A stretch of DNA of 64,000 bases, from assembly GCA_958296135.2 (NCBI GenBank), contig CATQHZ020000001.1, positions 576,001 through 640,000 on the forward strand, in the 5' to 3' direction. Positions 1 to 64,000 of this stretch are shown here, in pieces. The translations under genes and the position numbers were made by a program. The stretch is from an uncultured Poribacteria bacterium. GTDB taxonomy: Bacteria; Poribacteria; WGA-4E; WGA-3G. Each line of letters starts with the position of its first letter. Position 1 is the first letter of the stretch. The notes beneath the pieces were generated by a model. The model ran no database searches, was not told the origin of the DNA, and saw only the letters and a list, made by a program, of their open reading frames with translations.

Positions 1-1
1 T

Positions 2-2818
2 ATCGTTTTCCTCATTGTCGTCGCGATTGCTGTCGGATGGTTTGCCTATCAAAATATTGATGGTTTCGGGCAGGGCCAAGTGATGCGCGTCTTTAGCGTC
101 ATCGCGGCTGTCCTCCTTGCCATTCTGATTGCTTTCGCGGCAACCGTCATCCGCTATCGGATACCGAGGGCGGACATCGCCCTGGTTAGAACCGGGGGTG
201 CGCGCGAGAAAATTCGCATCACCGGTGGCCTCTGGGTAAACACCATTATTCATGAAATCAAGGAAATCTCGCTCAACACCATGCGCATTGAGGTTATCCG
301 AGAAGGCCCCGAGGCGTTGATTACCTATGATTTCAACCGCGGCGATGTCGAAGTCGTCTTCTATCTCAAAGTTGAGCCGGCCGAGAACGAGATCTTACGC
401 GCTGCGCAGGCACTCGGGGATAAATCGATGACGCCCGAGACCGTGCGTGAACTCATTGAACCTAAACTTGAAGGCGCGCTCCGAAGCGTCGCTGCCGAAA
501 GTGACATCCAAGACTTGCTTCAAAAACGCCAAGAATTCGCCGAGAAAGTGCAATCCGCCTGCGGCGAAGACCTGGAAATACAAAACGGGCTGACGCTCGA
601 GACCGTCTCAATTATCCGAGTAGACCAGACACCGGTTGAGACACTCGACCCGGAGAACCGCTTTGATGCCGTCGGTATCCGTGAGATTACCGAGATTACC
701 GCGGATCAGGAACGCGAAAAAGCGCGCATCGTTAACGAAAAAGAGGTGGCCATCGTTCAAATCGAGGTGGATGCCCGTATCCAGAAATTGGAGGCAGAAC
801 AACAACAGGAATGGGCCCAGTCAGACCAGCAGAAGAATATCGCCATCTATGCGGCGGAACGCCAAGCGGAAACCCTCAAATTCCAATATGAGATGGACCA
901 GGGTGTCCAAGAGCGCGAATACGAGATGAAGCAGGAGGTCGAACGCGCCCGCATCACACAAGAACAGGTTGTCCAAGAACGCGAAATTGAGATGAACCGC
1001 GACGTGGAAGTCGCTCGCGTGCAACAGGAGCAGATTGTTGCACAACGCGAGATTGAGAAAAACCTCATCGTTGAAACGCAGCAGATTGAGCAGGCCAAAG
1101 TCGTCCAACTCGCCGAGATTGAGCAGTATCTCACTGTGCAAATGCAGAAAATCGAGCAGGAGCAGGTACTTGCTGTTCGCGAGGTTGAGAAGCAGCTCGT
1201 TGTGGAGAAAGCGCGCATCGCCCAGGAAGAGGGAGTGTCGCTGCGGGATATTGAGCGCGACCTGCTTGTTCAAACCGAGCGGCTCGGACAGGAGCAGCAG
1301 GTGCAGCAGCGCGAGATTGAGAAGAATCTCGTCGTGGAGACGGCGCAGATCGATCAGCTCCGGCAAGTTGAACTTGCCGAGATAGCCAAAGTGCTGGCCG
1401 TGGAAGTCACCCGAATCGTTCAAGAACAGCAGGTAGAGACGCGCGACATCGAGAAGCAGCTTGTTGTGGAGAAAGCGCGCATCGCCCAGGAAGAGGGAGT
1501 CTCCTTACGCGATATTGAACGCGATCTTACCGTCCAGACAGAGCGGTTTAGTCAGGAGCAGCAGGTGCAGCAGCGCGAGATTGAGAAGAATCTCGTCGTG
1601 GAGACGGCGCAGATTGATCAGCTCCGGCAAGTTGAACTCGCCGAGATAGCCAAAGTGCTGGCCGTGGAAGTCACCCGCATTATCCAAGAACAGCAGGTAG
1701 AGACGCGCGACATCGAGAAGCAGCTCGTAGTGGAGAAAGCGCGCATCGCCCAGGAAGAGGGAGTCTCCTTACGCGATATTGAACGCGATCTCACCGTCCA
1801 GACAGAACGGTTTAGTCAGGAGCAGCAGGTGCAGCAGCGCGAGATTGAGAAAAATCTCGTCGTGGAAACGGCGCAGATCGATCAGCTCCGCCAGGTCGAA
1901 CTCGCCGAGATAGCCAAAGTGCTGGCCGTGGAAGTCACCCGAATCGTCCAAGAACAGCAGGTAGAGACGCGCGACATCGAGAAGCAGCTCGTAGTGGAGA
2001 AAGCGCGCATCGCCCAGGAAGAGGGAGTCTCCTTACGCGATATTGAACGCGATCTTACCGTCCAGACAGAGCGGTTTAGTCAGGAGCAGCAGGTGCAGCA
2101 GCGCGAGATTGAGAAGAATCTCGTTGTCGAAACGGCGCAGATTGATCAGCTCCGGCAAGTTGAACTCGCCGAGATTGCCAAAATGCTCAATGTGGAGCAG
2201 TCCCGCATCAATCAGGAGTTGCGCGTGACGTTGAGCGATGAAGATAGGAATATCGATGTTGCGAATAAACAGCAGGTGACAGCCCTCGCCGAGAAGGAGT
2301 TGTTGCTTGCGGAAGCCGAACGCATGGGTGCCGAGGTGAACGTGATGGCAACCGAGCAGGTGAAAGAGGCGGAGTGGCAGCGTGAAGTCGCCATCATCGG
2401 TGCGGAGGCGCAGGCTCAGCCTATTGAACGTCTCGCCGATGCGGTGCTCGCCGAAGCGCGCGCCAAAGCGCAAGGTGAGATGGCGGAATACGAAGCACGC
2501 AACGTCGCTGAACAACGCGTCCTCGTGCAGGAGGCAATCTTGGAGCTGATTGAGGAAGCCCCTGAGATTGTTGAACAGATGATGAAACCCGTTGAGAAGA
2601 TCGATAGTATCAAGATCTTGGATATGGGTAACAACGATGGGCAGGGCGGCATCAATCGGAGCAACATGGGCAAATTGGCGAATGCGCTGCTTGACACGGG
2701 CGCGATTTCGCCGATGCTGAAGGAGTTGTTCAACTTCGCGGATGTCGATGCGCAGCAGATTACGGACAAAATCGCTGAGTATCTGGCAGACCTGGTAAAT
2801 CGGCCGAACGCCGGCTAG
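2..2818 (+). CDS. SPFH/band-7 (flotillin-like) membrane protein with long repetitive coiled coil; 5' end lies outside the window
   Basis: Frame is open from base 2 (IVFLIVVAIAVGWF...). TM helices, then SPFH motifs (ALVRTG, GGLWVNTIIHE, LEGALRSVAA, NGLTLETVSI, NRFDAVG) and flotillin C-terminus PVEKIDSIKILD. Confidence 0.9.
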   Translation: MVFLIVVAIAVGWFAYQNIDGFGQGQVMRVFSVIAAVLLAILIAFAATVIRYRIPRADIALVRTGGAREKIRITGGLWVNTIIHEIKEISLNTMRIEVIREGPEALITYDFNRGDVEVVFYLKVEPAENEILRAAQALGDKSMTPETVRELIEPKLEGALRSVAAESDIQDLLQKRQEFAEKVQSACGEDLEIQNGLTLETVSIIRVDQTPVETLDPENRFDAVGIREITEITADQEREKARIVNEKEVAIVQIEVDARIQKLEAEQQQEWAQSDQQKNIAIYAAERQAETLKFQYEMDQGVQEREYEMKQEVERARITQEQVVQEREIEMNRDVEVARVQQEQIVAQREIEKNLIVETQQIEQAKVVQLAEIEQYLTVQMQKIEQEQVLAVREVEKQLVVEKARIAQEEGVSLRDIERDLLVQTERLGQEQQVQQREIEKNLVVETAQIDQLRQVELAEIAKVLAVEVTRIVQEQQVETRDIEKQLVVEKARIAQEEGVSLRDIERDLTVQTERFSQEQQVQQREIEKNLVVETAQIDQLRQVELAEIAKVLAVEVTRIIQEQQVETRDIEKQLVVEKARIAQEEGVSLRDIERDLTVQTERFSQEQQVQQREIEKNLVVETAQIDQLRQVELAEIAKVLAVEVTRIVQEQQVETRDIEKQLVVEKARIAQEEGVSLRDIERDLTVQTERFSQEQQVQQREIEKNLVVETAQIDQLRQVELAEIAKMLNVEQSRINQELRVTLSDEDRNIDVANKQQVTALAEKELLLAEAERMGAEVNVMATEQVKEAEWQREVAIIGAEAQAQPIERLADAVLAEARAKAQGEMAEYEARNVAEQRVLVQEAILELIEEAPEIVEQMMKPVEKIDSIKILDMGNNDGQGGINRSNMGKLANALLDTGAISPMLKELFNFADVDAQQITDKIAEYLADLVNRPNAG
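1187..2182 (+). repeat. Intragenic tandem repeat, 264-bp (88-aa) unit, about 3.8 copies, built from 66-bp (22-aa) subunits
   Basis: gagaagcagct recurs at 1187, 1451, 1715 and 1979; units are near-identical. Confidence 0.95.
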
Positions 2819-2854
2819 AATTTGCGTATTGGCGCAAAGCGTTCCATGGGTGCC

Positions 2855-2930
2855 CGTAGGGCGAGGGCGTTACGGGCACGCCTATAGAAAATGTGCGTGT
2901 GTCGCCCCGCGTAAACACGGTCACGCCTAC
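2855..2930. repeat. GTAG-type REP palindromes
   Basis: cgtagggcgagggcgttacgggcacgcctat ... cacggtcacgcctac; related to other GTAG repeats in the window. Confidence 0.6.
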
Positions 2931-2965
2931 AGCAAACGTGTTTACGGTAGTCAGTCGATCTGGCG

Positions 2966-3214
2966 ATGCAGATCGCCTGTCTTGATAGACGTGACCTTTG
3001 CATCGCAAAAGCAAACTACCTTAAAGTCCGCTACTGGTTGGATCTTATACGAGGGCTCACCCACCTTGCATGCCAGCAAGATGGAGAGGTTTCCTGTGAA
3101 CGATACCGCTCGCCAAAGAAACTGCTAGAGGCGTTCATCGTGGCAGGACGGATTGAAAACGAGAGCACTTTCATTGAGCATTGGCTCGACAGATATGAGC
3201 GGTTCTCTGACTAA
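2966..3214 (+). pseudogene. Degenerate four-helix-bundle (23S rRNA IVP-like) protein remnant
   Basis: IAKANYLKVRYWLDLIRGL...KKLLEAFI resembles the C-terminal half of this family; no intact N-terminus. Confidence 0.4.
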
Positions 3215-3227
3215 AAAGGAGACTATA

Positions 3228-3671
3228 ATGAAAGTATTACTTTGTGCATTACTTTGCGCATTTTTCACTGTCCTCGGCTGTGGTGGCGACACGCCACTCA
3301 CGCCGAGCTCCAACGACGGCGACACGCTACTCACGCCGAGCTCCAACGACATCGCATACATCACGGCGGAGAGTCAGTTCTTCCCCGCCACGGAGGACGC
3401 TGGTATGGAGGTGAGACGCAACTGGCTAGGGCGACTCGGCGAGGTATCGGGTATCGTATCAGAGGTTCTAATTGGTACCGATGATGCGTGGATAACGCTC
3501 CAGGTGGGGAATAAAAGCGTGGAATGCGATATGTCTGCGTATCCAGACGAGTCGAGCTTGCGTCAAATGGCTAGGGAACGTAGCTCCCTGACGATACGTG
3601 GGACGCTAGAGGTATTCAGGGCCGGACGTGTGTGGATGAGCGGGTGTTGGATTATCGGTATCGAGGACTAA
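3228..3671 (+). CDS. Lipoprotein with probable OB-fold (tRNA_anti-like) domain
   Basis: AAGGAG RBS before ATG 3228; lipobox VLGC; duplicated 33-bp GDTxLTPSSND; 'EVSGIVSEV...VECDM...LTIRG...MSGC' pattern. Confidence 0.65.
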   Translation: MKVLLCALLCAFFTVLGCGGDTPLTPSSNDGDTLLTPSSNDIAYITAESQFFPATEDAGMEVRRNWLGRLGEVSGIVSEVLIGTDDAWITLQVGNKSVECDMSAYPDESSLRQMARERSSLTIRGTLEVFRAGRVWMSGCWIIGIED

Positions 3672-3674
3672 CCA

Positions 3675-3765
3675 CCGCAACCCCCGTCGGCACGGCTCGG
3701 CGGGGAGGGCAATCTTCCACCCTTCAAGGATAGCGTCGCCGTCTGTCTAACAAAGGGAGCGACGC
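3675..3765. repeat. Post-gene structured direct repeat, copy 1
   Basis: Homologous to 5506-5600; identical 32-bp core cgtcgccgtctgtctaacaaagggagcgacgc (3734-3765). Confidence 0.9.
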
Positions 3766-3801
3766 GTAATATAAGAAGACAATATAAAAAGGAAATGAGG
3801 C

Positions 3802-5496
3802 ATGGCAGCTCAAGTGGCTAACCGAATCGATCGCGAGGCTTTGATAGCAGCGATTGATTCGGCTCAATCTCAAACGGAAATTCAGGCAGCACTGGAAAAG
3901 GCGATCGCGTCCAGCGGATTGGAAGCGGTTGATCTGACTAGCGTAGAACACCGACGCCAACTCTATTTCGGCGATAACTTAGGCTGGTTACGCGAACTGC
4001 CTTCAGGGCATGTCACGTTATGTGCTACTGATCCGCCGTTCAATAGTGGGCGTGACTATAATATGTTCATACTTAACTCCGAAGCACAAGAAACCGCTTT
4101 CAAAGACACATGGAAGTGGGACGAAGCCGCTATGGAGATTCGGGACGAAATCAAGAACATGGCGTTTAATGATTCGTATTATCGTCAAACGCATGTCGAT
4201 TCTTTCAATATGGAAGATACCCAGCAAGCGTATGTTAGGGTATCAAAGTATCTGGAAGGCTGGGATATAATGTTCGGTTCTACAACTGAAGGTAAAGTAA
4301 GTTCGATGCGAGCATACCTAACTTTCATGGCTCCGCGTCTTATCGAGATTCGGCGTGTTCTTGCGGACATCGGATCTCTCTATCTACATTGCGATCCAAC
4401 CGCGTCAGCCCATTTGAGGTTATTGCTGGATACCATCTTTGGACAGCAGAACTTTCGCAATGAGATTGTCTGGCATTATACAGGCGGCGGCAGGTCCAAA
4501 ACCTATTTCTCGCGCAAGCATGATGTCATCTTGTGGTATGCTAAGTCCACCGCTGATGACTACTGTTTCAATCTGGACGAGATCCGAGTGCCATATAAAG
4601 AAACGAGCGGTTATGCGAAAAGCGGGATTATTAGCAAAGCTGGCAAGCAATATAAGCCGAATCCAAAAGGAACGCCAGTTGACGATGTTTGGGATATTCC
4701 GATTATCAACCCGATGTCCAAAGAACGCCTTGGTTATCCAACGCAGAAACCCGTATCGCTCTATGAGCGTATAGTTAAGGCATCTTCCAATGAAGGCGAT
4801 ATCGTGTTAGATCCGTTTTGCGGGTGTGGCACAACGATCGATGCTGCGGAAGCATTGAATCGCCGTTGGATTGGAATTGATCTTACCGTTCTGGCATTAG
4901 AACCAATTCAGCGACGCATGCGTGAACGGCATGGGATTGAACCCCACACTGATTATCCAATCACAGGGTATCCCGTCAATATGCAAGAGTTGAGACTCAT
5001 GCTTGCTGACAAGGGCAACAAGCAACGGTATAAAGATGCTGAAGCGTGGGCGGTTACTCGAATCGGTATGCGTCCGACGAAGTATATCGGTGATGGTGGG
5101 ATTGATGGCAAAATCGATGTCGAAGTATGGGAATTAGTAGATGGCAATCTAATTAGAACGCCAGCGAAAGCAGTCTGTGAGTTCAAATCAACTCAACAGA
5201 TCGTGCCAAGTATGATTCAGGCGTTCCGCACAGCAATGGAAGATGAAGGTGCGGTAGTTGGAATATTCATTGGATTGAACCCCATTAGTGCTGGTGTTAA
5301 AGAAACGATGCGTAAGGCTGGCACCTTTGAGCATAATGGTCAAACAATCCAGCGTGTTCAATACTGGCAGATAACCGATGACTCTTTCGATGCTAATGGA
5401 AGAGTTTCAGCGGATATCAAACTGCCGTATATGCCTAAACCGTTGTATCAGTCTGAAGCATTCGTTGATGAAAACGCACAGCAATCAGTGCTGTAA
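3802..5496 (+). CDS. Site-specific DNA methyltransferase (N6/N4, beta class) fused to C-terminal Mrr-like endonuclease domain
   Basis: Motif IV DPPF, GYPTQKP, motif I DPFCGCGT; C-terminal DGGIDG...EFKS; visibly lower GC than neighbours. Confidence 0.9.
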   Translation: MAAQVANRIDREALIAAIDSAQSQTEIQAALEKAIASSGLEAVDLTSVEHRRQLYFGDNLGWLRELPSGHVTLCATDPPFNSGRDYNMFILNSEAQETAFKDTWKWDEAAMEIRDEIKNMAFNDSYYRQTHVDSFNMEDTQQAYVRVSKYLEGWDIMFGSTTEGKVSSMRAYLTFMAPRLIEIRRVLADIGSLYLHCDPTASAHLRLLLDTIFGQQNFRNEIVWHYTGGGRSKTYFSRKHDVILWYAKSTADDYCFNLDEIRVPYKETSGYAKSGIISKAGKQYKPNPKGTPVDDVWDIPIINPMSKERLGYPTQKPVSLYERIVKASSNEGDIVLDPFCGCGTTIDAAEALNRRWIGIDLTVLALEPIQRRMRERHGIEPHTDYPITGYPVNMQELRLMLADKGNKQRYKDAEAWAVTRIGMRPTKYIGDGGIDGKIDVEVWELVDGNLIRTPAKAVCEFKSTQQIVPSMIQAFRTAMEDEGAVVGIFIGLNPISAGVKETMRKAGTFEHNGQTIQRVQYWQITDDSFDANGRVSADIKLPYMPKPLYQSEAFVDENAQQSVL

Positions 5497-5505
5497 ACTT
5501 TCACT

Positions 5506-5600
5506 CCGCAACCCCTGTCGTCTGGCGCGGATGCTGGCGAGGAGGGCAGACTTGAACCCTTCAAGGCTCGTCGCCGTCTGTCTAACAAAGGGAGCGACGC
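5506..5600. repeat. Post-gene structured direct repeat, copy 2
   Basis: Homologous to 3675-3765; identical core at 5569-5600. Confidence 0.9.
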
Positions 5601-5601
5601 A

Positions 5602-5853
5602 TTGACACGTTACCGATTGGGCATGGTTTTATTGCAACAAGTCCTTACGTCTCAATCACTGATGCACAAGCGTAACCGAGCGTTGAGGGGGGGGCAATTC
5701 CCCCTCCATGCTACCATTGGAGAACAAGTGGACAATATACGTTACACGTTAGATAGGAAAGAACAAGCGATTGACATCTATAATCGCCGCAGGGCTGGCG
5801 AAACATGGATGGAAATCCAAGCAGAGATGTCCACTGTCCCTCGCCATGCTTGA
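5602..5853 (+). CDS. Small hypothetical protein (start uncertain)
   Basis: ORF only; C-terminal DRKEQAIDIYNRRRAGETWMEIQAEM is HTH-like. Confidence 0.3.
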   Translation: MTRYRLGMVLLQQVLTSQSLMHKRNRALRGGQFPLHATIGEQVDNIRYTLDRKEQAIDIYNRRRAGETWMEIQAEMSTVPRHA

Positions 5854-5869
5854 ACTACCCGGAAGATAG

Positions 5870-6085
5870 ATGATGAACACGCTCAAACAAAACATTGCCG
5901 ATACACTACAGACATTCGCGGACGCGCCCCTTCGCGATGCTGCGACGCGCGTCCTGAATACCCTCGGTTACCACAGCGAGAGAACAGGATATCCAGCCCT
6001 AGATGTGGAGATACTCAACCGCTTCCGGGCGGCTGGCTCAGGAATAACCAGAAACGTAGTCCTTGACAACGTCAATGAGGGATGA
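5870..6085 (+). pseudogene. Probable N-terminal stub of a type IIG (Eco57I-like) restriction-modification enzyme
   Basis: LKQNIADTLQTFADAPLRDAATRVLNTLGYHSERT resembles N-termini of such enzymes (recalled, not searched); ends after 71 aa. Confidence 0.4.
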
Positions 6086-6109
6086 CGCAAAGAGGTCATC
6101 GTACAAAGC

Positions 6110-7411
6110 ATGCGAATCGAACGCCTTGCGCCAAGACGAAAAACGCGAAGAAGACTGAAACGGCAACGGTGCCGCACCTGCCGTTCCGATAAAGGGAAAC
6201 GCATCTGTCCGGCACTTAACGGGATGCTTATCTGCCCGGAATGCTGCCGCGCGAAACGCGCCAAGATTCCGGGATGCGATGAGAACTGCCAATACTACAC
6301 GCCGCTCATCGTGACAAGCAAGGTGCATAACGCCCCCGAATTTCCGATGCACCGGTGCCTTGTCAGTCGCTCTCAGGACACCGGCATGCTCATCGTCATC
6401 GGCACGCGGAAACTGCCCGATGGTAATCTGAAGGCGATGTTTATCCTGCTCGACCTTTGGAAAAAGGGCATCCGCGACTGCTTTTTTGACGCGCATCTCT
6501 CTGAAAAGCAGTTTGAGCGCGTCGCACAAAAAATTGGCAAGCACCATAACCTGATGGCACCGCCAGAGCTGGACGACACAGATGAACTCGATGGGGAGAC
6601 GGACGTTCGCCTCCCGAAACATACCCTCGTCATTGAGGCGGATGCCGCAATACATAGAGATAAAGGCGTGAGAATCGTTCAGCACAGCGCGGCATCCGGC
6701 GGACAGGCGATTGACAGCCTGAAGGGCGCGCGCGCTATCCACGAAATTTACATCCCCAAAACCGGGAAATGGTATGTCTGGCTACGTGTGCTCTTTGAAT
6801 ACAGCAAAGATTCCTATTGGCTTGGGATGGACGACGCGACACCGCACCCGTGGAATAGCGAAGGCGGCCCGGGGGCAATCAAAATTTATGCGGAACCCGA
6901 TGACGCTTCCAAGTGGGGCCGCTGGCTCTGGGATTCCGGTGTCAACAACGCGCACGGCATCAGCCCTTGCTTTTTTGAGGTGAAACGGACCGGTTATTAT
7001 CAACTCTGGTCGAAGGGGCGGGAGGCAGGGTCGCGATTAGATCAGATTTTGCTCACGCGCGCGCGGAATTTTAATCCGCAAACTGAGACAGAAGGGAACC
7101 CGCTGCCAACGCTGCTAGCACCGCACCCTTATGAGCCTATCGCACTGCACGAATGCCAAAAGTTAATTCGGCACGCCGTGGACATTGCAACCGCCGTGAA
7201 GACGGAATTGCCGTGGGAATTCAAATATTGGCTTCGAGATATGTGGGGCGACATTACGCAATTCCCGAAAACGGAAGGGTCGCTCTATAAATGCCCGAAG
7301 TGCGGCGCAGAGCTGCCGCAACAGGCGGTAGAGCTCATGATGCAGCACGCACAATCCGATGACATTCAATTCTACATTTTATGCCGAAAGTGCGGAGGCG
7401 AATTTGATTGA
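6110..7411 (+). CDS. Cys-rich (Zn-binding) hypothetical protein with an internal carbohydrate-binding-like beta domain
   Basis: N-terminal CxxC..CPAL..ICPECC..C..C, C-terminal CPKCG..CRKCG; central WYVWLRV..DSYWLGMD..GREAGSRLDQILLT. Confidence 0.7.
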   Translation: MRIERLAPRRKTRRRLKRQRCRTCRSDKGKRICPALNGMLICPECCRAKRAKIPGCDENCQYYTPLIVTSKVHNAPEFPMHRCLVSRSQDTGMLIVIGTRKLPDGNLKAMFILLDLWKKGIRDCFFDAHLSEKQFERVAQKIGKHHNLMAPPELDDTDELDGETDVRLPKHTLVIEADAAIHRDKGVRIVQHSAASGGQAIDSLKGARAIHEIYIPKTGKWYVWLRVLFEYSKDSYWLGMDDATPHPWNSEGGPGAIKIYAEPDDASKWGRWLWDSGVNNAHGISPCFFEVKRTGYYQLWSKGREAGSRLDQILLTRARNFNPQTETEGNPLPTLLAPHPYEPIALHECQKLIRHAVDIATAVKTELPWEFKYWLRDMWGDITQFPKTEGSLYKCPKCGAELPQQAVELMMQHAQSDDIQFYILCRKCGGEFD

Positions 7412-7514
7412 TTTTTTTCTATTGTGGAAAGCGCGCGGAGGACAGCGGACATCTCTGCTGGAAGATGGACGATCAGGAAAACCTGAGCGTCTTGACAGGC
7501 GTGACCCCGCAGAA

Positions 7515-9674
7515 ATGAAAACGTTTCGGCGTAACGGCCCCCGCGCTACGCACACGCTAAATATTTTGTGTCTAACGGTACTGTTAACAGTGACGTTGTT
7601 TGCAGCGGTTTGCAGTGCCGCGCCGCCGAATCCGTATCGCTTCTTTAACGTAGATACGGTGACAGGCGAATTAGTCCCCAAATCGCCTCAAAGCAGGGCG
7701 CGCTTTCTGCAGGCCCTAGACGGATGTTGCCTCGCGAGGCAGCAAAGCGTCTTGCAACCCGACGGCATTGAATATGTGCTTGCGCTAAAGGTCGATTTCG
7801 TTGACATGCCCGGGCGCCGGAGCGGTGCAGAACTCAATCAATACCTCTTTGCCACAGCAGGAGTCTCCTTGAAAACCTATTATCGGGAGAACTCTTATGG
7901 ACAAATGGATATCCAGCCGGGCCCGGCGGGCGGCGTTCTGCCAGCGGGAGACAAGTGGGTGCGTGCCAAAAATCCGATGTCCTATTACGGCGCGGGGCCC
8001 AGCAACTTTAACCTGCATCGCTATCGGGAACTCATCCAAGAGGTGTGTCAGGCAGTGGATGCCAGCATCGATTTTTCGCAATATGACCGGGATGAGGATG
8101 GCACCGTAGATCACGTCTTCCTTATCCATTCTGGGAATGACCAGGCGACCTCGGGGGTAGCCGATGACCTCTGGTCCAACTTAACGCCGAACGTGAATCT
8201 CCTCCTTGATGGTGTGCTGATTGACACCGTCGTTGTCGTCGCGGAAGAACCCGATTTCGTGAAGCCGCATTTAGGCATCTATTTCCACGAATTTTTCCAC
8301 GACTTCGGCGCGCCAGACGTTTACGGCTTCAACTGGCCCGATGCCCGCGACCACAAATGGGGGCTCATGGGTGCCTACGGGCCCTATCAGGGCCCCGAAG
8401 TTTTCGGGACTGGAAACGGACTCGCACCGAGTCATATCATGGGCTATCTCAAGTGGGATTTCGATGCGCGCCCGGAGAACGGCCGCGTCGGTTGGCTCGA
8501 ACCCGTGACGATTACACACAACACGCATCTCACCGTGCCAAGTTTTGAAATTGGGCCGAAAACCGATAAGGTTTTCAAAATTGACATTCCTCCGAGGGTT
8601 GAAGGCGCGCGGGGGACAGGCCCCCGCGCCACGGAATTCTTCTTGATAGAGAACCGTTACAAGGCCTCTGGGGCGATGTATGATACCCATCTGCCGGAAT
8701 CCGGGATTCTGATCTGGCATATCGATGAGACGTTCGTGCGTCCCCTCGGTAGTTACGATGCCTCGCAACAGATGTGGCTTGAAGATCCGGCAGACCCCGA
8801 GCACCTTGGGCTCGCCGGCGGCGAGTTGGATTTTATTGACATAGAGACGATTACCGACGGTGCAGCTTACTCCGCTGACGATGGCCAAATCGCCTTTACG
8901 CCCGGCACGTTGCCGAACAGCAACGCCAACGATGGCACGGTTACCGGCATCTCCATTACGCATATCGGTGCCGAGGGGTTCGCCGTGCCACTGCAAATCG
9001 CGTTCGGCGATATGTCCGAACCTAACGATACGCTCGCGACGGCCTTTCCGATTCAATACGAGCAGCTTTACGCATCTTTCCTTCTCGACGCGAACGATAC
9101 GCGCGATGTCTATCAACTGGAGGCGTTCCGGGGTGTCACGATTCAGGTAACGTTGATGGGGATTTCGCCTGGGCGCGAGCCTCGCCTCTTTTTCGTCACA
9201 GAGCACGATGAAACGCCGCTCGGCACGGTGCAGCAGACATCTACTGGCTTGCAACTCCGCTATCAACCGGAGGCAACAGGCACGTTTTACCTAGTCGTGG
9301 CATCCGATGGCGGCTACAGCGGGGCGGCTGCCTATCGTTTGCAAGTGGTGCAGCTGGTGCCGGAGACGTTCGCGTTTGCAGAGACGCGCGTGTATCCAAA
9401 TCCGCTGCGCGCGGGAGAAGCGCCGATGAAGTTTGACTATCAGTTGTCTGCTTCGCAAGCTGCGGATACCGTGCTGCTTGAAATTTGGACGCTCGCGGGC
9501 GACAAGGTTTACAGCGATGCGCATCGCAATGTGTTTGCGCCCGGAACGTTTCAATGGCACGGTGCGAACCGCGAGGGCGCGCCGATTGCATCGGGTATCT
9601 ACATTTATCGCCTCTCCGCCACGCAAGCCGATGTGAACGTTCAGGAAATTGGGCGGCTGAGCGTCATCAAATAA
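7515..9674 (+). CDS. Secreted M6-family (immune inhibitor A-like) metalloprotease with PPC-like and FlgD-Ig-type C-terminal domains
   Basis: Signal peptide; YYRENSYG, DFSQYDRDEDG, HEFFHDFGAPD (HExxH), EFFLIENR, GILIWHIDE; C-terminal YPNP...ASGIYIYRL. Confidence 0.88.
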   Translation: MKTFRRNGPRATHTLNILCLTVLLTVTLFAAVCSAAPPNPYRFFNVDTVTGELVPKSPQSRARFLQALDGCCLARQQSVLQPDGIEYVLALKVDFVDMPGRRSGAELNQYLFATAGVSLKTYYRENSYGQMDIQPGPAGGVLPAGDKWVRAKNPMSYYGAGPSNFNLHRYRELIQEVCQAVDASIDFSQYDRDEDGTVDHVFLIHSGNDQATSGVADDLWSNLTPNVNLLLDGVLIDTVVVVAEEPDFVKPHLGIYFHEFFHDFGAPDVYGFNWPDARDHKWGLMGAYGPYQGPEVFGTGNGLAPSHIMGYLKWDFDARPENGRVGWLEPVTITHNTHLTVPSFEIGPKTDKVFKIDIPPRVEGARGTGPRATEFFLIENRYKASGAMYDTHLPESGILIWHIDETFVRPLGSYDASQQMWLEDPADPEHLGLAGGELDFIDIETITDGAAYSADDGQIAFTPGTLPNSNANDGTVTGISITHIGAEGFAVPLQIAFGDMSEPNDTLATAFPIQYEQLYASFLLDANDTRDVYQLEAFRGVTIQVTLMGISPGREPRLFFVTEHDETPLGTVQQTSTGLQLRYQPEATGTFYLVVASDGGYSGAAAYRLQVVQLVPETFAFAETRVYPNPLRAGEAPMKFDYQLSASQAADTVLLEIWTLAGDKVYSDAHRNVFAPGTFQWHGANREGAPIASGIYIYRLSATQADVNVQEIGRLSVIK

Positions 9675-9948
9675 AATGTTGTTGATTAAAAATTGTAATT
9701 ATGATAATTTGTATTTGGCAATGCGTTTAATAGGACAGGCGTAGAATCAACCCCGTAGGCGCGCGTTGTCAGCGCGCAACATAACCCGTGCGCGGTTGAA
9801 AACTGTTACGCCGATAGGTTGCGCGATTGCGTTGTCCCGCATCACGCCATCGCACCGACTCACCTCCCCGTGGAGAATTTTGGCACTTGCGTCTGTCCTG
9901 CTTTCAAATCCCTTTAGGGGTGCAATGTTTATAGAGGTTTAATCTGTC

Positions 9949-9967
9949 GTCTTGACGTTGTCAAGAC
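9949..9967 (-). repeat. AAC-loop hairpin element, copy C
   Basis: gtcttgac-gtt-gtcaagac; flanks align with copies at 36156, 55296 and 55496. Confidence 0.7.
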
Positions 9968-9987
9968 TTGCATAACTATTAAGACTA

Positions 9988-10135
9988 ATACCAAATGAAG
10001 CTGATTCGTCTTGTATCTGTAGGGCAACCAGATCGCCGGATCTGGTCCTGCCTGTCATACAAGGAAGGGCTCGGTGCTATTCCCAGACCAGCACCGGGAT
10101 TAGGCGAGCCCGAACTATTTTGATTTATTTGGTAT
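9988..10135 (+). promoter_or_regulatory. Candidate structured 5' leader RNA
   Basis: Closing stem ataccaaat/atttggtat encloses two multi-stem arms and abuts the AAGGAGG RBS of gene 10154. Confidence 0.4.
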
Positions 10136-10153
10136 AAGGAGGCAATAGTATCA

Positions 10154-11209
10154 ATGAAGTTGTTCAATAAATTAACATGGCTGAATGTCGGCGCGCTGTT
10201 GGTGCTCGCGCTTGGCATAGTGGGGTGTGGTACATCCCTCGGCAGCCTGTCACCGATTCAACCCGTGAAGAATATAGCGGACGCGCAGATGTTGCAGAGC
10301 GAGAATCCGAACGAAGAGGTGGTTGTGCCGGCTGTTCCATCGGAGACGCTGGTTAAGCCGGTTCTCGATAAATATGGGTTGAAAACTGCGGGCTTCCGTA
10401 TCGGGAAGGCACGCGCTGCGAACATGCAGGCGTTAACCTACATTTTCGCGTTTGGCGAATACGCGCACACCGAAACTGAGTGGGCGAATTTCCTCAACGA
10501 ATGGGGTGAAACCAAAACCCAGATCGAAATGGGCAGCGGGGATGATGACAAGAAGGCCGTCGATGTCGTCCTCATGTCAGACTATCCGCAGCTCTTTGAT
10601 ATTCAGTCCAGGCAACCTATTCTCACCAAAACGGAGGATGGGATTACCGTTTCGATTGCCTATTGGCGGCGGCCAGATCTCGACCGGAAATACAACCGCG
10701 GCAACGCGTTTTCACCTTTTTATGAGACTGAGGCACTGCACCAAGGCGACAAAACGGATGTGTTTTATGTGAAGATTACCAACAATCGGAGCGAAAACGT
10801 CATCTTTGATGTCAAAAAGTGCCGCATCATCGACCAGGGTGAGAATATCTACTACGGGATGAGTTACAAGGACCTCCAGGAGCGGTTCACGTATATGGCG
10901 CGCGCGACGGGACTCTACGTCAAAAATGGCATGGAGACGGCGCGGCGGATTCTCATTGAGAAGCGGATGCCCATTGTTGAGAAACAGGTAGGCACGCGCC
11001 GCACTGGCATTCCCCCTGGCGAAAGCCGGGAAGGGTTCGTCCCCTTCGTGCAGACGAAGTTCAACGCGATTGAACTAAACGTGGTGCTGCCGATTGAAAA
11101 GGCCCCGCCCCCGGGCGGCGCGCAGCGTTACCAAACCGTTGAGTTTGAGTTCCCCTTTACGCACGATAGAGGGATCCGGGTGGCGCAGCCGTCGCCGAAG
11201 CGGTATTAA
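10154..11209 (+). CDS. Hypothetical lipoprotein
   Basis: AAGGAGG RBS; lipobox IVGC; 351-aa ORF. Confidence 0.8.
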   Translation: MKLFNKLTWLNVGALLVLALGIVGCGTSLGSLSPIQPVKNIADAQMLQSENPNEEVVVPAVPSETLVKPVLDKYGLKTAGFRIGKARAANMQALTYIFAFGEYAHTETEWANFLNEWGETKTQIEMGSGDDDKKAVDVVLMSDYPQLFDIQSRQPILTKTEDGITVSIAYWRRPDLDRKYNRGNAFSPFYETEALHQGDKTDVFYVKITNNRSENVIFDVKKCRIIDQGENIYYGMSYKDLQERFTYMARATGLYVKNGMETARRILIEKRMPIVEKQVGTRRTGIPPGESREGFVPFVQTKFNAIELNVVLPIEKAPPPGGAQRYQTVEFEFPFTHDRGIRVAQPSPKRY

Positions 11210-11440
11210 GTAAACTATCCAATCGTAAAGGCATGGGAAACTTTTGATAGCGGGTTCAGCAGACGAAACGGTTGACTACACTACGTCACGCCTTCGGGCG
11301 AGGACAAACGTAACAACTCGTGCGTGGCAGCCTGCTCCCCTGTCTAGAGCTGCGTTGTCGGTTTGTCGTCACAAACCGACAAGAGACTGCTGTTCGGTAA
11401 CCCGAACAGCATGCGCAGCTCGGGGACGGCTTAAGTCCCC
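11210..11440 (+). ncRNA. Unassigned highly structured intergenic element (weak HEARO/omega-RNA resemblance)
   Basis: About 100-nt rod capped by cUUCGg (11246-11344), a three-way junction with 12-bp and 10-bp perfect hairpins (11347-11421), and a terminal hairpin at 11422-11440. Confidence 0.4.
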
Positions 11441-11459
11441 ACCTAGTCCCGATATGTTG

Positions 11460-11665
11460 GGGTAGGAGGGACATCCTTGTCCCGATGTCTTCCGAAGGAG
11501 GGACATCCCTACCTATAGGAGAGAAGCTGGCTAAGGTTTCCGCCACGTCTGAAGACTTGGGATTCTCTTGCTTCTTCGTTGATTTTCGGTAGGACGCGGG
11601 CTAACCCCGTGAGCGCGCTTTCCAAGCGCGTACTCTTACCTGGGCGCGGTGACAACCCGCGCCTG
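11460..11665. repeat. GTAG-REP cluster
   Basis: gtaggagggacatccttgtcccga (also at 34206 and 62644); gtaggacgcgggctaaccccg. Confidence 0.7.
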
Positions 11666-11672
11666 CGTCTGT

Positions 11673-13634
11673 CTATCCGGTCATAATTTTGCAATCGGGG
11701 AGGGACGCTAAAAACTGCTTGCCGTAACTCCCCGTTTTAATCCTCGGGTCGAGGATGACGACAATCCCCTTGTCAGTTTGCGTGCGGATGAGCCGTCCAA
11801 ACCCCTGTTTGAGCCGCAGTATCGCCTCGGGCAAACTGAATTCAAAAAACTCGTTCCCGCCGCGTTCTTTAATCTGTTTGACGCGCGCTTCCATCACCGG
11901 ATGCGTCGGCACTTCAAACGGCAACCGCGCGATGATAACATTGCTCAACGCCTCCCCACGGACATCGACACCCTCCCAAAACGTGGAAGTCCCGAACAGC
12001 ACGGAGTTCGTATTCTCGCGGAAGGCCTGTAGCATCGCAGTGCGTGAGAGTTCGCCGCCCTGTTTAAAAGCGTCAATCCCGAGCTGTTCTAGGTAAGGCG
12101 CGACCGCGTCGTAAACCTCGTCCATCATCTTGTAGCTGGTAAAGAGGACGAACGCTTTCCCATCTGTCATTTTGAGGTAGCGTTTAATCTCCCGAATCGC
12201 TGCTAGTGTAAATTCCGCTTTGTTGGGATGCGGCATAGAACGTGGCAGGTGAATCTCCACCTGTTGTTTAAAGTCAAACGGAGAATCCACGAGGAGTTCC
12301 CGAGAGCCGCTTATCCCTACCCGTTTTTTGAAGTAGTCAAAATTTCGGTTGGTAGCGAGCGTCGCGCTCGTCATTACAACGCTACTTTTCGCGGTGAACA
12401 GGTTATCGCGTAGCATCTTGTTCACATTCGCCGGTGTTGCATTGAGCAGGATGCGTGAGAATTTACCGCTGTACGAAATTTCTGCCCAGTAGACATAGTC
12501 TGGATCCGTTTGTCGGATGAGGGTGTCCAATTCGTCGCGGAGGCGTTCGCATTGGCGATAATGCGCCGTAATCTCCTGTTCGTCATCATCGTTTTGCGCG
12601 TCGTCGCTGAGCCGTTTCAGCGTTCGTTCGATGTCGGCAAGCGGGGCATCCAGCACGTTGTTGATAAAATTGCTTTTTTCAATTCGCTTGGTGAGGGTAT
12701 CGCCGCTTGCTTCGCCGATTTCAGCGATGATGTCGCCGAAAAGGATGTTCGCCTGCCTGCGCGCCTCGACAACCTGCACTACCAATTCCGTTGCGTTAAA
12801 CTGCTTCGCGAGGCCGCCTTCGCTGCGTTCATTATAGAGCGCGTCCAAGAGCCATTTGACTTGCGTGTTGCTGAATTCAAGGCTGGCATGTTTGGTGGCG
12901 GTTGCCTCCAGGTGGTGCGCTTCGTCGATGATGAGGTAATCGTAGTCGGGCAAAATCCCTGCCCCATCGTTATTCTTCCGGATGGCCAGATCGCTGAAAA
13001 GCAGGTGGTGGTTGACAACCAGCAGGTCTGCCTCACGCATTTCTCGGCGCGCATTGAAATAGAAGCATGTATCATAGGTGGGGCATTTGCGGCCGAGGCA
13101 ATTATCCCGGTCGGACGCGACTTTGTCCCAGACTTGGGGGAAGGGTTGCGTCGGCAGCTCTGCCCGGCTGCCATCTTCGGTGTGTTTCACCCATGCCACG
13201 ATGTCCTGCACCTGCTCTACCTCTTCCTGCGTGTCAAACAGTCCGCGTTCAGCCGCGAGCAGTGTCTGAAGTCGTCTTCGGGAGAGGTAGTTGCGCCGTC
13301 CTTTTGCAAGGACAGCTTTGAAATAGCGGGGGAGGACGCGCTGCAGGAACGGGATATCCTTCGTCATGAGTTGTTCCTGCAGGCTGATGGTGTTGGTGGA
13401 AATCACCACGGGCTGCTCCGTTTTGAGCGCGAGGGAGATGGCGGGGATGAGATACGCGAAGCTTTTGCCTACTCCGGTGCCGGCTTCGACGATGAGGTGT
13501 TCGGATGCCATGAAGGCACGGGCGACCTCGTGCGCCATGTGCAGCTGCTCGTGGCGAAATTCATAGGCATCAAGGTGCTGCGCGATAAGCCCACCGGGGC
13601 TAAAGATGTCTCTCAGGGTGATAGATTTTTTCAT
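11673..13634 (-). CDS. dinG: DinG/YoaA-family ATP-dependent DNA helicase (Fe-S)
   Basis: EAGTGVGKS, KGRRNYL, CLGRKCPTYDTC, IIDEAHHL, SATL, FWEGVDV, QGFGRLIR. Confidence 0.93.
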   Translation of the reverse strand: MKKSITLRDIFSPGGLIAQHLDAYEFRHEQLHMAHEVARAFMASEHLIVEAGTGVGKSFAYLIPAISLALKTEQPVVISTNTISLQEQLMTKDIPFLQRVLPRYFKAVLAKGRRNYLSRRRLQTLLAAERGLFDTQEEVEQVQDIVAWVKHTEDGSRAELPTQPFPQVWDKVASDRDNCLGRKCPTYDTCFYFNARREMREADLLVVNHHLLFSDLAIRKNNDGAGILPDYDYLIIDEAHHLEATATKHASLEFSNTQVKWLLDALYNERSEGGLAKQFNATELVVQVVEARRQANILFGDIIAEIGEASGDTLTKRIEKSNFINNVLDAPLADIERTLKRLSDDAQNDDDEQEITAHYRQCERLRDELDTLIRQTDPDYVYWAEISYSGKFSRILLNATPANVNKMLRDNLFTAKSSVVMTSATLATNRNFDYFKKRVGISGSRELLVDSPFDFKQQVEIHLPRSMPHPNKAEFTLAAIREIKRYLKMTDGKAFVLFTSYKMMDEVYDAVAPYLEQLGIDAFKQGGELSRTAMLQAFRENTNSVLFGTSTFWEGVDVRGEALSNVIIARLPFEVPTHPVMEARVKQIKERGGNEFFEFSLPEAILRLKQGFGRLIRTQTDKGIVVILDPRIKTGSYGKQFLASLPDCKIMTG

Positions 13635-13706
13635 ATTTCCTAGCGGTTGTCTAACTTTTCTGGTTACCGAGGGCTGGCTTATTCTACAGCCGCGAGACGC
13701 ATCAAA

Positions 13707-15074
13707 TTAATTTGGTACTAACGGGACAGTTAGTGTTTCGGTGCCATGGCTGCTTTTGACCTGGAGCACGAGCGACGATGCCTTGCGTCTCGCTTGGAGG
13801 AACGCGTCAAAAGCCTGCGCATCCGGAATCGGTTTACCGTTGACGGCCATGATGAGCGCGCCCCTGGGAATTCTGGCGTTGAATCCGGGACTGTTCAACT
13901 TCACGGCAACCACGATAACGCCGTTGTCCTGTTCGGAGAGGTAGGTGTATCTCTCAAAATCCCCTTTTTCCATCTTCCGCACTGCGAGTCCGAGCATTTT
14001 CCATGCGACAGAGTTATTTTCAACGGCTCTCCCTGTGAATTGGGGTGGCATTTCCGCGATAGTGACGGTGAGAATCCGCTCCACGCCGTTGCGCAGGAGC
14101 GTAATCTTCGATGCCTCTCCGACTTGTGAGTCGGCTATCAACATTTTAAATTCGTTGGAGTTTTGGACTTTTTTTCCGTTGTATTTTATGATAACGTCGC
14201 CGCGTCGCAACCCTCCGAGGGCAGCCGGGGTGTTCCGTGTAACGCGGCTCACGTAGATTCCCTCCGGCATGTCTGCCATGTTGATGCCGAGGAAGCCGCG
14301 GATGACTCTCCCGTTAGCAATCAACTGATTCCCAACTTTCTGGACAAGGTTGCTCGGAATGGCGAACCCTGCACCGGCGCGGACAGCTATGGGGACATCC
14401 GTGTTATCACTCTTGGGCTCAGTTCGCCGGATGAGCGCGTTGATGCCGATAACTTCGCCGTGGATGTTCAGTAGCGGGCCACCGCTGTTGCCGGTGTTAA
14501 TCCACGCATCGGTTTGGATGAAATCCTCGTAGCGGATGATTCCGCCTCTGTCATAGAGAAGCGTGCGTCCTTTGCCGCTGACAATACCGGTAGTTACCGT
14601 GTATGCCAATTGGAACGGGTTGCCGATGGCGATGGCGAATTGTCCCACGCGCACCTTATCCGAATCTGCGAGGCGTAGCACTGGGAGTTCTTCTTTCGCT
14701 GCGATTTTTAGCACAGCGATATCGGTGTTGAGGTCCGTCCCGACGATTTTGGCATCGAGTTCGCTGCCATCTCGCCGCTGAACTGTGATGCGTTGTGAGC
14801 CCATCAACACATGTTCGTTGGTGAGAATGTAGCCCTCTTTTCGGAAGATGAAGCCGGAGCCTTGTGAACTTCGTCTGGGGCCCAAGTACGCGCTGACTCC
14901 GACAATTGCGGGGGTGCTCCGTGCGGCGACGCTGACGAAAGCGTTTTCAATAGCGGATAACAGTTCCAGCTCTGTGGGTTGGCTTATGGTTTGTCCACAC
15001 GAAGCGAGCATCCCGTTCGTGCCGACGATGAGCATTAACAGAAAATAGTGGACGAAGGTATGTTTTTTCATCAT
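13707..15074 (-). CDS. HtrA/DegP-family serine protease with two PDZ domains (lipoprotein-type signal)
   Basis: GSGF, TNEHV, DIAVLK, QTDAWINTGNSGGPL; two PDZ domains; start trimmed because the upstream ORF extension is REP DNA. Confidence 0.92.
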   Translation of the reverse strand: MMKKHTFVHYFLLMLIVGTNGMLASCGQTISQPTELELLSAIENAFVSVAARSTPAIVGVSAYLGPRRSSQGSGFIFRKEGYILTNEHVLMGSQRITVQRRDGSELDAKIVGTDLNTDIAVLKIAAKEELPVLRLADSDKVRVGQFAIAIGNPFQLAYTVTTGIVSGKGRTLLYDRGGIIRYEDFIQTDAWINTGNSGGPLLNIHGEVIGINALIRRTEPKSDNTDVPIAVRAGAGFAIPSNLVQKVGNQLIANGRVIRGFLGINMADMPEGIYVSRVTRNTPAALGGLRRGDVIIKYNGKKVQNSNEFKMLIADSQVGEASKITLLRNGVERILTVTIAEMPPQFTGRAVENNSVAWKMLGLAVRKMEKGDFERYTYLSEQDNGVIVVAVKLNSPGFNARIPRGALIMAVNGKPIPDAQAFDAFLQARRKASSLVLQVKSSHGTETLTVPLVPN

Positions 15075-15113
15075 CAGAATGTCCTTCCCGGGCGGTAGAT
15101 AAGTTTTTCTCGC

Positions 15114-15241
15114 TGTAAGGCGAGGGACAGGGCATCGCCCTACGTTCCTTGGAGTGAGGCACGGCGAGGGCCAGTGGACATCTCTGCAGCGAGGCTGCAG
15201 AGATGCCAACGTTTCGACGTAACGCCCCTCGCCCTACGGGT
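15114..15241. repeat. Composite REP element with 12-bp hairpin catctctgcagc-gag-gctgcagagatg
   Basis: Same hairpin at about 61405, 63810 and 63970; bounded by gtaag...ctac motifs. Confidence 0.8.
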
Positions 15242-15250
15242 AGTAGCAGA

Positions 15251-17020
15251 TTAATCCACCGCTTCGTCCGGGTCATCGGCGGAGAGATCATCGCCGCGGT
15301 GTAGGCGCAGCGCGAGGTTCGCTGTCTGTCGACGCGCCCGCGCCGTCGGTGCATGCGCCGCTAAATAACGCGCCGCCGCAACCAAGGCAATCCGCGCTCG
15401 TGCTTCATCCAACTCACCCGCTTGCTGGAAGGCGGCCTCCAACATCTGGAACGAGTGGAATTCCGCATCCTCGCGCAACAGAATATGTCCGAGCCGCTCC
15501 AACAGTGCCTCGCGGGGATGCCCCAGGGACAGATAGCGATAGATATACATCCCGGCTCTATCCGCCTGCGCCTGCGTATCCAACAACTCAACGAACCTGT
15601 CAAGCAGTTCGTCTGCATCCGTTGGGAGCGTCTCGGTTTCTCGGCGGTTTTGTGGGAGTCTTGCGGCAGGCATGTTGAACCACCGGTCGAAGTAGATGGC
15701 CATTGCGCCGTGGAAAATCCCGCGGGCAATCTCTACCGAGGGGGCGCGTTTGGCGCACTGATGCAACGCGTTTGCATACGTGTAGGTATGCAACACCGCA
15801 ATCCAGTCGCCGAATTCGTTCTTGGTATGGAACCGCGCGATGCGGAGTGCGGCGGCAGATGCGAGCGTCTGCGTCAACCCGGTCAGCGTTGCCCCTTCCT
15901 GAAACGCGGCTTTCAGTGCGTCAATCGTTTCAAGCGGATTATCGCCGAGTAACGTTTCGGTGAGTGCTTCGCTTCCGTTCCACTGCTTCCCCTTACCGCT
16001 CTCAATAATTGCTTCGAGTTCGTCAAAAATGCCGCGTAGCACGGGGACGAAGTCGATCGGACTGCGCCATCGGTTCTGTTCTTCGGCGCGGGAGGAGCTC
16101 GCTAGCATGCCGACGAGTGTCGGAATAACCTCATTTGCCTTCTCCCATCCGATGCGTTCGAGCAGTTCAAACGCTTTGTTGATAAAATCAAGCGTATGTC
16201 CGCCATCGCGATAGAAGTGGTCTGTGGCGGCGGTTACCATCATATCACAAATCTGGGCCGGTGTTGCGCCTTGGGAAATCGCAGTCAAAATCGTGCGTTC
16301 CGCGCCATCGGCGTTCCGCACCTCAATAAAATAGCGGAACCACGTTTTCAGCTGCGCCAGAGAGTGCGTCTCCGTTTCAAGCCGCGTCAACGGAATGCGG
16401 GGTGCGGATGCCGACGTTTCACTGGAAACGTGGAGCAGCCCTTGGTAGAGTGCCAGCACCTTATCTGCATCGGTGAGTTTTTCGGCGACGTTCGCCATGC
16501 AGGTGAGAATCGTCATGGCGGGGCCCCAGCCGGCGCGTCTGCCGCGTGCGCCGTAAAGCGCGCCGACTTCGACGACAGCATCGGGTGCTGTCTTCAACGA
16601 ACGGAGCGCGATAACCGATTTGGCGAGGATGAGATTGATGCTCTGCTCTAACCCTTCGCGCAGCCGAATCTTCCATCGTGCCACGGCATCAGCACCGTTC
16701 GCACCGACGTTGACATAGACGCTCCCCTCCCGGACATCAATGGGGTAAGCTTGCACGTCATCGGCGAACGGGTGGAAGGTGCAGCCACTCGCCAGATCGA
16801 ACATGGCGTGATGCCAATGGCATATCAGGATGCCGTCCTGCACGCTCCCGCGATTGAGCGGATAACCCATGTGCGGGCAGCGGTTGTCTACTGCGAAAAT
16901 CTTGCCGTTGCTTTTTGCCAAGGCGATGGGCTGTCCTGCCACGTTCACGGCGATGACTCCCTCTTCGGGAATCTCCGCAACCTCGGCACACTTGATGAAT
17001 TCAGAAATCCGTTCAGCCAT
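15251..17020 (-). CDS. Rieske (2Fe-2S) domain protein with large helical C-terminal region
   Basis: NRCPHMG and CHWHHAMFDL Rieske motifs; AGGGAG RBS before ATG 17020. Confidence 0.88.
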   Translation of the reverse strand: MAERISEFIKCAEVAEIPEEGVIAVNVAGQPIALAKSNGKIFAVDNRCPHMGYPLNRGSVQDGILICHWHHAMFDLASGCTFHPFADDVQAYPIDVREGSVYVNVGANGADAVARWKIRLREGLEQSINLILAKSVIALRSLKTAPDAVVEVGALYGARGRRAGWGPAMTILTCMANVAEKLTDADKVLALYQGLLHVSSETSASAPRIPLTRLETETHSLAQLKTWFRYFIEVRNADGAERTILTAISQGATPAQICDMMVTAATDHFYRDGGHTLDFINKAFELLERIGWEKANEVIPTLVGMLASSSRAEEQNRWRSPIDFVPVLRGIFDELEAIIESGKGKQWNGSEALTETLLGDNPLETIDALKAAFQEGATLTGLTQTLASAAALRIARFHTKNEFGDWIAVLHTYTYANALHQCAKRAPSVEIARGIFHGAMAIYFDRWFNMPAARLPQNRRETETLPTDADELLDRFVELLDTQAQADRAGMYIYRYLSLGHPREALLERLGHILLREDAEFHSFQMLEAAFQQAGELDEARARIALVAAARYLAAHAPTARARRQTANLALRLHRGDDLSADDPDEAVD

Positions 17021-17321
17021 TTTTTTCTCCCTTGTTTGCATATTTTATATAAAATATTTTAACGTAGGTTGTGTTAACATGTCAAGGTGTTTTTTTCTGC
17101 AGCGTGCTTCAGTTTTCGATTTTGATGTTATCCGTGAAAATCCACCCGAGGTGGAGTAGGGCAAGATTTCCTGAAAGTCTGGAAACCCACGGGTTTCCAA
17201 ACAATCCTGACCCGGTTGAGAGCAGAGGAAGTCTCAGATTACCCCTTTATTTTCTTATCGTCATTCCATCGCAAACGACAGATAAGGGACAACAAACAAA
17301 AAAGATAAATGTCGGGCGGCG

Positions 17322-17564
17322 GTGGACTGGGAAGCGCGCCGAGGGCTCCCGAGTGATCTTCAAGCGGCGGCATTGCTAGAGATTCTTGAGGAGCTGGGTC
17401 CCAAGTATGTAGCCGTGGCTAAGTTGTGGGCGGAGTACACGTCGGCAGAGATAGGGGAGATGCTGGGCATTCCCGAGAACACGGTGAAGTCGCGGAAGAG
17501 GAAGATAAGACAGCGGCTTGCCGAGGCACTCCGTGACTTATCGCCGCCGGCGAAGCAATCCTAG
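17322..17564 (+). pseudogene. ECF sigma factor region-4 fragment
   Basis: YTSAEIGEMLGIPENTVKSRKRKIRQRL HTH; no region 2. Confidence 0.65.
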
Positions 17565-17806
17565 TCCACCTTTCAGTCGGCTACAAGGTATCTGCCACTT
17601 TTGGAAACAGAAACGGAGAGATACCGCTGTTGTTGTTTAGTTGAGTTGTTGTTTAATCTACATCGACATGGAAGCAGTTTCCCACCGGAACTGCGCAAAC
17701 GTGCGAAGGCCTGTGAAAAGAGTGTAGCGATTGCGTCCTACGCTTCAGATGCAGAGCGATGCTTGACTCACAGAGCTGATTTTTCTTAATAGATTGGATA
17801 ATGTTC

Positions 17807-17835
17807 TTGACAGATTTTTAGAGTTGAGGTAAATT
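17807..17835 (+). promoter_or_regulatory. Sigma-70 promoter
   Basis: TTGACA-17 bp-TAAATT, then AAGGAG and ATG 17850. Confidence 0.65.
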
Positions 17836-17849
17836 TTAAAGGAGATTCT

Positions 17850-18503
17850 ATGTTTTTACAACAAGCGATGCCTCCTTGGTTCGCCGTTCATCGGGCGAGC
17901 CAAGTGACGATGCTTTTACTCGCAGTTGTTATGCTATTTATCCCGATACTCTTCGCCCAAGGGTTCAAAAGGAACTTGCAGAGATTATGGAAACAAATAG
18001 ACTCGCAACTTTCACAATGGGACTTGTGGGGCTATGGCTCCAGCAGGCCGGTTTATTGGGCATCAGAATAAAAAAGTTATTCTACGCCTCAAAACCGGCA
18101 TCGCGAAGAAAATTAAGGGAAATAGCACATCCTGCTCCCCTGATAGGAATAGGCATTATCGTCTGTGCTCTCTTATTAGCGGTTAGGGTTGATACTCCCT
18201 GTAAGGGTGGGTGCGGTATGAAGGTATCTAGTCCGTCTTCCTCACACAGTGTCATTTGTGGCAACTGTAGTGAGAGGATTTGGTACTGTGATTATCATCC
18301 ACACCGGACCCACTGTGGGCATTGTGGGGAGCAGTACTGGGATTGCCCTTATGACTCCCAAGCATCAAATCACAGTCCGAAGCCTTGTCTTATCTGCAAT
18401 GAAATCCATCTCATGTGTGAAGGACACCATTTTATTGATAGATAACACGCCACCGCGCATCACAAAGGTATCTAGTCCGTCCACAACTCACTTGAGCGAC
18501 TAA
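17850..18503 (+). pseudogene. Frame-broken membrane-anchored Cys/His-rich protein
   Basis: RBS-led ORF stops at 18071; the -1 frame carries a TM plus CKGGC/CGNC/CGHC/CLIC; a third frame carries a second KVSSPS copy (nt repeat aaggtatctagtccgtc at ~18221 and ~18466). Confidence 0.5.
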
Positions 18504-18513
18504 GGTTCCTCCC

Positions 18514-18542
18514 TTGACATCTCCTCTGCAAAATGTTAAAAT
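18514..18542 (+). promoter_or_regulatory. Sigma-70 promoter
   Basis: TTGACA-17 bp-TAAAAT upstream of AGGAGG and ATG 18573. Confidence 0.75.
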
Positions 18543-18572
18543 AATCCTCAAACAAAGGAGGAACGCAACAAC

Positions 18573-20312
18573 ATGAAATTATCATACGCCCTATTGATTT
18601 TTATTTTCGCAATTACGCCCTATGCATCCGCCGCCGAAAATGGCACGCCCCCCTGGAGGCCGGCGGGAAAATACACGCATCCTGCTATCCGAGAGAGCTC
18701 TGGCATCGTCAAGAGCCGGCAGTTTGAGGCGGTCTACTGGACGCTCAACGACTCTGGCAATCCCGCTGCACTTTACGCCACCAAACGCAATGGCGAACTC
18801 ATCCAAGAAATCGCCGTGAAAGGGGCCCAGAACGTTGACTGGGAAGCCCTCGGCATTGATGATAAGGGCCAACTCTGGCTCGGCGAGATTGGGAATAACA
18901 GTTGGCTGCGCATCGATCTGAAGGTGGTTGTCGTGCAGGAACCGAATCCGTTTACCGAGAGCGAGGTGGAAGTCACGGCGAGTTATCCGTATCGGTATCC
19001 GGCAGAAAACGTGGACGCGGAGGGGCTGTTCATCGCCGATGGGGTGCCTTACATCGTCTCAAAGGAACTTGAGCGCGCGGTGCTTTACCGGTTTCCAGAG
19101 TTGCAAGCGGATAAGAAGCAGGTTTTGGAACGCGTCGGCGAATTTGCCGGTGCGAAGTGGGTCACGGGCGCGGGCTTATCCGCAGATGGCAAGCGGCTCG
19201 CTGTTTGCACCTACGATAGGCTTTGGGTATATCAGAGAAACCCGGCAACCAGTTTCGCGCAACTTATTCAGAACGTTCCGTGGGAGTTGCCTCACAATTT
19301 TAGCGGAGAAGCGGTCTGCTTTGAAGGTTATGATCTGGTTTTAACCAACGAAGCGCGCGACATCTACGCACTGCCGCAATCTTGGTATGAGGCAGGTTGG
19401 GAATTGCCGCCGAACGATACGGTGCCGGTAACAACAGGCGGCGACATCACACTTCACGTAGAGAGTTACAGAGAGGCAGGTATTGCCATCGACGGGCAGC
19501 ATGTCGTTTTGAAGTCTGCATCGACAGATACCTTACCTTTTTCAATTGAGGCTCCGCACAAAAACGTGTATGAAATCAGCACGATTTTAACCCGAGGCCC
19601 GGAATACGGCATCGTCAAATTAGCAGTCAACGGCACGGTTGTCGGCGAACCTTACGATTGCTATCATCGCACGCCTCTTGCAGGCACGTTCGTGACATTC
19701 GGCACGGTGGTGTTGAACGCTGGCACAAATCACATCACGTTAAAAAGCGTTGGAAAGGCGACAGATAAAATCGCGGTTGATTCGTATTACATCCGTCATC
19801 ATTCTCCTTTCGTAAAGCGTTATCTCGTCCTAGGTCCGTTTCCGAAGGCAGCTGTCAACAGCATCGCCGAACCGCTTCCGCCAGAGAGCGAGGTAGGCAC
19901 CCCACTTTTTGTAACGTCAAAGCGCGCTTACCAAGGCATCGACGGCAAAACGATTCACTGGCAAGCGGCGGAAGCAGAGGCAAGCGGCGTGTTGGATCTA
20001 CTCAAGTACCTCGGTAACGCACCGATTGCGGTAGGGTATGCGCTGTGCTACGTCTACGCGCCGAAGGATATGGAGACGGTGCTATTGCTCGGCAGCGATG
20101 ACCAGGTTGCGGTGTGGTTAAATGGCGCAGAAATCCATCGACTTGATGCCAATCGCCCCGCGGTTCCCGATGAAGACGCTGTCCCTTGCCAATTGAAAGC
20201 GGGTTGGAACGAGGTTTTGTGCAAAATCGGGCAGAACGGTTGGGGATGGGGGTTGTATCTGCGGTGGACAGATGCGGCGGCAGTCCTCAAGTATGGGACA
20301 TCTCGCCAGTAG
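18573..20312 (+). CDS. Secreted beta-propeller protein with C-terminal carbohydrate-binding/PA14-like domains
   Basis: Signal peptide; ESSG..WTLNDSG..DWEA..GEIGNN..DAEGL; C-terminal LLGSDDQVAVWLNG..LKAGWNEVLCK. Confidence 0.8.
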   Translation: MKLSYALLIFIFAITPYASAAENGTPPWRPAGKYTHPAIRESSGIVKSRQFEAVYWTLNDSGNPAALYATKRNGELIQEIAVKGAQNVDWEALGIDDKGQLWLGEIGNNSWLRIDLKVVVVQEPNPFTESEVEVTASYPYRYPAENVDAEGLFIADGVPYIVSKELERAVLYRFPELQADKKQVLERVGEFAGAKWVTGAGLSADGKRLAVCTYDRLWVYQRNPATSFAQLIQNVPWELPHNFSGEAVCFEGYDLVLTNEARDIYALPQSWYEAGWELPPNDTVPVTTGGDITLHVESYREAGIAIDGQHVVLKSASTDTLPFSIEAPHKNVYEISTILTRGPEYGIVKLAVNGTVVGEPYDCYHRTPLAGTFVTFGTVVLNAGTNHITLKSVGKATDKIAVDSYYIRHHSPFVKRYLVLGPFPKAAVNSIAEPLPPESEVGTPLFVTSKRAYQGIDGKTIHWQAAEAEASGVLDLLKYLGNAPIAVGYALCYVYAPKDMETVLLLGSDDQVAVWLNGAEIHRLDANRPAVPDEDAVPCQLKAGWNEVLCKIGQNGWGWGLYLRWTDAAAVLKYGTSRQ

Positions 20313-20380
20313 GAGAGACCTCGGGGCTCGATGGGAGTTGTATCTGCTCGCCAGTAGGAGAGCCCTCCCGCGTCTCGATT
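20308..20380. repeat. Tandem GTAG-REP pair; the first copy supplies the TAG stop of the upstream gene
   Basis: ctcgccagtaggagag occurs twice. Confidence 0.75.
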
Positions 20381-20437
20381 TGAAGCTTGGGTTTCCAAGC
20401 GAGCCCGAACACGGTGAGAGCTCCTGACACCCCACGT

Positions 20438-21208
20438 TCAAACCGGCGCATACACATCCAACAGCCTTCTCAACACCTCTGCCTTTACCAAAATCTCATC
20501 GCTTTCAAAATTCCGTATCTCAAACAAGCGCGGCACCTGTTGATAGAGTTCTGGCAAACCTAAAATTTCGACAATCTGCTCTTGCACCCATTTGTCATAG
20601 GCGATAGGGTAGGCGCGCCGTGCAATGAAGAGTGCCTGCAAGAATTCACGGAAGGCATCGTAGAATCGGGTGAAGCACTGAAAATGGAGCCCCCGCGGCA
20701 CGTAAAGCGGAATATGCTCGAGGTTGTTGAGGCAATAGTCGCGTGCCATGGAGAGGCGTTGTTGGCGCAGCTGTTCATCGTAATAGGGCAGCCACTTCTC
20801 TCGGAGCGCGTCAAAATAGTCGCCGTTTTGATGCAACACGACGCTGTAAACGAGGTAATTCCCGATGACGAGTTCAAATTCATCGGGCCCGCCTGTCCAT
20901 CCGCGCGGCGTTGGCGCGAAGTGCCCATCGCTGAAATCTAAATCGACGTGCGTGTATTTTCCGACAGCGGCGAGTTCTTGAAAGACAGGCGCGGTCGCGT
21001 AGAATTCTTCCCACGCCTTCTCAAGGTTCGCCGTTTCGGTCCGCCCTAGCACCAGCATATCAAGGCAGCTGTCGCGGCTGGCCTTGCCGCGGGCACAGGA
21101 ACAGGTGAGGCAGATGGTGTCAACTTCGGGGAGCGGCGCGAAGAAGTCAACGATGGCTTCAGCGGCGTTTTGATGTTCAATTGTTGGGTAGCTTGCTTGT
21201 GAATTCAT
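20438..21208 (-). CDS. Nucleotidyltransferase-domain protein
   Basis: Degenerate NTase motif SCARGKASRDSCLDMLV; helical C-terminus; upstream ORF extension is REP DNA. Confidence 0.7.
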   Translation of the reverse strand: MNSQASYPTIEHQNAAEAIVDFFAPLPEVDTICLTCSCARGKASRDSCLDMLVLGRTETANLEKAWEEFYATAPVFQELAAVGKYTHVDLDFSDGHFAPTPRGWTGGPDEFELVIGNYLVYSVVLHQNGDYFDALREKWLPYYDEQLRQQRLSMARDYCLNNLEHIPLYVPRGLHFQCFTRFYDAFREFLQALFIARRAYPIAYDKWVQEQIVEILGLPELYQQVPRLFEIRNFESDEILVKAEVLRRLLDVYAPV

Positions 21209-21395
21209 ATCCCTGGAACGTAGCGCGGGAGCCTGTCCCCCGCGAGCGATGCCCGGCGAGGGAGTAGGGCAGCGTGCTTTTGCCGCTGTCGCACTCCTTA
21301 TGCGAGGCAACGGATTGCGATAGATTTAAGGCGTAACCAACGCACGCTGTTTTTCCTATCGGCGTACCGGCCCTCGCCCTACGGAGAGGCATCGG

Positions 21396-24137
21396 TTAAG
21401 GTTCATAACTATTCGTGTGTTCGTGAATCGGTTGCCGTTCGCGGTTGGCGTTGGCATCGGCGCGGCGCGGGGCACCGGTAATCGCATCGACAGATTCATC
21501 TGCCTTGAACCGCAGATACAATTTCTGTGACTTCGCCGCCATTGATGGATTCTTCAAGGCGCGATAACACCGCATCATGTTGTAATGCGCATCTAAATCT
21601 TCCGCATCTACTTCAAGCGTTTTCTGAAACGCCGCTAAGGCGGTTTCATAGTCGCGTTTGAGGAAATGCATCCGTCCCAATTGATTCCGAACACGGGTAT
21701 CGCGTGGGAATTGTGCGACGGCGCGTTGCAGATGTTCAATCGCCGTGTCATAGTTCCCGTAAGTTTCTTGGATGAGCGCGTAAAAGTAGTGAACCTTCGC
21801 GCGATGCAGGTTTTCCGGCGGCAACGTCTGCTGAATCTCAAACGCCTTGTTGAGCATCGCTTCGGCACCTTGCATGTCGCCTTCCTCAATGCGGCAGCGC
21901 GCGACGTTTACCCACCCATCGAGATAGGTGGGTTCTATTTCGGTAACTTTTAGGAAGGTGGTTTCGGCTGCCTTCAGATCGCCTTGGAGGAGGAGTCCGA
22001 TGCCGTAGTCGTTCCATCTTTCACGGGCATTTTCAGCGGTAGGCGAGCCCTCCCGGTCTCGATTTTTTCCTACATCGGGACCAGAGAGCCCGCCTACTGG
22101 AACATCGGGACTAGAGAGCCCGCCTACTGCAAGCGTTGCCGTAATGGATGCCATCACCGTAATCGGGAGATTCGGAATCGCCTTGATTTTGCCGGCGACA
22201 TCCGAGGTATCGCCTGTCCATACCCACCTGCCATTGTCGTAACCTTTATCTACCTGAAAATCGGTATCCTCCGGGTCGCGTACGCCGGCATAAGCCCACT
22301 GTGTATGCCACCAGTTGAATTTGCGATAGTTCAACTTTGCCGTGAGGGTGAGCGTGTCGCCGCAGTCGGGTGGGATTTCTAGCCGATAACGGACAGTATC
22401 GGCGGCACCCGGCGGAATGGTGTGGCTGTAAAGCACTGTCCGCATTGCCCATGCATTCCGTTTGTTAATGCGGTTTCCGTGCGCGTCAAGCATATAACTG
22501 TGATAGAAATGCGCGCCGGCATCGACAGGGCCGTTTCCATCGGGCGCGGCGATATGTCCATTCCAGAAAATCACCTTGCCGTTCTCATCGGTGGCTTTCA
22601 CCTCCAGCCAGATGTCAAAGGCATCAATGGTGCCAGCCGGGAAGGGATGCCCGACATTTCGGGTGCGAACGACGACATCGATGCGCGGATTTTCGCCGCG
22701 CGTGACTTGAAATCCCTCGAGCGGCATCGGCATTCCATCGGCGAATAGAGCCAACGTGACTACATCATCCTGCAAAAATTCTGTCACGGTTCTGAGTTGT
22801 TCTTCGTGCTGATTGACGAAGGGGAGTGCTGTGTTTGCCGCTGGGAAACGGTGACTATGCACTTTTCCATCAATATTCGCTGCATCTGTGGAAGCAACCA
22901 ACGGCATGTGGCAATCCACGCACTTCTTCGCCGTTTCGGGATAGTAGAAGGACAGCGCGCCTTGGTGTGACACGCCGCTCTTCTGCCAACCGTCGTAGTC
23001 GTTGAAGCCGCGCACCCATCGGAAATTGTTCACGGGTTCATCGAGGTGTGCCTTGTGGCAAGTCGAACAAAATTCCGCCGTGTTCTCGCGATGAAACGGC
23101 TTGAGGAAACTTTTCTTGTGCGGCTCCGGGTCGAGGCGGATGAGGTAGTTGTGCAGATTGCGCACGATGGGATTCTCGCTGGCGGCGATGTCGTGGAGCG
23201 GCGGATACTTGATGATATAGCCGCTGTTGCCCATCGTATCTTTGACCTTCTCAATGGAGTGGCATGCCGTGCAGGCGAGCCCAGCTTGCGCTGCGGGTGT
23301 ATGGAGGTTCTCCCGAATGGGTAAATCCATGACACCGTTGAGTAAGATGCCCGGGTCGTGGCATCCGCCGCACCACTTGGAAGGCTGAATGCCGTTCACT
23401 TCCTGCATATAGATAATCGATTTGCGATACCACTGGTTGTTGAAGGAGGAGAAGTGATGCGCTGATTCGTTCCACTGCTCGTAAATATCGGGGTGGCATC
23501 CTTTTGCAGCGCACGTCTCCGATGTGAGGAAGAAATCGGTAGGGATGAGATTGCCTGTCGCGGTTTCAACGGACGCGGGGAAAAAGTGTCCTGTCGTGCC
23601 GCCGCCCTCTTCATACATGCTTGTCGGCGGTAGCGCGGGGTTTTTGACGAGATAGTCCTCGTTGGGTAGATAGTGTTGCGCAACTTTCGCGCCTATGGGA
23701 AAGAGGAAAACGATGGCAAGCACTGCTAGGGTTGCGCGCTTAAAAAGCACGCCTACCGGCGCCTCTACCTCCGATTGTAAGGAGGGAGTTCCATATCTGT
23801 CTTTTAGCAGATGGATGGCAAACAGCAGCGCGCCGAACGTTACGGTGACGATATGGAAAATGAGCAGCCAGCGATAGGGGCGCGTCGCGCCGACTATCAT
23901 AAGATACCCACCGCTCAGGATGCCGAGGCCTAAACCGACGCTGCCGATTTGCCCCAACCTCGGGATGCGCCTGAAATACCGATAGACATAGATGCCGAAC
24001 GGAAGAATGAGGAGTATCCCGAGCCCGATGTGGAGCAGCACGTTAGCGATATAGAAGAGCGTCGGTTCGCCGAAGCTGAATAGGTACGCGCTGTTCAGCA
24101 GTAAAATGAGAAAGGCATAAAAAGAAAGTTTTCGCAT
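21396..24137 (-). CDS. Membrane-anchored multiheme cytochrome c with C-terminal TPRs
   Basis: N-terminal TMs; CAAKGCH, CGGCH, CTACH, CSTCH, CVDCH; TPR repeats. Confidence 0.88.
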   Translation of the reverse strand: MRKLSFYAFLILLLNSAYLFSFGEPTLFYIANVLLHIGLGILLILPFGIYVYRYFRRIPRLGQIGSVGLGLGILSGGYLMIVGATRPYRWLLIFHIVTVTFGALLFAIHLLKDRYGTPSLQSEVEAPVGVLFKRATLAVLAIVFLFPIGAKVAQHYLPNEDYLVKNPALPPTSMYEEGGGTTGHFFPASVETATGNLIPTDFFLTSETCAAKGCHPDIYEQWNESAHHFSSFNNQWYRKSIIYMQEVNGIQPSKWCGGCHDPGILLNGVMDLPIRENLHTPAAQAGLACTACHSIEKVKDTMGNSGYIIKYPPLHDIAASENPIVRNLHNYLIRLDPEPHKKSFLKPFHRENTAEFCSTCHKAHLDEPVNNFRWVRGFNDYDGWQKSGVSHQGALSFYYPETAKKCVDCHMPLVASTDAANIDGKVHSHRFPAANTALPFVNQHEEQLRTVTEFLQDDVVTLALFADGMPMPLEGFQVTRGENPRIDVVVRTRNVGHPFPAGTIDAFDIWLEVKATDENGKVIFWNGHIAAPDGNGPVDAGAHFYHSYMLDAHGNRINKRNAWAMRTVLYSHTIPPGAADTVRYRLEIPPDCGDTLTLTAKLNYRKFNWWHTQWAYAGVRDPEDTDFQVDKGYDNGRWVWTGDTSDVAGKIKAIPNLPITVMASITATLAVGGLSSPDVPVGGLSGPDVGKNRDREGSPTAENARERWNDYGIGLLLQGDLKAAETTFLKVTEIEPTYLDGWVNVARCRIEEGDMQGAEAMLNKAFEIQQTLPPENLHRAKVHYFYALIQETYGNYDTAIEHLQRAVAQFPRDTRVRNQLGRMHFLKRDYETALAAFQKTLEVDAEDLDAHYNMMRCYRALKNPSMAAKSQKLYLRFKADESVDAITGAPRRADANANRERQPIHEHTNSYEP
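22039..22127. repeat. Three GTAG-REP units inserted in frame within the cytochrome/TPR gene
   Basis: gtaggcgagccctcccggtctcgat and 2x atcgggacyagagagcccgcctac match intergenic REPs at 20350 and 34240. Confidence 0.8.
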
Positions 24138-24267
24138 GTTCAGGAATCATTTTGATAGGCGGAAACCATAGAAATCCGCCCTTACAGGCGGGAGCGATGC
24201 AGCATTGTATCCGTAGGCGCGCTTTGTTCGGGGAGCGCGGTTAAAAACCGCGACTACCGGGAACCCT

Positions 24268-25725
24268 TCAAAAGTACGTCTGCTCACCGGCGTAATGCCG
24301 TGCTGCTTTCGGACGCTCATCCACCTGCCACGGTAAATTGACCGGAAGGGCCCCCTCCTCAAAATAGGTATCCGTTATCTGCCAAAATTGCAGGCGTGGA
24401 TACCGCTGTCCGTTATGCTCAATTGCCTTTTCCGCTTCGGCGAGATTGCGCATGCCGCGGGTGATAGGATGCAACGTGATGAAAATCCCGATGGCGGCGT
24501 TTGCATCCTGCATGGCCGTGCGGAAGGCGCGCACCTGATTCAGATTCAGACTCCGCCCCGATTTTACCTCTGCAATCACGGGCAGTCTGGTTTCCGCGCC
24601 GTGTTTTTCCCACAGCACGACTTTCCCGGTGCCGTCAAACCCACCGTCGTTGCTATTCGGCGTTGGCGCGAGCCCCAATCGGGTGACGGCCCAGTTGGCG
24701 AAATCGTGCGGATTTTGCTCAGCGAGGAGGAGCGCGTCCTGATACGTTGTCGGGTAGCCTTCAATGTCGTAATCCACGTTGGGGACAAGCCCGTGACGTT
24801 CGCGAAGCCGCCGTTCCATCGGTTCCAAGGCCAGCACCGTCAGATCGATGCCTACCCAGTTGCGTTTCAGCCCGTGCGCGGCATCTAACGCCGTGCCGCA
24901 CCCACAAAACGGATCGAAGACGATGTCACCCGGATTGGAAGCGGCTTTGATGATGCGTTCCAAGAGCGCGAGCGGCTTTTGCGTCGGGTACCCGAGGCGT
25001 TCTTTGGACATGGAATTCAGAGAGGGCATGACAAGCACGTCGTCAGGCGTTTTCCCTCTTGGCATCTCTTTTCCTGATTGCCCACCCTTGGCGTATCGCC
25101 ACTCAGTCATGCCGCTCTCAAAAGGCGCGAGAATTTCATTGCGGTTGAAAATGTAATCCTTCGGCGATTTGCTATACCAGAGAATGACATCGTGCGCTTT
25201 GGCTAATTTCTGTTTGCCACGAGAAGCGTTCTTGTAATACCAGATAATTTCGTTCTGGAAGTTCGCCGCACCAAAGATAACGTCCAGCATGCATTTCAGA
25301 TAGTGACTGGCGTGCGCATCGCAGTGCAAATAGACGCTACCCTCCGGCCGCAGCAGCCGCCAAATCTCTGCCAAGCGCGGGGCCATGAAGGCGAGATAGG
25401 CGCGCATCGATTCTTCTGCTTTACCCCCCCCCCTTCTTAACCAATAGTTAAAACCTGATAAACAAGCTGATAGATTGTCCATCGTTTCAACGAGTTCGGG
25501 ATGCCGCCCATCGTAGTAAAGGACAGCGTCTTGATTTTGGCGCGCCGCGTCGTCCCATCGCCAGATGTCGTCAAATGCTTTGCGTTGCGCTTTGGAGCCG
25601 GCGAGGAAGATGTTGTAGTTGCGGCCGCTGTTGAAAGGCGGATCGAGATAGCAGGTATGGTAGCGTGCGGTTTGCATCTCGCGCATCACCTGGAGGTTAT
25701 CACCAAAATAGAGTGCGTTTTTCAT
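24268..25725 (-). CDS. DNA methyltransferase (beta class) with C-terminal Mrr-like endonuclease domain
   Basis: DPPF, GYPTQKP, DPFCGCGT; DGGFDG..EVKS; in-frame G10 tract at 25424-25433. Confidence 0.92.
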   Translation of the reverse strand: MKNALYFGDNLQVMREMQTARYHTCYLDPPFNSGRNYNIFLAGSKAQRKAFDDIWRWDDAARQNQDAVLYYDGRHPELVETMDNLSACLSGFNYWLRRGGGKAEESMRAYLAFMAPRLAEIWRLLRPEGSVYLHCDAHASHYLKCMLDVIFGAANFQNEIIWYYKNASRGKQKLAKAHDVILWYSKSPKDYIFNRNEILAPFESGMTEWRYAKGGQSGKEMPRGKTPDDVLVMPSLNSMSKERLGYPTQKPLALLERIIKAASNPGDIVFDPFCGCGTALDAAHGLKRNWVGIDLTVLALEPMERRLRERHGLVPNVDYDIEGYPTTYQDALLLAEQNPHDFANWAVTRLGLAPTPNSNDGGFDGTGKVVLWEKHGAETRLPVIAEVKSGRSLNLNQVRAFRTAMQDANAAIGIFITLHPITRGMRNLAEAEKAIEHNGQRYPRLQFWQITDTYFEEGALPVNLPWQVDERPKAARHYAGEQTYF

Positions 25726-25731
25726 GAATCT

Positions 25732-26517
25732 TTATCCTGCGGTGTATCCGCCATCGATGGGCAGGGCGATGCCTGTTACAAAAGCGGATTCGTCAGATGC
25801 GAGGTAGAGCGCGCCGTAGGCGATTTCCTCTGGTTTGCCGAGTCGCCGCATGGGATGCTTATCGGCGAGTTTCTGATATTCCGACGGCGTTTTGACAACA
25901 CCGGCCACTAACGGCGTTTCAACGAAGCCGGGGCAGATGCAGTTGACTCGGATGTTGTCTTTCGCGTAATCGAGTGCCATGCCGCGGGTGAGGTTGGTGA
26001 CACCGCCTTTGGAGGCGACATACGCTGCGCGGACATCCCCACCGACAATCCCGTAGATGGAGGACATGTTGATGATGGAGCCGCCGCCGTTCTTCTGCAT
26101 TTCGGGAATTGCGGCCTTGGCGCAGAGATACACCCCGGTCAGGTTGACGGCCAAACAGCGGTGCCAGTCTGCCTCTGCCAATTCGGCGACGGGGAGGCGC
26201 ATGGCAATCCCGGCGTTATTGAACAGAATGTCAAGTTTGCCGTAAGTCCGGACGGTTTCCTGAACTAGCCATTCGGTATCGCGTGCTATTGTGACATCGG
26301 TTGGGATGTCCATTGCTTCGCCGCCGAGGTTGCGGATTTCATCCACGGTCTGGTTGCCGCCGGTGCGATCGATGTCGGCGACGACGATGCTTGCGCCGTG
26401 TTGCGCGAAGAGGATAGCGGTGGCTTTTCCGATGCCGGATGCTGCGCCGGTGATGATGGCGATTTTGTTTTCGAGACGTGCGCTGTTGGAAACCGCGCCT
26501 ACCGGAGTGTATTGCAT
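25732..26517 (-). CDS. Short-chain dehydrogenase/reductase
   Basis: TGAASGIG, NNAG, YVASK, DGG. Confidence 0.95.
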   Translation of the reverse strand: MQYTPVGAVSNSARLENKIAIITGAASGIGKATAILFAQHGASIVVADIDRTGGNQTVDEIRNLGGEAMDIPTDVTIARDTEWLVQETVRTYGKLDILFNNAGIAMRLPVAELAEADWHRCLAVNLTGVYLCAKAAIPEMQKNGGGSIINMSSIYGIVGGDVRAAYVASKGGVTNLTRGMALDYAKDNIRVNCICPGFVETPLVAGVVKTPSEYQKLADKHPMRRLGKPEEIAYGALYLASDESAFVTGIALPIDGGYTAG

Positions 26518-26518
26518 C

Positions 26519-27427
26519 TTACGCTTTTTCCTTCCACGCTGCGGGGTTTACTTCCGGTTCGCCGATGCGGTTTCTCAGGGTGCCGATGTTCTCGATTTCC
26601 AATTCGATTACGTCGCCGGGTTGAATCCACCGGTCGAGCTCCCAGCCGCAGCCCTTACCGACGGTGCCGGAGCCGAGGAAATCACCCGGATAGAGCGTCT
26701 CAGACTGGGAGACGAAGGAGATCATCTCCTCAAACGTGTAATACATATCGGACGTATTTCCGTCCGCCCAGACTTCGCCGTTAACCCTGGCAATCATGCG
26801 GAGATTGTAAGGATTACCGATGTCATCAGGGGTGACGAGGCAAGGCCCCATGATGTTACTATTATCAAAATCTTTGCCTTTCGCGGGGCCGAGTGCGAGC
26901 GTCATGTGTCGGAATTGGATGTCGCGCGCGCTGATGTCGTTATAGATGGTATAGCCGGCGATGTAGTCGGGTGCCGCCTCCACGGAGATGTTTTTCCCGA
27001 TTTTGCCGATGTAGACACCCCACTCTAGTTCAAAATCGAGTTTCTCGGTGTAATTCGGCCAGGTGACGACTGCCTCATGCCCGGCGATGGAGGCGGGACT
27101 GGTGCTGCCGCGGTAATAGTTGGGCAGCTTGAACCATTCGGGTGAGATCTCCTTGCCGGTGATGCGTGCGGCGGCATCCATGTGCGTTTTGAATACGCCG
27201 AAATCCCGCAGGCTTGCCGGTTGCGGAAACGGCGCGAGGAGTTGCACGTCGGCGACAGGAATCCGGTCTGCCGTGCCAAGGCGGGCGCGCCTACCGAGGG
27301 CTGCGATGCGATTTTGGGCGAAGCCTTCGAGCATGCTAGCCGGTTCAAGTGCCACAATGTTATCACCATCAATCCACGCGCCGAGGCGGGGGTTTGTATT
27401 GGGTGTTTTGAACGTAACAAGTTTCAT
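26519..27427 (-). CDS. Fumarylacetoacetate hydrolase family protein
   Basis: LDFELE, NDISARD, KGKDFD, GPCLVTPD, GSGT. Confidence 0.93.
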   Translation of the reverse strand: MKLVTFKTPNTNPRLGAWIDGDNIVALEPASMLEGFAQNRIAALGRRARLGTADRIPVADVQLLAPFPQPASLRDFGVFKTHMDAAARITGKEISPEWFKLPNYYRGSTSPASIAGHEAVVTWPNYTEKLDFELEWGVYIGKIGKNISVEAAPDYIAGYTIYNDISARDIQFRHMTLALGPAKGKDFDNSNIMGPCLVTPDDIGNPYNLRMIARVNGEVWADGNTSDMYYTFEEMISFVSQSETLYPGDFLGSGTVGKGCGWELDRWIQPGDVIELEIENIGTLRNRIGEPEVNPAAWKEKA

Positions 27428-27548
27428 TTTTGTTATTCCTGTGTGTCTGGGTATGGGCGCATTGTCGTGTCAGAAGGAAGCGGGACAGGCCCCACAAATA
27501 TGCATTGGTAATTTTATACCATAGGTGCGTTTAGAAGTCAAATTGGAG

Positions 27549-27583
27549 CAGGACTTCCAGGACTAACAGGACTAACAGGATTA
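27549..27583. repeat. Short 9-bp tandem repeat (caggactaa-like, about 4 copies)
   Basis: caggacttc caggactaa caggactaa caggattag. Confidence 0.7.
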
Positions 27584-27633
27584 GGGACACTGGCTCGCTG
27601 AAAGTTGCCTGTTGCTGCTGCGAATTCTGTTTT

Positions 27634-28566
27634 TTATTTCGTTAACGAGAGGAACACCTCTTCTAATGTCATCTCGATGGTGCGCATTTCGAGCAGCTGC
27701 CACCCACGCGCGACGATAGTTTCGGCTACGACTGCCCGGATGTCTGTCTCACTAGCGGCGTGAATATGGAACGTCTCCGCGTCAACTTGCTCAGCGGTAG
27801 TTACGTCAGGAATATCCCTCAAAGTTGCCAAAACTTTATCGGCTGCGGCCCCGGCTATTTCAAGCCGAATGATTTTTTTAGAGGTGTCGTCTCCTTCCAG
27901 AGCAACTGCGCGGCCATCGGATAATGGCACATCGCCGGTGATCTGGCCACGACTGATGATGAGCAGCCGTTCGCACGTTAGGCTCGCCTCGGAGAGGATG
28001 TGCGTGCTGAAAAGGATTGTCCGTTCTCTGCCGAGTGACTTGATCAACTGGCGGATTTCGACGATTTGCCGCGGGTCCAAGCCAGATGTAGGTTCATCGA
28101 GAATTAAGACATCGGGATTGTGGATGAGTGCCTGTGCTAAACCGACGCGCTGCCGATAACCGCGCGAGAGTTGTCCGATAATTTGATGCCGCCGTTCGGT
28201 TAACCCACATGCCTCCACTGCGCTATTTAACCGCTCCTTCCGCTGCCGAGCCTGCACCCCGCGGATTTTCGCCATGTAGGTGAGATATTTAGACACCGTC
28301 ATTTCCGGGTAAAGCGGCACGTTCTCCGGCAGATATCCGATGCGTTTGCGCACCTCTCGCGACTGCTTGAAAACGTCGTAACTTGCGATGGTGACGTGCC
28401 CGCTACTGGCAGGCATGAAGCAGGTGAGGATGCGCATTGTCGTCGTCTTCCCCGCGCCGTTCGGGCCGAGAAACCCGACGACTTGTCCCTTGTCTACCCG
28501 AAACGAGATGTTTTTGAGTGCTTGAAAGGGCCCGTAGTTCTTGCTGAGGTTTTGGACTTCTATCAT
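27634..28566 (-). CDS. ABC-2 type transporter ATP-binding protein (GldA-like)
   Basis: GPNGAGKTT, LSRGYRQR, LILDEPTSGLDP, STH. Confidence 0.93.
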   Translation of the reverse strand: MIEVQNLSKNYGPFQALKNISFRVDKGQVVGFLGPNGAGKTTTMRILTCFMPASSGHVTIASYDVFKQSREVRKRIGYLPENVPLYPEMTVSKYLTYMAKIRGVQARQRKERLNSAVEACGLTERRHQIIGQLSRGYRQRVGLAQALIHNPDVLILDEPTSGLDPRQIVEIRQLIKSLGRERTILFSTHILSEASLTCERLLIISRGQITGDVPLSDGRAVALEGDDTSKKIIRLEIAGAAADKVLATLRDIPDVTTAEQVDAETFHIHAASETDIRAVVAETIVARGWQLLEMRTIEMTLEEVFLSLTK

Positions 28567-28673
28567 ATTTTTGGTTGTTTGCGAGGCGTTGGTTTGAAAC
28601 ATCGCGAGGGGCACCCTCGGCGATTCGTGCTCGCCGGGTTTTCCCTCGCGCTACGTTCAAACTTTTGTTTCTA

Positions 28674-29549
28674 CTATCCGCGAAGGATGCTAAAATCCCG
28701 GTCTCGTGGGCGGCCGGAGAGATAGAGATTGTTGTCGGGATTTACCGCTTCGGAGCGGGCGAACGCGTCCGGTATGTCGATTTGCTCGGTGCGGCCCTCA
28801 AATTTATCGGCGGAAACGTAGATTTGCCGATAGGTCATCGGGTAACATACAGGCCCGGCAGTGACGATACACAGAATGCCTTGTTCTCGGAAGATGCGGT
28901 TGAGGTGCAGATGCCCACAGAAGCATGCCAAGATGTTGCGCTCAAACGGTGCGACGATTTCCATGACCTCGGCTGAATTCGCGACTCTCGAACCGATTCC
29001 TTGAAACTCCACTCCTGGAAAAAGGAGTTGATGCGAAAAGATGAAGACTTCTTCGCCGTTGTCCGAGGCGCATTTTAATTCGGATTCTAGCCACGCGAGT
29101 TGCACTGTGCCGATGTAACCGTGCGTCAGGTCTTCCGGTAGTTCCTGCGCGTCCAGCAGGATAAACCGAATCTGCTCATGGACGAAGCTGTGATACGTCC
29201 TGCCGTTGATGCCGAACAACGCGCGATAGGAGGCTTTAGCCCCGGTCTCCGGATCCAAGTCATGATTACCGGGGATGTAGTAACAGGGTGCCTTGAGCCG
29301 TTCGCTGTATCGCTTCGCGCGGTGTAGGGCGTATTCATATTCGTCCGCGGTCATGTCAAAGCTTTTGCCGCCGCAGACGATGTCGCCGCCATGAATGACG
29401 AACGCCGGGTCGAAGGCGTTCAGTTGTTCGATCAGCTGCTGATAGAGTTGGGGGCTCTCTTTCTGCCGTTGCAGCCCGCTGGCGAAGTTTTTCGGTGCAT
29501 TCAGATAGAGATGCGTGTCTGTAATAAATGCAAATTTAAAAAGTGTCAT
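28674..29549 (-). CDS. Calcineurin-like metallophosphoesterase
   Basis: DTH, GGD, GNHD, SH, GHLH motifs. Confidence 0.9.
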   Translation of the reverse strand: MTLFKFAFITDTHLYLNAPKNFASGLQRQKESPQLYQQLIEQLNAFDPAFVIHGGDIVCGGKSFDMTADEYEYALHRAKRYSERLKAPCYYIPGNHDLDPETGAKASYRALFGINGRTYHSFVHEQIRFILLDAQELPEDLTHGYIGTVQLAWLESELKCASDNGEEVFIFSHQLLFPGVEFQGIGSRVANSAEVMEIVAPFERNILACFCGHLHLNRIFREQGILCIVTAGPVCYPMTYRQIYVSADKFEGRTEQIDIPDAFARSEAVNPDNNLYLSGRPRDRDFSILRG

Positions 29550-29669
29550 TTCGTTTCTCGTTTCTGGGGTGCTGCGTCAAAATGCCCCGGTCTGTCGTTT
29601 GAGATTTCCCGTTCTCAACCCGAACGGAATCAGGCGATTCCGCTCTACGAGGGTGGGGTTCGCGCAGCC

Positions 29670-30407
29670 TTACCCCAATTTTTTTAGAATTACGATGTAG
29701 ACAGGTGCGTCCCCGTCAAGATAGCGTTCAACTTTCCAGCCGGTGCCGTGGAGAATCTCTTCCATCTCTGGTTTTGAGACGAACAGATAGTCAAACCACG
29801 GTGTCGCATACTGCCGGTATCGGACGCGGATGCGGATTTGCCCGCCCATCCGGCCCCGTTCTCGGTTCCACTGATGATAGGCGAGATGGCTCGGATCGGC
29901 TGTCGGATACGGATTCCGTGTTTCTGCGATGATTGTCGCGGTATCCGTTGTCAATGTAGTGAATCGCTTCAACAGCCATCGGGCTCGTTTGAAGTTGCTG
30001 CAAAGCCCGAAATTGCTGCCCATCATGAGGAGCGTGTCAAACGTGCCGAGGTTGGCACTGATGCGTGTAATCGGCATTACCTGTGCGTGCTTGAGCCCGC
30101 GGTGCTGACAGAGCTGGATGGCCATCGGCGAATTGTCGATGCCGAGCACTTCGTGTCCGCGTTCTTGAAGATAGAGGGCATGCCGTCCTGCCCCACTGCC
30201 GATATCCAAAACGCGGCCATTGGCGTATGCCATCGCGCGTTGCTGATGTTGCGGCCAGTCGGGATATTCAGCGAAATAGATTTGCGGATGCACCGGACTC
30301 GCCGTGATGAACCCATCCTCTCGCTCAACGATTTCCAGCGCGTCGGCCTTCCCGTCGTAATAATCGGCGATGAGGTGTCCGTAAGCGTCTTGGTTATCGG
30401 TTAGCAC
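29670..30407 (-). CDS. Class I SAM-dependent methyltransferase
   Basis: VLDIGSGAGRHALYLQ. Confidence 0.9.
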   Translation of the reverse strand: MLTDNQDAYGHLIADYYDGKADALEIVEREDGFITASPVHPQIYFAEYPDWPQHQQRAMAYANGRVLDIGSGAGRHALYLQERGHEVLGIDNSPMAIQLCQHRGLKHAQVMPITRISANLGTFDTLLMMGSNFGLCSNFKRARWLLKRFTTLTTDTATIIAETRNPYPTADPSHLAYHQWNRERGRMGGQIRIRVRYRQYATPWFDYLFVSKPEMEEILHGTGWKVERYLDGDAPVYIVILKKLG

Positions 30408-30416
30408 AGTTTGCTC

Positions 30417-31073
30417 CTAGCCCGTGATTTGCTTTGCGACGATAAACTTCAACAGCTGCACGATCTGTTCCGCCTCCAAGATACCGTGGTAAACCGGTGC
30501 GAATTCAGCCGCGAAGGTTGGTTTTTCGCTCTCCATCTCGCTGACGGTGCCGCGGACGAATGCCCATGTCTCATTGATTGTGTAGCACCCGAAGATTTCT
30601 TGTTCGGCGGCGGAGTCTTGTGCCGAGTTAATCCTGGCGGCGGCGAGCATTTCGCCGTAGAGTTGATAGAGCGGATCCGGTGCGTTCAGGCCACGCTTCG
30701 CCTCATGCACAATGAGATAAGGCGGACGAATTCTCCCGCCGGTAGCAGGAGCAAGGGCCCCATCTACCTCTCCCTCCAACACAAACGCCGGGTAAGCGGC
30801 TTTCAGTGGCACGCCGCTCCACGCGCTGACACGCCCCTGTTCCGCCAGCATCAAGATGGGATAAATCGCGCGGGACCAGAGGGTAGCCTCGTTCATCACA
30901 ACGATGTGACGGTGATGCAGGGTTGATTTGATATCCTCAAGCCGGCGGTGTTCATCGTCAGTGAGAGCTATCTGTCTACTCTGCCACTCCTCCAAAGCAC
31001 CGTCTTCTTCGTCAAGTGTGACGAGTGCATGAATTACCTCTTCCGTAAGTTGTGAGAATGTATATGTGCACAT
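30417..31073 (-). CDS. Conserved hypothetical protein, probable PD-(D/E)xK fold
   Basis: NEATL..IYPIL, GEVDG..VHEAKR..QLYGEMLAA..GCYT..WAF. Confidence 0.7.
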   Translation of the reverse strand: MCTYTFSQLTEEVIHALVTLDEEDGALEEWQSRQIALTDDEHRRLEDIKSTLHHRHIVVMNEATLWSRAIYPILMLAEQGRVSAWSGVPLKAAYPAFVLEGEVDGALAPATGGRIRPPYLIVHEAKRGLNAPDPLYQLYGEMLAAARINSAQDSAAEQEIFGCYTINETWAFVRGTVSEMESEKPTFAAEFAPVYHGILEAEQIVQLLKFIVAKQITG

Positions 31074-31088
31074 TGTTCAGAACCTCCA

Positions 31089-32453
31089 TTACGAGGATTT
31101 GACATACCCCGTCGTGCCGTTGGGATTCACCCATTTCGTCTCCCAATGCGTCTCAATGCCTTCGCGCCACGTTTGCGCTGCTTTCGTTAACTCTGCTGTG
31201 AGTTCCGGATGCACCGATTTCAGATTCTCTGTTTCACCCATGTCGGTTTCCAAGTCGGCGAGATGGACATCGTCTTCGGGCGGCGCGCTTTCTACTAACT
31301 GCCCATTTAGCACCAACTTCCATTTGCCTCTACGAACAGCTGTCTGTTTTCCCATTTCCCAGAAGAGTTCCTCGTGTGGCGTTGACACGTCGTTGGTGTC
31401 CATGGGGGCAACCATGGGGAGGACATCCACCCCATCAAGTTCGTACTCCGCCGCATTTCCGCCTGCGGCGTTCAGGAACGTCGGGAACACGTCCATCGCT
31501 GCGCCGACTTCGCTGCTAACTTGGCCGGCGGGAATTTTTTCGGGCCAGTGCATGATGCCAGGCGAACGGATGCCGCCTTCATAGAGGCTGAATTTATGTC
31601 CTTTCAGTTTACCGGCGGTGCCGCCGTAGTAAGGTTCTTGCGTGCCATCGAGCCAATTTCGGGTTTCCCGCGAGGGCCCGTTATCACTCTGGAAATAGGA
31701 GAAGGTGTTTTCTGCGAGCCCTTGCCGTTCCAATTCTGCAAAGATTTCGCCGATGCTATCGTCAACTGCGCTGAGCATCGCCGCCATTATCTGTCTATCC
31801 CACGGCAGGTTTGGAAACCGGTCGACATATTTCTGCGGCGCGTGCATCGGATAATGCGGCGCGTTGTAAGGCACATAGAGGAAAAACGGTTTGCCGAGTG
31901 CCACCGCCTTGCGGATGTATCGCACCGCATATTCGGTGATGAGTTCTGTGAAGTATTCGCCGTTCCGGTAAATCTCTTCACCGTTTTCCCAGAGATCGTG
32001 CGTCTGATCGATGCCTTTCTGTCCGAGTCCCCAGTAAAAGATGTGCGAGAAGAAATCGATGCATCCCGCCATGAACCCGAACCAGTCGTCAAATCCGTGG
32101 TCCTCCGGACGCGAGCCTTTTGCGAGGCCTAAGTGCCATTTGCCGGACATGGCGGTGTAGTAGCCGCGTTGTTTGAGCGCGGTTGCGAGCGTCGGCACGG
32201 AAGGCGGTAACCCTGTCGCCGTGCGATGGCCGGCGAGAATGGCGCGTACCCCGGCATGGCACGGATACCGTCCTGTCAGCAGTGCGGCGCGGGAAGGCGA
32301 GCAGACCGGGGAGTTGGAATACCAGTCCGTGAAGCGGGTTCCTTCGGCTGCCATTCTGTCCAAGTGTGGCGTTTTGAAATCGGGCGCGCCCATGCAGGAG
32401 AGATCGCCGTAACCCTGGTCGTCTGTCAAAAAGATGATGAAGTTCGGTTGCAT
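31089..32453 (-). CDS. Sulfatase (Cys-type)
   Basis: [35 protein letters not shown]. Confidence 0.95.
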
Positions 32454-32546
32454 TTTTTCCTCTTCTGTTACGAGCCATGCACGGCGAGGGAGAGCCCTTC
32501 GCCCTACGGTAGGGATAACGTCACTCTCGCACGGGCGGATTCGGGA

Positions 32547-34088
32547 CTATTTCTTCCAAAAACGCCTGTCTAGGCTCCGATATTGGATTGCTTCGGAGAC
32601 ATGCACGGCTTCAATATCGGGGCTTTGCTCCAGGTCTGCAATGGTGCGCGAGACCTTCAAGATTCTGTCGTAAGCGCGTGCACTGAGCCCTAACTGATTA
32701 ATAGCGACGCGGAGCAAATCCTGCGCCTGTTCGTCGACGTGGCAATACTCGCGAATCTGCTTGGATTCCATATCGGCGTTGGCGTGAATCTTCGGGTTGT
32801 TCTCAAACCGGCGGTGCTGCGTTTGACGCGCCGCTTCAACGCGTTCGCGAACGTTCTCCGACGGTTCTCCTGTTGTCTCAGCGGCGAGTTCGGCATACTT
32901 CACGGCTGGCACCTCAGCTTGTATGTCAATTCTATCTAACAGGGGTCCGGAGATGCGCGAGACGTAACTCTGGATTTGGTTTTGTGTGCATTTGCAGTTT
33001 CGGCTCGGGTCGCCGAAGAAGCCGCAGGGGCATGGGTTCATCGCGGCGACGAGCATGAAGTTGGCGGGATACGTGAGCGATGCGGCGGCGCGCGAGATAG
33101 TGACGTGTCCATCTTCCAAGGGTTGCCGCATGACTTCCAGCACGTTTCTGCGAAATTCGGGGAGTTCGTCTAAAAAAAGCACGCCGTTATGCGCGAGGCT
33201 CACTTCTCCGGGACGCGGCACCTGTCCACCGCCGATGAGCCCGGCATCCGAAATCGTGTGATGCGGTGAACGATAGGGACGCGTCACAACCAACGGGGTG
33301 TCACTAGGTAAAATGCCGACGATGCTCTGAATCTTCGTGGTTTCCAAGGATTCATCCATGGACAACTTCGGCAGCAGCGAGGGGATGCGCTTCGCAATCA
33401 TCGTTTTGCCGGAGCCGGGCGGGCCGATCATTATCAGGTTATGTCCACCGGCGGCAGCGACTTCAATGGCGCGCTTGACATGCTCTTGTCCTTTCACATC
33501 GGCAAGATCGAGCGTGGTTTGGGGTATTCTCTCTTGTGCTTCTGCCGCAAGCGTGTAAGGTTCCGGTGCTATCTCTTTGGTTCCGTTGAGGAATGCTGCG
33601 GCTTCAGCCAAATGCGCGACAGGATAGACGTTCAGTTCCGCAACGATAGCGGCCTCCTTTGCGTTCTCAGCGGGGATGATGATGTCCTGTATCCCGTTCT
33701 CTTTTGCGGCGATTGCCATGGGGAGGCAGCCCTGTATGCTCCGAATGCTTCCATCAAGTGCGAGTTCACCGAGGATCATGGCGTTTTCAAGGCGTTCGCC
33801 AGCTATCTGATTCGTGGCGGCGAGCAGCCCGATGGCAATGGGCACGTCAAACGCGGACCCGGCTTTTCGGATGTCGGCAGGCGCGAGGTTGGCGGTGATG
33901 CGCCCCGGTGGAAAGTAGAAGCCGGCGTTTTTAATCGCCGCCGTAACCCGGTCTTTGCTCTCGCGGATGGCACTGTCGGGCAATCCGACGGTGCTGAAGG
34001 CGGGGAGGCCGTCTGCGACATCCACCTCGACTTTGACGATATAGGCATCAATTCCTAGCATTGCGCTGCTGAGGACTCTTGCAAGCAT
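32547..34088 (-). CDS. comM: ComM/YifB Mg-chelatase-like AAA+ ATPase
   Basis: VGLPD, GPPGSGKT, PHHT, AHNGVLFLDE, NPCPCG, LSARAY. Confidence 0.93.
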   Translation of the reverse strand: MLARVLSSAMLGIDAYIVKVEVDVADGLPAFSTVGLPDSAIRESKDRVTAAIKNAGFYFPPGRITANLAPADIRKAGSAFDVPIAIGLLAATNQIAGERLENAMILGELALDGSIRSIQGCLPMAIAAKENGIQDIIIPAENAKEAAIVAELNVYPVAHLAEAAAFLNGTKEIAPEPYTLAAEAQERIPQTTLDLADVKGQEHVKRAIEVAAAGGHNLIMIGPPGSGKTMIAKRIPSLLPKLSMDESLETTKIQSIVGILPSDTPLVVTRPYRSPHHTISDAGLIGGGQVPRPGEVSLAHNGVLFLDELPEFRRNVLEVMRQPLEDGHVTISRAAASLTYPANFMLVAAMNPCPCGFFGDPSRNCKCTQNQIQSYVSRISGPLLDRIDIQAEVPAVKYAELAAETTGEPSENVRERVEAARQTQHRRFENNPKIHANADMESKQIREYCHVDEQAQDLLRVAINQLGLSARAYDRILKVSRTIADLEQSPDIEAVHVSEAIQYRSLDRRFWKK

Positions 34089-34204
34089 ACCTGTTTTCCT
34101 TCGGAGCAAGCTGCGATGCTCCTGAAACGGGTTAATTTTCCTGGATAAAAACGTGTATCTATTATACCGTATGAGTAGAATAGAATGCAACTAGAAATTT
34201 TCTC

Positions 34205-34395
34205 CGGTAGGCGGGACATCCCTGTCCCGATATGAAACGCATCGAGACGCGGGAGGGCGCGCCTACCAAGAATCGAGACCAGGGGGCGCGCCTACCAAGA
34301 ATCGAGACCAGAGGTCTCTCCTACCGGGGCATCGAGACGCAGGAGGGCTCTCCTACCGGGGCATCGAGACGCGGGAGGACGCGTCTATCGGGGCG
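34205..34395. repeat. GTAG-REP cluster (atcgagac...cctac tandem units)
   Basis: Five atcgagac-headed units plus one gtaggcgggacatccctgtcccga. Confidence 0.85.
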
Positions 34396-34420
34396 GCATA
34401 ATTGGCGTTGTCATTTGGCA

Positions 34421-36136
34421 TTAGAGTTCAACTGCCAGCTGCGTGCCTTTAAAATGCCGCGCCGATTTTGGCCGTGACTCGATCTGCCACGGTAACTTCA
34501 CCAACTGGTTCAACGCTGCTGGATTCTCAAAATAGGCATCGTCTATCTGCCAGAATTGCAGACGCGGATACCGCTGTCCGTTATGCTCTATCGTGCCCTC
34601 CTTGTCCTGCACATCGCGCATCCCCTTGGTAATCGGGTGCAGGGTGATGAACACGCCGAACGCCGCATCGTTGTGATGCATCGCCGCACAGAACGCACGC
34701 ACATCCGCTTTCGCCGGTTTCCGTCCCGCTTTCACCTCCGCGATGACTTTCAACTGCGTCGCTCCCTCCTTGAAGTGCCGGTTCTCCCAGACACCCACGG
34801 TGCCAGTGCCGTCAAATCCGCCATCGCCGGAGTCCGGTGTCGGTTCTAGTCCGAGCCTTGTGACGGCCCAGTTGGCGAAGTCGTGATACCGCCGGTTGTG
34901 ATTCGCGAGCGTCACGGCTTCTTGGACATTGGTGGGATACCCGAAGATTTCATAGTCCACCGAGGGAAGCAGCCCGTGCCGCTCCTTGAGTCTTCGCTGC
35001 ACCGGATCCAACGCAAGGATAGTGAGATCGATGCCGATCCAACGTCGGTTGAGGGTTTCGGCGGCATCGAGGGTTGTGCCGCCGCCACAGAAGGGATCGA
35101 GAACAATGTCGCCTTCGTTAGAGGAGGCTTTAAGGAGTCGTTCCAAGAGCGCGAGCGGCTTCTGCGTGCCGTACCCCATTTTCTCTTTCGCGTTGCCTGC
35201 AATAGGATTGATGTCCAGAATCATATCCTGCACGCGAATCCCTTTTGATGTGGATAAATATCGCTTAAACCTCGGTTTTTCGCCAGTCGGTGGCCAATGA
35301 ATTAATCCGTTTGCGTTCAACACCTCCAGTTTTTCGTGGACGGAGAGGGATTCATAATTATCGGGTGGCACAACGCTTTCTGGCCAGGCATTTCGGCGAG
35401 GCGCGCTCCAGTGTCTGCCAACGAGGCTTGGGTTGACACCGCGCCACGGTTGCCCAGATTCACCGGTTTGCGTCACTCCGGCCCCGGTGAGCTCAATGAG
35501 ACGATAGGGGCCTTTTTCGTCTTCATGCCGATAAGCCTTTTTAACGTATTGGACATCGTGCTGTGTATAGACGGGATTCCAGACGTATTTGCTGCTCTTG
35601 GTATAAAACAGAATGGTGTCGTGAATCCTCCCGTATTTCCCGCTGCCACTATGCGCGCTGGTGCGTTTCCAGACAATTTCGTTCCGGAAATGCTGACTGA
35701 TGAAAATCGCATCAAGGCACCCTTTGAGGTAGTGGGATGCCGTTGTATCGCAGTGGAGATAGAACGAGCCGTTCTCTTTCAACACGCGATGCACTTCGGC
35801 GAGGCGCGGCCCCATAAAAGCGAGATAGGCGCGCATTTCGCCATCAGCACCAGTAGTTGCATGCTGAAGAACGCTGTCATATCCTTGAAGGCACTTGTTG
35901 AGTCGTTGATAGGTTTCGGTGTTTTGTTCTTGGACAAAGGCGCGTGCTTCTCTAGCTGCATCGTCCCATCGCCAGATATCGGTGAACGCTTTTTTCTGGG
36001 CTTGGGAGTTTGGCAGAAAGATGTTATAGTCGCGTCCGCTGTTGAAGGGCGGGTCCGCGTAGCCGCAGTCTACGGAATTGTCAGGAAATTCGCGTAGAAT
36101 TTGTAAGTTATCGCCAAAGTAGATGCTATTTTTCAT
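34421..36136 (-). CDS. DNA methyltransferase (beta class) with C-terminal Mrr-like domain; alternative TTG start at 36190
   Basis: DPPF, GYGTQKP, DPFCGGGT; DGGFDG..EVKA; long central target-recognition region. Confidence 0.92.
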   Translation of the reverse strand: MKNSIYFGDNLQILREFPDNSVDCGYADPPFNSGRDYNIFLPNSQAQKKAFTDIWRWDDAAREARAFVQEQNTETYQRLNKCLQGYDSVLQHATTGADGEMRAYLAFMGPRLAEVHRVLKENGSFYLHCDTTASHYLKGCLDAIFISQHFRNEIVWKRTSAHSGSGKYGRIHDTILFYTKSSKYVWNPVYTQHDVQYVKKAYRHEDEKGPYRLIELTGAGVTQTGESGQPWRGVNPSLVGRHWSAPRRNAWPESVVPPDNYESLSVHEKLEVLNANGLIHWPPTGEKPRFKRYLSTSKGIRVQDMILDINPIAGNAKEKMGYGTQKPLALLERLLKASSNEGDIVLDPFCGGGTTLDAAETLNRRWIGIDLTILALDPVQRRLKERHGLLPSVDYEIFGYPTNVQEAVTLANHNRRYHDFANWAVTRLGLEPTPDSGDGGFDGTGTVGVWENRHFKEGATQLKVIAEVKAGRKPAKADVRAFCAAMHHNDAAFGVFITLHPITKGMRDVQDKEGTIEHNGQRYPRLQFWQIDDAYFENPAALNQLVKLPWQIESRPKSARHFKGTQLAVEL

Positions 36137-36155
36137 TTTTTTGTTGTTTTTTGTT

Positions 36156-36251
36156 GTTCGCGTGGCGTTCGTTAACGGCTGTCGGTGCAATAACGTGCTT
36201 CTCCGTAGAGTCGTCATCGCCGTTGGCGATGCCTACGTTCTCGGGGCTAAT
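36156..36251 (-). repeat. AAC-loop hairpin/leader element, copy A
   Basis: Ungapped 96-bp alignment to 55496-55591 (25 mismatches by eye); hairpin catcgcc-aac-ggcgatg. Confidence 0.85.
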
Positions 36252-36373
36252 TTTTGCGCGCTGGGTTCATCTGAACGGCATCGTCTCATTTGGCATTATA
36301 CCAAATTGCGGGAGATTTTTTCAAGTCCTGAACGATCCAGTTTTCCGTTTTTGATGTCCACCCGAATCTGTTT

Positions 36374-37399
36374 CTACGCAATCCTTGTATCGCCAGTCAA
36401 TTTATGCAACGCCTGCAGCTGCTCTCTATCGGCGATGACGAAGAGCGCGTCGCCGATTTCCAACTTCCGATTATACAGAGGATTATAGATAAAGGTGCCT
36501 TCTCGACTTCGGATGGCGATGACGACGAGGCCGCTCTGCTGCCGAACGCGGGCATCGGCGAGCGTCAGCCCGGCGAGCGCGGAATGTTCCTGAATTATGG
36601 ATTCGGTAAATCGCGTTCGCTGGTGGTTTTGGGTGATATTTGTGAAGAAATCGACGAGCTGCGGGTGGAGGAGGCCGGAGGCGAGGCGGATGCCGCCGAT
36701 CTGGTCTGGCAGGACGACTTCATCGGCACCGGCGGTGATGAGTTTCGCGGGCGAATTACTCTCAACCGCCTTGGAGGCAATGCGGAGCTGCGGGTTTATT
36801 TTTCTCGCGGAGATGACGACGAAAAGATTATCCTGGTCTCGGCTGAGACAGGTGACGAGCCCGCGGGCTCTTTGGATGCCTGCGCGCGTGAGCACCTCGT
36901 CATCGGTTGCATCGCCGTGGATGTAGAGGAACTTGCGGGTATCGGCGAGATGGAGGAGGCGTTCTTCCTCCAGGTCGATGCCGACAAAGGGCTCTTCGGC
37001 CTTGAGCATTTCGTCAAGCACATGGACACCTGTATCACCGATGCCACAAAGGATATAGTGGTTTGACAATTTATCGACAGTGCGCACGAGTTTTCTCAAG
37101 CGGAAGAAGTTTTGGAGTTGGCCTTCAATGAAAAAGGCGGTGGCGATACTGACGCTATAGGTAAAGACACCAAACCCGCCGATGAGCAGACACAAGGTGA
37201 AGACGCGTCCCTCATCGCTCATATCCAAGTGGCTATACCCCACGGTTGTTAAGGTAATAACGGTCATCCAGACTGCGTCTAGGAGCGTCCATGAACGCTC
37301 CGGGTTATCTCTTTCGAGAACGGTATACCCGATTGTTCCAGTGAGGAGCAGGCTGACTAGCAGTGTGAAAGCGATGATGATTTTGCGGTGGTAGTTCAT
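36374..37399 (-). CDS. MthK-like potassium channel with RCK (TrkA-N/TrkA-C) domains
   Basis: TM-pore-TM with TLTTVGYS; HYILCGIGDTG; GDAT; upstream ORF extension is REP DNA. Confidence 0.9.
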   Translation of the reverse strand: MNYHRKIIIAFTLLVSLLLTGTIGYTVLERDNPERSWTLLDAVWMTVITLTTVGYSHLDMSDEGRVFTLCLLIGGFGVFTYSVSIATAFFIEGQLQNFFRLRKLVRTVDKLSNHYILCGIGDTGVHVLDEMLKAEEPFVGIDLEEERLLHLADTRKFLYIHGDATDDEVLTRAGIQRARGLVTCLSRDQDNLFVVISARKINPQLRIASKAVESNSPAKLITAGADEVVLPDQIGGIRLASGLLHPQLVDFFTNITQNHQRTRFTESIIQEHSALAGLTLADARVRQQSGLVVIAIRSREGTFIYNPLYNRKLEIGDALFVIADREQLQALHKLTGDTRIA

Positions 37400-37407
37400 A
37401 TTCTGGA

Positions 37408-38052
37408 ACGACCGGGGCATAGCGGGGGCCAGGGCTGCTGCCGCTGGGCCTGTCCCTCGCGAGTTGGAAGTCCGTAGGGCGAGGGCCCGGCGATCACGAA
37501 TCGCCGAGGGTTCCCCTCGCGAGGCTGTCCCGAAGACCGGGCATGGCGGGGGACAGGCCCCCGCCCTACGGTAAAGGAAAAAGACATGGCGGGGGCCAAG
37601 GCTGCTGCCGCTGGGCCTGTCCCTCGCGAGGCTGTCCCGAAGACCTGGGCATAGCGGGGGACAGGCCCCCGCCGCTGAGCCCGTAGCGCGAGGGCCTGTC
37701 CCTCGCGAGGCTGTCCCTCGCGAGGCTGTCCCGAAGACCTGGGCATGGCGGGGGACAGGCCCCCGCCCTACGGTAACTGAAAAATGCACCGCAGCGCGAG
37801 GGAAAACCTGTCCTTCGCGAGGCTCTCCCGAAGACCGGGCATGGCGGGGGACAGGCCCCCGCCCTACGGTAACTGAAAAATGCACCGCAGCGCGAGGGAA
37901 AACCTGTCCTTCGCGAGGCTCTCCCGAAGACCGGGGCATGGCGGGGGACAGGCCCCCGCCCTACGGTAAAGGAAAAATGCATGCCGGGGGACAGGCCCCC
38001 GCCCTACGGTAAAGGAAAAATGCATGCCGGGGGACAGGCCCCCGCCCTACGG
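37408..38052. repeat. Large composite REP cluster (BIME-like)
   Basis: Many copies of ggcgggggacaggcccccgccctacgg and tcgcgaggctgtcccgaagacc. Confidence 0.9.
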
Positions 38053-38058
38053 GGGAGG

Positions 38059-38406
38059 TTATTCTTCCTCTTCCGAATCCGCTGTTTGTTCATCATCAGA
38101 AGCGGCTGCTTCTGTCGCAGCCTGCTGCGCACTAACAAGGCGGACGTAACCTATCCGCAGTTCATAGAGAGAATTTGCCAAGAAGTTCGCTTCGGGGGCG
38201 ATGAGGTTGCCCTTCGTCTTCTCCTCAAGCAATTCTAGGCTATCGATAATCCGCTTGACGAGCGGTAGACTGACGACAACCTCGTCTGTCTCGGGGTTGT
38301 GGACACCCTCCATGTAGAGTTGCGCCGTGGTCACCAGGTCATTGACAAACGTGATAAAGTTCATCGGTGGGAGTGCGTTTATATTTTCATCGGTGGGTGT
38401 ATCCAT
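38059..38406 (-). CDS. DUF1844-family protein
   Basis: F.TFV..L..A..YM..NP..L...K..ID.L..LEEKTKGNL..E...L...LYELR..YV; AGGAGGA RBS. Confidence 0.82.
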   Translation of the reverse strand: MDTPTDENINALPPMNFITFVNDLVTTAQLYMEGVHNPETDEVVVSLPLVKRIIDSLELLEEKTKGNLIAPEANFLANSLYELRIGYVRLVSAQQAATEAAASDDEQTADSEEEE

Positions 38407-38419
38407 GCGATGCTCCTCC

Positions 38420-38791
38420 TTAGTCGTGATCAAAGATGATGATTTGCGCGAGTAAACTGCCGGCTTGGTTGTTGTGATGCGGGGTTTCGTTCATGGCGAG
38501 GAAGATAACGCCATCGGCGGGTGCAGGGTTGTCGTAACGCGAGCCGACAGCGAACACGGTATCTCCGATTCTCGCGATGAGGGCCCCGATATTAGTGCCG
38601 GGGAGCAGATAGGCGGCACTGCCGGGCGTATTCGCGATGCCGTCGCCGCCGCACCAGCCGATCCGATTTTGTAAGTCGGGCGACCAGGCGCCTTCTGCGT
38701 CAATAACGAGCCGTTGTCCTTTTTTCACCCGCACGTAACTCTCCTGCCAGATGGGGCTTGGGCGCGCGGTGCGGATAATTGTTAATGCCAT
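38420..38791 (-). CDS. Small beta-sandwich protein, LecA/PA-IL-like
   Basis: WQES..V..G..L.I.A.G.WS..GALIARIG..F.VG..G.IFLAMNE..NN.GSL pattern. Confidence 0.6.
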   Translation of the reverse strand: MALTIIRTARPSPIWQESYVRVKKGQRLVIDAEGAWSPDLQNRIGWCGGDGIANTPGSAAYLLPGTNIGALIARIGDTVFAVGSRYDNPAPADGVIFLAMNETPHHNNQAGSLLAQIIIFDHD

Positions 38792-38843
38792 GATGTTTCT
38801 CCTTTTCGTTTAGGTAGGCGCGCTTGTAAAGCGCGCCTTTCGG

Positions 38844-39446
38844 TTACTCTGTCTTCTCACGAATCGTGATATTCGTGATTGCGTCGCCTTTGACGATGCT
38901 GTCAACTACCTCCATCCCGCTGAGCACTGTTCCAAAGACGGTGTAATCGCTATCAACGAGCGTGGTATTGCGGCATAAGAAGAATTGGGAGGCATCGGCG
39001 ACGCTAGCGCCTTCCTCCTTCGCCATTGCGACAACGCCGCGGGCCATCTTCTGCGCACCGTTCTCAATCGGGAGTGTTTCGTCCACCACAAACCGCGAAC
39101 CGGCTTGGATGAGGAGCGGTTCCACGCGGTGGAATGTCTCATCCTTATAGTTATTAAGTTTCGCGTTTTTGATGAAGTTCTGGGCGGTTTCTGGGGCTTC
39201 TGCGAGAAACTCAAACGCAATGTTGCCCTTCGCCGTTTCAATGACAGCGATGACGCTGGCCGGGTCCGTCTGCGGCTTAGCGGCGGTTTGCGTGGTGCCG
39301 GTGCCGGCGCGGCGTGCACGCGGCGCGGGAGCCGGCTTCTCTTCCTGCGTGCAGCTCATCAAAAGCGGCAGCAATAGGCCCGCCAACATGAGCAGCACGG
39401 TGAGGAAGAGGCTATGGGGTTGGTGACGCTGTTGTCGCTTGAACAT
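38844..39446 (-). CDS. Cyclophilin-type PPIase lipoprotein (divergent)
   Basis: Lipobox LMSC; IETAKGNI, FHRV, RGVVAMA, SQFF, YTVFG. Confidence 0.85.
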   Translation of the reverse strand: MFKRQQRHQPHSLFLTVLLMLAGLLLPLLMSCTQEEKPAPAPRARRAGTGTTQTAAKPQTDPASVIAVIETAKGNIAFEFLAEAPETAQNFIKNAKLNNYKDETFHRVEPLLIQAGSRFVVDETLPIENGAQKMARGVVAMAKEEGASVADASQFFLCRNTTLVDSDYTVFGTVLSGMEVVDSIVKGDAITNITIREKTE

Positions 39447-39990
39447 ATTTTGACTTCGCCTCCAATCGGATTGTTGTCATGACATCGCCTACCTCTAGCA
39501 GCGTGACGACATCCATGCCGTGGATTACACGCCCGAAGGTGGTGTAATTTCCGTCAAGGTGAGGTTGCGGTTTCAGACATAAGTAGAACTGGCTCCCGGC
39601 GGAGTCGGGCATGTTCGCCCGAGCCATCGCTACCGTGCCTCTTAAGTGAGGACGTTGGTTCGGGTTTGTATACTCGTCAATAATGTTCCAACCGGGTCCA
39701 CCCGTTCCATCGCCTTTCGGGCACCCACCCTGAATGATATTCAGCCCGGGTTCGTCAACTTTACGGTGGAATGTCAAACCATCGTAAAACTTCTGTCTGA
39801 TGAGTTTTGTGAAGTTCTCAACAGCCACGGGTGCGGCAACGGGATAAAACTCAATGACGAATTGGCCTTTGTCGGTTGTGACGACTGCTACCTGCTCTTC
39901 CGGCGGTTGATTGCCGCTAGGAGGCAGCGCGCAGCCGGCTAGCGTTTGCAAAACGAGAAACAGTAGAAATAGATACGCGGTTGTTTTCAT
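39412..39990 (-). CDS. Cyclophilin-type PPIase lipoprotein
   Basis: Lipobox LAGC; FYDGLTFHR, IQGG, GTVAMA, SAGSQFY, HLDGNYTTFG. Confidence 0.92.
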   Translation of the reverse strand: MKTTAYLFLLFLVLQTLAGCALPPSGNQPPEEQVAVVTTDKGQFVIEFYPVAAPVAVENFTKLIRQKFYDGLTFHRKVDEPGLNIIQGGCPKGDGTGGPGWNIIDEYTNPNQRPHLRGTVAMARANMPDSAGSQFYLCLKPQPHLDGNYTTFGRVIHGMDVVTLLEVGDVMTTIRLEAKSKYVQATTASPTP

Positions 39991-40106
39991 GAACGTTCCT
40001 TAAAACTGAATGCCTCCCACAAGCGCGCTTGCAAAGCGCGCCTACCGGGCTACGTGAATGCCTTCTGGCGGCGCGGTTTCCAACAGTACCTACCAGTGCG
40101 TGTGGA

Positions 40107-40856
40107 TTATCGGGATTTCAGGCGTGCCCAAGTTATCGCCAACTTATGGCGTGCATCTACTGCCAATGTGACAGGCGCCTCCATATCCGCCTGTAACGCC
40201 GCCTTCGTCAAAGCGTAGTTATACATTTTGATTTCATCAAGCGCGCCGGTAAGAAAACGTTCACTCCCGCCGCGCGCGCCGATGAAAAGCGCGTCATCGT
40301 TCGGGTTGAGCTTGCCTTTACACGCCATCTCGGCTTCAACTTCACCGTCAATGTAGAGCAGAATAGTATCGCCGTCCCAGGTGCCGGCGAGGAAATGCCA
40401 CTCGCCATCTTGAATACTGGGCCCGATGTTTTCGTCGTTGCAGACATCGGGCAGATCGAAAAATTGCAAGATGGTGCCGCCGTTATAGAGCGCGGCGAGG
40501 TTATACAAGCCCGATATCCAGGCGACTCCCTTTTCAACGCCGCTCTGGATTGCTTCGCCGCCTTCAATAAATACCCAGAATTCAATGGTGATGCCATCGA
40601 CAATGTCAAGGCTGCCGTGGTCTGGGATTTGCGCCGAGGTTTTTCCATCGAACGCCACGGCTTTCCCGAAAACGCCATCGATGAGCTTGGGGTTGCCTTT
40701 GAAAGTTGCGTCGTTGCCGAATTCTGACCGGTCGGTGGCAACCTTGCCGTTGAGTTCATCAAAAGAGAGATGCAGCACGAGTTCTTGCGCGGCAGCTATC
40801 CTTGCGATGGCGATGAACATTAGCATGCATAACACAAAAATAGGCATCTGTTTCAT
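40107..40856 (-). CDS. Secreted LamG-like jelly-roll protein
   Basis: Signal peptide; GVFGKAVAFDG, TIEFWV, WHFLAGTWDG, LDEIKMYN; tail VDARHKLAITWARLKSR. Confidence 0.88.
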   Translation of the reverse strand: MKQMPIFVLCMLMFIAIARIAAAQELVLHLSFDELNGKVATDRSEFGNDATFKGNPKLIDGVFGKAVAFDGKTSAQIPDHGSLDIVDGITIEFWVFIEGGEAIQSGVEKGVAWISGLYNLAALYNGGTILQFFDLPDVCNDENIGPSIQDGEWHFLAGTWDGDTILLYIDGEVEAEMACKGKLNPNDDALFIGARGGSERFLTGALDEIKMYNYALTKAALQADMEAPVTLAVDARHKLAITWARLKSR

Positions 40857-40987
40857 ACGATGTGCCTCCGTGCAATAAATGATAAACGAATTCTATTTGG
40901 ATGTCAATAGAATTTAAAATAGCAAAAATGTTAAAAAAAGTCAAGGATAAAAAAAATTCGGAGAGGTTTGGTTGTGAGACACGTGCG

Positions 40988-42007
40988 TTAGGGCTGTCCG
41001 GTCTGGATGTTTACCGCATTAAGTTTATTACGCAACGTCTTTCGGCTAATGCCCAAAACCGCCGCGGTTTTCGTCTGATTTCTACCCATTCGTTCGTAGG
41101 TATCTAGAATATACCGCTGTTCTGCTTCCGCCAGCGTGAGTCCAATTGGGGACATTTGCTGCAAGTGCTCTTGAGAGGACTGAATGTCTGTGCGTTGGAG
41201 ACTAGGTTTCCGAATTTTAATGGGGAGGTGCATCGGTAAGATAACGTCTCCTTGCGCGAAGACGATTGCACAGATGACAACTTTTCTCAACTCTCGGACG
41301 TTCCCGGGCCATGGGTAACTTTCAAGGAGTGCAAATGTCTCCGGTGCGATGCCGCCGGCTTCTCTCTGTAAACGTTGGCTCTCTTTTTCCAGAAAGTAGT
41401 CTACCAACAACGGGATGTCCCCGGTTCGTTCCCGTAGCGGCGGCAAATAGATACTAAACCCGTCCAACCGATAATAGAGATCTGGGCGAAAGGTGCCGGT
41501 CCTCACCGCTTCATCAAGGTTGCAGTTGGTGGCTGCCACAATTCGGATATCCACGTAAATCTTTTTTCTGCCGCCGATGTGTTCAATTTCGCCGCTCTCT
41601 AGGGCGCGGAGCAATTTGGGCTGAAGGAGGAGTGACAGTTCTCCGATTTCATCAAGGAATAATGTTCCCTTGTGTGCCTGTTCAAACTTACCGTGATGCT
41701 CTTTCTTGGCGTCCGTATATGCTCCGGCATCATGCCCGAACATTTCGTTCTCCATGAGTTCTGGGGGAATTGCTGCACAGTTCACCGTAATTTTCTGTGC
41801 TTGTGCGCGGCGGCTGTTTTCGTGCAAGGCATCTGCTACGAGCTCCTTGCCGGTGCCCGTTTCGCCGTGAATCATCACCGAGACAGGTAAGTCCGCGAAC
41901 AGATCGATTTGTTTGAGGATTTCGAGAATCTGTGGGCTGTTGCCAATGATGTCGGCATAATTGCCCTTCAGGGCATCTCTGGCGTTTTTCTGGGTTCTGT
42001 TTTTCAT
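40988..42007 (-). CDS. Sigma-54-dependent Fis-family activator lacking a sensory domain
   Basis: GETGTGKE, GAYTDA, LFLDEIG, FRPDLYYRL, WPGNVREL, C-terminal HTH; AAA domain starts at about residue 19. Confidence 0.93.
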   Translation of the reverse strand: MKNRTQKNARDALKGNYADIIGNSPQILEILKQIDLFADLPVSVMIHGETGTGKELVADALHENSRRAQAQKITVNCAAIPPELMENEMFGHDAGAYTDAKKEHHGKFEQAHKGTLFLDEIGELSLLLQPKLLRALESGEIEHIGGRKKIYVDIRIVAATNCNLDEAVRTGTFRPDLYYRLDGFSIYLPPLRERTGDIPLLVDYFLEKESQRLQREAGGIAPETFALLESYPWPGNVRELRKVVICAIVFAQGDVILPMHLPIKIRKPSLQRTDIQSSQEHLQQMSPIGLTLAEAEQRYILDTYERMGRNQTKTAAVLGISRKTLRNKLNAVNIQTGQP

Positions 42008-42084
42008 CGCTTTTCCTTTCTTTGGGCGAGTAGGGCTCGGCCTGAACGCGCTGCTTTTTTGGCGTGTTCGTCATCATTTGGGAC

Positions 42085-42113
42085 TATGATAACAGATTTT
42101 CAAAAAATGTCAA
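42085..42113 (-). promoter_or_regulatory. Sigma-70 promoter of the 40988 activator
   Basis: Minus strand TTGACA-16 bp-TATCAT with extended -10 TG. Confidence 0.55.
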
Positions 42114-42389
42114 GGAAAAACCCAAAAAGATTTTCGCTCGTGTCAAGAGAAAAGCGGCAGCTCGGCAAATCTTTTTAAAAGACAAACGCAGCGTCAAACG
42201 GATGACGCTGCGCTTGTTCTGGCACCTGTATAGAAACGCGTCTACAGTGACGACATGCTTGCTGTGTCTGACGCGTCGGTTGTATTCTCCACCTCTGAGC
42301 GTGCAGCTATATTGTGGACAGAACGGGAGAACCCTTCTGTCAGTGCCTTCGGTTCAGAGCAGTAAAGGAAAGCCGCTAGCGGCCTCCGG

Positions 42390-42766
42390 CTAATTACACG
42401 GCCCTCCAAGGAAGTGGTGGTAAGTGTCCGCATGGACGTTCGTCGTCATGTTGTGGGACGTGTGCTCATACACGGTTTTATAGTGCACAAGATAGACCGG
42501 AGTCCCATCTTCACTTCTTATCCATGTTCCCACCGCCACTTCTCGCGGGGTGGCCGGCGGGTGATTGTACGCCTCTTCGGTAGTGGTGAATCGGTTCTCC
42601 GTATAGCAATAGTTTCCATTGCTATCGAAGAAATGATGAGTCCCGGACCACTCATGTCGAACGTTCGGCGTTGCATTCGCTGGTTTAACCACGACAGACG
42701 AAGGTAGCGTGAACAGCGTAGCAACAAAGACGAGGAGAGCTAAGCCTCCAAGAAATTTTTCAACAT
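42390..42766 (-). pseudogene. Small secreted His-rich protein, frameshifted in an A5 run after codon 2
   Basis: AGGAGG-ATG 42766 reads MLKNFLEA*; one extra A gives MLKKFLGGLALLVFVATLFTLPSSVVVKPANA joined to the 42390-42692 ORF. Confidence 0.7.
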
Positions 42767-43172
42767 TGTTCAGTCCTCCTTGACATAGAAGACGTTGGCT
42801 AATAGGTTAAAGGCGAGTCTAGGTTCGATTGACGTACAGTGGCGCATCTACTCTTTAGTATCACGCGATCCCAAAACACGTGGACAGAACCAATTTTCGC
42901 CTTTTGGGTTTATGACAGTTAGGACAGCGCAAATCTATCATCTCTAGTAGGTGCTCCTTGAAAAGGCACACGCCAAAATACAAGGGGTAAACCGCGCCTA
43001 CCGGATGCGTTCTGCGTCAGACCTGGACAAATTTCTGACAGGTTCCAGATATCCCTATAGTGCTACTTGTTTTGCAACACGCTTTGAGACTCGATTCTGG
43101 CGTAAAAAACCGGTTAAAACCGTTTTCTACCTCATTGGTTTGATTAAAGGTGGTGCAGCAGGATTTGGATTT

Positions 43173-43751
43173 TTACGCGTCTTCATCCCCTTCATCCTCT
43201 TCATCCACCTCGCCTTCTTGCCTCCTTTTCTGCTCGGCTCGTATTTTCTTTAGTTCCGCCTTGGCCTCACCTCTGGTTAGGCCCCGTTGTTCCATTAGTT
43301 GTTTAATGACAACTTCATCGCGAGCATTCACAGAGATGATATTGACTTGTCCGCCTTCTGCCCTCAGTTTTCGGTGGTGTTCGAGTGAGCGCAGCGTTGC
43401 TTCTCTCGGAAAGAGATGATAGAGTGCTTCAAGATAGCCGATGAATTCATCATGAGCTTGTGATAACCCTCGTCGCAGTTTGCGTTCGCCGTCCACGACG
43501 ATGTGGACCTGGGGGATATCTCCAAATCTCTTGAGCAGCACCGCACGATAATAGGTAAGGTATAACGCCGTGTTTTCTGTCAGGTACCAGTCTCGAGGGA
43601 CGACTATGGCTTCCTCTTCGGGGGAAGACACAGTGGCAATACGAAACGGCGATTCTGCAGCCTCCTCAGCGTCTCCGCAACCAAAAAATGCGGACAAACC
43701 GAAGAGACATACAAAATAAAAAAACGAGTGTAAGGTACGAAGGTTTTTCAT
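43173..43751 (-). CDS. Hypothetical lipoprotein
   Basis: Lipobox FFGC; acidic tail. Confidence 0.75.
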   Translation of the reverse strand: MKNLRTLHSFFYFVCLFGLSAFFGCGDAEEAAESPFRIATVSSPEEEAIVVPRDWYLTENTALYLTYYRAVLLKRFGDIPQVHIVVDGERKLRRGLSQAHDEFIGYLEALYHLFPREATLRSLEHHRKLRAEGGQVNIISVNARDEVVIKQLMEQRGLTRGEAKAELKKIRAEQKRRQEGEVDEEDEGDEDA

Positions 43752-43769
43752 TTTGGGTGCCTCTCGGAA

Positions 43770-43886
43770 ATGATATTGACTTGTCCGCCTTCTGCCCTCA
43801 GTTTTCGGTGGTGTTCGAGTGAGCGCAGCGTTGCTTCTCTCGGAAAGAGATGATAGAGTGCTTCAAGATAGCCGATGAATTCATCA
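43770..43886. repeat. Exact 117-bp copy of 43336-43452 (internal CDS of the adjacent gene)
   Basis: Identical base by base by eye. Confidence 0.95.
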
Positions 43887-43988
43887 ACCGACATATCGCA
43901 TAGATACGGGTGCCTCGCGCATTTTCACACTGAGGCAAAATAACCCAATGGATACCTTTCTTACCAAGAACTGGATAAAAACTACCCA
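43886..43988 (-). promoter_or_regulatory. Duplicate of the upstream enhancer region 45346-45448
   Basis: aaccgacatatcgcatagatacgggtgcctcgcgcattttcacactg...taccca in both copies; similarity extends about 40 bp further. Confidence 0.8.
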
Positions 43989-44354
43989 TCGGCAGCTCAG
44001 CCCCGCGCGCCGTTTCGCAGCACCGCGCGGAAATATAGGGAACCCTCTTCTTTCCGAGGGAGGTGCCGCTGAAGGCATCTTCGTTGGCCAACAATGGACC
44101 GCGCGGCAGCAGCATTTTTCTCACCGCGTCGGGGGTGCCTAGCGAGCCTCCAGTCCTCACGGCGCGTTGAATCTTTTTTCACTGTTTACCCAGTAAAGCA
44201 AATCGCCAGGGTTGAGCGGCGTATCCCTCACCGCTCGCAAAATGAAATCGAGCCCCCCGAGGCTCTGGCATCGCGCGAAGAACCGCTTGCTATTTCTCCA
44301 GGGGGCACCACCGTGTCGGGCTCCGCCGTTTGAGGCAAAAACCCGTTCACGTTT

Positions 44355-45209
44355 TTACCGCCGTTTGATGGCTCCCCAGGTGGTGGTTAACTTCCCCCAG
44401 GGCCGCACCTCAAAAGAGTTGCCATGGTAGGTGAGATGGTGCCCATTCCCGCTCGCATCCATCAGACGCTCCGCCTCACCCCAACCATCAAAATGCCAAA
44501 GTGCAACCGTGTGCGCATCCGGTTCAAAAGGCGCACGCGGCACCTCAATCGTCTCTTGCCAAAAATGATGCTCCAAGTTCTCCCGGGGATACCGGACGAT
44601 AGAGGAGATGCGCACCTCGTCAATCACGCCCTCGGAGAAAATCGTGGAAGGCGGACCGTCTCTGGGAGCCGGGTCAAAACCGAGCACGGGCTCGCGGGCC
44701 CCGCCAATACACAGCGGCCCCGGCGTGTTTATAAAGCCCCGAAATCCATCCAGTGCCCCCTTGAGAACGGTATTCGCGACTTCCTGACGATATTCGGCCT
44801 CAAACATCACCGCAATATAGTGCCATTGATTTATCGGCAGCCTCCCATCAGGACTCACAAGGAATCCCCATGAACGGCTATGCCCCGGGCCGTTCATCCT
44901 GAGGTTCACCTGGTCTTCGGCCAGTCCGATTTCATAACTGCCGGCTTTGTAAACGAGGGCCCATATCTCGCCCGGCTCCCCTGTCGTGTCGTTAACATCT
45001 TTCAGGGGCCGTTTGAGATAAAACCACAATTCCAAGGTGAACCCAGTCCGGCCCAGTCTGAAATCCAAGTCAAGCCGGTCAGGGATAAAGGCATACTCCC
45101 CGGGCGCGCCAATCGTGAAGTATCCGCCGCCGGCAGGCGAGGGAGGAATAGCTGGGGCCGAGGCAACGCCCCCCAGTCCTAACAGTATGAGAAAAACGAG
45201 AACGCGCAT
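44355..45209 (-). CDS. Secreted LamG-like protein
   Basis: Signal peptide; FTLELWF, QWHYIA, IDEVRIS, TVALWHFD; tail VRPWGKLTTTWGAIKRR. Confidence 0.85.
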   Translation of the reverse strand: MRVLVFLILLGLGGVASAPAIPPSPAGGGYFTIGAPGEYAFIPDRLDLDFRLGRTGFTLELWFYLKRPLKDVNDTTGEPGEIWALVYKAGSYEIGLAEDQVNLRMNGPGHSRSWGFLVSPDGRLPINQWHYIAVMFEAEYRQEVANTVLKGALDGFRGFINTPGPLCIGGAREPVLGFDPAPRDGPPSTIFSEGVIDEVRISSIVRYPRENLEHHFWQETIEVPRAPFEPDAHTVALWHFDGWGEAERLMDASGNGHHLTYHGNSFEVRPWGKLTTTWGAIKRR

Positions 45210-45328
45210 TGAAACGCTCCTTTTAGCAAGTGCCGGGTGTTCACAACGGAATATGGAATCATTAGCACAAGTCGTTTTACAATTTCGTTAGAGACTCTCA
45301 TTCTAAATTCTAATCTATTTTTAGTTTT

Positions 45329-45344
45329 AGCAAGTTTCGTGCCA
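45329..45344 (-). promoter_or_regulatory. Sigma-54 (-24/-12) promoter
   Basis: TGGCACG-AAAC-TTGCT on the minus strand. Confidence 0.85.
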
Positions 45345-45483
45345 AAACCGACATATCGCATAGATACGGGTGCCTCGCGCATTTTCACACTGGGGCAAAA
45401 TAACTCAATGGATACCTTTTTACCCGATAATAGGCTAAAAATTACCCACTGCCACATCATGCCCGCGCGCCGTTGCGGCACGG

Positions 45484-45650
45484 TCGCGGGGGACAGCCCC
45501 CGCGCTGCGGTGAGAGAAAGTGCTCGCGGGGGGAACCCTCGGCGATTAGTGCTCGCCGGGCCCCCGCGCTACGGGGAGGGAAAGTGCTCGCGGGGGGAAC
45601 CCTCGGCGATTAGTGCTCGCCGGGCCCCCGCGCTACGGGGAGGGAAAGCG
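45484..45650. repeat. REP cluster with ~63-bp tandem duplication
   Basis: aaagtgctcgcggggggaaccctcggcgattagtgctcgccgggcccccgcgctacggggaggg occurs twice. Confidence 0.85.
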
Positions 45651-45684
45651 CGTTCTCAGCAGAGGAAGGATAGGCCTGTGACGT

Positions 45685-46761
45685 TCATGCATCTCTCTCC
45701 TGAAAAGTTCTCAATTTGTTGCGCAAGGTAGGGCGGCTCACGTCTAATACCGCCGCGGTCTTCGCCTGATTTCCGCCCATCCGTGCGAGGGTTTCCAAGA
45801 TGTATATCTTCTCTACCTCCTTCAAGGTTAACCCGACAGGGATAGTGACGGTTGGCTGGTTTTGGGCTGCGAGAACCGCCTGGTTCGTGTCGGGTGCATA
45901 AAGTTTTTGCGGTAAGTGCTCCGGCAAGATAATTTTGCCTTCGGAGAGGATGAGTGCGTGAGTGACGACCTTTTTCAACTCTCGGATGTTTCCGGGCCAG
46001 GCGTAATCTTGGAGAAGTTGGAACGTCTGCGCGGCGAATCTGCCTATGGGTTCATCGGTGGCTGGCCGGTGTGCGTGCGCCTTTAACCGCTCGCGCAACG
46101 GTGGCAGCCGCATAGAAAATCGCGTGAGTTGCGGTGGTTCTTGTGAGAAGTGTTCCACTAACTCTCGGATATCCGCTTTCCGTTCGCGCAGCGGCGGCAG
46201 AGAAATGGAAAACCCCTCAAGTCGGTGATAAAGGTCTGCCCGAAATGCCCCTTCGTGAACGAGTTGCTCTAAGTTATGGTTAGTTGCGGCGATAATTCGG
46301 ACATTGACAGGCATCATAGTTTTGCCGCCGACGCGTTCAATCTCGCCTTCTTCTAGCACGCGTAGCAACTTGGGTTGGAGCGACAGGGGCAGATCGCCGA
46401 TTTCATCGAGGAACAGTGTCCCCTTGTCGGCGCGTTCAAACTTTCCGATATGCTGCCGCTTCGCATCGGTAAAGGCCCCCTGCTCATGCCCAAACAGTTC
46501 GCTCTCTAGGAGGTTCTCCTGAAGCGTTGTGCAGTTGACGACGACGAGAGGTGCTGTTGCGCGGGGGCTGTTATTGTGCATGGCGCGCGCGACTAATTCC
46601 TTGCCTGTCCCGGTCTCGCCGTAAATCATCACCGAGACATCATGTCTTGCGAGCAACTCAATTTTTGTCAGGACTTCGAGAGTCTGTGGGCTGCTGCCGA
46701 TGATGTCGCTGTAATCCCCGTGCAATGACTCTCTTGTCCTCTCTGCTGTTTCATGTTGCAT
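45685..46761 (-). CDS. Sigma-54-dependent Fis-family activator lacking a sensory domain
   Basis: GETGTGKE, ESELFGHEQGAFTDA, LFLDEIG, FRADLYHRL, WPGNIREL, HTH; internal duplicated LPPLRER. Confidence 0.93.
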   Translation of the reverse strand: MQHETAERTRESLHGDYSDIIGSSPQTLEVLTKIELLARHDVSVMIYGETGTGKELVARAMHNNSPRATAPLVVVNCTTLQENLLESELFGHEQGAFTDAKRQHIGKFERADKGTLFLDEIGDLPLSLQPKLLRVLEEGEIERVGGKTMMPVNVRIIAATNHNLEQLVHEGAFRADLYHRLEGFSISLPPLRERKADIRELVEHFSQEPPQLTRFSMRLPPLRERLKAHAHRPATDEPIGRFAAQTFQLLQDYAWPGNIRELKKVVTHALILSEGKIILPEHLPQKLYAPDTNQAVLAAQNQPTVTIPVGLTLKEVEKIYILETLARMGGNQAKTAAVLDVSRPTLRNKLRTFQERDA

Positions 46762-46924
46762 GACTTATCCTGTTTCGTTTATTTCCCCGTTAGGCGCGGT
46801 TTGTAAGCGCGCACCGGTTCGGTTGCGCGCTTACGGGCGGATAGAGACATCCGCCGTGACACGCCCTGTCGCATACTGAAACGTGAGCAAAGCGCGCCTA
46901 CGGTTGGCCTCTAGGGCTGTCCGA

Positions 46925-49006
46925 TTATTGCAAACCGGTTGCAACCAGAGTGATGCGCACCGGTTCTTCGGCTTTCGATTCATCTTTGTAGTTAAGCCCG
47001 AAGATAACTTGTGCATCGGATGCGGCTTTCTGGATGCCCTGCATTGCGCTATCCAATTCGGCCATCATGAAATCCTGTGGTGCTACCAATTCTACCAGGA
47101 TTCCGGTGGCTTTGGCGAGATTCGCGCCTTCGAGGAGCGGCGAAGAGATAGCGTTTTCTGCTGCGATACGTCCGCGTTCCTCGCCTGTCGCCTGTCCGAT
47201 GCCTATCGCTGTCTTGCCCGGGACCCGTAGGACAGCTTCAACATCGGCGAAGTCAACGGTAACTTCATGCTCGAAATTCACGATGTTCCCGGTGATGAGT
47301 TGCACGCCTCGGCTGAGCATCTCGTCGCTGATGCGGAAGGCATCCTGCATTTCGATGTTCGCGTCACCGTCGTCACCTTCGTCAATGAGGTGTTGATTGG
47401 CGACAACGATGAGGGAATCAGCAGCGGTTTGGAGTTCTTTCACGCCGTTTTCGGCTTGCGTTGCGCGCGGTTCTCCCTCAGCCTTGAAGGGCCGTGTGAC
47501 TATTGCAACGGACAACACGCCGTATCTGCGTGCGAGCGATGCGATGCGCGGCGCGGCCCCGGTGCCGGTGCCGCCGCCCATGCCGGCCACGATGAGCACC
47601 ATGTCTGCGTCTGAGACGAGGGTTTCTAGTGCTGCGCTATCTTCTTCTGCGGCCTTTCGCCCAATGTCGGGGTTGCCGTCTGCACCAAGTCCGTTGGTGG
47701 CATCCTGCCCGAGCTGGATGGGTGTGACATCGTCGTAGGTGTCCAAGGCCCCGCGGTCTGTGTCAACGGCATAAAATTCGAGCCCGGCTAACCCAGCTTC
47801 ACGCATGCGGTTGACAGCGTTTCCGCCGGCGGTGCCGACACCGATAACTTTCACTGTTACTGGCGCAGCCTTCAATTTCATCGGCATGATGAGATAGGTT
47901 TGCCGTGATTCACCTACCGGCTTCGCGATGCCGGGATTTAATTCACCGGAGCAGTTCAGTTTGACGCTTTCGGCCTCCATACGTGAGAGTGCTCCCATCA
48001 GCAGCCGTGCATCAAACCCGATGCGCAGGTTCTTCGTGCAAGAGTCAACAGGGACGAGTTCGTGTGCTCTCCCTAGTCCCGGGGTCTTCGCCGAAATCCG
48101 AATGTGCTTATCCGCTTCGTTGATTTCCAAGCAGACGACACAGCCTTTTTTCGGTTCCGATAGCATGGAGATGCGGCGGACTGCCTGCAGCATCGCTTCG
48201 CGGTTGAAAACGGTGCGGACTTCCATCGCCCCGGGTTTCGGGATAATTTTCTCATAGTCCGGGTATTCGGCATCTATCAAGCGCGTTGTCAGCGTGGTGT
48301 GCTCATCGGCGACAATCAGACACCGCGTGGTGTTAAACGGGACTTGACTTTGGAAGAACGAAACGTTCACCGAGTCAGCCTGGGCGAAGGATTGGGCGAT
48401 TGCCTGCACGGCTTTGAGCGGCACAATGAAGCCTGTCACTCCTGGCGGGGGTGTCAGCGCGTCACAATGCACAAGTGCGAGTTGGCGGCCGTCCGTTGCG
48501 ACTACCTCCGTTCTATCTTCTCGGAAGTTAAAATAGAGCCCGCACAGCATTTTCCGTTCTTTTTCCTCGGTGGATGCTGCGAATTCGGTTTTGTGGATAA
48601 CGTCGCACAGCGTCTGAGGGTGGATGTCCAAGGTTTCCCCTTCAAACGTCGGGAGTGTCGGGAATTCTGTTGCGGGTAGCCCGATAATTGTGTAAACGCT
48701 GTTCCCACACGCCAACTTCACCAAGTTGTTCGTCGGCGTGGTGAGGTGGATATCCAGTTCTGGTAGCCCCTTAACGATGTCCGCCAATTTCTTGGCAGGG
48801 ACGGTAATCGCGCCATCTTCCTGAATAGTCCCATCGACTTTGGTGCGCACGCCTACTTCCGAGTCTGTGGCGGCGCATTCAATTTTCTCCGCGTCCGCCT
48901 TGATGAGGACGTTTGAAAGCATCGGCGAAGTATTGCGCCCATTTGCAATACCCTGCACTATCTGCAGCGAGTGCAAGAGGGGTTCCTTTTGAAACGTTAA
49001 TTTCAT
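46925..49006 (-). CDS. dnaN-ftsZ: Fusion protein: DNA polymerase III beta clamp (aa 1-378) plus FtsZ GTPase core (aa 379-693)
   Basis: Clamp: PMLSNVLI, ATDSE, GAITVPAKKL, EFPTLP, VATDGRQL, RLIDAEYPDYEKIIP, IGFDARLL, YLIMPMKL. FtsZ: KVIGVGTAGGNAVNRM, GLGADGNPDIGRKAAEE, AGMGGGTGTGAAP, VTRPFKAEG, VDFADV, AISSPLL, ITLVATGL. No stop or RBS at the junction. Confidence 0.93.
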   Translation of the reverse strand: MKLTFQKEPLLHSLQIVQGIANGRNTSPMLSNVLIKADAEKIECAATDSEVGVRTKVDGTIQEDGAITVPAKKLADIVKGLPELDIHLTTPTNNLVKLACGNSVYTIIGLPATEFPTLPTFEGETLDIHPQTLCDVIHKTEFAASTEEKERKMLCGLYFNFREDRTEVVATDGRQLALVHCDALTPPPGVTGFIVPLKAVQAIAQSFAQADSVNVSFFQSQVPFNTTRCLIVADEHTTLTTRLIDAEYPDYEKIIPKPGAMEVRTVFNREAMLQAVRRISMLSEPKKGCVVCLEINEADKHIRISAKTPGLGRAHELVPVDSCTKNLRIGFDARLLMGALSRMEAESVKLNCSGELNPGIAKPVGESRQTYLIMPMKLKAAPVTVKVIGVGTAGGNAVNRMREAGLAGLEFYAVDTDRGALDTYDDVTPIQLGQDATNGLGADGNPDIGRKAAEEDSAALETLVSDADMVLIVAGMGGGTGTGAAPRIASLARRYGVLSVAIVTRPFKAEGEPRATQAENGVKELQTAADSLIVVANQHLIDEGDDGDANIEMQDAFRISDEMLSRGVQLITGNIVNFEHEVTVDFADVEAVLRVPGKTAIGIGQATGEERGRIAAENAISSPLLEGANLAKATGILVELVAPQDFMMAELDSAMQGIQKAASDAQVIFGLNYKDESKAEEPVRITLVATGLQ

Positions 49007-49130
49007 TTTTCAAATCTCCTATTTCTCAGTAGTTATCAAAAGAGGATGCCGCAGAACGAGTCCGGTAGGCGCGGTTTGTAAGCGCGCCTACGGGGGTGAG
49101 TCGGCATCTGTCCTAACATATCTTAATAAT

Positions 49131-49146
49131 AGCAATTTTCGTGCCA
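49131..49146 (-). promoter_or_regulatory. Sigma-54 (-24/-12) promoter of dnaN-ftsZ
   Basis: TGGCACG-AAAA-TTGCT on the minus strand; AGGAGA RBS near 49015-49020. Confidence 0.88.
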
Positions 49147-49195
49147 CATTGAAACCTGCACGTTTACGGGAGAGTCACCTTCAAGTTGGGTAAAA

Positions 49196-49225
49196 TTTTT
49201 ATCGATAAGGGAAAGAATTTTACCG
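49196..49225. promoter_or_regulatory. Candidate activator-binding enhancer (GGTAA...TTACC-type)
   Basis: tgggtaaaatttttatcgataagggaaagaattttacc resembles the repeats at 45411-45448 and 43951-43988. Confidence 0.45.
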
Positions 49226-49481
49226 CTGCGGTTAAAGCGCATCCTGTCCGCGGCCTTCCTAGTGCCATGTCATGTTTGAATTCTCAATGTATCGTCATCA
49301 TATCCGCCTGTTGCTCAGAATTACCCGTTTATTTCCAGAATTTTCAATGGGATAAAATTCACGGAGTGCCCGCGCTTGAAACTCCAACATTTTTCTGACA
49401 GGGAGAACTGAATCGTTCTGGACAAATTCTGTGTTTGTTGGTATCATAACATGAAGCAGCGAAAAGGAGGCAGGAAAACCG

Positions 49482-51614
49482 ATGCAAACACTCGCGATTG
49501 AGGGAAAAACGTATACCAATTCAATAGGCATGCAGTTGGTGAGAATTGAACCCGGCAGTTTTCTCATGGGCTCGGAGAGGGCCCAACTCTCCGATGAATT
49601 AACCGATGGCAAGGCGCACCTGCGCGATGGCGATTGGGATGAACATCCTGTGCATCAGGTGACGCTCAGCACGCCGTTCTACATGGGCATTTTTCAGGTG
49701 ACGAATGCGCAGTATGAGGCATTTGACCCGGGGCACCGGCACCTGCGCGGTTGTCTCAATATGGGCTTGGAAGTTGCGCCCTACATCGGTTTCTCACGGG
49801 AAGAGGAGGAGGCTGTCGTGTTTGTAAATTGGCACGATGCTGTCGGCTTCTGTGAATGGCTCTCCGAACGTGAAGGCCAGCCTTACCGGCTTCCGACGGA
49901 GGCGGAATGGGAATACACCTGTCGTGCTGGCACAACGACGCACTTTTCTACCGGGGACACGCTTCCCACTGCGTTCCATAAAAACGTCGGCGAGAGCTGG
50001 TATCCCGATGCAGAAAGGGGCCGTGGCGCGGCAGAGGTAGTGCCGCTGCATGTCGGGCAAACGCCGCCAAACGCTTGGGGCCTCTACGATATGCACGGCA
50101 ACGTGGAGGAATGGTGCCACGATTGGTATGGTGCCTATGAACCGCAGCCGCAGGAAAATCCTGTCGGCAGGGAGGATGGGCTCTATCGTGTGACGCGCGG
50201 CGGCAGTCATTCCACATTGCTTTGCTATCTGCGTTCAGCAAATCGGATGGGCGCGGTGCCGGCGGATAAACATTGGTATATCGGCTTCCGGGTAGTCTGT
50301 GGCGCGGTGCCGGATACGCTGCCCCTCCGCGTGCCGCAAGTGGCCCTGTGGGGCCGTGATGTCAAGCAATCGGCGTGCGTGGCGAGCGCGCCGCCAGAAG
50401 AAACGGGCGCGGCCATAGAAAACGTGGTTACGTTGCCCGGCAAAAGCAAACTACCGTTTTTCGCCGAACCGCTTACTTATGTGAAAATCCCGGCAGGTTC
50501 AAACGGCCCGCTTTTCTCGGCGCATAACCATGTGCCATCAATTGTGGCGTGTCCAAACGGCGATATGTTCGCTGCATGGTATTCGTGCGTGACGGAACGG
50601 GGCCGTGAACTGACGGTGGCGGCGAGTCGGTTGCGTCACGGCGAAAACGAATGGGAACCAGCGGAACCGTTCTGGGGTGCTCCCGATAGGAATAATCACG
50701 CTACGGCACTCTGGTGCAATGAAGAGGGGCGCGTTTACCATTTCAACGGGTTATCCGCCGCGGCGACATGGGGGCCACTGGCGTTAGTTCTGCGCTATTC
50801 CGACGATAACGGCGCGACGTGGACACGGCCGCGGCTCATTTCTCCGGCACATCAATTGCGGCAGATGCCGATTACGTCCGTTTTCCGTAGACAAGACGGC
50901 TCTATCCTTCTCGCGTGCGATGCTGTCAGCGGTGGAAACGGCGGCACTGCCATCTGGCTCAGCGAGGACGATGGAGAAACGTGGCGCGACCCGGGCGCGG
51001 GGCAACCTATCCCTGAATTTGCCGATGGCCAGCGCGGCGCGTGGATTGCCGGCATTCACGCCGCTGTCGTTGAGCTCTCGGATGGGAGGTTAATGGCTTA
51101 CGGCCGCGGCGATACGATTGACGGCCGGATGCCGAAGAGCGTCTCTTCAGATGGCGGAAAAACGTGGCACTACAGTGCGAGTCCTTTTCCGCCGCTTTCG
51201 GGTGGGCAACGGTGCGTGCTGCTCAGGCTCACCGTAGACGGGCAGGCTGGTGTTGAAAAACCGGGTCCGATTTTCCTCGCCGCTTTCACGGGTGAGCGGC
51301 GGGCTCCGGCGGCGATGCCGATAGTGGATGCATCGGGGCAAGAACGCTCGGTGAAAGGTTTGTTCGGCGCGCTCTCTTTCGACGATGGCGAAACCTGGGC
51401 GCGCATCCGCCTTATCAGCGATGACGGCCCAGACCGGGAGCTAGAAACGATGGATGGCAGGCCCTTTACGATGGGAATAAGCAGTGCTGAGCCGGGCGGC
51501 TACCTCGCCGTGTGTCAAGGCAAGGATGGCACTATTCATCTGATTAGCAGCAGGCAGCATTATCGGTTTAACCTTGCGTGGCTGCAGGAGTCGCCGCCAG
51601 CAGTGGCGCGATGA
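49482..51614 (+). CDS. FGE-sulfatase (SUMF1-like) domain fused to BNR/sialidase beta-propeller
   Basis: RLPTEAEWEY, NAWGLYDMHGNVEEW, IGFRVV; Asp boxes SDDNGATW, SEDDGETW, SSDGGKTW, SFDDGETW. Confidence 0.9.
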   Translation: MQTLAIEGKTYTNSIGMQLVRIEPGSFLMGSERAQLSDELTDGKAHLRDGDWDEHPVHQVTLSTPFYMGIFQVTNAQYEAFDPGHRHLRGCLNMGLEVAPYIGFSREEEEAVVFVNWHDAVGFCEWLSEREGQPYRLPTEAEWEYTCRAGTTTHFSTGDTLPTAFHKNVGESWYPDAERGRGAAEVVPLHVGQTPPNAWGLYDMHGNVEEWCHDWYGAYEPQPQENPVGREDGLYRVTRGGSHSTLLCYLRSANRMGAVPADKHWYIGFRVVCGAVPDTLPLRVPQVALWGRDVKQSACVASAPPEETGAAIENVVTLPGKSKLPFFAEPLTYVKIPAGSNGPLFSAHNHVPSIVACPNGDMFAAWYSCVTERGRELTVAASRLRHGENEWEPAEPFWGAPDRNNHATALWCNEEGRVYHFNGLSAAATWGPLALVLRYSDDNGATWTRPRLISPAHQLRQMPITSVFRRQDGSILLACDAVSGGNGGTAIWLSEDDGETWRDPGAGQPIPEFADGQRGAWIAGIHAAVVELSDGRLMAYGRGDTIDGRMPKSVSSDGGKTWHYSASPFPPLSGGQRCVLLRLTVDGQAGVEKPGPIFLAAFTGERRAPAAMPIVDASGQERSVKGLFGALSFDDGETWARIRLISDDGPDRELETMDGRPFTMGISSAEPGGYLAVCQGKDGTIHLISSRQHYRFNLAWLQESPPAVAR

Positions 51615-51662
51615 ACAGAGACACTCCGAAGGAATGTTCGTCGGAACCCCCGCTTTGAAAGT

Positions 51663-52352
51663 GTGTTGATGAAAATCGCCTCTTACGATGAGGGTGAGGA
51701 TTTCAACATGGACGACGATGTCATCAGTGAACTTGCAACATACGGTGTTATTACCGAGGATAGTGAAGGCCGGTGTGAAATTGCCAACCCGATTTATCTT
51801 TACCGCATTCTACGGACGTTTAAACCGCTTTTGGAGCGGTTCGAGAATGAATACCACCCTCAGGACACCGGTGGGTGTTTTCGGGACTACCTCACCTCTG
51901 ATAGGCAGATTCGGATGGGACGGTTGCTGGATAACTTCCGCGATTTCATCGCCCGTGTCGGCTTCAAGATTTTGGATATGCCACAAACGCCACAGGAATA
52001 TGTAGGCCAACGTCTGCTGTTCGCCTACCTCGAGCAGTTTGTCCTGCAGGTAGGCGGTGTGATGTATCTGGAGGTGCAAACCGGCCGCGGTCGGATAGAT
52101 TTGGCGATTGCTCACCGGGGACGCAAATACGTCGTGGAGGCCAAGGTTTGGCAAGGCGAAGCCTCGTATCAGGCAGGGAAAGCGCAGCTCGTCGCCTATC
52201 TGAAATTGGAACATGCCGTGGCAGGCTATTACATTGTGTTCGATCTCCGCAAGAATCCAGTGCCCCGCGTGGAAACCGCCACGCTCAACGGGACGACGCT
52301 TCGGAGTTACGTTATCCCGGTGTTGCAAGGACGGCCCTCAGACGCGCTATAG
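51663..52352 (+). pseudogene. C-terminal fragment of an AAA-ATPase plus PD-(D/E)xK nuclease protein
   Basis: IANPIY, EYVGQ, YLEVQTGRGRIDL..YVVEAKVW..QL..YL; ATPase domain missing. Confidence 0.65.
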
Positions 52353-52394
52353 ACATTAAGCCGCTACGAGGCTTTAACGGATGGAGGAATTGAA

Positions 52395-53285
52395 ATGAAA
52401 CTCCCTTTTTTGCACCATGAAACAGACGTGAGTACCGACTTACGCGAGAGTCATGACATGCTCGATAATCCCAAAGCCCTGCGCGAACGGATGACAGCAG
52501 ATGGATATCTGCTTCTCCGCGGGCTACACGAACGGGAAACGGTTCTCACCGCGCGGCGGCAGCTTCTGGAGAAACTCTCTGCGAAAGGGATGCTTGCGCC
52601 CAATACACCGCTGATGGCTGGCATCTTCAACCCGGATTATCCGGAACCCACTTCTACCGGCTCCATGGGAAATAAGGCGTTGACGCGGATGCCTGCCTTC
52701 AAGGCCGTCGTAGAAGGCGCGCCGGTGATGGACTTTTTTCGGCGGTTCCTCGGCGGCGACGCGCTGACGTTCGATTTCAAATGGCTCCGCACGGCGGGCC
52801 CCGGCTCGGCCTCTCCGATTCATTGCGACATCGTCTTTATGGGCAGAGGCACGCAAAACCTGTATTCCTGCTGGACACCGTTCGGGGATGTGTCGTTAGA
52901 TATGGGGCCCATCGTCTTCTGCCTCGGGTCGCACCGGTTTGACAACGTCCGGAAAACGTATGGCAAAGCGGATGTTGATGCAGATCTGATTGAAGGACAT
53001 TTCAGTGATAATCCGAGCGACATCGTCGAGAGATTCGGTGGCCGCTGGGCAACGACAACGTTTGAGGCTGGCGATGTGGTTATTTTCAGCATGTTCTTGA
53101 TGCACGCGTCGTTGCGCAATACGTCCAACAACATTCGCATCACGGCGGATACCCGTTATCAACTCGCCGAAGAGCCGGCCGATGAACGCTGGATAGGTGA
53201 AAACCCGAAGGGCCATTACGCGTGGAAACAGCAGCACGCGGAGATTGAACCGTTGGCGGTTTCTCGGCAAAAATGGGGGGTATAG
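52395..53285 (+). CDS. Phytanoyl-CoA dioxygenase (PhyH) family Fe/2OG oxygenase
   Basis: DGYLLLRG, HCD, WTPFGD, GSH, AGDVVIF..H..N..R. Confidence 0.92.
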   Translation: MKLPFLHHETDVSTDLRESHDMLDNPKALRERMTADGYLLLRGLHERETVLTARRQLLEKLSAKGMLAPNTPLMAGIFNPDYPEPTSTGSMGNKALTRMPAFKAVVEGAPVMDFFRRFLGGDALTFDFKWLRTAGPGSASPIHCDIVFMGRGTQNLYSCWTPFGDVSLDMGPIVFCLGSHRFDNVRKTYGKADVDADLIEGHFSDNPSDIVERFGGRWATTTFEAGDVVIFSMFLMHASLRNTSNNIRITADTRYQLAEEPADERWIGENPKGHYAWKQQHAEIEPLAVSRQKWGV

Positions 53286-53297
53286 GGAGGAAAAACG

Positions 53298-54365
53298 ATG
53301 AAACGCGCGAGAAATCAAAACGGATGTGCTAAGTTCATAGGGTTGCTGTTGCTCCTCGCCGTGGCGGTTGGGCTCGGCTTCCTCTTCCGGTATTATAGCG
53401 GGAGGCCCCCAGAGTCAACAGGCGTATCGTGGGAAGTCTACTTTAGCGACATCCGTCCCGGTGGCCCTGATAAAAACAATCCTTACACCCTCGACAAGCG
53501 GCTCGTCGCCAAATTGGAGACGGCCGCCGAACGGATTGACGCGGCACTCCAACAACTGAATTCCGCGCCGATAGCGGATGCCTTTATTGATGCGCACCGC
53601 CGTGGCGTGGAGGTGCGGGTTGTCACGGAGACAAAATATATTGAAGAACGGCAAATCGAGCGGTTGCAAGAAGTGGGCATCCCGGTAGCCGATGATGAAG
53701 AGCACGATGGACTGATGCACCACAAATTCATCATCATCGATGGCCGCTATGTCTGGACAGGTTCCTATAACACCACGAACAACGGCGCGTATAAGAACAA
53801 CAATAACGTCATCTGGCTGGACTCGTCGCAGCTCGCCTATAACTTCACGGAGGAATTTCGGGAGATGTTCCTCTACCGGCAGTTCGGGCCGACTTCAGAC
53901 GCGAGTGTGCAGTATCCGCAAGTAACGTTGGGTGATGGCACGCAGATTTTCACCTATTTTGCGCCCGAAAACAACACCGTTTCGCCGCTTTTAAGTGAAA
54001 TTCAGGCGGCGGAGCAGTCCATCTATTTCATGGCGTTTTCGTTTACACACGATATCCTCGGCGATGCGATGCGCCGCCAGTTTGGAGCCGGGGTTTCGGT
54101 GCAGGGTGTCTTTGAAGCACGGCAGGTTACTGAGCACTCCGAATACGATGCAATGCTAGCGGCAGGCATCCCGGTGGTTCAAAATGCAAAAAGTGGCATG
54201 ATGCACCACAAAGTCATTGTCATTGATGAGGAAACGGTGATAACCGGTTCCTATAACTTCTCGAAGAATGCTGAAACTAAGAACAGCGAGAACCTGCTGA
54301 TTATCAAGGGAAATAGCGACATTGCGCGTGCATACCTAGACGAATTTAAACGGATGGCTCAATGA
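53298..54365 (+). CDS. Membrane-anchored phospholipase D-family (Nuc-like) protein
   Basis: Two HKD motifs, HHKFIIID..GSYN and HHKVIVID..GSYN. Confidence 0.92.
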   Translation: MKRARNQNGCAKFIGLLLLLAVAVGLGFLFRYYSGRPPESTGVSWEVYFSDIRPGGPDKNNPYTLDKRLVAKLETAAERIDAALQQLNSAPIADAFIDAHRRGVEVRVVTETKYIEERQIERLQEVGIPVADDEEHDGLMHHKFIIIDGRYVWTGSYNTTNNGAYKNNNNVIWLDSSQLAYNFTEEFREMFLYRQFGPTSDASVQYPQVTLGDGTQIFTYFAPENNTVSPLLSEIQAAEQSIYFMAFSFTHDILGDAMRRQFGAGVSVQGVFEARQVTEHSEYDAMLAAGIPVVQNAKSGMMHHKVIVIDEETVITGSYNFSKNAETKNSENLLIIKGNSDIARAYLDEFKRMAQ

Positions 54366-54443
54366 GGGCCACGCCTGTCAAGGTGGATGGATGTCTATAC
54401 CAGCTTGTTTTCCACGGGGATGGACAGCTATAGACATCTGTGC

Positions 54444-55205
54444 TTACACTTGCTTCACCCGCGCACTGTAATCGTCGTAGGCTCGCTCAATCTGCTTCGC
54501 TGATTCTTCAGGGCCGAGGAAATAGGAGCCGGTTAGCACTACCGGCGGCTGTCCGCGTTCCGTCAATAGCTCGGCGACGCGGCACTTTATCGCATTCGCA
54601 ATCGCTAATGTGCCGATGCTAGAGGTGGGGCCAACCGGGTGCGCCAGATTGGGGATATCCACGACAGCATCGCCCGGTGGGTTGCAGTTATCAATAGTCA
54701 AGTCGGCGACATCGCACAGCCGTTTGCCGGCGGGATGCTTTGAAGCCGAGGCGCGACTGTGCGCGAGGGAATTCACGGCGATGACGGGAAGGTTCCGCGA
54801 TTTCGCACCCATCGCGATTTCAACGGGGAGGACATTCGTGCCGGAGTTGGAAAAGACAATCATGCAATCGGCGGGGCCGAAGGTGAAGTTGCGCAAAATC
54901 ACCTCGGCGTAGCCCGGTATGTTTTCCAAGAAGAGGGCTTGGCGTTGCCCGTTGCATCCGACAACTTGGTTGTGGTAGGTAACGGCGAGCTCAACGATGG
55001 GATAGAAACCGGCGTAACTGCCGTAGCGAGGGAAGATTTCCTCGACTGCCATGCGGGAATGTCCGGAGCCGAAGAGGTAGACGAGGCCGCCGTTCGCGAT
55101 GGTTTCGGCGCACATCTCTGAAGCTTGCGCGATTGCATCCAGCTGCGATGCCTCAATCTGTCTCAAAACGTCTTGTGCAATTTGTAAGTAGCGTAAATGG
55201 GACAT
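54444..55205 (-). CDS. SIS-domain sugar isomerase-like protein
   Basis: FGSGHS, SNSGTN, DNC.P.GD, GPTSS. Confidence 0.88.
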   Translation of the reverse strand: MSHLRYLQIAQDVLRQIEASQLDAIAQASEMCAETIANGGLVYLFGSGHSRMAVEEIFPRYGSYAGFYPIVELAVTYHNQVVGCNGQRQALFLENIPGYAEVILRNFTFGPADCMIVFSNSGTNVLPVEIAMGAKSRNLPVIAVNSLAHSRASASKHPAGKRLCDVADLTIDNCNPPGDAVVDIPNLAHPVGPTSSIGTLAIANAIKCRVAELLTERGQPPVVLTGSYFLGPEESAKQIERAYDDYSARVKQV

Positions 55206-55231
55206 TTTTGTTATTCCTAGCGGTTGTTCAA

Positions 55232-55335
55232 CTGTCTTTGGGTGAATGACGCTGACGCGTCTGTCTTTGGGTAAATGACGCTGACGCGTCGGGCCGCATT
55301 GACGTTGTCAATGCTTGCATGCCTGGGGCAATTCA
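55232..55335 (-). repeat. AAC-loop hairpin element copy D, with adjacent 29-bp tandem duplication
   Basis: gcattgac-gtt-gtcaatgc (55296-55314); ctgtctttgggtraatgacgctgacgcgt occurs twice. Confidence 0.75.
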
Positions 55336-55495
55336 TCTGCTATTCTATCATATTTCGCGTGCAAATTGCAATTTTTTTTCTGTTTTCTTTCGCGTTTTGT
55401 GGTATAATATATGTAAACAGATTTTTTGACAGGAGCCTCCATCTCCTTATCACACCAAAAACTGAGTCATTAACAACGGGCACGTCACCCAAGAC

Positions 55496-55591
55496 ATTAG
55501 TACCAAGAATGTAGTTATTGACAACGTCAATAACGAATATACGTAGGAGAACGCCATTGCACCAACAACCGTTATCGAACGTATTGCGAAC
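55496..55591 (+). repeat. AAC-loop hairpin/leader element copy B
   Basis: gttattgac-aac-gtcaataac (55514-55534), then AGGAGA and TTG 55557. Confidence 0.85.
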
Positions 55592-56540
55592 GAGGAAAAT
55601 TCCCGGCGTTAGCAAAGACATCTCCCAACTGATTCTGGGAACGATGATGCTATCGCCGGTGGCATACTCGCACAGCACCGAGCTGCTGGACGCATTTTTT
55701 GAGGCTGGCGGCAACGCGCTTGACACCGCACACGGCTACGGCGGCGGCACCAGCGAAATGTTAATCGGGCTCTGGATGCGGGAACGCGGCAACCGAGAGA
55801 ACGTCTTTCTCATTGATAAGGGCGGGCACCCAAACGGCCGCGTGCCACGCCCGCGGCTGTCCCCTGAAGAGTTAAAGAGCGACTTGGACGAAAGCCTTAT
55901 TCGGCTCCGCACCGATTACATCGAGCTCTACATGCTCCATCGCGATGACCCGAGCATCCCCGTTAGCACGGTTATTGATTACCTGAATTACGAGATTCGG
56001 GCTGGACGCATTCGCGCGATTTCGGCATCGAACTGGGAACCGGAACGCATCATCGCTGCGAACACCTATGCAACGGAAAACGGCTTGAGCGGCTTCGTCT
56101 CGTGTAGCAACAACATTAGCCTCGCCGTGCCGATGGAGCCGATGTGGGGTGGTTGCGTCTGTGTTGACGCTGCTGCGCGCGCGTGGCACGAGGAGAGCCA
56201 ATTCCCGTTGATGCCGTGGTCTTCGCAAGCGCGGGGGTTTTTCAGCGGTGCGTTCACGCCAGAGAAGCGCGATAACGGCGACATGGTGCGCGTCTATTAC
56301 AACGCTGACAACTTTGAGCGGCTCGCCCGCGCAACAAAATTGGGCGAGGCACGCGGCTATTCCGCCATCCAGGTTTCCCTCGCTTATGCCGTGCAGCTCC
56401 CGTTTCCGATTTTTCCGATTGTAGGCCCGGCAAACGTGGAGGAGATGGCCTCCTCGTTAGGGGCATTGTCGCTTGAACTCTCCGCGGCGGAGATGGCCTG
56501 GCTGAACCTAGAGAACGCCGGTGAGGTGAAGTCAGGTTGA
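55557..56540 (+). CDS. Aldo/keto reductase
   Basis: LILGT, DTAHGYG, KGGH, SLIRLRTDYIELYMLHRDD, SNW, PWSSQARG; start uncertain (TTG 55557 follows an RBS). Confidence 0.92.
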   Translation: MHQQPLSNVLRTRKIPGVSKDISQLILGTMMLSPVAYSHSTELLDAFFEAGGNALDTAHGYGGGTSEMLIGLWMRERGNRENVFLIDKGGHPNGRVPRPRLSPEELKSDLDESLIRLRTDYIELYMLHRDDPSIPVSTVIDYLNYEIRAGRIRAISASNWEPERIIAANTYATENGLSGFVSCSNNISLAVPMEPMWGGCVCVDAAARAWHEESQFPLMPWSSQARGFFSGAFTPEKRDNGDMVRVYYNADNFERLARATKLGEARGYSAIQVSLAYAVQLPFPIFPIVGPANVEEMASSLGALSLELSAAEMAWLNLENAGEVKSG

Positions 56541-56574
56541 CTTCAGAAGAGACACAGAAATTTCAGGCTGCTTT

Positions 56575-57148
56575 CAGCATGATGCGATGGTTCGACTGCA
56601 TCGGCATCATGTCACTTTGAACATTTTCCGCATCGATGTCGGGTTGAAATACTACATCAATTCCCGATGGATGCTGGAAGCGAACATTCCGTATGAATCC
56701 AAGGTGCAGGAGGCAACAGTAGAGGCCCTGGCTGATTATCCGAAATCCCATCGCTGATTGCTATTATCGCGTGCCGATTTACGGGAATCTGGCTGCAAAT
56801 GTGAGCCTACGCGGGAAGCTGCCGTTCTATGAAAACAGCAAAACCTATCGCGGTTTGAGGGAGCTCACCTATACGGCGGGATTGCATTACCGATTCACCG
56901 ATTGGCTGTCAGTTCATACGAGTTACCTCGGGTTTTATCAAGCCTACGCCTATTGGGCAGGCGAACGGGATATTAACACGGGGCTCCGTTTCAGCATGAC
57001 ATCGCTTGGTGCTTCCGTCGCAATGCCGTATGATGCCACGCTGTCGTTGACGATGATGTTGCCGTTGCGGCAGGAGACGCTTTACGATGACAGCGATGCA
57101 TTTAAATTCGGTCCGTTGGTTTCGTTAACGGAGCTTTATGCGTTTTAA
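56575..57148 (+). pseudogene. Fragmented putative outer-membrane beta-barrel gene
   Basis: Startless piece HRHHVTLNIFRIDVGLKYYINSRWMLEANIPYESK, then the 56771-57148 piece ending in aromatic ...LYAF. Confidence 0.45.
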
Positions 57149-57196
57149 ACGACGAGGCCTTAGCACGTTCCACGTAAGTCCTGACGAGGCATAGCC

Positions 57197-59338
57197 ATGC
57201 ATTTTTTTAAACAAATCGTTTTCCTGACTTGCTTTGCTTTTATTATCGGGTGCGGTGTGCCGAACAACCCGTATCCGAAATCCGAGCAGGAGCAGGAAAT
57301 TTACTACAGCACTTTCAGCGAAGAGCCGAAGCACTTCGACCCGGGGGTATCCTACAGTTCGGACGAATATCGGTTTATTCAGCAGATTTACGAGCCGCCG
57401 CTGCAATACCACTACCTGAAACGGCCCTACGAGTTGATTCCGTTGACAGCAGAAAAGGTGCCGATACCGCGCTATTTTGATGCAGCGGGCCGCGCTTTGC
57501 CCGCGGATGCCGCCGCGGATTCGGTTGCACGCGCCGTTTATGAAATTCGCATCCGGCCAGGGACGATGTATCAGCCGCATCCCTGTTTCGCGAAGGATAA
57601 AACCGGCGAACTGCTCTTCCATAACCTGACAAAAGCTGATGTGAGGGGCTTCACCGAAGTCAAAGATTTCTCGATGACTGGCACACGCGAGCTCGTCGCG
57701 GCGGACTATGTCTACCAGCTCCAACGCATGGCAGACCCGAGCGTTTCTTGTCCGATTTTCAGTACGCTGGCGGACTATATTCTGGGTATGGGGGCGTATT
57801 CGGAGGCGTTGGGTGCTTCCGAATCGAGCGCGGGAGGGTTCTCCTATAGCGATGCGCCGTTCCCCGGTGTGAAAATAGTAGACCGGTATACCTATCAGAT
57901 TATCCTCAAGACGAAGTATCCGCAGTTCGTCTATTGGCTGGCGATGCCGTTCTTCTCGCCGATGCCGCAAGAAGCAATCGATTTTTACAGTCAGCCTGTG
58001 CTGCAAGAGCGGAACATCACCATCGACCGGTTTCCTGTTGGCACCGGTCCGTATCGCATTGAGACGCTTGTGCCTTACAAAGAGATTGTTCTCGTGAAAA
58101 ACGAGCATTTTCGGGTGGAACGGTATCCCTCCAACGGTGCGCCCGGCGACAGGGAAGCGGGGCTTTTGGATGATGCGTGGGACATCATCCCGTTTCTGCC
58201 GAGGGTTGTCTACAAGTTGGAGAAGGAGTATATCCCGCGCTGGAACAAGTTTTTGCAGGGGTATTACGACGGTTCCGGTATCTCATCGGATACGTTCGAC
58301 CGGGCAATCGCCTTTGACGACACCGGTGACCCGAGAGCCAGCGAGTTGTTGCAAGCGAAGCACATCGTTTTGCGCACGAGTGTGCGCCCGACGACACTCT
58401 ACCTCGGCTTCAATATGCAGGACGACATTGTCGGCGGCTACACGGCGGACAAACAGAAACTTCGTCAAGCCATCTCGATTGCGTTGGATTATGAAGAGTA
58501 TATCGAAATCTTTTTGAATGGGCGCGGTGTGATTTCGCAGAGCCCTATTCCTCCCGGCATTTTCGGCTACGAGGCGGGAGAAGTCGGCATTAACCCGTAT
58601 GTCTATCATTGGGATGTACAGGCGGGCCGCCCGGTGCGGAAATCGTTGGAGGAAGCGCGCCGACTTCTCGCGGAATCCGGCTATCCGGATGGGCTGGACA
58701 AAGACGGAAACCCGCTCATCGTCCATTTTGATAATGCGTGGACTTCTGCTGGCGCGACACCGCGCTTGGCGTGGATGCGTCGCCGGTTTGAGCAACTCGG
58801 CATTACGATGGAAAACCGAACGACAGATTACAACCGTTTTCGCGATAAGGTGCAGCATGCGAACTTCCAAATCATCTCGTGGGGTTGGAACGCGGACTAT
58901 CCGGATGCAGAGAACTTCATGTTTCTCCTCTACGGGCCGAACGGCCGGGCGAAATTCGGCGGCGAGAACACCGCCAACTACGACAATCCGGCATACAACC
59001 GGTTGTTTGAAAAGATGAAAAATATGGAGAATTCGCCGGCGCGGCTGGAGATAATTCGCCAGATGAAACAGGTGCTGCAACAGGATGCCCCGTGGGTGTT
59101 TACCTATCATCCTGTCTCTTTTGGGCTCTCGCATCAGTGGGTGAAGAATAGCAAACCGAGCCCGTTGGGTGGGAATACGCTGAAATATCTCCGCGTGGAT
59201 GCGCCATTGCGTGCGCAAAACCGAGCAGCCTGGAATAAGCCGATTACCTGGCCGCTGTGGGCATTTTTCGGCGTTCTCATTCTCGGCACTATTCCGGCGG
59301 TGATTACTATGTGGAAACGAGAGCGCGGGAGAGATTAA
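57197..59338 (+). CDS. ABC peptide/oligopeptide transporter substrate-binding lipoprotein (family 5)
   Basis: Lipobox IIGC; EPKHFDP, PVGTGPY, YLGFNM, LRQAISIALD, WNADYPD. Confidence 0.92.
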   Translation: MHFFKQIVFLTCFAFIIGCGVPNNPYPKSEQEQEIYYSTFSEEPKHFDPGVSYSSDEYRFIQQIYEPPLQYHYLKRPYELIPLTAEKVPIPRYFDAAGRALPADAAADSVARAVYEIRIRPGTMYQPHPCFAKDKTGELLFHNLTKADVRGFTEVKDFSMTGTRELVAADYVYQLQRMADPSVSCPIFSTLADYILGMGAYSEALGASESSAGGFSYSDAPFPGVKIVDRYTYQIILKTKYPQFVYWLAMPFFSPMPQEAIDFYSQPVLQERNITIDRFPVGTGPYRIETLVPYKEIVLVKNEHFRVERYPSNGAPGDREAGLLDDAWDIIPFLPRVVYKLEKEYIPRWNKFLQGYYDGSGISSDTFDRAIAFDDTGDPRASELLQAKHIVLRTSVRPTTLYLGFNMQDDIVGGYTADKQKLRQAISIALDYEEYIEIFLNGRGVISQSPIPPGIFGYEAGEVGINPYVYHWDVQAGRPVRKSLEEARRLLAESGYPDGLDKDGNPLIVHFDNAWTSAGATPRLAWMRRRFEQLGITMENRTTDYNRFRDKVQHANFQIISWGWNADYPDAENFMFLLYGPNGRAKFGGENTANYDNPAYNRLFEKMKNMENSPARLEIIRQMKQVLQQDAPWVFTYHPVSFGLSHQWVKNSKPSPLGGNTLKYLRVDAPLRAQNRAAWNKPITWPLWAFFGVLILGTIPAVITMWKRERGRD

Positions 59339-59374
59339 CATAACGGGGATGAAAGACACCTTGGAAACGAGAAA

Positions 59375-60358
59375 ATGTTGGCCTATATTATTCGGAGAAT
59401 CCTTTACGCGATTCCCATTCTTATCGGCGTGAATATCATCGTCTTCGTGCTTTTCTTCGTCATCAATTCGCCCGATGGTATGGCGCGTTCTATCCTCGGC
59501 GAAAAGAATATCACGCAAGAAGATGTGGACAATTGGAAACGCCAGAACGGCTACCATCTGCCGTTGTTCTTCAATACAGCGGCAGCGGGCGTTGCGAAGA
59601 AATTCACGCAGACTATCTTTTTCCAAAAGTCCGCGAAACTCTTCGTCTTTGATTTTGGCGTGTCGGATACGAACAACCTTGACATTACCTCGCAGATTTG
59701 GGAGCGGATGTGGGCGAGTTTGACTATTGCCGTGCCGACGTTCCTGCTGGGGTTGCTCGTCAATATCACTATTTCGATGATAGTCGCTTACTACCGTGCT
59801 ACCTACGTCGATTTCTGGGGGACCATCGTCGCCGTTATCATCATGTCGGTTTCGCAGCTCTTCTATATTATCGGGGGGCAGTGGTTGTTCGGCAAGCTAT
59901 TCCGTCTCTTTCCGATTTCGGGTTACGATGCGGGTGTGGAGTTGCTCAAGTTCGTGATTTTGCCGGTGGTTATCGGTATCCTCAGCGGCATCGGTGGTGG
60001 CATCCGATTTTACCGGACGATTTTCCTGGAGGAGGTGAACCGCGACTATGTCCGCACGGCGCGGGCGAAAGGCATGAGCGAGTCGGTTGTCCTCTTCAAA
60101 CATGCCCTCAAAAATGCGATGATTCCTATCTTGACGAACGTCGTCCTTGCGATTCCGTTCCTCTTTATGGGCAGTCTGGTGATGGAGGCGTTTTTCGCGA
60201 TTCCGGGGTTGGGCAGTTTCACGATTGAGGCGATTCAGGCGCAAGATTTCGCCATCGTTCGGAGCATGGTGTATCTCGGGTCGGTGCTGTATATTGTCGG
60301 TTTATTGATGACAGACATTAGCTATACCTTAGTCGACCCGCGTATTCGATTTGACTGA
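59375..60358 (+). CDS. ABC peptide transporter permease (OppB/DppB type)
   Basis: YIIRRIL, DFGVS, DYVRTARAKG..KHALKNA, DPRI. Confidence 0.93.
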   Translation: MLAYIIRRILYAIPILIGVNIIVFVLFFVINSPDGMARSILGEKNITQEDVDNWKRQNGYHLPLFFNTAAAGVAKKFTQTIFFQKSAKLFVFDFGVSDTNNLDITSQIWERMWASLTIAVPTFLLGLLVNITISMIVAYYRATYVDFWGTIVAVIIMSVSQLFYIIGGQWLFGKLFRLFPISGYDAGVELLKFVILPVVIGILSGIGGGIRFYRTIFLEEVNRDYVRTARAKGMSESVVLFKHALKNAMIPILTNVVLAIPFLFMGSLVMEAFFAIPGLGSFTIEAIQAQDFAIVRSMVYLGSVLYIVGLLMTDISYTLVDPRIRFD

Positions 60359-60460
60359 TTTTGGCCTGGCACCAAGCGGTACATGCCGGTAGGCGCGGTT
60401 TGAAATCGCGTATCGGGTAGGGAAAGCCCACCCCGCTTAGCGCGCTTACAAAGGAAGAAT

Positions 60461-60898
60461 ATGATAGCAGAAAAGAGAAGTTACCAAATTATCCAAGGGT
60501 TCATCAGTCTCGGTTTAGGCGGGCTCAGCATCGTCTTATCAATGACGCTTCAGCGTTCTGGACATCGTCCGGAGATGCTGTCGCTGTTTTTTGTTATCGG
60601 TGTGACGATGATTCTCACCGGCGATTATCTCATTAACTTGTTCAGAATGCCGGTAGCACCGGAGAAACAGGAGATTGCGAGCGATGTCGGTTTCATCGCT
60701 TACGGCGCGTTTTATATCGTTGTTGCTATGTCGCGTCTCCTGCAGTTCAACTTCATTCACCTGACTTTGCCGTCCTTTCTTCAGCCAATCTGGATTCGGC
60801 GCGGCGTTGCCGGTGTTGGGATTATCCTGATTGCCGGTGGCATTCAGGGGCTCTGGACGTTGTGGCAGCAAATGCAGCAAGCCGAGCTGTCCGAATAG
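60461..60898 (+). CDS. Hypothetical 4-TM membrane protein
   Basis: Four hydrophobic segments; AAGGAAG RBS. Confidence 0.65.
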   Translation: MIAEKRSYQIIQGFISLGLGGLSIVLSMTLQRSGHRPEMLSLFFVIGVTMILTGDYLINLFRMPVAPEKQEIASDVGFIAYGAFYIVVAMSRLLQFNFIHLTLPSFLQPIWIRRGVAGVGIILIAGGIQGLWTLWQQMQQAELSE

Positions 60899-60994
60899 GG
60901 TAACGGGCGGCGAGAGACATCCGCCCGTTACGGCGATAAGAAAGCCGGCGTGCATGGGTTACGCCTTAAATCTATCGCAATCGTCGCGCCTACA

Positions 60995-61300
60995 CTACCG
61001 CGCGATAATCACGGCATACCGGAGCGGCGTTTCACCTACATTCCGAATCCCGTGCAAGACGCGGCAATCAACATGGATGGCTTGGTTGTCGGTGAGGCGG
61101 TGTGTCTGTTCGCCGAAAAGCACCTCACCTTCGCCGGAGAAGACGTAGAAAATCTCCTGTCCATCGTGTTGATGCGGCGGATGCGCTCGCGTGCCAGTTC
61201 CCACCTCGGAGATGTGGAGATGCAGTTGTTCCGCATCCGCACCTTCCTCAAAGATAAACCTATCGATGCCTTTGATATCGGTTCTTACTGTTTCAGTCAT
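60995..61300 (-). CDS. Cupin-domain protein
   Basis: HPPHQH..QEIFYVFSGEG..LHGIRN. Confidence 0.88.
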   Translation of the reverse strand: MTETVRTDIKGIDRFIFEEGADAEQLHLHISEVGTGTRAHPPHQHDGQEIFYVFSGEGEVLFGEQTHRLTDNQAIHVDCRVLHGIRNVGETPLRYAVIIAR

Positions 61301-61439
61301 GGAAAGTTCCTCCCTAGTTTTTTTTCGGTTAATTTAGCATCTATCTCGGAATTTGTCAATTTATCGGCCTTGGGTAGAAGTGAGGCATCGCGGGGGACAG
61401 TGGACATCTCTGCAGCGAGGCGGCAGAGATGACAAAGTT

Positions 61440-61639
61440 AAAGTAAGTTGGCAAGCACTGGGTTCATCCACCAGACTGGCGAAGATAACAGCGCGGCATG
61501 CAGCGAGCGGGCGGCGCGCCCACCACTTGTGCAATGTGGAAGGATGTCCATGCGTGAGCGATGCATCCTTTGCGGCTTCTCGGTTGATTGCCTCTAACGG
61601 CAGGCTTACTTCTATGAGTTTGTTTCGGTATGTGGACAT
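61440..61639 (-). pseudogene. N-terminal stub of a DUF1156 (adenine-specific DNA methylase-associated) gene truncated next to a REP element
   Basis: [48 protein letters not shown], then runs into the catctctgc hairpin repeat (61388-61437). Confidence 0.8.
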
Positions 61640-61721
61640 GTGTTTCTCGCTATCTTGAGCTGCGTCAACCTTTTATTTTAATGATACTACATTTGCGCGT
61701 GGATGTCAAAGCCAATTATTG

Positions 61722-61930
61722 GATATGGCAATCTGCCCTGATACGCCACGGAAAACACTATAGTTCGCCGGAACGCTAATAACCTTAAGGTGCCCTGAGC
61801 CGACGGGGCTGCCATGTCATCTAATCTGGTCTGTTTGGGTTCGCCCGAGCCCGAACTATAGACAGAGACAACTAAAAGCCTCTGGGGATTCAGACAATTG
61901 CGGTTGACTAAAAACCTATAATTTGCTATA
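61722..61930 (+). ncRNA. Candidate long rod-shaped structured RNA upstream of the aquaporin (6S-like or c-di-AMP-riboswitch-like; unresolved)
   Basis: Nested pairings tatggcaa/ttgctata, tagtt-gccg/cggt-gacta, ctgag/ttcag, ggggct/agcctc, tgtc/gaca, gtctgt/atagac, ttgggttcg/cgagcccga. Confidence 0.4.
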
Positions 61931-61982
61931 AATAGCATACCATTTACTCGGTAATTCAATTTCAAAATTTAAGGGGGCTTTC

Positions 61983-62630
61983 ATGAATACAAAGAATCTT
62001 GTGGCTGAGTTTATCGGCACGTTCGCGCTCATCTTTATTGGGGCAGGCGCGCTGGCGATAACAGAAGCAAACTTAGTGGGCGTTGCACTCGCCCACGGCC
62101 TCGTCATTGTCACGTTCGCGTATGCTTACGGGCACATTTCCGGCACGCACATTAACCCTGCCGTGACGCTTGCGCTCCTCATCGCGGGAGAAATCCAAAT
62201 CGCCGCCGCTGTGGGGTATTGGATTGTGCAGTTTCTTGGCGGGATTTTGGGCGCGGTGGTGCTCAAAGCGGTGCTGCCCGAAGCGGGCGACCTCGGCGTG
62301 ACGATTTTAGGGAGCGGCGTGACACAGACGCAAGGGCTCATCGTGGAGCTCGTACTCACTTTCTTCCTCGTCAATACGATTTTCAATACGGCGGTGAGCG
62401 GCAAGGCGGGGAACTTCGCGGGACTCGCGATTGGACTGACGTTAGTGCTGGCCATTCTCATGGGCGGACCGCTGACGCGCGCGTCACTCAATCCTGCACG
62501 GACGTTGGGACCAGCCATCGTCAGCGGGAATTTCGCTGATATTTGGCTCTATTTTGTCGGGCCGGCGGTTGGGGCGGTGCTTGCCGCGCTGCTCTATGTC
62601 GGTGTCTTGAAGGATAAAGATTCGGCGTGA
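61983..62630 (+). CDS. MIP-family aquaporin
   Basis: AEFIGTF, HINPAVT, SLNPART. Confidence 0.95.
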   Translation: MNTKNLVAEFIGTFALIFIGAGALAITEANLVGVALAHGLVIVTFAYAYGHISGTHINPAVTLALLIAGEIQIAAAVGYWIVQFLGGILGAVVLKAVLPEAGDLGVTILGSGVTQTQGLIVELVLTFFLVNTIFNTAVSGKAGNFAGLAIGLTLVLAILMGGPLTRASLNPARTLGPAIVSGNFADIWLYFVGPAVGAVLAALLYVGVLKDKDSA

Positions 62631-62639
62631 GTTTAACCT

Positions 62640-62984
62640 CTTCCGGTAGGCGGGACATCCTTGTCCCGATACTTCCGGTAGGCGGGACATCCTTGTCCCG
62701 ATACTTCCGGTAGGAGGGACATCCCGGTCCCGATACTTCTGGTAGGAGGAATAGCCTTCACCCGATACTGCACACATCGAGACCAGGAGGTCTCTCCTAC
62801 TGCAAGAGAAGAAGGCGAGATCTGCACACATCGAGACGCAGGAGGGCTCTCCTACTGCAAGAGAAAAAGGCGAGATCTGCACACATCGAGACCAGGAGGT
62901 CTCTCCTACTGCAAGAGAAGAAGGCGAGATCTGCACACATCGAGACGCAGGAGGGCTCTCCTACTGCAAGAGAAGAAGGCGAGA
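62640..62984. repeat. REP tandem arrays: 4 x 32 bp then 4 x 54 bp
   Basis: Units start at 62640/62672/62704/62736 and 62768/62822/62876/62930; no unique spacers. Confidence 0.92.
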
Positions 62985-63018
62985 CCACGGGGGCACTCGC
63001 CTTCTTCTGTGCGCGAGG

Positions 63019-63471
63019 TTATGCATTCACCTCGATTGGGATTTCCTTGGGTTTCACCTCTTCCGCTTTCGGCACGGTGAGCGTCAAGACACCATCGCGG
63101 TAGGTTGCGGTGATGGCATCGGCATCGACGTTCGGCGGGAGCGTGAAAGCCCGCTGGAAGCTGCCGTAGTGGCGTTCGACCCGGCGGTAGTTTTTCCCGT
63201 CGTCCGTCTGTTCCTGCCGTTTTTCGCCTCGGAGGGTGAGGACGTTGTCTCGGACAGAGACGTTGACATCGTCCTGCGTGAGTCCGGGCAGTTCGGCGCG
63301 GACTTCAAAGGTGTCGTCCGTTTCGGAAATATCGACGGCGGGGTTCCAGGTGTCTGCTTTCGCTTCCGTTTGCGCGTTCGGCTCGGCGAACAGGTTGTGG
63401 AAGAATTGCCCCATCTCGTTCTGAAGATTGAACAGGCTTCCTGCCGGTCTGCGTAAGGTTACGTAATTCAT
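63019..63471 (-). CDS. Hsp20/alpha-crystallin small heat-shock protein
   Basis: PAVDISE, AELPGL, LTLRGEK, ERHYGSFQRAFTLP, DGVLTLTVPK; AGGAG spacing favours ATG 63471. Confidence 0.95.
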   Translation of the reverse strand: MNYVTLRRPAGSLFNLQNEMGQFFHNLFAEPNAQTEAKADTWNPAVDISETDDTFEVRAELPGLTQDDVNVSVRDNVLTLRGEKRQEQTDDGKNYRRVERHYGSFQRAFTLPPNVDADAITATYRDGVLTLTVPKAEEVKPKEIPIEVNA

Positions 63472-63546
63472 TTTCATTCTCCTTTTTGTTTTAGTGTTGA
63501 CATTATCGTTGCAAATGCCAAACTTTGTTTTGTCTATAACGTTTTT

Positions 63547-63603
63547 AGCAATTTCTATGCCAAAAGTTGGCACGCTGCAAAAGATATAGCAAATTGCGTG
63601 CCA
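63547..63603 (-). promoter_or_regulatory. Two tandem sigma-54 promoters upstream of hsp20
   Basis: TGGCATAG-AAA-TTGCT (63547-63562) and TGGCACG-CAAT-TTGCT (63588-63603). Confidence 0.8.
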
Positions 63604-63679
63604 AATGCAGCCGAGATAACTTGGGGCCCTGGATGGGGACGCGCTGATGGCTCGGGCGGTTTTCGCTCAACCGAAAGAC

Positions 63680-64000
63680 CGCGAGGGACAGGTTTTCCCT
63701 CGCACTACGGTTAAAAGGGCCCTTCAGTGAAAAGCCCTTAGTCCGTAGGGCGCGGTCCTGTGCCGCGCCGTGCTTCGGTCTATCAAGGGGCTTCGCGAGG
63801 GACAGTGGACATCTCTGCAGCGAGGCTGCAGAGATGACAACGTTTCGGCGTGACGGCCCTCGCGCTACGGTTAAAAGGGCCCTTCAGTGAAAAGCCCTTA
63901 GTCCGTAGGGCGCGGTCCTGTGCCGCGCCGTGCTTCGGTCTATCAAGGGGCTTCGCGAGGGGCAGTGGACATCTCTGCAGCGAGGCTGCAGAGATGACAA
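63680..64000. repeat. 160-bp tandem REP-composite repeat (2 or more copies, runs off the window)
   Basis: ctacggttaaaagggcccttcagtg at 63705 and 63865; contains the catctctgcagc hairpin. Confidence 0.9.

Follow-up and report, generated by a model that had tools for sequence, protein, structure and literature searches.

We analysed a window of 64,000 nucleotides from an uncultured Poribacteria bacterium (C1:576001-640000 of its genome, here G000); unless a contig is named, coordinates are those of the window. On its minus strand, at 46925..49006, lies an uninterrupted open reading frame of 693 codons plus a stop, with an ATG start, that runs from a complete sliding clamp straight into an FtsZ core. 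A sequence-only reading of the same DNA had claimed a single 693-aa clamp-FtsZ protein, and the window's ORF list and translation, Pfam and NCBIfam all bore this out; the strings it had quoted (YLIMPMKL, KAAPVT, GGGTGTG, TVDFADV and the terminal ITLVATGLQ) were all found in the translation. Five Pfam domains, each above its cut-off, follow one another along the minus strand. Clamp domain I (aa 1-119; 48650..49006) matches DNA_pol3_beta (PF00712, E 2.4e-25), domain II (aa 128-250; 48257..48625) matches beta_2 (PF02767, E 6e-21), carries RKMLCG for RYxLNG and keeps ATDGRQLAL, and domain III (aa 254-378; 47873..48247), ending in YLIMPMKL, matches beta_3 over residues 254-376 (PF02768, E 5.7e-15). 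Beyond a six-residue linker, KAAPVT (aa 379-384; 47855..47872), come the FtsZ GTPase domain (aa 385-542; 47381..47854; Tubulin, PF00091, E 3.3e-39) and FtsZ_C (aa 597-693; 46928..47218; PF12327, E 3.8e-19), where ATGLQ is followed by the stop codon. Alignment places the T4-loop signature GGGTGTG at aa 477-483 (47558-47578, minus strand), and the T7 loop (aa 583-588; 47243..47260, minus strand) reads TVDFAD, which in canonical FtsZ is NVDFAD. The residues spanning the junction are ...MPMKLKAAPVTVK.... The fusion protein also scored 247.5 bits against NCBIfam dnan (TIGR00663, cut-off 137.65) and 295.4 bits against ftsZ (TIGR00065), the latter barely above the cut-off of 295.2. Its full-length predicted fold has a mean pLDDT of 87, with a well-ordered linker (about 85-90), while a pTM of 0.62 leaves the arrangement of the domains open. 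An internal start yielding a separate FtsZ was rejected, since neither of the two junction Met codons, inspected by eye, has a Shine-Dalgarno-like sequence shortly before it.

The fusion gene sits between an FGE-sulfatase/BNR gene and a gene for a sigma-54 activator. At 124 nt upstream of the fusion ATG we identified a sigma-54 type -24/-12 promoter, TGGCACGAAAATTGCT (49131..49146, minus strand), an exact match to TGGCAC-N5-TTGCW. Such exact sites number three in the window against 0.07 expected, and 21 genome-wide against about 5 expected. The promoter is kept in the sister genome, G066, 96 nt before the fusion ATG (L006 9890-9905), and a second exact site in the window (45329..45344, minus strand) lies 119 nt upstream of a LamG-like gene (44355-45209, minus strand). 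The activator (45685..46761, minus strand), syntenic and 85% identical in the sister genome, comprises only AAA+, lid and HTH_8 in a domain scan, with no sensor domain, and PADLOC matched it only to the generic AAA+ and HTH parts of the RtcR/PspF models. As the fusion itself matched 0 PADLOC families, membership in a known anti-phage defence system was rejected. The spacer between the two genes (46762..46924, minus strand) forms three strong REP-like hairpins with no T-tract terminator (MFE -69.4 kcal/mol, z -4.4), and a scan of the minus strand for an intrinsic terminator after the fusion found none, only hairpins lacking a T-tract. The 5' leader holds a further REP-like palindrome, GTAGGCGCG-N9-CGCGCCTAC (49065..49091), which is not in the sister genome's leader and which accounts for depth spikes and spurious joints when the contigs of the read runs are compared. 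A sigma-54 promoter would imply that the fusion is expressed only on a signal, and the inducible role suggested by the sequence-only reading would fit both this conserved promoter and the adjacent activator gene. Among the read runs in which the gene was located there was none of RNA, which speaks neither for nor against expression.

The clamp-FtsZ junction (47872/47873) is bridged by single contigs from three read runs, which stem from one sample and are possibly the assembly's own source; independent support comes from 13 protein clusters of other assemblies in which the junction recurs. The contigs of runs X3 and X4, two of the three same-sample runs, carry one T too many after 48757 (clamp codon 83), a frameshift that the X1 contig lacks. 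A further run, X5, had only a small share of the gene region, covering 4 of 30 bins, and was left out. An assembly artefact or a chance reading frame is ruled out by the 13 clusters, the invariant junction length and synteny with the sister genome over about 20 kb. The clamp-FtsZ fusion is thus a real, conserved and lineage-specific gene.

The organisms that carry it are a small group of uncultured sponge-associated bacteria. A search for the architecture yielded 13 clusters (90% identity) with all five domains, at 63-80% identity, and the six-residue junction has the same length in every one of them. Three clusters that we examined hold 41, 18 and 21 members, mostly full length, and full-length frames recur across the 13 clusters and dozens of independent assemblies at pairwise identities down to 61%. 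Among the best 150 matches (with 553 further) in 176 genomes of the phylum, where a full-length fusion is expected to rank at the top, the fusion occurs only in the window's genus, one of 31, and its role must therefore be dispensable for relatives. In an exhaustive search of 1.84 billion representatives, only the fusion's own 50% cluster (P0012) spans both halves among the best 150 matches. Four long two-stretch matches (P0121, P0130, P0131, P0142) proved to be FtsZ-FtsZ tandems and were rejected as clamp fusions. A junction-specific DNA pattern proved valid, with one match in the window and matches in 8 of 27 loci, each a copy of the gene from G000, G065 or G066; the same pattern had 0 matches in the JGI metagenome collection. 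One named public record of the fusion, RKU30103.1, bears no label beyond 'DNA polymerase III subunit beta', which at present conceals the fusion from anyone reading the annotation.

Each half is an extra copy, since the genome also has a separate canonical dnaN and ftsZ. The canonical ftsZ (G000:C1:4804558-4805946) lies in a dcw cluster, its neighbours being read from their translations, without a family scan, as ftsA, ftsQ, murC and murG. The standalone dnaN (C1:458063-459175) adjoins neither dnaA (C1:13393-14673) nor gyrB (C1:8148-10607). These loci are all far from the window, in agreement with the earlier statement that no dnaA, gyrB or dcw genes are near the fusion; as the standalone dnaN is itself away from dnaA and gyrB, absent replication neighbours alone are no sign of paralogy here. 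In trees, the clamps of the fusions group in a single clade (support 99) that is sister to the genome's own DnaN (99), to which the window's clamp half is 67% identical, and their FtsZ halves likewise make up a single clade (100) within Poribacteria FtsZ (100), on a long branch with a stem of 0.52. From these trees, the fusion is a product of duplicates of the lineage's own dnaN and ftsZ, joined head to tail in a single origin.

Between G000 and G066, dN/dS is 0.235 for the clamp half and 0.239 for the FtsZ half, at a dS of 0.45-0.53, against 0.071 for the canonical dnaN and 0.04 for the canonical ftsZ core. By these rates, purifying selection acts on both halves but is relaxed, the constraint being 3-6 times weaker than on the canonical genes. 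The sequence-only reading had named an unexpressed one-off under relaxed selection among the things that would undo its case. The fusion is no one-off, with 13 clusters and a dN/dS of about 0.24 in both halves; selection is indeed purifying in each, but the relaxation relative to dnaN and the ftsZ core is also real.

Solved FtsZ structures align with the FtsZ half over the whole of its core (E 2e-71), and this half keeps 53 of 71 near-universal FtsZ columns, including GGGTGTG (whose last Gly is Val in one of the 13 clusters), the T5 and T6 loops and the last T7 Asp, which is present in 13/13. The T2 Asn is Asp in all 13 clusters, and T1 and T3 positions are altered in 10-12 of them. The canonical T7 motif NxDFAD is not found in the fusion head: its Asn is Ser or Thr in every cluster (Thr in the window), and Gly stands in place of the first Asp in 12 of 13. 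The earlier description of two T7 aspartates beside an Asn-to-Thr change holds for the window copy, which alone keeps both aspartates, but fails as a family trait. This copy also retains the T1 Asn that most relatives have lost, so a crippled T7 face is not uniform across the fusion family. Truncation of the head at ATGLQ had been noted before, and the translation and a comparison with the genome's own FtsZ confirm it: the latter (P0270) runs for about 120 further residues, on to ...DWDIPAFLRVQKR... and the end ...DWDIPAFLRVQKRGGKSGK, and the fusion head lacks both the C-terminal linker and the peptide that binds membrane anchors. T7-loop mutations disrupt polymerisation and not GTP binding, and E. 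coli FtsZ D209A forms aggregates and no filaments (PMC3684127). When residues 10-325 of the canonical FtsZ core were modelled together with residues 379-693 of the fusion and two GTP, the complex scored 0.02 against a mark of 0.32 in a prediction made without controls, which speaks neither for nor against an interaction.

These features bear on whether a DNA-bound ring might anchor FtsZ-type filaments, either homopolymers or co-polymers with FtsZ, and thereby keep chromosomes in place, or shift them, with respect to the division site, much as a covalent DNA-adaptor-tubulin-like-filament system or a terminus-to-Z-ring linkage would. The intact GTP signature, the mostly basic clamp channel, the short and fixed linker and the two T7 aspartates of the window copy would suit such a tether, and clamp-bound assemblies that organise DNA offer a precedent by analogy. 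Yet the loss of both the T7 Asn and the first Asp in 12/13 clusters argues against dynamic GTP-driven filaments, the fusion protein has no match to Tubulin_2 (TubZ-type) at E up to 0.01, no adaptor-like gene or centromere-like repeats occur among its neighbours, and control by sigma-54 points to use under certain conditions and not to a housekeeping role, all of which leads us to regard segregation by tethering as unlikely.

The clamp half can be aligned with solved clamps over its whole length, to their last residue, and of the 75 conserved DnaN columns 48 are preserved throughout the 13 clusters. ATDG.xLA in domain II and the C-terminal MPM[RK]L, which we take to be the partner-binding pocket motifs of the clamp, are kept in 13/13, the terminal Arg being Lys throughout. 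When inner helices were taken from the predicted fusion model and columns were called basic if basic in at least 70% of 14 standalone clamps, 9 of 11 such columns remained basic in at least 11 of the 13 clusters; the median inner-helix K+R count is 10 in fusions and 12 in standalone clamps. Other contacts have drifted. RYxLNG is replaced by RKMLCG in 11/13 clusters, and at the Arg-24 position, assigned by the numbering of an aligned solved clamp, four fusion rows show Arg in P0001 and P0013 and His or Leu in P0002 and P0003; together these changes suggest that clamp loading and DNA contact may be impaired. The clamp loader uses the C-terminal face of the clamp, and a head only six residues past the clamp C-terminus may sterically hinder it. 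Two published findings on the clamp itself lend plausibility to a role carried on DNA by the clamp: loaded clamps remain on DNA for about 195 s, so that many are left behind the fork (PMC4284645), and a dnaN-egfp allele replacing the native locus supported wild-type growth, with a C-terminal EGFP taken from the gene name only (PMC4337567).

Such drift would be expected if the clamp were a dimerisation scaffold only, with two heads that, off DNA, sequester, cap or cross-link cytoplasmic FtsZ when induced, a self-derived division inhibitor with an effect like that of stress-induced FtsZ inhibitors. The RKMLCG replacement, His or Leu for Arg-24 in two of four rows, the lower K+R count and the closeness of the head to the face that the loader uses all lean this way, as does sigma-54 control. 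Three clamp domains kept at full length in 13/13 clusters speak against it, and the 9/11 basic channel columns together with a clamp-half dN/dS (0.235) equal to the head's are hard to explain by a role confined to the dimer interface; we consider a purely cytoplasmic binder rather improbable. Still less probable in our judgement is a regulator aimed at replication and not at division, in which the fusion would form mixed rings with the housekeeping clamp or compete for clamp-binding proteins and the loader, its GTP-binding head blocking the partner face as an inducible brake. That no paralogue is closer to the genome's own DnaN than the fusion clamp, that its pocket motifs are conserved and that the head is joined directly at the pocket-forming C-terminus would all accord with such a brake, but it leaves unexplained why the blocker should be an FtsZ core with 53/71 positions and the GTP signature under purifying selection. 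A young fusion of little or no function drifting towards loss, or one that in this genome arose in part from assembly or polishing, would account for the narrow spread (one genus of 31), the relaxed selection relative to the parent genes, the eroded near-universal catalytic-loop residues and the +T frameshift variant in contigs of two of three runs from one sample, but it is very improbable given the many synonymous changes in an intact frame (dN/dS about 0.24 at that dS), the full-length frames in 13 clusters and dozens of independent assemblies, the invariant linker length and the conserved promoter and synteny.

The function that we tentatively favour over each of these readings, at well below even confidence, is that of an inducible, clamp-borne modulator of FtsZ assembly. 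The union of a clamp with a tail-less FtsZ suggests that replicated DNA may be physically and directly connected to cell division. The clamp half would form the usual head-to-tail ring dimer, able to sit on DNA, and the dimer would display two FtsZ heads on its C-terminal face. With their GTP-binding face kept, the membrane-anchor tail lost and the T7 (bottom) face damaged, the heads could dock on the cell's own FtsZ subunits or filament ends but would fail to sustain normal hydrolysis-driven turnover of filaments. Once induced, and carried on DNA, the fusion would modulate Z-ring assembly, most likely by braking or capping it locally, and clamp-bearing DNA, replicating or freshly replicated, would thereby be marked for the division machinery. 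A bolder version, which we hold to be possible though doubtful, takes the fusion as a 'Rosetta stone' for a direct clamp-to-FtsZ pathway, where clamps on replicated DNA would be the sensor of a new nucleoid-occlusion or replication-division checkpoint: a topological ring would ride the DNA without sequence-specific binding, and FtsZ capping heads would stop the Z-ring locally until the clamps are cleared.

Compared with DnaN, the fusion shares the three DNA_pol3_beta domains, the dnan score, the pocket motifs and most basic channel residues, and differs in a 315-residue C-terminal FtsZ module, an altered RYxLNG, sigma-54 control, its status as an extra copy and about threefold weaker constraint (0.235 versus 0.071). 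With FtsZ it shares the GTPase and FtsZ_C domains, GGGTGTG and its nesting with Poribacteria FtsZ, but its head lacks the linker and peptide, lies outside the dcw cluster, unlike the canonical ftsZ at 4.80 Mb, has changed T7 and T1-T3 loops, stands on a long branch of the tree and is attached to a clamp. Magnetotactic FtsZm and the 'FtsZ-like' families, examples of tail-less FtsZ paralogues, are likewise extra copies lacking the part that binds membrane anchors; to our knowledge these are standalone proteins, none with a DNA clamp. SlmA, Noc and MatP-ZapB-ZapA are DNA-bound proteins that inform FtsZ of chromosome position; their DNA binding is sequence-specific, and they reach FtsZ through its tail or via adaptors. 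Our preferred explanation would make the fusion their functional analogue without homology, riding DNA topologically and using an FtsZ head. A report on E. coli CrfC describes a clamp-binding, self-associating dynamin-like GTPase that joins DNA-loaded clamps and serves nucleoid positioning (PMC6374313). CrfC, as described there, binds non-covalently and belongs to the dynamin family, whereas the fusion's GTPase is FtsZ and covalently attached.

Other Poribacteria carry ECF sigma-DnaN fusions, in which a clamp paralogue is likewise joined to a non-replication protein. Their topology is opposite (sigma N-terminal, clamp C-terminal) and they are absent from the window's genus. The sigma-DnaN clamps fall in a separate clade, so their origin is independent, and a shared origin of the two kinds of fusion is ruled out. 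The phage T4 clamp gp45 with the sigma-like gp55 offers an analogy for sigma-clamp fusions. The main text of an ECF-group paper contains no mention of polymerase III, sliding clamp, Poribacteria, DNA_pol3_beta or beta subunit, and its supplements listing ECF groups may bear on these fusions (PMC7826278). For a natural clamp-FtsZ protein, our literature search found no description, in keeping with the earlier remark that no such architecture had been described.

How chromosome replication is coupled to division is a long-standing question, and physical links between the two are poorly known beyond a few model species. Here, two emblematic proteins of replication and division are covalently joined and the product is kept under selection. 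With the fusion one can ask in concrete, testable terms whether an FtsZ head carried by a clamp caps Z-ring filaments, nucleates them or tethers them, and whether DNA is the site from which it acts. Should the role of the fusion prove local to these symbionts, the protein would still be a natural tool to place FtsZ on DNA. Together with the sigma-clamp fusions of sister lineages, it suggests that clamp paralogues have been reused in this phylum as non-replicative platforms.

Translation of an uninterrupted ORF of 693 codons (46925..49006, minus strand) revealed a whole beta clamp that runs on into an FtsZ core without a stop. Five Pfam domains scored above their curated cut-offs: DNA_pol3_beta (aa 1-119), DNA_pol3_beta_2 (aa 128-250), DNA_pol3_beta_3 (aa 254-376), Tubulin (aa 385-542), and FtsZ_C (aa 597-693). 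The protein also exceeds the NCBIfam cut-offs for both equivalogs, dnan (247.5 vs. 137.65) and, barely, ftsZ (295.4 vs. 295.2), so that ORF listing, translation, and domain scores all bear out the continuous clamp-to-FtsZ frame proposed by the sequence-only reading. Each half aligned end to end with solved structures, the former with clamps (best E 7.8e-45) and the latter with FtsZ cores (best E 2e-71). An AlphaFold2 model from a 60-row alignment reached a mean pLDDT of 87.1, with no low-confidence stretch across the linker (residues 371-390, pLDDT about 85-90); its pTM was 0.62, hence the relative orientation of the clamp and FtsZ modules is not fixed by the model.

A protein homologue search recovered 13 fusion clusters (P0001-P0013; 687-710 aa), defined at 90% identity; they share 63-80% of residues with the window protein, each carries all five domains in precomputed annotation, and their contigs reach up to 5.6 Mb. 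In the three clusters that we examined, membership is 41, 18, and 21; most of these sequences are full length, and they come from ENA, Logan, and NCBI assemblies. One NCBI record, RKU30103.1 (625 aa), breaks off where its contig stops and carries only the title 'DNA polymerase III subunit beta [Candidatus Poribacteria bacterium]'. With pairwise identity among the aligned clusters down to 61%, the junction length is invariant in all 13: six residues from clamp ...MPMK[LI] to FtsZ strand S1 [VI]K[VI]IGVG. Contiguity over the junction, an early concern, is also supported by contigs from three runs of one sample (X1, X3, and X4), possibly the assembly's own source, which span 46800-49200 in one piece. 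Family-wide, the reading frames are intact; a caveat for the window's genome is an extra T after 48757 (TT to TTT), found in the X3 and X4 contigs (2/3 runs) and in neither the X1 contig nor the window, which would shift the frame at clamp codon 83 and may be a true minor allele or an error.

The phylum was covered by 176 species genomes from 31 genera; among the best 150 matches there (a further 553 rank lower), full-length ones occur in the window's genus only, namely in the window's genome (G000) and its sisters G066 (a 710-aa frame, 80% identical) and G065 (80%, ending at a contig edge); the remaining matches listed cover one half each. Against 1.84 billion cluster representatives, only one of the best 150 matches extends over both halves: the fusion's own 50% cluster. 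A junction-specific DNA pattern, validated by its recovery of the window and all sister-genome copies, gave 0 matches in the JGI metagenome collection. Four further two-stretch matches (P0121, P0130, P0131, and P0142; 731-840 aa) were rejected as clamp-FtsZ relatives, each being two complete FtsZ cores in tandem.

Separate canonical copies of both parents were found in the genome: a standalone dnaN (P0271, 370 aa) and an ftsZ (P0270, 441 aa) that has the linker and the ...DWDIPAFLRVQKR... peptide and adjoins genes whose translations read as ftsA, ftsQ, murC, and murG. The dnaA and gyrB genes lie at 8-15 kb of C1, the window's contig, with neither the window nor the standalone dnaN close by. 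A clamp tree (34 rows, quick search, 6/13 fusion clusters) groups the fusion clamps as a single clade (SH-aLRT 99) whose sister is the standalone DnaN of the window's genome (99); clamps joined to ECF sigmas in other Poribacteria fall in a different clade (99). In an FtsZ tree (38 rows), the FtsZ halves of the fusions are monophyletic (100; long stem of 0.52) and sit in a group with Poribacteria FtsZ (100). Judged by these positions, the lineage's own housekeeping genes were duplicated to give both halves and were fused once, in agreement with the initial description of the halves as paralogues. A third, distant clamp gene (C2:106962-108074) lies on contig C2 (143,886 bp), whose neighbouring translations (e.g., C2:99000-117000) read by eye as thyA, dTMP kinase, queC/queE, SSB, dUTPase, and a GIY-YIG protein; C2 is probably a large phage-like or other extrachromosomal element that was binned together with this genome. 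In the family to which the window's genome belongs, many genomes (G067-G175) have 3-6 clamp or FtsZ matches each among those listed, adjacent dnaN pairs occur (e.g., G068:C1:2707224-2709483, G167:C2:4290106-4292523), and clamp paralogy seems common in the phylum.

Nei-Gojobori estimates of dN/dS between G000 and G066 point to purifying selection on both halves: 0.235 for the clamp half and 0.239 for the FtsZ half (aa identity 0.80 each), against 0.071 for standalone dnaN (0.92), 0.039 for the canonical ftsZ core (0.95), and 0.26 for the disordered ftsZ tail (identity not applicable). Other species pairs gave 0.23-0.36 for the fusion halves. At a dS of about 0.45-0.53, these ratios indicate that the frame has been kept open and both halves constrained, 3-6 times more loosely than the parent genes. 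Between the two genomes the fusion is 78-80% identical, vs. 85-95% for neighbouring genes.

The FtsZ half retains, in all 13 clusters, 53 of 71 columns that are at least 93% conserved across 135 canonical FtsZ, including GGGTGTG, PF..EG, the N position, and the final T7 Asp; we place PF..EG and N in loops T5 and T6; loop labels and E. coli numbering below are likewise our assignments. Altered positions are G392 (T1; 12/13 clusters), N396 (T1; to K/E, 11/13), N415 (T2; to D, 13/13), G443 (T3; to D/R, 12/13), P446 (T3; to S, 10/13), N583 (T7, N207; to S/T, 13/13), and D585 (T7, D209; to G, 12/13), as well as F471 (altered), M593 (to L), and A599 (to T), which have no loop assigned and change in 13/13. 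The window copy, least degraded of the family, retains N396 and D585; the first impression that GGGTGTG and both T7 aspartates are kept is correct for this copy and fails for the family at D585. According to excerpts of two papers, N207, D209, and D212 are highly conserved T7 residues (PMC8456036), T7-loop mutations disrupt polymerisation and not GTP binding, and E. coli FtsZ D209A forms aggregates rather than filaments in yeast (PMC3684127).

A set of 14 standalone clamps has 75 conserved columns, of which the clamp half retains 48 across all 13 clusters; it also keeps ATDG.xLA and MPM(K)L, and RYxLNG reads RKMLCG in 11/13. At the Arg-24 position (numbered as in the solved clamp aligned to this half), four fusion rows examined have Arg (P0001, P0013) or His or Leu (P0002, P0003). 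Eleven inner-helix columns are basic in 70% or more of the standalone clamps; nine of them are still basic in at least 11/13 fusion clusters, with a median inner-helix K+R of 10 vs. 12 in standalone clamps. Domains and scores place the fusion in the clamp and FtsZ families alike. Set against FtsZ, it differs on three counts (T7 loop, C-terminal peptide, dcw context); set against clamps, it conforms in every test applied.

An exact sigma-54 -24/-12 element, TGGCACGAAAATTGCT (49131-49146, minus strand, as the fusion), lies 124 nt upstream of the ATG, and G066 keeps one 96 nt upstream of its fusion ATG; the rest of the leader aligns poorly. The window has three exact elements (0.07 expected) and the 5.19-Mb genome 21 (about 5 expected). 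Directly downstream of the fusion, 45685-46761 (minus) encodes a sigma-54 activator with AAA+, lid, and HTH_8 only and no sensor domain, syntenic and 85% identical in G066; the 163-nt spacer between them holds three strong hairpins (z -4.4) and no T-tract. The second element (45329-45344, minus) lies 119 nt upstream of the next gene after the activator (44355-45209; LamG-like, secreted-looking product), and the third is at 63588-63603 (minus). Given the conserved element and the neighbouring activator, the fusion is very probably expressed on signal through sigma-54, not constitutively. A second sensor-less activator (AAA+, lid, HTH_8; 52% identical to the first) occurs 4 kb further on (40988-42007, minus). 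REP-like GC-rich palindromes lie on both sides of the fusion gene (49065-49091 and 46780-46900); their many copies in metagenome contigs cause depth spikes of 500-2700 (vs. 105) and spurious 2206-skipping joints in contig comparison, and the sister genome's region upstream of the fusion has several others.

Nucleoid-occlusion proteins, terminus linkage, and tail-less FtsZ paralogues are among the nearest functional precedents, non-covalent or non-homologous to the fusion. The same holds for the clamp link of CrfC, a clamp-binding dynamin-like GTPase (excerpt of PMC6374313). Our literature search found no published description of a natural clamp-FtsZ protein: the architecture is undescribed, and both parent kinds are known. 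The homologue search also returned ECF-sigma-clamp fusions of Candidatus Poribacteria (among P0014-P0120; about 575 aa) as 92 of its 120 best matches, with an N-terminal ECF sigma (Sigma70_r2/r4) and a complete C-terminal beta clamp; none is in the window or its genus. They recall the clamp-activated sigma of phage T4. The genus's ECF sigmas nearest to their sigma part (48%; G000:C1:2686955-2687521, G066:C1:403593-404159) start 975-1025-aa frames, i.e., are joined to another large C-terminal region. The paper that reclassified ECF sigmas (PMC7826278) uses no clamp or polymerase III terms in its main text.

Beyond the architecture, recurrence, origin, selection, motif states, and promoter observed here, we infer a mechanism, tentatively favouring a DNA-borne ring whose tail-less FtsZ heads act as a local division brake. 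A ring dimer would display two such heads on its C-face; with the nucleotide (top) face retained and the T7 (bottom) face weakened, they could bind FtsZ subunits or the ends of filaments, yet would fail to sustain normal turnover, and the fusion, riding on DNA, would signal to the division machinery which DNA is replicating. Excerpts of two papers bear on this: once loaded, E. coli clamps stay on DNA for minutes (about 195 s; PMC4284645), and, because M. smegmatis with dnaN-egfp at the native locus (terminus inferred from the construct name) grew like wild type (PMC4337567), a clamp need not lose its function when a large domain follows DnaN. Against the brake stand both T7 aspartates of the window's own copy, the drift of loading-related clamp motifs, and a six-residue linker that may clash with the clamp loader. 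A positive tether or segregation filament is unlikely, set between those aspartates and the family's altered T7 loop. We consider a bivalent FtsZ binder acting off DNA rather doubtful, with the loading drift on one side and the basic inner helices on the other, and a poison clamp directed at replication quite improbable. That the gene is decaying or artefactual, the relaxed one-off once feared, is very improbable: constraint is indeed relaxed relative to the parent genes, but the fusion recurs in 13 clusters, and dN/dS between species is < 1 in both halves. Restricted to a narrow uncultured clade and under relaxed constraint, this protein is nonetheless surprising to specialists and open to direct testing.
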